18,113 bases of DNA, taken from the NCBI GenBank assembly GCA_964453885.1, contig CAYVPU010000041.1, positions 1 through 18,113 on the forward strand, written 5' to 3'. This document shows, piece after piece, positions 1 through 18,113 of this stretch; within the stretch, counting starts at the first letter, position 1; each line of letters begins with the position of its first letter. The position numbers were made by a program, and so were the translations under genes. A model generated the notes under the pieces. That model did no database searches and had not been told where the DNA came from. It worked only from the letters and a program-made list of their open reading frames with translations. This DNA comes from an uncultured Anaerolineae bacterium. GTDB taxonomy: Bacteria > Chloroflexota > Anaerolineae > CAYNKW01.

Positions 1-588
1 ACCACCTTCGAAGAATGTGCCCGCCTCATTGCCCTGCAAACCTACGAGGTGGCAGAGCGGGGTCATATAGCCAGCGGCCGGATGCCGGCCGCTGGCGCTA
101 CTAAAATCGAAGCCCTCGTCAGCCGCATCAACGAGGGCCACACTCCCGACTTTCTGGCCTTGATTGACGAGGTCTTGCAGGCGCGAGGCGAGGACCAGGT
201 AGAGCGTCCCGTCATCGCCGATCTGTACCTCAAAGACAAGGCCGGCCGCGAATACCTTTTTGAGATCAAATCTCCCAAGCCAAACAAGGGGCAATGTCTG
301 GAAGTCGCTGAGCGGCTGTTGCGCGTCCATGCCATCAAAGGCCAGGGCCGGCCCCAGGTCAATGCTTACTTTGCCATGGCTTACAACCCCTACGGCGGAC
401 GCCTGGAGGACTACCGCCACAGCTTTGCCCTGCGCTACCTGGACATGCGCCACCAGGTGCTCCTGGGCGCAGATTTCTGGACGCTTATAGGCGGCGAGGG
501 CACTTATGAAGAATTGCTGGCGATCTATCGCGAGGTAGGGCAGGCGAAACGCAAGTACATGATAGACACCCTGGCTTTTGGTTTTTGA
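1..588 (+). CDS. PD-(D/E)XK-fold nuclease, possibly TdeIII-like type II restriction endonuclease. It is 5'-partial: the frame is open from base 1, and the GTG at 49 is probably not the true start.
   Basis: The reading frame is open from the window edge (TTFEECARLIALQTYEVAERGH...). There is a D-x(n)-E-x-K signature (IADLYL...EYLFEIKSPKPNKGQ) typical of PD-(D/E)XK nucleases. The stop is at 586-588. The family assignment comes from motif memory only. Confidence 0.45.
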   Translation, partial: TTFEECARLIALQTYEVAERGHIASGRMPAAGATKIEALVSRINEGHTPDFLALIDEVLQARGEDQVERPVIADLYLKDKAGREYLFEIKSPKPNKGQCLEVAERLLRVHAIKGQGRPQVNAYFAMAYNPYGGRLEDYRHSFALRYLDMRHQVLLGADFWTLIGGEGTYEELLAIYREVGQAKRKYMIDTLAFGF

Positions 589-596
589 TCCCCCTT

Positions 597-1583
597 ATGA
601 TACGACGACCGATGTCCAAGCCGTTGAAACTGCTGCTTACGCTACTGCTGTCCGTCGCTTTGCTGGTCGGCTGCGGCCCAGAGATCACGCTTCCGACGCC
701 GACGTCCCCACCGCCGACTGAGCCGGTGGTCTTGGCCACCGTGACGCCCCGGGCGACTTTTACGCCAGCGCCGTCTACGCCCATTCCTACCGACTCCCCC
801 ACGCCCACGCCCACGCCCATCATCTACGTTCTGAAGAAGGGGGATAATTTGTGGGACATTGCCTGGGAACATGGCGTGAGTGTGGAAGCGTTGCAGGAAG
901 TCAACGGCATCACCGACCCGCGCACCTTGCAGATCGGGCAAGAGTTGATTATCCCCCGCGAAGAGGAATCCCGCGCTGTCCCTGCCACGCCCACGCCGAC
1001 GCCGGTGCCGCTGGAACTGGTCAACCTGGGCTTTTACGAGACGCCCACCGGTGGGTTGTGGTGTCTGGGTGAAGTCTGGAACCGGTCGGGGGCGGACGCA
1101 GAGCTGGTGCAGGTGGCTGTGGCACTCTACGACGCCGACCGGCGGGTGCTGATGGAGCGGTCGGCTTTTATGGGTCTCGACATCGTGCCTCGGGATGGGC
1201 GCTCGCCCTTTGGGTTGCTCTTTGAGCAAAAGCCAGCCGATTTCGTTGCCTACCAGGTCTGGATCGTCAGCGGCGAACCAATGACCTACCTGGGCAGCCG
1301 TTACAGGGGCCTGAAGGTGATCAACGACAAGGGCGAATCGGCCGGCAGCGCCTTCGTGGTCAGCGGGCAGGTGGAGAATCTGGGCGACGCCCCAGCGCGG
1401 GACGTTTCTGTCGTCGTGACGGCTTACGACGGCGAAGGCCTGGTGACGGGGACTCGTCAGGTGGCTGTGGAGGAAGAGACGCTGGCGGTTGGTGCACTGA
1501 GTCGCTTCCAGGTGAGTCTCATTCCTGCGGGGAAAGAGGTCGTGTCCTATGCGGTGCAGGCGCAGGGCTGGCGAGGAAACTAG
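597..1583 (+). CDS. LysM domain lipoprotein with Pro/Thr-rich linkers and two tandem ~100-aa beta-rich C-terminal repeats
   Basis: There is a signal peptide plus lipobox (MIRRPMSKPLKLLLTLLLSVALLVGC). PT-rich linkers are present (PTPTSPPPTEP, TPTPTPVP). A canonical LysM motif is present (YVLKKGDNLWDIAWEHGVSVEALQEVNGITDPRTLQIGQELIIP). An internal repeat is visible (GEVWNRSGADAELVQVAVALYD... / GQVENLGDAPARDVSVVVTAYD...). The ORF track starts at TTG 585; the ATG at 597 or 612 is more plausible. Confidence 0.75.
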   Translation: MIRRPMSKPLKLLLTLLLSVALLVGCGPEITLPTPTSPPPTEPVVLATVTPRATFTPAPSTPIPTDSPTPTPTPIIYVLKKGDNLWDIAWEHGVSVEALQEVNGITDPRTLQIGQELIIPREEESRAVPATPTPTPVPLELVNLGFYETPTGGLWCLGEVWNRSGADAELVQVAVALYDADRRVLMERSAFMGLDIVPRDGRSPFGLLFEQKPADFVAYQVWIVSGEPMTYLGSRYRGLKVINDKGESAGSAFVVSGQVENLGDAPARDVSVVVTAYDGEGLVTGTRQVAVEEETLAVGALSRFQVSLIPAGKEVVSYAVQAQGWRGN

Positions 1584-1586
1584 AGT

Positions 1587-2282
1587 ATGACCACGAACAG
1601 TGGAGGAAAAAAAGACCGTGGCTACTGGATGATGTGCAAGGTCTTTGACCTCATCTATCGTATCCTGGCGTGCATCGAGGTCGTGGGCCGGGAGAACCTC
1701 GACGTGGAAGGCCCTTGCCTGGTCATCATGAACCACCTCAGTGTCTTTGACCCACCACTGTTGGGCATCCTCCTGCCGAGAAGGAGCTGGGCGATGGCGG
1801 CAGAAAAGTACCGCCGGCATCCCCTCTTTGGCCCTATTCTGCATCTCATCGGGGTGATCTTTGTGCGGCGGGGGGAGGTGGACCGCCGGGCGCTCAGGGC
1901 AATATTAAAGGTGCTCCGGGAAGGTGGTGTCATAGGGTTGGCCCCGGAAGGCACGCGCAGCAAGACAGGACAGTTGCAGCGAGCTAAAGAGGGAGTTGCC
2001 TACCTGGCCAGCCGCACCGATGCCACCATCGTCCCGGTGGCCTTTACCGGCACGGAAAAGATGGTGAGCGCCCTCAAACGATTGCACCGGGAACGGGTGC
2101 GGGTCGTCGTCGGTGAACCGTTCAAGCTGCCGGCAGCCAATAGCCCGGCAAAAGGCCCACAACTGGCTGCTTATACCGGCCTGATCATGTGCCGCCTGGC
2201 AGCCCTGCTGCCCGAATCCTACCGAGGCTATTACCGTGATCGCTGCACTCCAGACGGAACGCCTCTGCCGATGGGAGACTAG
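1587..2282 (+). CDS. plsC: 1-acyl-sn-glycerol-3-phosphate (lysophospholipid) acyltransferase, PlsC/LPLAT family
   Basis: The H-x4-D catalytic motif (NHLSVFD) and the PEGTRS acceptor-binding motif are present. The SD-like GAGGAAA is 8 nt upstream of ATG 1587. Confidence 0.85.
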   Translation: MTTNSGGKKDRGYWMMCKVFDLIYRILACIEVVGRENLDVEGPCLVIMNHLSVFDPPLLGILLPRRSWAMAAEKYRRHPLFGPILHLIGVIFVRRGEVDRRALRAILKVLREGGVIGLAPEGTRSKTGQLQRAKEGVAYLASRTDATIVPVAFTGTEKMVSALKRLHRERVRVVVGEPFKLPAANSPAKGPQLAAYTGLIMCRLAALLPESYRGYYRDRCTPDGTPLPMGD

Positions 2283-2288
2283 AAAGGG

Positions 2289-3104
2289 GTGCGGACTCGA
2301 GTGCCTCAGAGTGCCAGCCGATGGCCAGCGCGGCCCCGGCTCCGGCAAGTTGCTGCCGTTGTTGCCGTGGCGATCATTGCTGCCTTTGTACTCTCGCCAC
2401 CGTGGTCGGTGCTAGAGAAAGCGGATGCCGTTGGCTATGCCACCTGCCATCGCATTCCTGACCGGTCGTTTCACCTGGGCGGGCGGCAGTTGCCCCTGTG
2501 CGCCCGCTGCACCGGGACTTACCTGGGAGTGATGGCTGGCCTGGGAACGTTCTTTCTTCGGGGGCGCCGGCGGGCTGCCGGTTTTCCGCCGGTGCGTGTG
2601 CTCGCTGCGTTCGCGGGCTTTTGGGCCATCTGGGGCGTGGATGGCCTCAATTCCTACCTGACGTTGCTGGGCCTGCCTCACCTCTATGAGCCACACCACC
2701 TGCTTCGCGTCATGACCGGCTGCCTCAACGGCCTGGCGCTCAGTGCTCTTGTCTGGCCGGTGTTCAGCTTTTCCCTATGGAAGCAAACCGACCCTCAACG
2801 GGTAATCCCGAGTTTGCACGAGTTGGGAGGGATGGTCGCTGTGGCCTGGGTAATGGCCCTTGCCGTGTACACCGAGCCCTCTTTCCTGCTCTACCCGGTG
2901 GCACTGGTCAGTGCCTTTGGCTCGCTGTTGATGCTGACGCTGGTGAACACCATACTGGTGCTGGTCGTCGTGCAGCAGGAGGCCGCCGCCGTCACCTGGC
3001 GCGACGCGGTGCTGCCGATGACGTTGGGGCTGGCGTTGACCCTGGTCGAGGTGGGCGTCATAGATTTTGTGCGCTTTAACCTGCTGCCGCCGCTGGCGTT
3101 TTAG
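2289..3104 (+). CDS. DUF2085-like polytopic membrane protein with a Cys/His motif
   Basis: The motif CHRIPDRSFHLGGRQLPLCARCTGTYLG is followed by multiple hydrophobic helices. The start is uncertain (GTG 2289 or GTG 2301). Confidence 0.65.
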   Translation: MRTRVPQSASRWPARPRLRQVAAVVAVAIIAAFVLSPPWSVLEKADAVGYATCHRIPDRSFHLGGRQLPLCARCTGTYLGVMAGLGTFFLRGRRRAAGFPPVRVLAAFAGFWAIWGVDGLNSYLTLLGLPHLYEPHHLLRVMTGCLNGLALSALVWPVFSFSLWKQTDPQRVIPSLHELGGMVAVAWVMALAVYTEPSFLLYPVALVSAFGSLLMLTLVNTILVLVVVQQEAAAVTWRDAVLPMTLGLALTLVEVGVIDFVRFNLLPPLAF

Positions 3105-3198
3105 TGAAACGTAATGCGTAAAGCGTAACGAGTAGAACGTAGTGTGTTCCGCTTTACGTGTTACTCGTTTCTCATTACTCATCACTCATCACGTTTCC
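3105..3198. repeat. Structured intergenic repeat element, copy 1 (GTGAAACGT...CATCACGTTTCC), probably a terminator-like or REP-like element
   Basis: The outer imperfect inverted repeat is GTGAAACGTAATG (3105-3117) vs CATCACGTTTCC (3187-3198). Internal interleaved inverted repeats are present: GCGTAAAGCG / CGCTTTACG and TAACGAGTA / TACTCGTT. There is a tandem 7-mer (TCATCAC x2). Element 2 at 14052-14124 shares the core motifs. Confidence 0.45.
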
Positions 3199-3233
3199 CT
3201 TATCATTTGCAACGCTTGGCAACCACGTGCGTA

Positions 3234-3262
3234 TTGTCAGCATAGCGAAACTCTGGTATAAT
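3234..3262 (+). promoter_or_regulatory. sigma70-type promoter with extended -10
   Basis: The -35 is TTGTCA (3234-3239), the spacer is 17 bp, and the -10 is TATAAT (3257-3262) preceded by TGG (extended -10). It lies ~65 nt upstream of ATG 3328. Confidence 0.55.
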
Positions 3263-3327
3263 GACCGCAAATCCACCGGCGTGAGTCTTTGACCCTCACG
3301 ACCAACAATCCAGAAAGGAGAACACTC

Positions 3328-3987
3328 ATGGACATCGGTAAGGCTTTCGGCTTTGTGTTCGACGACGAGAACTGGATCGTCAAGGTGCTCGTTGGAGGAG
3401 TATTGAGCCTCATTCCCTTTGTGGGCCCGATCCTGATGTACGGCTATGGCCTGGAACTGATGGAGAACGTCATCAAGGGTCGGCCCAGGCCGCTGCCCGA
3501 GTGGGACGATTGGGGCGGCAAGCTGGTCAAAGGGATCATGTACCTTGTTATCAGTTTTGTGTATGCCATCCCCATTGTGCTCCTTGGCTTTTGCTTTGGA
3601 CTGCTGATGACGGGCCTTGGGGTGGCGGAGGCTGAAGAGGCAGCTAATGTCGTCGGTTCTTTGGGAGGGGTCTGCTTTGGCGGGTTCGCTCTATTGTATG
3701 GGATCTTGCTGACATTGGCTCTGCCCCCCGCCATCGGCCGCTATCTGGAGACCGGCGAATTGGGCACTGCGTTTCGCTTGGGCGAGGTGTTTGCCCTGGT
3801 GAGGGATAACATCGGTGCCTGGATCATCGCTCTGGTGCTCACCTGGCTGGCTGGTCTGATCGCGAGCCTGGGCATCATCCTGTGCTTCGTGGGCGTCTTG
3901 TTCACCGCCTTCTGGGCCAACCTGGTGATGATGTACCTGTGGGGTGACGTTTACCGCCAGGCCAGTGCCAAGTCGGTGACCCTGTAA
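3328..3987 (+). CDS. DUF4013-like polytopic membrane protein
   Basis: The N-terminus (MDIGKAFGFVFDDENWIVKVLVGGVLSLIPFVGPILMYGYG) is typical of DUF4013. There are several TM helices. The SD AAAGGAG is 7 nt upstream of ATG 3328. The ORF track start at 3289 lacks an RBS. Confidence 0.65.
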   Translation: MDIGKAFGFVFDDENWIVKVLVGGVLSLIPFVGPILMYGYGLELMENVIKGRPRPLPEWDDWGGKLVKGIMYLVISFVYAIPIVLLGFCFGLLMTGLGVAEAEEAANVVGSLGGVCFGGFALLYGILLTLALPPAIGRYLETGELGTAFRLGEVFALVRDNIGAWIIALVLTWLAGLIASLGIILCFVGVLFTAFWANLVMMYLWGDVYRQASAKSVTL

Positions 3988-4174
3988 AAAGTCGGCAGGT
4001 GCTTGACGCCACCACGAGTCTGGTCATTGGCTTTGGGCTTTCGCCATCGGCAGGTTTGTTGCTTTTGTTCATCGTCATGGTAAGCTGGTATTGGCGGCGG
4101 CGTGCCCATCTGGCGCGGGCCTGAGCCGGAAAAATTTTCAGGTTTCATAATCATTAAGAAAGGGAAAGTAAGAC

Positions 4175-4390
4175 ATGGAAGGCACTTACGTTGCACCAGG
4201 GGCGGCCCCTGAGCCAAAAAAGGACAACACCGTGTTGATCATCATCGCGGTCATCGTGGGGCTGATTCTACTGTGCTGCTGCTGCTTAGCGGCATTCTTT
4301 TTCGTGGGACCGTTACTCTTTGGCGGCCCCGTAGTCGGCAACGTCTTCTCCAACATCATTGAGGGCTTGGAGATGACGCCCGTCTACTAG
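4175..4390 (+). CDS. small single-TM membrane protein with a CCCC cluster
   Basis: There is a strong SD (GAAAGGGAAAG) 6 nt upstream of the ATG. The 71-aa product has a hydrophobic core (LIIIAVIVGLILLCCCCLAAFFFVGPLLFGG). Confidence 0.5.
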   Translation: MEGTYVAPGAAPEPKKDNTVLIIIAVIVGLILLCCCCLAAFFFVGPLLFGGPVVGNVFSNIIEGLEMTPVY

Positions 4391-4422
4391 CTCACGCTGA
4401 GCCATGGACGATTCTCAATCAT

Positions 4423-4470
4423 AAAGGCGCGCCGAGTGAGCGGTCCTACGCTCATTCCTTGCGCCTTTTT
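4423..4470 (+). terminator. rho-independent terminator-like hairpin downstream of the small membrane protein gene
   Basis: The stem AAAGGCGC (4423-4430) pairs with GCGCCTTT (4461-4468), with inner pairing GAGTGAGCG / CGCTCATTC. A T-run follows. Confidence 0.45.
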
Positions 4471-4514
4471 GATCATTGGGTCATGTGCCCTTTGTCATTG
4501 AAACGGAGTTCGCT

Positions 4515-5360
4515 ATGCCTCTTGGCGCACACGTGTCTATCGCCGGCGGCGTTGACAAGGCCGTGCTGCGCGGCCAGCAGATCGGCTGCGAGACTATCCA
4601 GATCTTTACCAAGAGCAACCACCGCTGGGCCGCCCCTCCGCTGAGGGACGAGACGATAGAGAATTGGTACCGCAACCTGGAGGAGAGCGGCATCGCCCCG
4701 GTGGTGGCCCACGACTCCTACCTCATCAACCTGGCCTCGCCCGACGACGCGCTGTGGCAGAAATCGCTGGATGCTTTTGTCATCGAGATGGTGCGTTGCC
4801 AGGCCTTGAACATCCCCTACCTGGTGATGCACCCCGGGGCGCATACCGGGTCGGGGGAGGAAGCGGGCTTGCGCCGGGTTGCCACGGCCCTCGACCGCGC
4901 CTTTGAGCGCGTGCCCGACGCGCGGGTGACGGTGCTGCTGGAAACAACAGCCGGCCAGGGCTCCAGGCTGGGCTACCGGTTCGAGCACCTGGCGCGGATT
5001 ATGGAGCTGGCAAGGGCGGACGATCGCCTGGGCGTCTGCTTTGACACATGTCACGCCCTGGCGGCAGGCTATGAAATCCGCTCGCCAGAAGGATACGAGG
5101 CGACATTCCAGCGGTTCGACCAGATTATTGGCCTGGAGCGGCTACAAGTCTTTCACGTCAACGACTCAAAGCGCGACCTGGGCAGCCGGGTGGACCGCCA
5201 CGAACACATCGGCCAGGGTTACGTTGGCCTGGAAGGCTTTAGGCTGCTGTTGAATGACGACCGCTTTCGCCAGCACCCTATGCTGTTGGAAACGCCCAAA
5301 GGCCCAGACATGCAAGAGGACGTGGAGAACCTGGCAGTCCTCCGCAGTCTGATGACCTGA
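4515..5360 (+). CDS. nfo: endonuclease IV (AP endonuclease family 2, Nfo)
   Basis: The N-terminus (MPLGAHVSIAGGVDKAVLRGQQIGCETIQIFTKSNHRW) is characteristic of Nfo. The motifs HDSYLINLASPD, VMHPGAHTG and FDTCH (metal ligands) are present. The SD ACGGAG is 7 nt upstream of ATG 4515. Confidence 0.9.
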   Translation: MPLGAHVSIAGGVDKAVLRGQQIGCETIQIFTKSNHRWAAPPLRDETIENWYRNLEESGIAPVVAHDSYLINLASPDDALWQKSLDAFVIEMVRCQALNIPYLVMHPGAHTGSGEEAGLRRVATALDRAFERVPDARVTVLLETTAGQGSRLGYRFEHLARIMELARADDRLGVCFDTCHALAAGYEIRSPEGYEATFQRFDQIIGLERLQVFHVNDSKRDLGSRVDRHEHIGQGYVGLEGFRLLLNDDRFRQHPMLLETPKGPDMQEDVENLAVLRSLMT

Positions 5361-5371
5361 CAGAAAAGGCA

Positions 5372-5400
5372 TTGACATATCTCTAGTTATGTCGTATAAT
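5372..5400 (+). promoter_or_regulatory. near-consensus sigma70 promoter
   Basis: The -35 is TTGACA (5372-5377), the spacer is 17 bp, and the -10 is TATAAT (5395-5400). Confidence 0.6.
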
Positions 5401-5401
5401 G

Positions 5402-5449
5402 AGATAACTTGGTTGTCACACTTTTGTCGGACAAAAGAGATCGTTATCT
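5402..5449 (+). promoter_or_regulatory. operator-like palindrome / leader hairpin immediately downstream of the promoter
   Basis: An 8-1-8 perfect palindrome CTTTTGTC-G-GACAAAAG (5421-5437) is nested inside the AGATAAC...GTTATCT inverted repeat (5402-5408 / 5443-5449). Confidence 0.4.
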
Positions 5450-5510
5450 GCAACCGAATGTGTTGTGATTCATTCCTCGGTCCTGCTGGAATGTAAAGGG
5501 GGGCAAAAGC

Positions 5511-6056
5511 ATGGAATCAAAATCCGTGATACAAGGTGCATCTTTTTGGTTGGCCTTTGAAAAATTCGCCCTGGTCTTTTCCTTCTCCGTGAACGTCATC
5601 TTGCTCATTGTTGTGCTGTTGCTGGCGGGACTGCTGTTGCCCATCAGGGACTATATCGCCCGTCCGACCATGGACAAGGTGATGGCCGAGATCGAACAAC
5701 TGGGCGAAACGCACATCAAAACGACGATCGTGGTAGAGGACGAGATCCAGGTCAAATTTGACCTGCCGCTGAACCAGGCGGTAAACGTCACGACACTGGC
5801 TCCCGTACCGATAGAGACGGCCGCTTTCTTTACCCTGCCCGGAGGCGGTGGTTACATCCGGGGAACGGTGAGTCTTGACCTGCCGACCGGCACGGTTTTG
5901 CCGGTGATGTTGAACACGACCGTGCCGGTGGATCAGATGGTGCCGGTCAAATTGACGGTGCCGGTGGACATTAACCTGGGCGAAACGGACCTGAAGACGA
6001 GTGTGGACAATTTTAAGGCTTTGCTGGAGCCCATAGACAACCTGTTGGGTGAATAA
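5511..6056 (+). CDS. hypothetical membrane-anchored protein (N-terminal TM, then a beta-rich domain with repeated L/V-P-V motifs)
   Basis: The SD AAAGGGGGG is 7 nt upstream of the ATG. There is a TM anchor (VNVILLIVVLLLAGLLLPI) followed by LPxxxV / VPV repeats. No recognisable family. Confidence 0.6.
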   Translation: MESKSVIQGASFWLAFEKFALVFSFSVNVILLIVVLLLAGLLLPIRDYIARPTMDKVMAEIEQLGETHIKTTIVVEDEIQVKFDLPLNQAVNVTTLAPVPIETAAFFTLPGGGGYIRGTVSLDLPTGTVLPVMLNTTVPVDQMVPVKLTVPVDINLGETDLKTSVDNFKALLEPIDNLLGE

Positions 6057-6118
6057 CCAGTCCATGAACGGGGTGTGGCGACACTGCCCTCGTCTGCGGA
6101 CGTTTTTAGGAACGGCGA

Positions 6119-6146
6119 GTCCCCTGGCATAATAGCGCCAGGGGAC
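6119..6146 (+). other. perfect 10-bp stem hairpin (GTCCCCTGGC-ATAATAGC-GCCAGGGGAC) in the intergenic region upstream of the histidine phosphatase gene
   Basis: Perfect inverted repeat with an 8-nt loop containing ATAATA. It lies 30 nt upstream of ATG 6176. A weak terminator (CGTC-TGCG-GACG + TTTTT, 6091-6107) precedes it. Confidence 0.4.
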
Positions 6147-6175
6147 TTGAGGCAATGATAACCTTTGGAGGCCAA

Positions 6176-6763
6176 ATGATCGAACTCGTCCTTGTTCGTC
6201 ACGGGCAATCGTACGGCAACCTTGATCGCTCGCTCGGCCCAGATACCGATCTAACTGACCTGGGACGCGAGCAGGCCACGCGGTTGGGGAATTGGCTGGC
6301 CGAACAGGGCTATGCCTTCACTGCGCTCTACAGCAGTTCTCTACGGCGCGCCCGCCAGACGGCCGAGATCGTCAATGAGCATTTTGGACTAGAGATCGCA
6401 TTCGACCCCGATCTGCGCGAAACCGAGGTGCCGTACCTGGACAACCTGCCGCTGCGCGCAGACCCGCTGGGCGTGGAAGCTGGGCTGCCCTTTGAACCTG
6501 AATACGAGCAAATGCGCGAACGGGTGGCGCGAGCAGTGGCGCGTTTCCTGTCCGAGACCCTGGAGGGGCAGGTGCTGGTCGTCGGCCACGGCGGCTCGTT
6601 GGCTACTGCGCTACGCCTGATCCTGGGCACTCACGCCCTGCTGGTGCGCACTGGACAAACCGCAGTGCATTGTCTACGCTGGGAGGATGGCCGCTGGAAT
6701 CTGCAATACGTGAACCGGCAGGAGCATCTTGTGAGTCTCATTCCCCATCCCCCTCATCTCTGA
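6176..6763 (+). CDS. histidine phosphatase family protein (phosphoglycerate-mutase-like)
   Basis: The N-terminal catalytic motif is LVLVRHGQSYGN (RHG) and the C-terminal motif is VVGHGG. The GGAGG SD lies before ATG 6176. The alternative ATG 6155 (ORF-track start) is in the same frame but follows a hairpin with no RBS. Confidence 0.8.
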   Translation: MIELVLVRHGQSYGNLDRSLGPDTDLTDLGREQATRLGNWLAEQGYAFTALYSSSLRRARQTAEIVNEHFGLEIAFDPDLRETEVPYLDNLPLRADPLGVEAGLPFEPEYEQMRERVARAVARFLSETLEGQVLVVGHGGSLATALRLILGTHALLVRTGQTAVHCLRWEDGRWNLQYVNRQEHLVSLIPHPPHL

Positions 6764-7196
6764 CCTGATCGGGAAACACCTTCCAATAGCCTATGGCCTG
6801 TTCCATGTCGTTCAGTTTCTCTTTTGGCACGGGCAAATAGGTGGCCGTGGCCGTGGCGGCCAGGCTGCCGTCGGCCAAATAGAGTTCTCCGCTGACTTTT
6901 ATGAGACGACGCGTCTCGCGCATTACCTCGCCAACGATGGTCAACGGCTGGTCCAAGGGGATCATGCACTTGTAGCGGATTTCCAGGCAAGCCGTCATCA
7001 GCCACACGTCGCGCTTGATGGCCACCCGGCCCAGCACCTCGTCCAGCAATGCTGCCGCGATGCCCCCGTGAAGAAGGCCGGGGTAGCCCTGGTGTTCGTC
7101 CCCCGGCGTGAAGGTAGCCATCACCCGGCCATCGGTGTCCTCGTAAAAGAACTGCTTGAGCCCGATGGGATTCTCCATGCCACACACAAAGCACAT
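6738..7196 (-). CDS. PaaI/4HBT-type hotdog-fold acyl-CoA thioesterase
   Basis: The product begins MCFVCGMENPIGL, and GYPGLLHGGIAAALLDEV is typical of PaaI-family thioesterases. The longer ORF to 7292 would run through a terminator hairpin, so ATG 7196 (or 7178) is preferred. The 3' end overlaps the convergent phosphatase gene by 26 bp. Confidence 0.7.
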   Translation of the reverse strand: MCFVCGMENPIGLKQFFYEDTDGRVMATFTPGDEHQGYPGLLHGGIAAALLDEVLGRVAIKRDVWLMTACLEIRYKCMIPLDQPLTIVGEVMRETRRLIKVSGELYLADGSLAATATATYLPVPKEKLNDMEQAIGYWKVFPDQVRDEGDGE

Positions 7197-7272
7197 CTGT
7201 GAGTTGGGCTGTTTGATGAGATCTGCCACAGAACCAGCCTCCTGAAAAAGGACGTACAAAGGGAAAATCGTA

Positions 7273-7305
7273 GACCTCAGAGATTTCCTCAAAATCTCTG
7301 AGGTC
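7273..7305 (-). terminator. intrinsic terminator for the minus-strand kinase operon
   Basis: Perfect 12-bp stem GACCTCAGAGAT / ATCTCTGAGGTC with a 9-nt loop. On the minus strand it is followed by the U-rich UACGAUUUUCCCUUUG. Confidence 0.6.
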
Positions 7306-7315
7306 TGGGCGCTTG

Positions 7316-7975
7316 CTAACCGGCCAGCAAGTATAGAGTGACGGCCGAGACCAGCGGAACGGTCAGGTTATCCAGATGCCACGGCGTAACGGCCTCGACC
7401 AGCGTGGTGACTACAGAGACAATGAGAGCATAGAGCAGGCTGATACCAAATCCCAGCGGCGGGAAGAGCCAGAGCACCAGAAAGGTGGCGGTGAAAGCGA
7501 ATAAAAACATTGAGATAGAACCTTCCAGCGAGCGGGTGCTGCCCCACAGGGTGTATCGGAACTGCCCATAGCGGGCGCCCAACACGGCTGCCATGGCGTC
7601 ACCCCAGGTCATGGGCATCAAACTGGCTACCACCAGGTGTGGCTGCTGCCAGAACAGAAAGACGATGAGAACGAACGAAAGGGGAAAATAGACCGTGCCC
7701 AGGTTCCCCTTTTCGCCGGTTTCCATGGCTTTAAAGGTCTCCTGGCGATAAGAGAGATAGTTGATGAGGATGAAAGAAGCTGGCGGGATGATCGCCATGT
7801 ACCAGCGGTCAAAGAGCAGCACCGTACCCACCGACCACATACCGACGGTGATGTGGATGAACTTGCGGGTAAAATCGGTCGAGTATCCCCGCCACTTTCG
7901 CATCCCCTCGGCGATCCCGATGGCCGCAAAGACAAAGACGTAGGATACCGCCAGCGCCAGCCAATCCGATCCCAT
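7316..7975 (-). CDS. integral membrane CTP-dependent polyprenol / phytol / dolichol-kinase-like protein (CTP_transf_1 superfamily)
   Basis: The motifs TRKFIHITVG, TWGDAMAAVLGARYG and RSLEGSISMF resemble the dolichol / phytol kinase family. There are ~6 TM helices. The ATG at 7975 has GGGGG 8 nt upstream. The Arg-rich N-extension to 8179 in the ORF track overlaps the upstream gene and is rejected. Confidence 0.55.
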   Translation of the reverse strand: MGSDWLALAVSYVFVFAAIGIAEGMRKWRGYSTDFTRKFIHITVGMWSVGTVLLFDRWYMAIIPPASFILINYLSYRQETFKAMETGEKGNLGTVYFPLSFVLIVFLFWQQPHLVVASLMPMTWGDAMAAVLGARYGQFRYTLWGSTRSLEGSISMFLFAFTATFLVLWLFPPLGFGISLLYALIVSVVTTLVEAVTPWHLDNLTVPLVSAVTLYLLAG

Positions 7976-7986
7976 GATTCCCCCTT

Positions 7987-8940
7987 TCAGATAACCAACC
8001 TGTCGTAGAGGATGTCCAGGCTCAACTCTGGACAAACAGTGTCCCGGCATTGGAGGGTCAGCGCTGCCGCCGAGACGCCCAGACGCACCGCTTCGTCCAC
8101 AGAAAAGTCGTTGAGCAGACCAAAGATGACGGTCGCAGTCAAGGCATCGCCCGCGCCGGTGAGGTCTATGATTTCGCACTCGACGGCCGGGATGTGACCG
8201 CTGGCGTCGGATGTGGCGTAGACAAGGCCCTGGTCTGCCAGGGTGATGATGGCGATCTCGACGCCAAGACTGACTAGGCGCTTGGCTGCGACGACGGCCT
8301 CCTCGCGGTTGCGCACCGGTTGCTCACACAGTGCTTCCGCCTCCAGGGCGTTGGGAGTGATCATGTATAGATCTTTCAGGTGTGGGCATAGACGGGGAGC
8401 CAGCGAGGTAGAGGTCGGGTCGGCACAGACAGGGACACCATGCTGGCGCGTTTGCCGGAACAGTGAGGCCAGCGCCTTGGGCGAGAGATTGGCGTCCACA
8501 ACCACCATAGACGCCTGGCGCAGCCAGCGACGCCGGTTGTAAAGATAGCGAGGAGTCACCGCTTCCGTGATGTTCATTTCAGCCACAGAGACCGAGAGGT
8601 TGCCCAGACTGTCGAACACGGCCAGGTAGGCGGCTGTGGCGTGCTCGGAGCTGATCAACACGTGATCCACGTTCACGCCGCTTCTGCGCGCCTGGGCCAA
8701 CAGATGGCGCCCGGCCTCGTCGTCACCCACGGCCGAAAGCAACGTCGTCTCCATGCCCAGCCGGGCCAGGTTCTCCGCGATGTTGCGCCCCACCCCGCCG
8801 ACGCTCACCCGGACGTGGCCGGGGATGGACGTGCCGGACTGCAACGGCTCCAGGGCGTGCCCCTTGGTGTCCATGGCCGCAGCGCCTGCCACCACCACCG
8901 ACGCCGTGTCACTCGAATTTGAACTCACCCCCACGCGCAT
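7987..8940 (-). CDS. PfkB-family (ribokinase-like) carbohydrate/nucleoside kinase
   Basis: The N-terminal motif is VVVAGAAAMD, the GG motif is GGVGRNIA, the anion hole is DLTGAGDALTA, and NALEAEAL is present. The SD AGGGGGGAAAC lies before ATG 8940. There are 12 bp to the downstream membrane kinase, so the two form an operon. Confidence 0.8.
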   Translation of the reverse strand: MRVGVSSNSSDTASVVVAGAAAMDTKGHALEPLQSGTSIPGHVRVSVGGVGRNIAENLARLGMETTLLSAVGDDEAGRHLLAQARRSGVNVDHVLISSEHATAAYLAVFDSLGNLSVSVAEMNITEAVTPRYLYNRRRWLRQASMVVVDANLSPKALASLFRQTRQHGVPVCADPTSTSLAPRLCPHLKDLYMITPNALEAEALCEQPVRNREEAVVAAKRLVSLGVEIAIITLADQGLVYATSDASGHIPAVECEIIDLTGAGDALTATVIFGLLNDFSVDEAVRLGVSAAALTLQCRDTVCPELSLDILYDRLVI

Positions 8941-8997
8941 GTTTCCCCCCTGGGCAGTTGCCTGTTGTGGCCGTGTAGATTCGGTGAGCCGGGCCCA

Positions 8998-10524
8998 TTA
9001 CTGTACAAAAGTCCACCAATCGCGGACATCAATAGAGCGGATCCGTGCCCACATGTCGGCCTTGATCGCCCAACGAGCCACGCTGCCTTTTTCTTCCTTC
9101 TGGGAAACCTTCTCTTCTTCTTCCTCTGTGCTAGTGACTGTTGTTCTCCTACCCTGCTTCTCAGTGACCGCTTTTTTCTTACCTGTCTTTTCCGTGGTCG
9201 TCACCTTTCGTTTCAAGCTGACAACGACCTGGATGCCCGCGTCGTCCGTGCGCTCGACGCTCTCTACCTTGGCATCGCCTATAAGATCAATCTGTTTCTT
9301 GGCCGAGTTCATAACGATTCTCAACAGGAGCGCGGTGTTGGTGAAAACCGGTTGCGGCATGAACTTGTTTAACTGGCTGACCTGACGCTTGACTAGCAGA
9401 GCGGTGAGAGCCACAGTGATAAAGACAAAGGAAAGACTGTAGGTCAGAGAGGTGATGAGCTTTTCTTCAAAGCTAGGCCCAGCCGGCGGCAGAATCCAGT
9501 ACTTTATGAGAACGATCGTCACCAGGGCCATTGCCAGACCGGCGAGAAAGGCGCCTACCTCAATGATTTCCAATGATGGACCGGGCTTCTTTTTGAACGG
9601 CCGAGCCCACTTGGTGATGCGGAAGTCCTTGGCCTTGTCTTGCAGCACAAAAAAGACAACGACAGAAAGCACGACGGCCAGGATGACGCCTATCAGGTGA
9701 GGCATCCAGTGAGTGAATGCTCCTTGTACAAGTGCCAGAAGAGGCACGATGAGAGGGAAGGGTCGTCTCAGTATGGGCGTAACGCTATTTGCTGCCGGTC
9801 GCCAACTGTAGATGTCTGTCTTGCAGCGAGGACAAAGGAGAATCTTGCCTGGCAATGGCCGCAATGCAGCTACGTTGGCTATCCTTCTTCCGTCAGGGCC
9901 GAGCAACTCTGACTCGGCGTGTTGGCTGCGGCAAATGGGGCAGGTGGGCATGAACCTTTTCAGTTTACGCTCAGCCGGTACTCGACGGAGATCGAGAAGA
10001 ACCAGTGGAGCGAGAAACTCAGCGAGCTCAGAGTCATCTCTCTTGTAGGCACTTAAGAGCTTCTTTTCGCTTTTCGTTGGAAGCTCAACAGTGGCTTTTA
10101 CACTGCTTCTCTCTATCCCCAATATCCGTACATCATTCGGGGAAATTTCCAGAAACGCAGCTATTGCAAATTGAACCCACCTCTGGTTCCTAGCATCGAA
10201 ATTCTCTAGTTCCATCTGGATCGTCAATTCAACTTTGGTCATGGGCTTGGGTGTGCTGTCTGCTTCTCCATACCGCCGGAGCACCCAAGGCTTCTGCTTG
10301 TACTCCCTCAGTGTCTTTGCACCCCAGTTTTCCTTATCTGCCTGTTCATGGCAATTTGCACACAGGCAGATGAGATTCTCTACTTTGTGTTCTTTCGATT
10401 CACGCCAAGGTACAATGTGTGCCCGTTCAAGTGGACAACGGGTGCCGCAGACTGCGCAGCGATGTCCAGATTCCAATAATATCTTCCTGGTGATTTCAGT
10501 GGGGATTGAGGGTCTGTTAGGCAT
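8998..10524 (-). CDS. HNH endonuclease domain protein fused to a zinc ribbon, four TM helices and a Lys/Glu-rich C-terminal tail. Candidate effector of a two-gene island.
   Basis: The HNH motif is at aa 20-66 (HRCAVCGTRC...ERAHIVPW...ENLICLCANCHE). A CxxC...CxxC zinc ribbon is at aa 195-234. Four hydrophobic helices span aa 255-378. A K/T/E-rich tail spans aa 435-480. The local GC is ~45-50% against ~62% in the flanks. Confidence 0.6.
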   Translation of the reverse strand: MPNRPSIPTEITRKILLESGHRCAVCGTRCPLERAHIVPWRESKEHKVENLICLCANCHEQADKENWGAKTLREYKQKPWVLRRYGEADSTPKPMTKVELTIQMELENFDARNQRWVQFAIAAFLEISPNDVRILGIERSSVKATVELPTKSEKKLLSAYKRDDSELAEFLAPLVLLDLRRVPAERKLKRFMPTCPICRSQHAESELLGPDGRRIANVAALRPLPGKILLCPRCKTDIYSWRPAANSVTPILRRPFPLIVPLLALVQGAFTHWMPHLIGVILAVVLSVVVFFVLQDKAKDFRITKWARPFKKKPGPSLEIIEVGAFLAGLAMALVTIVLIKYWILPPAGPSFEEKLITSLTYSLSFVFITVALTALLVKRQVSQLNKFMPQPVFTNTALLLRIVMNSAKKQIDLIGDAKVESVERTDDAGIQVVVSLKRKVTTTEKTGKKKAVTEKQGRRTTVTSTEEEEEKVSQKEEKGSVARWAIKADMWARIRSIDVRDWWTFVQ

Positions 10525-10581
10525 TACTGTCTATACCTTTCATCTCAGCTCAACTAGAGCAAATCGGGCAGGTAGGCATAG

Positions 10582-11832
10582 TTATCCCTTCCCTTTGGGA
10601 TCATTCGGCGATGAATTGTCTGTAGTCGCCTCGTCAGTGCTGGGCTCGCTTGGCCCTGTGGCTTTTTTGAGTATGGCGACCGCCTCACCAACGAATTCCA
10701 CTTCGTCCAGATCAGTGAACTCGAACGATTCCATGTCAGAGTTTTCTGGCTTGAGAATCCTGGTGCTGCCCTCACACAGATATCTTTTTAGTAGAGCTTT
10801 CTCGTCTTCTCCCCGAATGACAGCGGCCACAACACTGCCGGACTCCGGCTCGAACGGCAGATTCCGCGGGCGTCGAAGCCAGACATAGTCTCCCGAGTGA
10901 ATGTCCAGCCCTTTCATGCTCTCTCCCTCGACCTCGGCAATAAAGTAGAGATCGATTGTAGGGTCTAATGTCAATTGTGTCTTCTGTCCCTGTCCAAGTT
11001 CTACTGGTCGGATGAAGCAAAGCTCATCATCTATGAAGACCGACTCAATACTTGGCAGGGTTCTGGTCTTGTCATCTATGGATTTTCCCTGACCGGCAGA
11101 GATAGGATCAGACACAACTGGTGCAAAGCCGAAAATCATAGACAAGAGGGGCATAGACTGTTCACTTTGTCGCTGCTCAGTCTCTGTGGTGCCGTCAGCA
11201 TTTCCTTGTGGACCTGGGCGCTGGTGGGTTCCTGCGGCGGCTTCAGTACCGCCGAAGGAAGGCTGGCACAAATTCTCGCAGATCCGCTCGAATGCCTCTA
11301 ACACCTCCTCCTGACGGAGGGATACCAGATCTCGTGAGAAGTGTGCACGTGCATTATCAAGGTCGAGAAGACTTTGTTGATAGATCTTCACAGCTTGTCT
11401 TAGCTGATCTCGTTGAACTGGCGTATCTCCCTGAACCTTTTGAGCCATCTGAACCAACACATCCCCTCTAGCCTTGTTCACGACGCCAGCGTTGTAGTGT
11501 CCCACCATGCCTGAGTTCAAGAAACATTGTGCAGAGTCATCAAGTTCATCCTTTGCATCCTTGAGTTTCCCATTGGCCCAATGAACAGCCCCCTTATAAG
11601 CTCTAAATACCCCTTTGGGATAAGGTGAGATAGCCGCTGAATTGCGCGAAACTCGTTCTTCTGAGAGCAAACGGAGAGACAGTCCGCAAATGTTATCGGC
11701 TTCAGTCCATTCCCCTCGATTCCATGCTTCTTCAAACCGTCGCCGCAATGCTTGCATCGCTGAACCGAGATACTCAGATTCAATGATCAGTTGGTCCAGG
11801 AGTTTTCCCGGGGATTCAAAATAGGGCGCCAT
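10582..11832 (-). CDS. LexA/S24-family self-cleaving peptidase domain protein with a non-HTH alpha-helical N-terminal domain
   Basis: The C-terminal domain has a GESM (Ser305) nucleophile motif, LLKRY (Lys349) and VVAAVIRGE, typical of the S24 / LexA / UmuD fold. An Ala246-Gly247 candidate autocleavage site lies in the linker. The N-terminal ~190 aa are helical with no HTH visible. A strong SD (AAGGAGGAGGGG) precedes ATG 11832. Confidence 0.6.
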   Translation of the reverse strand: MAPYFESPGKLLDQLIIESEYLGSAMQALRRRFEEAWNRGEWTEADNICGLSLRLLSEERVSRNSAAISPYPKGVFRAYKGAVHWANGKLKDAKDELDDSAQCFLNSGMVGHYNAGVVNKARGDVLVQMAQKVQGDTPVQRDQLRQAVKIYQQSLLDLDNARAHFSRDLVSLRQEEVLEAFERICENLCQPSFGGTEAAAGTHQRPGPQGNADGTTETEQRQSEQSMPLLSMIFGFAPVVSDPISAGQGKSIDDKTRTLPSIESVFIDDELCFIRPVELGQGQKTQLTLDPTIDLYFIAEVEGESMKGLDIHSGDYVWLRRPRNLPFEPESGSVVAAVIRGEDEKALLKRYLCEGSTRILKPENSDMESFEFTDLDEVEFVGEAVAILKKATGPSEPSTDEATTDNSSPNDPKGKG

Positions 11833-11908
11833 ACCCCTCCTCCTTGTCCTTCACATAGATCGTACATACAGCGCAATGTCTCCTGCGTTGCTGACTGACC
11901 TGGTCAGA

Positions 11909-12086
11909 TGGCTAAGCCTATTTTCGACACCACAACATACAGTGGTATCCAGGCCCATTTGTTGCTACATGTTGCGTAGAACATTTGGGCGCAAAACTGG
12001 CTATGTCCGTATCTTGTGGGAAATGTGCTCTGAACCACAGTATGTTGTATAGGAACTTATGTTCTATGTCGAAAACAGGCTAAGCT
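11909..12086. repeat. nested imperfect inverted repeats forming a ~180-bp potential stem-loop or MITE-like element between the flotillin gene and the island
   Basis: The outer 20-bp inverted repeat is GGCTAAGCCTATTTTCGACA (11909-11928) vs TGTCGAAAACAGGCTAAGCT (12067-12086), matching 17/20. The inner 13-bp inverted repeat is CAACATACAGTGG (11933-11945) vs CCACAGTATGTTG (12035-12047), matching 12/13. The right arm overlaps the flotillin stop codon. Confidence 0.4.
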
Positions 12087-13969
12087 GGTTCTTCTGAAGC
12101 TTCCCTCTGATCCGCCTCTTCCTCAAAGTCCGGTTCCCTGATGCCAGGCTGCCCTCTCACGAGAGCCCTGGTTGGGGGAGTGATGATGCTGACCAGTTTT
12201 CTCATTTGATCCAGATCAATCCTCTGCTTAGCCATTTCCTCTAGTATTTCTTGAACTCTCTTTGGGTCCAAGGTTCTCAGCATTGCCTCCGCAAGGCGCT
12301 GGAAGAGAATCGCCTCGGCCTCGGCCTCGGCATGTGCCTGGATTCGCGTGGCGGCCGCTTGCGCCTGGGAGTCCTCTATAGTTGCCATTCCCCTTATTTT
12401 TGCGATCTCTCGCGCGAATGTGGCTGCAAGTTTGTCTCTTTCCATTTTTGCTTTGGCAGTTTCCAACCGGCTCCTTGCCTTTCCTCGCGCGTCAATTACT
12501 GCCGTCTCAGCATCTGTCTCTGCCACTTCCCGACGAGCTTGCGCTTGACCGGTGGCCGCGATACGATGGATTTCACCCTCATGTTCCGCAGCCAGCCGCC
12601 GCCCCTCGGCTTCTGTCACAATCTTCCACCGCTCTGCGTCAGCCTTGACCTTGTCGATCTGTGCTTCTGTCTTTCCCCCTGTTAACATTGCCTGGCTCTT
12701 GCCCGCAGCCAGGATGGCGGCCGCTTCGCCCTCTGCCCTGGCTTCCACCAGGGCTTGCCAGCCTCGCCAGGGCGCACCCCACCGGCGTAGGAACTCCTCC
12801 TGCGCTTCTTCCGGCATCTCAATGGAAATGATAGTTAAACCAGTGATACTGACTCCCCAAAGAGTACCTGTCTCGGCGGCTCCGGTTCTGGCTTGTTCAG
12901 CGATGTCCAGAAGGGTGCTTTGCTCCATGCTCACCCGCTCATCTTCATTTACCACAAAGATCTCGTCAACCAAAAAACCCCGGATAGCTGCGCCAACTCT
13001 ACCGATCGCCAGGCCGATTGTCTGCGATTTCCAGTCCCTGTCAGATCTGATTCTGTAAACAGCCCGGTAGAGCGTGCGCCGGTACACTGGATAGGGGCCG
13101 GATATGATGCCTTTAAAGTCCTTGGTCTCAAAATCTCCCCTGTCGCCCCTATCTCTGGCTTCCTTCCACCCCTCAATGCGAAACATGATGAATCCCTTGA
13201 CCGCCAGCGGCACGTTGTCCTTGGTCAGGGCCTTCACCTCGAAATTCTGTCCCTGGGTTCGCAGATCAATGCTGGCTTTGACCCTTTCGAATTTTCGCAG
13301 GGTCACCAGCCCTGGCCCTTCAACGCGTGTGACATCGCCGCTGCGCTCCAACACTATGGCGTTGTACGGCTTGATCACGGCGACAACCGGCCGGCCAAAT
13401 TTGTCCAACGGGCCTTTGGGCTTGGTCATTGCGATCTCGCCTTCCTCGACAATAAAATAGGGCTCACCGATGCCCAGGGCCAGGTAAAGCAAAAGCTTCA
13501 TGGCCAGCTTGCGGTCCAGCTCGTACGTCTCGCGGAGGGCCAGAAACCACTCGGCGCTGACAAAGAGAACGAGTCCCAGCGGCAGGCCAACGGCCAACGC
13601 GCCACCCACCAGCCCGGCCAGGACTGACAGGCCAGCCCTCACTGCCAGGTGCTTAAACAGAGGCCCAATCAATGACCAGTTGCTGATCCTGGCGACTATC
13701 GCTTCGCTGTTCAGCTTGGAGTAGGCCAGCCCTCCCACAAGAAGACCGACTGCCAGGAGAAGGTAAAGAAACAGAAAAAGCCGACGCAGTTTCCCCGAGA
13801 AGAACTGAACATAGAGGATGCCAAATAGAAGAAAGGCAATATAACCGACAGTGGGACCTCCCAGCAGGAGGCCCGGGATACTGACGCCCATCGCCATGAG
13901 GAAGAACAAGAGCCGTTGCCTGGTCCCCGGATCGTTTCTGCCGGTTTCCTTGTCACCATCAGCGCTCAA
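12080..13969 (-). CDS. flotillin-like SPFH/band-7 protein with a multi-TM N-terminus and a C-terminal EA-rich coiled coil
   Basis: The SPFH core is PYNAIVLERSGDVTRVEGPGLVTLRKFERVKASIDLRTQ...VKGFIMFRI. There is a long charged coiled coil with AEAEAEA. About 4-5 N-terminal TM helices are present. The start is TTG, with GGAGGTGA 7 nt upstream. Confidence 0.8.
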   Translation of the reverse strand: MSADGDKETGRNDPGTRQRLLFFLMAMGVSIPGLLLGGPTVGYIAFLLFGILYVQFFSGKLRRLFLFLYLLLAVGLLVGGLAYSKLNSEAIVARISNWSLIGPLFKHLAVRAGLSVLAGLVGGALAVGLPLGLVLFVSAEWFLALRETYELDRKLAMKLLLYLALGIGEPYFIVEEGEIAMTKPKGPLDKFGRPVVAVIKPYNAIVLERSGDVTRVEGPGLVTLRKFERVKASIDLRTQGQNFEVKALTKDNVPLAVKGFIMFRIEGWKEARDRGDRGDFETKDFKGIISGPYPVYRRTLYRAVYRIRSDRDWKSQTIGLAIGRVGAAIRGFLVDEIFVVNEDERVSMEQSTLLDIAEQARTGAAETGTLWGVSITGLTIISIEMPEEAQEEFLRRWGAPWRGWQALVEARAEGEAAAILAAGKSQAMLTGGKTEAQIDKVKADAERWKIVTEAEGRRLAAEHEGEIHRIAATGQAQARREVAETDAETAVIDARGKARSRLETAKAKMERDKLAATFAREIAKIRGMATIEDSQAQAAATRIQAHAEAEAEAILFQRLAEAMLRTLDPKRVQEILEEMAKQRIDLDQMRKLVSIITPPTRALVRGQPGIREPDFEEEADQREASEEPA

Positions 13970-14012
13970 TGGGTCACCTCCAACGCAGATCGCTCTCTGC
14001 CCGCGCTAGCCT

Positions 14013-14050
14013 AATATTACCACACTTTTACCCAAAAGAAAAGGCGGGGT
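14013..14050 (-). promoter_or_regulatory. putative promoter for the flotillin gene (extended -10 TGGTAATAT on the minus strand)
   Basis: The minus-strand sequence TGTGGTAATATTAGG lies ~45 nt upstream of the TTG start. The -35 is weak. Confidence 0.3.
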
Positions 14051-14051
14051 T

Positions 14052-14124
14052 CGTGAAACGTGATCCGTGATCCGTGAAACGTGATTCGACACCGCGTCGT
14101 ACGCATCACGCATCACGCTTCACG
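14052..14124. repeat. Structured intergenic repeat element, copy 2 (GTGAAACGTGAT...CGCATCACGCATCACGCTTCACG). It overlaps the gyrA stop.
   Basis: CGTGAAACGTGATCCGTGATCCG (14052-14074) is a 20/23 inverted complement of CGCATCACGCATCACGCTTCACG (14102-14124). There is a tandem 7-mer GTGATCC x2. A third GTGAAACGTGAT copy sits in the loop. The core is shared with the element at 3105-3198. Confidence 0.5.
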
Positions 14125-16568
14125 GGGTTTGCCTTCAGCCGGGCGACCGAAGCGACTGCGTCTCCGGCCTGGAGTTCCATGATCCGTTTGCCTCGAGAGG
14201 CGCGTCCCTGTTGGGCAAAGCTCTCCACGCGGGTACGGAGGGCCATCCCCTCGGCAGTGATGATCGTGACCTCATCCTCCGGACAGACTACTCGCGCCGC
14301 GACAATGGGGCCAGTTTGTGCCAGGTGCTTCTGGTGAAGTGTGACAACGCCGCTCCCGTGGCGACCTTTGGTGGGATACTCGGACAGGGGCGTACGCTTG
14401 CCGTAGCCGTGGGCTGTCATCACCAGCAATTGCCCCTCGGGCTCGACCACATCCATGCTGGTCACGGCGTCACTGCTGGTCAGGCGGATGGCCCACACCC
14501 CAGCGGCAGCCCGGCCCTGCTGCCGGGCTGCCCTTTCGGAGAAACGCAGCGCCTTGCCTAGCCCGGTGATCAACATGACTTCCCGGTCGCCGTCTGTCAG
14601 CCGCACCCATCCCAATTCGTCTCCCTGTTCCAGCTTGATGGCGGCCAGTCCGCTGCGGCGCACGCTGGCGAACTCGTTCAGCGCCACGCGCTTGATGCGC
14701 CCCTTCCGGGTGGCCATGGTCAGAAAACCAGCCTCCTCAAAGCTAGACACCGGCAGCACGGCGGTGATCCGCTCTCCACTGGACAGGGCCAGCAGGTTGG
14801 CCAGAGGGATGCCTCTCGCCTGCCGCTGTGCGTCCGGGATCTGGTAAACCTTTTCCTGGAACACCCTGCCCTTGTTGCTGAAAAAGAGCACGCTGGCCAG
14901 CGAGTTGGCAGCAAAGAGATATTGCACGGCGTCTTCGTCGCGGATGCTCATGCCCGCCACGCCTCTTCCGCCACCCGCCTGGGAGCGATACGCCTTGATC
15001 GGCGTCCGTTTGATGTAGCCCCGGTGGGTGATCGAGATCAATACCGTCTCATCCGGCACCAGGTCTTCTGCTTCCAATGTCTCCCCATCGCCAACGGCGA
15101 TGCGGGTACGCCGGTCGTCGGCGTAGGTCTCCCGCAGTTCCGCCAGCTCTTCCTTGATGAGATAGAAAATCTTGCGCGGGTTAGCCAGCAGATCTTCCAA
15201 ATAGGCAATGTTCTGGATGACATCCGCGTACTCGTCTTCGATCTTTTGCCGTTCCAGGGCGGACAGGCGGCGCAGTTGCATGTCGAGGATGGCCTGAGCC
15301 TGGATTTTGCTCAGCTTGAAGCGTTTCATCAAGCGTGTGCGGGCCGTCTCGGCATCAGGTGACCGGCGGATAGTCTCAATGACCGCGTCCAGGTTGGACA
15401 GGGCGGTCAGCAGCCCTTCTAGAACGTGTGCCCGCTGATGGGCCCGCGCCAGGTCGTATTCCGCGCGGCGGGTGATGACCTGGCGGCGGTGCTCGACGTA
15501 AATCTGCAACGCCCGCTTGAGCGAGAGCGTCCGGGGCGTGCCATCCACCAGGGCCAGGATGTTCACGCCAAAGGTGTTTTGCAACGTCGTGTGTTTGAAC
15601 AACTGATTGAGCACCTTGCGCGGCTGAGCGCCCCGCTTGAGCTCAATGACAATGCTCATGCCTCGCCGATCCGACTCATCCCGCAGGTCCGATACGTCAG
15701 TCAGGCGACCGTCACGCACCAGGTGGGCGATCTTTTCGAGCAGCCCGGCCTTGTTCACCTGGTAGGGCAATTCGGTGACGACGATGCGATGCCGGTTGCC
15801 GCGCATTTCTTCGATGTGGGTCACGGCTCGCATCACCACTCGCCCACGCCCGGTGGCGTAGGCCTGGAGGATGCCCTCGTTACCCAGGATCAGCCCGCCG
15901 GTGGGAAAGTCTGGCCCCTGGAGAAAGTGCATCAGATCTTTGACCGTGATGTCGTCCAACTCGTCGTAGCGGTCAATGACGTAACCGATAGCGTCGCACA
16001 GCTCCCCCAGGTTGTGGGGCGGGATGTTGGTGGCCATTCCCACAGCGATGCCAGAAGCGCCGTTGAGCAACAGATTTGGCAGTTTCGCTGGCAGCACGGA
16101 CGGCTCTTGCAGTGTCTCGTCAAAGTTGGGGACGAAATCCACCGTCTCCTTGCGGATGTCCTGCATCATCTCCTCGGCAATAGCTGCCAGGCGCACCTCG
16201 GTGTAGCGCATGGCTGCCGGTGCATCCCCGTCCACGCTGCCAAAGTTACCCTGGCCGTCCACCAGCAGGTAGCGCAACGAAAAGTCCTGGGCCATGCGGG
16301 CCATGGCGTCGTAGACCGCCGAGTCGCCGTGGGGGTGATACTTGCCCAGCACTTCACCCACAATACGAGCGCTCTTTTTGTACGCCGTGCCGGACTGCAA
16401 TCCAATGTCGTGCATGGCGTAGAGAATACGCCGGTGCACCGGCTTTAGTCCATCGCGCGCGTCGGGCAACGCCCGCGCCACGATGACGCTCATGGCATAG
16501 TCCAGATACGCCCCGCGCATCTCCTGTTCGATATCTACCGGTTTGACCGTTCCGATTTCCATCTGCAT
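14106..16568 (-). CDS. gyrA: DNA gyrase subunit A
   Basis: Motifs [38 protein letters not shown] and [18 protein letters not shown] are present, and C-terminal beta-pinwheel repeats are visible. The preferred start is ATG 16568 (MQMEIG...) with AGGAGA 10 nt upstream. The ORF track's TTG at 16604 lies inside a hairpin. Confidence 0.93.
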
Positions 16569-16591
16569 ACGTTCGATGTCTCCTGCTGTAA

Positions 16592-16610
16592 GGCGGATTG
16601 GCAATCCGCC
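16592..16610 (-). other. short hairpin (GGCGGATT-GGC-AATCCGCC) between the MgtC-like gene stop and gyrA
   Basis: Perfect 8-bp stem with a 3-nt loop. No U-tract follows on the minus strand. It is either a weak terminator or a gyrA leader structure. Confidence 0.35.
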
Positions 16611-16619
16611 CTACTATGT

Positions 16620-17882
16620 CTATACCACCAGGAAGGCGACGCTGACACCGGTGACCAGCATCAACACGAAACCTGGCAGCAACGCCCGGCGCAGAAATGC
16701 CGAACCACTGGCCAGCACGATGCCGCCTTTGACCATGGTGTTCGACATGGCCGCCAGCACAATAGCACGCGCGGCAACCGTCAGGCTCACACCACCGGCC
16801 TGGCCGCCCAACTCGGCCATGGAGAGGGTGATAGCATCCACGTCTGTCAGCCCGGCGACGATGCTGGCGAGATAGACGCCGGTGTCGTCCAGGTAGGTCT
16901 GGGCTGCTTTGGAGACCAGGAGGATGGCCGCGTAGATCAAACCGAATTTGACCGCTGGCCCCAGTTCGAACGGGTTGGAAAAATCTACGCCTCCCTCTTC
17001 ATCGGTGCGCTGAGAGAGGTACAGGTACAGACCGTAGGCCAGTCCCACCGCTGCCGAGGCTGCTACCGGCAGCCACAACACCCGTAACAGGGTGATGTTT
17101 AGCGCGGCGACTACTGCGATTACTCGCACAAACATAGTCGTCCAGGCCACCATAATCGCCAAGGCAAAGGGCTTGTCCAGATCCGACTGCGTCTGGCTCC
17201 GCTGCGAGAAGCTGAGCGTCACCGCCGTGCTGGACACCAGCCCGCCCAGCAGGCCGGTCAGACCGATACCCCGATGGGAACCTACCACCTTGATCAGCAC
17301 GTAGCCCAGAAAGCTGATGCCAGAGATGAACACGACCATCAGCCAGATTTTATATGGATTGAGCACATCCAGCGGCGGCGGGCCAAAGCTCTGATTGGGC
17401 AGCACCGGCAAGACGATGGCCGTGATGACAGCAAACTTGAGCGTCGCATAGACGTCTTCGCGGGTGATGCGGCGGACGAACGTCTGCATCTCTAGCTTGA
17501 TGGAGAGCAGGACCGTCGTCGCCACGGCTAGTGCCGCTGCCAGGGGCAGGTATTCCCAATAACACAGCGCGCCGCACAGAACGGTCATCAGTGCCGAGAC
17601 CTCGGTCGTCAGGCCCACGTCACCGCGCCAGGCAGTGACTAAATAGGCGATGGCGATCAACGCGCCCACCAGGAGCACGATCCCGATAAAGGCCCACGGC
17701 GAGGCCAACTCGTCCCCCACCATCGCGGCCACGCTGCCGACCAGCGCCATCAGCGCAAAAGTACGCACCCCGGCGAACATCTCCCGGTCTGAATCGTCAT
17801 CGGCATATTCTCGCTGCAGTCCGACCAGGATGCCAATGACCAGTGCCGCGCCGAATCGGTAGAACAGGTTTGTATGATCCAT
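16620..17882 (-). CDS. MgtC/SapB-family membrane protein with a DUF4010-type C-terminal domain
   Basis: The N-terminus (MDHTNLFYRFGAALVIGILVGLQREY...GVRTFALMALVGS) is typical of MgtC. It has ~10 TM helices. AGGAGG lies 10 nt before ATG 17882. The 19-aa N-extension in the ORF track lacks an RBS. Confidence 0.75.
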   Translation of the reverse strand: MDHTNLFYRFGAALVIGILVGLQREYADDDSDREMFAGVRTFALMALVGSVAAMVGDELASPWAFIGIVLLVGALIAIAYLVTAWRGDVGLTTEVSALMTVLCGALCYWEYLPLAAALAVATTVLLSIKLEMQTFVRRITREDVYATLKFAVITAIVLPVLPNQSFGPPPLDVLNPYKIWLMVVFISGISFLGYVLIKVVGSHRGIGLTGLLGGLVSSTAVTLSFSQRSQTQSDLDKPFALAIMVAWTTMFVRVIAVVAALNITLLRVLWLPVAASAAVGLAYGLYLYLSQRTDEEGGVDFSNPFELGPAVKFGLIYAAILLVSKAAQTYLDDTGVYLASIVAGLTDVDAITLSMAELGGQAGGVSLTVAARAIVLAAMSNTMVKGGIVLASGSAFLRRALLPGFVLMLVTGVSVAFLVV

Positions 17883-17929
17883 GTCCACTTTTCCTCCTGT
17901 CTCAAAGCTCTGTCTTTTCAATGGAAGCA

Positions 17930-17958
17930 ACTTTAGCACATTGTCAGGCGGATGTCAA
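17930..17958 (-). promoter_or_regulatory. putative sigma70 promoter for the MgtC-like gene
   Basis: On the minus strand the -35 is TTGACA, the spacer is 17 bp, and the -10 is TAAAGT. The leader to the ATG is ~45 nt. Confidence 0.4.
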
Positions 17959-17970
17959 GACGCCGTGCAC

Positions 17971-18031
17971 GAGGGGTTTCGAAGCGAACCCCTCAGTGGG
18001 GCACCCTATACTCCAAGCGGATCCGTGCCCC
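17971..18031. other. two adjacent perfect hairpins upstream of the MgtC-like promoter
   Basis: Hairpin 1 is GAGGGGTT-TCGAAGCG-AACCCCTC (17971-17994). Hairpin 2 is GGGGCAC-(21 nt)-GTGCCCC (17997-18031). Confidence 0.35.
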
Positions 18032-18113
18032 ATACGCCTCGAATTAACGCTGCAGAAATCAGAAAGCGCCGGCCGAGTAGCGCAAGGGCGCGTATCGAGG
18101 CCAAGCGGCCTGG

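Follow-up and report, generated by a model that had tools for sequence, protein, structure and literature searches.

The whole stretch of DNA analysed here, 18,113 nt in length (the window), carries on its minus strand an open reading frame at 10582..11832 whose 416-amino-acid product joins a TPR-like helical head to an S24 protease core through a disordered linker; we refer to it as TPR-S24. Its gene lies between that of an SPFH/Band-7 polytopic membrane protein upstream (12080..13969, minus strand) and that of a second membrane protein downstream (8998..10524, minus strand). The ATG start codon is spaced 6 nt from the 3′ end of a strong Shine–Dalgarno sequence, AAGGAGGAGG. Eight metagenomic contigs encode the same protein with 100% identity, and a homologue with 43% identity to it (P0002) is found on one further metagenomic contig. 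Hydropathy analysis revealed neither a transmembrane (TM) segment nor a signal peptide in TPR-S24, and Pfam, NCBIfam, PHROGs and PADLOC returned no match to aa 1-290. An Rfam scan of the window gave no RNA family match, and a scan for promoters and terminators gave no informative site.

S24 core, putative cleavage strand and TPR head

Pfam placed a Peptidase_S24 domain (PF00717) at aa 295-385 (E 3.8e-11; score 43.2 bits, cut-off 23.3), within a catalytic core that spans aa 261-394 (10651..11052, minus strand). AlphaFold 2 left the S24 domain unresolved when run from 2 sequences and modelled the core at a pLDDT of 77-97 from a 30-sequence alignment. The top Foldseek matches of the core were the C-terminal domains of LexA and lambda CI, with a probability of 1.00 and a target-normalised TM-score (TMt) of up to 0.76. 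An earlier note on this DNA had proposed a Ser/Lys dyad formed by Ser305 in GESM (10918-10920, minus strand) and Lys349 in LLKRY (10786-10788, minus strand), and had called for the C-terminal domain to be aligned to LexA and UmuD. Both motifs were read back from the DNA, and the proposal is borne out by the alignments, which put the two residues at the LexA catalytic positions: HMMER alignments to PDB LexA chains pair GESM with GMSM and LLKRY with VKRL, and Ser305 and Lys349 align with LexA Ser119 and Lys156, a pairing repeated in the 30-sequence alignment of LexA-, UmuD- and HTH-S24 proteins.

To follow these features across relatives, we used a family set of 13 members that contain the cleavage/S24 region, drawn from protein searches and metagenome loci and sharing 25-50% identity with the window protein over the S24 region. 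G-x-S-M and K-R are retained in all 13, and Ser305 and Lys349 are nearly invariant. Judged by its sequence, its dyad and its modelled fold, the protein is a member of the S24 superfamily and is predicted to cleave itself. Matches to more specific models were confined to the C-terminal part of the protein: the NCBIfam model for lexA (TIGR00498) scored 45.3 bits (cut-off 110.95), that for UmuD (NF007621) scored 32.5 bits (cut-off 110), and the repressor and UmuD families of PHROGs likewise matched only there. Because neither NCBIfam model reaches its cut-off and the head is of the TPR type, we conclude that the protein is neither a LexA repressor proper nor UmuD, the latter being ruled out also by the long N-terminal region, in which ~245 residues precede the Ala-Gly site.

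The linker (aa 191-236; 11125..11262, minus strand) is G/T/Q-rich and disordered, with a pLDDT of < 50, and it varies in both length and sequence among homologues; that of P0002 is 32 residues longer than in the window protein and unrelated in sequence. It is followed by a putative cleavage-site strand, APVVSDPISAGQGK (aa 237-250; 11083..11124, minus strand), which we also read back from the DNA. Pro238, Ala246 and Gly247 of this strand hardly vary across the family and line up with the P..V/I.AG motif of LexA-type proteins, and in the 30-sequence alignment Ala246-Gly247, the predicted scissile bond (11092-11097, minus strand), falls on the Ala-Gly of LexA-, UmuD- and HTH-S24 proteins. P-x(7-8)-A-G is retained by 12 of the 13 family members, in variants that include FPIMGLASAG, FPVVGLASAG, LPVIGPIPAG and IPIVGEITAG; the sole exception, L102, is without an exact Ala-Gly. 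The linker upstream is unconserved. Since Ala-Gly is kept while the adjoining linker varies, the scissile site appears to be under selection, and this contrast between strand and linker argues for a functional site more strongly than any other evidence presented here. The earlier note had located an Ala-Gly pair about 58 residues before Ser305; this pair is confirmed, at 59 residues counted from Ala246.

Spacing sets the family apart from 19 ordinary S24 proteins recovered in the same search. Ala-Gly and Ser are separated by 54-61 residues in the TPR-S24 family and by 33-40 in the ordinary proteins, and the longer spacing therefore points to an extra, family-specific insertion of ~20 aa located after the cleavage strand and before the Ser strand; a beta-hairpin at aa 264-276 in the AlphaFold model forms part of this extra segment. 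Ser and Lys are 40-49 residues apart in the family (60 in one member) and 36-38 in ordinary S24 proteins. In the AlphaFold model, residues 198-260 have a pLDDT of < 50, and the Ala-Gly strand that they include is not placed in the active site. A pairwise HMMER alignment sets LexA Ala84-Gly85 opposite Ile267-Asp268, a pairing that we attribute to a shift in register caused by the insertion, since Ala246-Gly247 is the site on which the family-wide alignments converge. Given a spacing of 59 instead of ~35 and this one discordant alignment, how the cleavage strand lines up with that of LexA is not fully certain.

The head (aa 8-190; 11263..11811, minus strand) comprises seven long helices in the AlphaFold model. 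Built from an alignment of two sequences, the model of this region is all-helical with a pLDDT of 80-97, and it is unchanged when the 30-sequence alignment is used; its superhelix of helix-turn-helix repeats matches solved TPR structures. Pfam TPR models gave nothing at E < 0.01 against the window protein, and precomputed TPR_12 matches are present in two homologues, P0009 and P0010, the match in P0010 being weak. The helical model and these matches in homologues identify the head as a TPR domain, predicted to be of the protein- or peptide-binding type, and not a winged HTH; the TPR fold rules out an HTH head. Two claims of the earlier note, that aa 1-190 are helical without an HTH and that the S24 protease is joined to a folded domain of this kind, therefore stand, the structure prediction that the note had suggested for the N-terminal region having returned a TPR fold in place of the winged HTH that would have spoken against it.

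An invariant G-x-Y-N-A-x-V-V in the head is common to the relatives. The loose Rx6H pattern that the earlier note had picked out (RAYKGAVH) did not hold up: Arg77 is replaced by H, N, N, D or C in relatives, unlike His84, which is mostly kept. This variation rules out a HEPN-like Rx6H motif, and the alignments indicate that the segment is ordinary TPR consensus in which the pattern arose by chance.

SPFH linkage, downstream gene and family distribution

The upstream gene encodes a 629-amino-acid protein assigned to the SPFH/Band-7 group by Pfam Band_7. Hydropathy indicates ~4 TM segments; the SPFH domain spans aa 198-392, and the protein also has a long helical region rich in Ala and Glu and an acidic C-terminal tail; with this number of TM segments, the SPFH domain would face the cytoplasm. 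One or two SPFH genes lie immediately 5′ of the TPR-S24 gene, on the same strand, in 10 of the 10 family loci that have upstream sequence, with gaps that range from a slight overlap to 247 nt. These loci cover three diverged lineages. As a control, a related SPFH gene was found in none of the ~75 other S24 loci returned by the metagenome scan, which was queried with a 5-member S24 alignment. All loci belong to a narrow group of related uncultured bacteria, so the SPFH linkage could in part be inherited synteny. The linkage shifts the likely biology from transcriptional control in response to DNA damage to a membrane-associated protein switch.

Two layouts are represented among the linked loci. 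A single SPFH gene is present in the window and in L001, L087, L088, L089, L091 and L095, and two SPFH paralogues are present in L092, L093 and L135. In L092 the TPR-S24 reading frame is 374 aa long (the gene call is 198 aa) and has a TPR-like head with Y-N-x-G-V-V. The acidic C-terminal tail of the SPFH protein is found in 4 of 5 one-SPFH loci and is absent from the two-SPFH loci, an absence that rules it out as a general TPR ligand.

The downstream protein is 508 aa long. Its conserved core (8998..9951, minus strand) has a zinc ribbon (CPxC...CPRC), 3-4 TM segments and a C-terminal domain to which Pfam gave no match. The core shares 50-60% identity with the products of genes that directly follow the S24 gene in L001, L088 and L095, and in L087 the 5′ end of an orthologue is present; in the one-SPFH lineage, the orthologue follows the TPR-S24 gene in 5 of 5 loci. 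Specific to the window is an in-frame N-terminal extension of this gene (9952..10524, minus strand) with Pfam HNH_2 and HNH matches at aa 23-66. The extension is missing from the orthologues, has one copy of a 21-nt imperfect direct repeat on either side (10559-10579 and 9931-9951), and is probably an inserted cassette.

Between the window and L001, no element of the neighbourhood has diverged nearly as fast as the TPR head. The two heads are 29.5% identical, against 57% for the SPFH protein, 60% for the core of the downstream membrane protein, 70% for the S24 domain, and 80% and 82% for two housekeeping neighbours, PfkB and a 219-amino-acid protein. Such rapid divergence fits a specificity or recognition module. 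The SPFH, TPR-S24 and downstream genes have a G+C content of 50-55%, compared with about 60% in the flanks. Genes for PfkB and a hotdog-fold thioesterase are syntenic in the window clade, as the SPFH gene is, consistent with a linkage that is partly inherited.

Members of the TPR-S24 family are extremely scarce, and all those seen were on metagenomic contigs of the Chloroflexota type. When aa 1-240 were searched exhaustively with HMMER against 1.84 billion cluster representatives, six proteins were recovered; an index-based protein search yielded two full-length relatives, to which a profile search contributed little more. GTDB species genomes contained zero family members, and phage records gave no family match. 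Matches among plasmid records were to the LexA/UmuD-type core only, with no family member, and the one match among viral contigs was confined to the S24 core. The neighbouring gyrA is closest to that of Anaerolineae and other Chloroflexota MAGs (best 65%), and a MAG labelled Chloroflexi is the source of one distant member of the family.

PADLOC-DB v2 gave no match to the S24 or SPFH proteins, which rules out a catalogued anti-phage defence system; the HNH part of the downstream gene was the sole part to match, through weak nuclease hits. L092 lies beside a type I restriction-modification system and a rolling-circle Rep fragment, and in L095 a large UvrD/STAND-like NTPase gene follows. The neighbours of L092 and L095, together with the fast divergence of the head, hint weakly at a defence context.

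A candidate membrane switch and its alternatives

S24 proteins are a textbook self-cleaving switch. Our best reading of TPR-S24 is that of a cytoplasmic, predicted self-cleaving protein of the LexA type (MEROPS S24) whose DNA-binding head has been swapped for a TPR domain. On the same reading, it would be a subunit of a conserved membrane module that occurs in two gene layouts, one with SPFH, TPR-S24 and zinc-ribbon membrane protein genes and the other with two SPFH paralogues and TPR-S24. By homology with LexA, CI and UmuD, Ser305/Lys349 should cut the protein between Ala246 and Gly247, and the conserved Ala-Gly on a LexA-like strand makes self-cleavage that frees the N-terminal module the natural expectation. 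The explanation that we favour, in which we place about even confidence, is a self-cleaving switch that works in association with an SPFH scaffold and in which the cut detaches the TPR head, with its partner-binding role, from the S24 body. From the TPR head and the SPFH gene linkage, we infer that such a switch would control a protein-protein interaction at the membrane.

In this mechanism, the TPR head would bind a partner, most likely the co-encoded SPFH or zinc-ribbon membrane protein. The S24 domain dimerises in LexA, CI and UmuD, and the S24 body of TPR-S24 would keep the complex together, probably as a dimer that bridges the SPFH or zinc-ribbon partner. Upon a signal, the strand with Ala246-Gly247 would move into the Ser305/Lys349 site and be cut, giving a TPR head of ~27 kDa and an S24 body of ~18 kDa. 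The outcome would be LexA-like: avidity would fall, the fragments would be open to degradation and the membrane partner would be released or re-set.

More tentatively, TPR-S24 might be the sensor and protease subunit of an undescribed SPFH-based membrane system in which it would stand where NfeD-type proteases do in classical stomatin operons, a proposal that we think possible but doubtful. Its trigger would be the state of the SPFH assembly or a ligand of the fast-evolving TPR head, derived from an invader or from stress, and not RecA*. Cleavage would then free or re-set an effector at the membrane. Either the SPFH cage or the zinc-ribbon membrane protein could be that effector, and abortive infection and the signalling of membrane damage are examples of what it might serve.

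An SOS-coupled switch, in which RecA*-ssDNA would act as co-protease and DNA damage or phage replication would release or activate the TPR module and its membrane partners, appears unlikely to us. Almost every characterised S24 protein uses RecA* (PMC7101444), and the fold and dyad of TPR-S24 are LexA-like; however, the ~20 extra residues by the cleavage strand and the 4-10 extra between Ser and Lys could alter the RecA*-docking surface, and IrvR provides a precedent for S24 autocleavage independent of RecA (PMC7101444). The spacer between the SPFH and S24 genes holds an exact GAAC-N4-GTTC palindrome at 12053-12064, unique in 18 kb, yet the palindrome is absent from all related loci, which rules out an SOS box as a family feature. 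L092 adjoins a type I restriction-modification system, as would fit damage- or phage-sensing, but the constant partner across loci is a membrane scaffold rather than a DNA-related gene. RecA* would be the default trigger for a protein of this family, and with the palindrome unconserved, nothing in the loci points to DNA damage.

A different division of labour, with the S24 domain cutting the SPFH or zinc-ribbon protein in trans and the TPR head recruiting the substrate, would make TPR-S24 a functional stand-in for the ClpP-fold Ser/Lys protease of NfeD/STOPP. SPFH proteins are generally paired with proteases (PMC2636767), and 1510-N, a Ser/Lys-dyad protease, cuts its operon-partner stomatin (PMC3795559); the S24 fold is, however, unrelated to NfeD. 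The linkage to SPFH genes in 10 of 10 loci and the failure of either partner-gene product to match NfeD in Pfam scans are consistent with such a role, but the SPFH alignment contains no conserved site of the P..x..A-G type and S24 enzymes are essentially self-processing. TPR-S24 has, moreover, kept its own LexA-type Ala-Gly strand, which a pure trans-protease would not need, and because this self-substrate strand is conserved, we favour self-cleavage and consider trans-cleavage improbable. The two models are compatible and not mutually exclusive.

Some LexA homologues are non-cleavable, and the undocked Ala-Gly strand in the AlphaFold model and the atypical Ala-Gly to Ser spacing would suit a non-catalytic scaffold in which S24 is a dimerisation or adaptor module and Ala-Gly a relic, but we find this very improbable because Ser, Lys, G-x-S-M, K-R and Ala-Gly are conserved across members only 25-35% identical, as would not be expected of a dead enzyme.

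If the self-cleaving switch that we favour is correct, then the S24 mechanism has been turned to signalling between proteins at the membrane; to our knowledge, essentially all characterised S24 members act on DNA binding (LexA, CI and relatives) or on polymerase V (UmuD). It would also mean that a second, structurally unrelated class of Ser/Lys protease is paired with SPFH proteins, and would offer a new handle on why prokaryotic SPFH scaffolds often travel with proteases. The family has few members, all from uncultured Chloroflexota, and the immediate reach of the finding is therefore limited. Literature searches on SPFH with S24, TPR with S24 and SPFH with anti-phage functions returned nothing relevant; the literature that could be searched yielded no account of a fusion of TPR and S24 domains or of SPFH paired with S24.

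Relation to known systems

The closest parallels to TPR-S24 in architecture are LexA and lambda CI (MEROPS S24, PF00717), which have in common with it the fold, the Ser/Lys dyad in G-x-S-M and K-R, and an Ala-Gly on a P-x-x-G/x-x-x-x-A-G strand N-terminal to the core. The layout of head, linker and protease is also alike, and in LexA and CI the cut parts head from body. Where those proteins have an HTH, TPR-S24 has a TPR head of ~180 aa, and it would therefore be no DNA-binding repressor. It differs further in its long and disordered linker, in the distance from Ala-Gly to Ser (54-61 residues, not 33-40) and in the linkage of its gene to SPFH.

UmuD resembles TPR-S24 as an S24 protein without a DNA-binding domain, whose output is a protein-protein interaction and whose self-cleavage changes its partners. 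In UmuD, which works with UmuC/Pol V, a 24-residue tail precedes the cut, whereas in TPR-S24 a folded TPR domain would be removed; no umuC was found near the TPR-S24 gene. IrvR of Streptococcus mutans undergoes LexA-like autocleavage under non-SOS stress without RecA (PMC7101444), but, unlike TPR-S24, it is an HTH transcription factor without a TPR domain or SPFH linkage. The likeness to TPR sensors of the RRNPP type, such as PlcR and Rap, is generic to the TPR fold, with 8% sequence identity, and their output is an HTH or a phosphatase in place of a protease domain.

In gene organisation, the comparison is with NfeD/STOPP, exemplified by P. horikoshii PH1510 (1510-N), in which a Ser/Lys-dyad protease sits in a conserved operon with a scaffold of the SPFH family. 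SPFH-NfeD operons have been reviewed (PMC2636767), and 1510-N has been described as a Ser/Lys-dyad protease that cleaves the stomatin of its own operon (PMC3795559). NfeD proteins differ in having a ClpP/S49-type fold, a membrane-bound form and an OB-fold C-terminal domain, and in cutting stomatin in trans; TPR-S24 has neither a Pfam NfeD or ClpP match nor a TM segment. TPR-S24 is thus not a member of NfeD/STOPP, and the common ground is operon logic only. Set against these systems, TPR-S24 appears LexA-like in its layout and NfeD-like in its operon logic.

Base composition and insertions around the three-gene cluster

The cluster encoding the SPFH protein, TPR-S24 and the zinc-ribbon membrane protein (window 9000-13000) has a G+C content of 50-55%, and the flanking housekeeping genes lie at ~60%. 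This lower G+C suggests that the cluster has a distinct origin or is under a different constraint.

At its 5' end, the downstream membrane-protein gene of the window carries a window-specific, in-frame extension of ~600 bp that encodes an HNH nuclease domain (9931-10579 with its flanking repeats, minus strand). An imperfect direct repeat of 21 nt flanks the extension, with ATGCCTACCTGCCCGATTTGC at 10579-10559 and ATGCCCACCTGCCCCATTTGC at 9951-9931, and it duplicates the original MPTCPxC gene start. Orthologues at the metagenomic loci L001 and L088 start with MPTCP and are without the HNH part. The extension resembles a mobile HNH cassette that has entered the downstream gene at its 5' end.

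On the other side of the cluster, a short repeated element (14045-14125) lies in the spacer that runs from the gyrA stop to the SPFH start, built of CGTGAAACGTGAT-type units as two tandem 21-nt copies and one inverted copy. At this element, ~71-78 nt are present in the window and absent from L002 and L004, contigs that are otherwise 99.96-100% identical. The gyrA product is listed at 832 aa in the window and called at 820 aa in L002 and L004.

Within the cluster, an exact GAAC-N4-GTTC palindrome, similar to a Cheo/SOS box, occurs as a single copy in the 18-kb window, at 12053-12064, inside the 247-nt spacer from the SPFH gene to the TPR-S24 gene. No related locus has the palindrome in its corresponding spacer, which is much shorter.

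Family members at related loci

In L088 (1087-2181), one in-frame TAA splits the TPR head (164 aa) from the S24 part (187 aa); at its position the close relative P0009, a TPR-S24 homologue, has Lys (…EIM*KFNR… versus …VIKKFNR…). This codon was read on one contig; the other contig that encodes this TPR protein, L089, stops short of that position. The TAA could mark a pseudogene, stem from a sequencing error or belong to a version that is split naturally.

In a Chloroflexi MAG (L092, 1-12400), a distant family member directly follows the hsdR, hsdM and hsdS genes of a type I restriction-modification system and two SPFH paralogues; a fragment of a rolling-circle Rep lies close by. This TPR-S24 gene is under-called, its ORF spanning 374 aa versus 198 aa in the record. 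In L095 (4593-8603), the gene after the three-gene cluster encodes a protein of 1337 aa that weakly matches UvrD helicase, AAA and STAND NTPase and whose C-terminal region is long and helical.

C-terminal tails of the SPFH proteins

In the one-SPFH lineage, the SPFH proteins terminate in a Pro-rich and then strongly acidic stretch (window 12080-12130; L001, L087 and L088), with the acidic tails EPDFEEEADQREASEEPA, EGEEEMPEETE, HDQEEEEEEG and DLEEMPDEEE. Neither L095 nor the two-SPFH loci have such a tail. Some TPR domains bind acidic C-terminal peptides, and the SPFH tails resemble these ligands.
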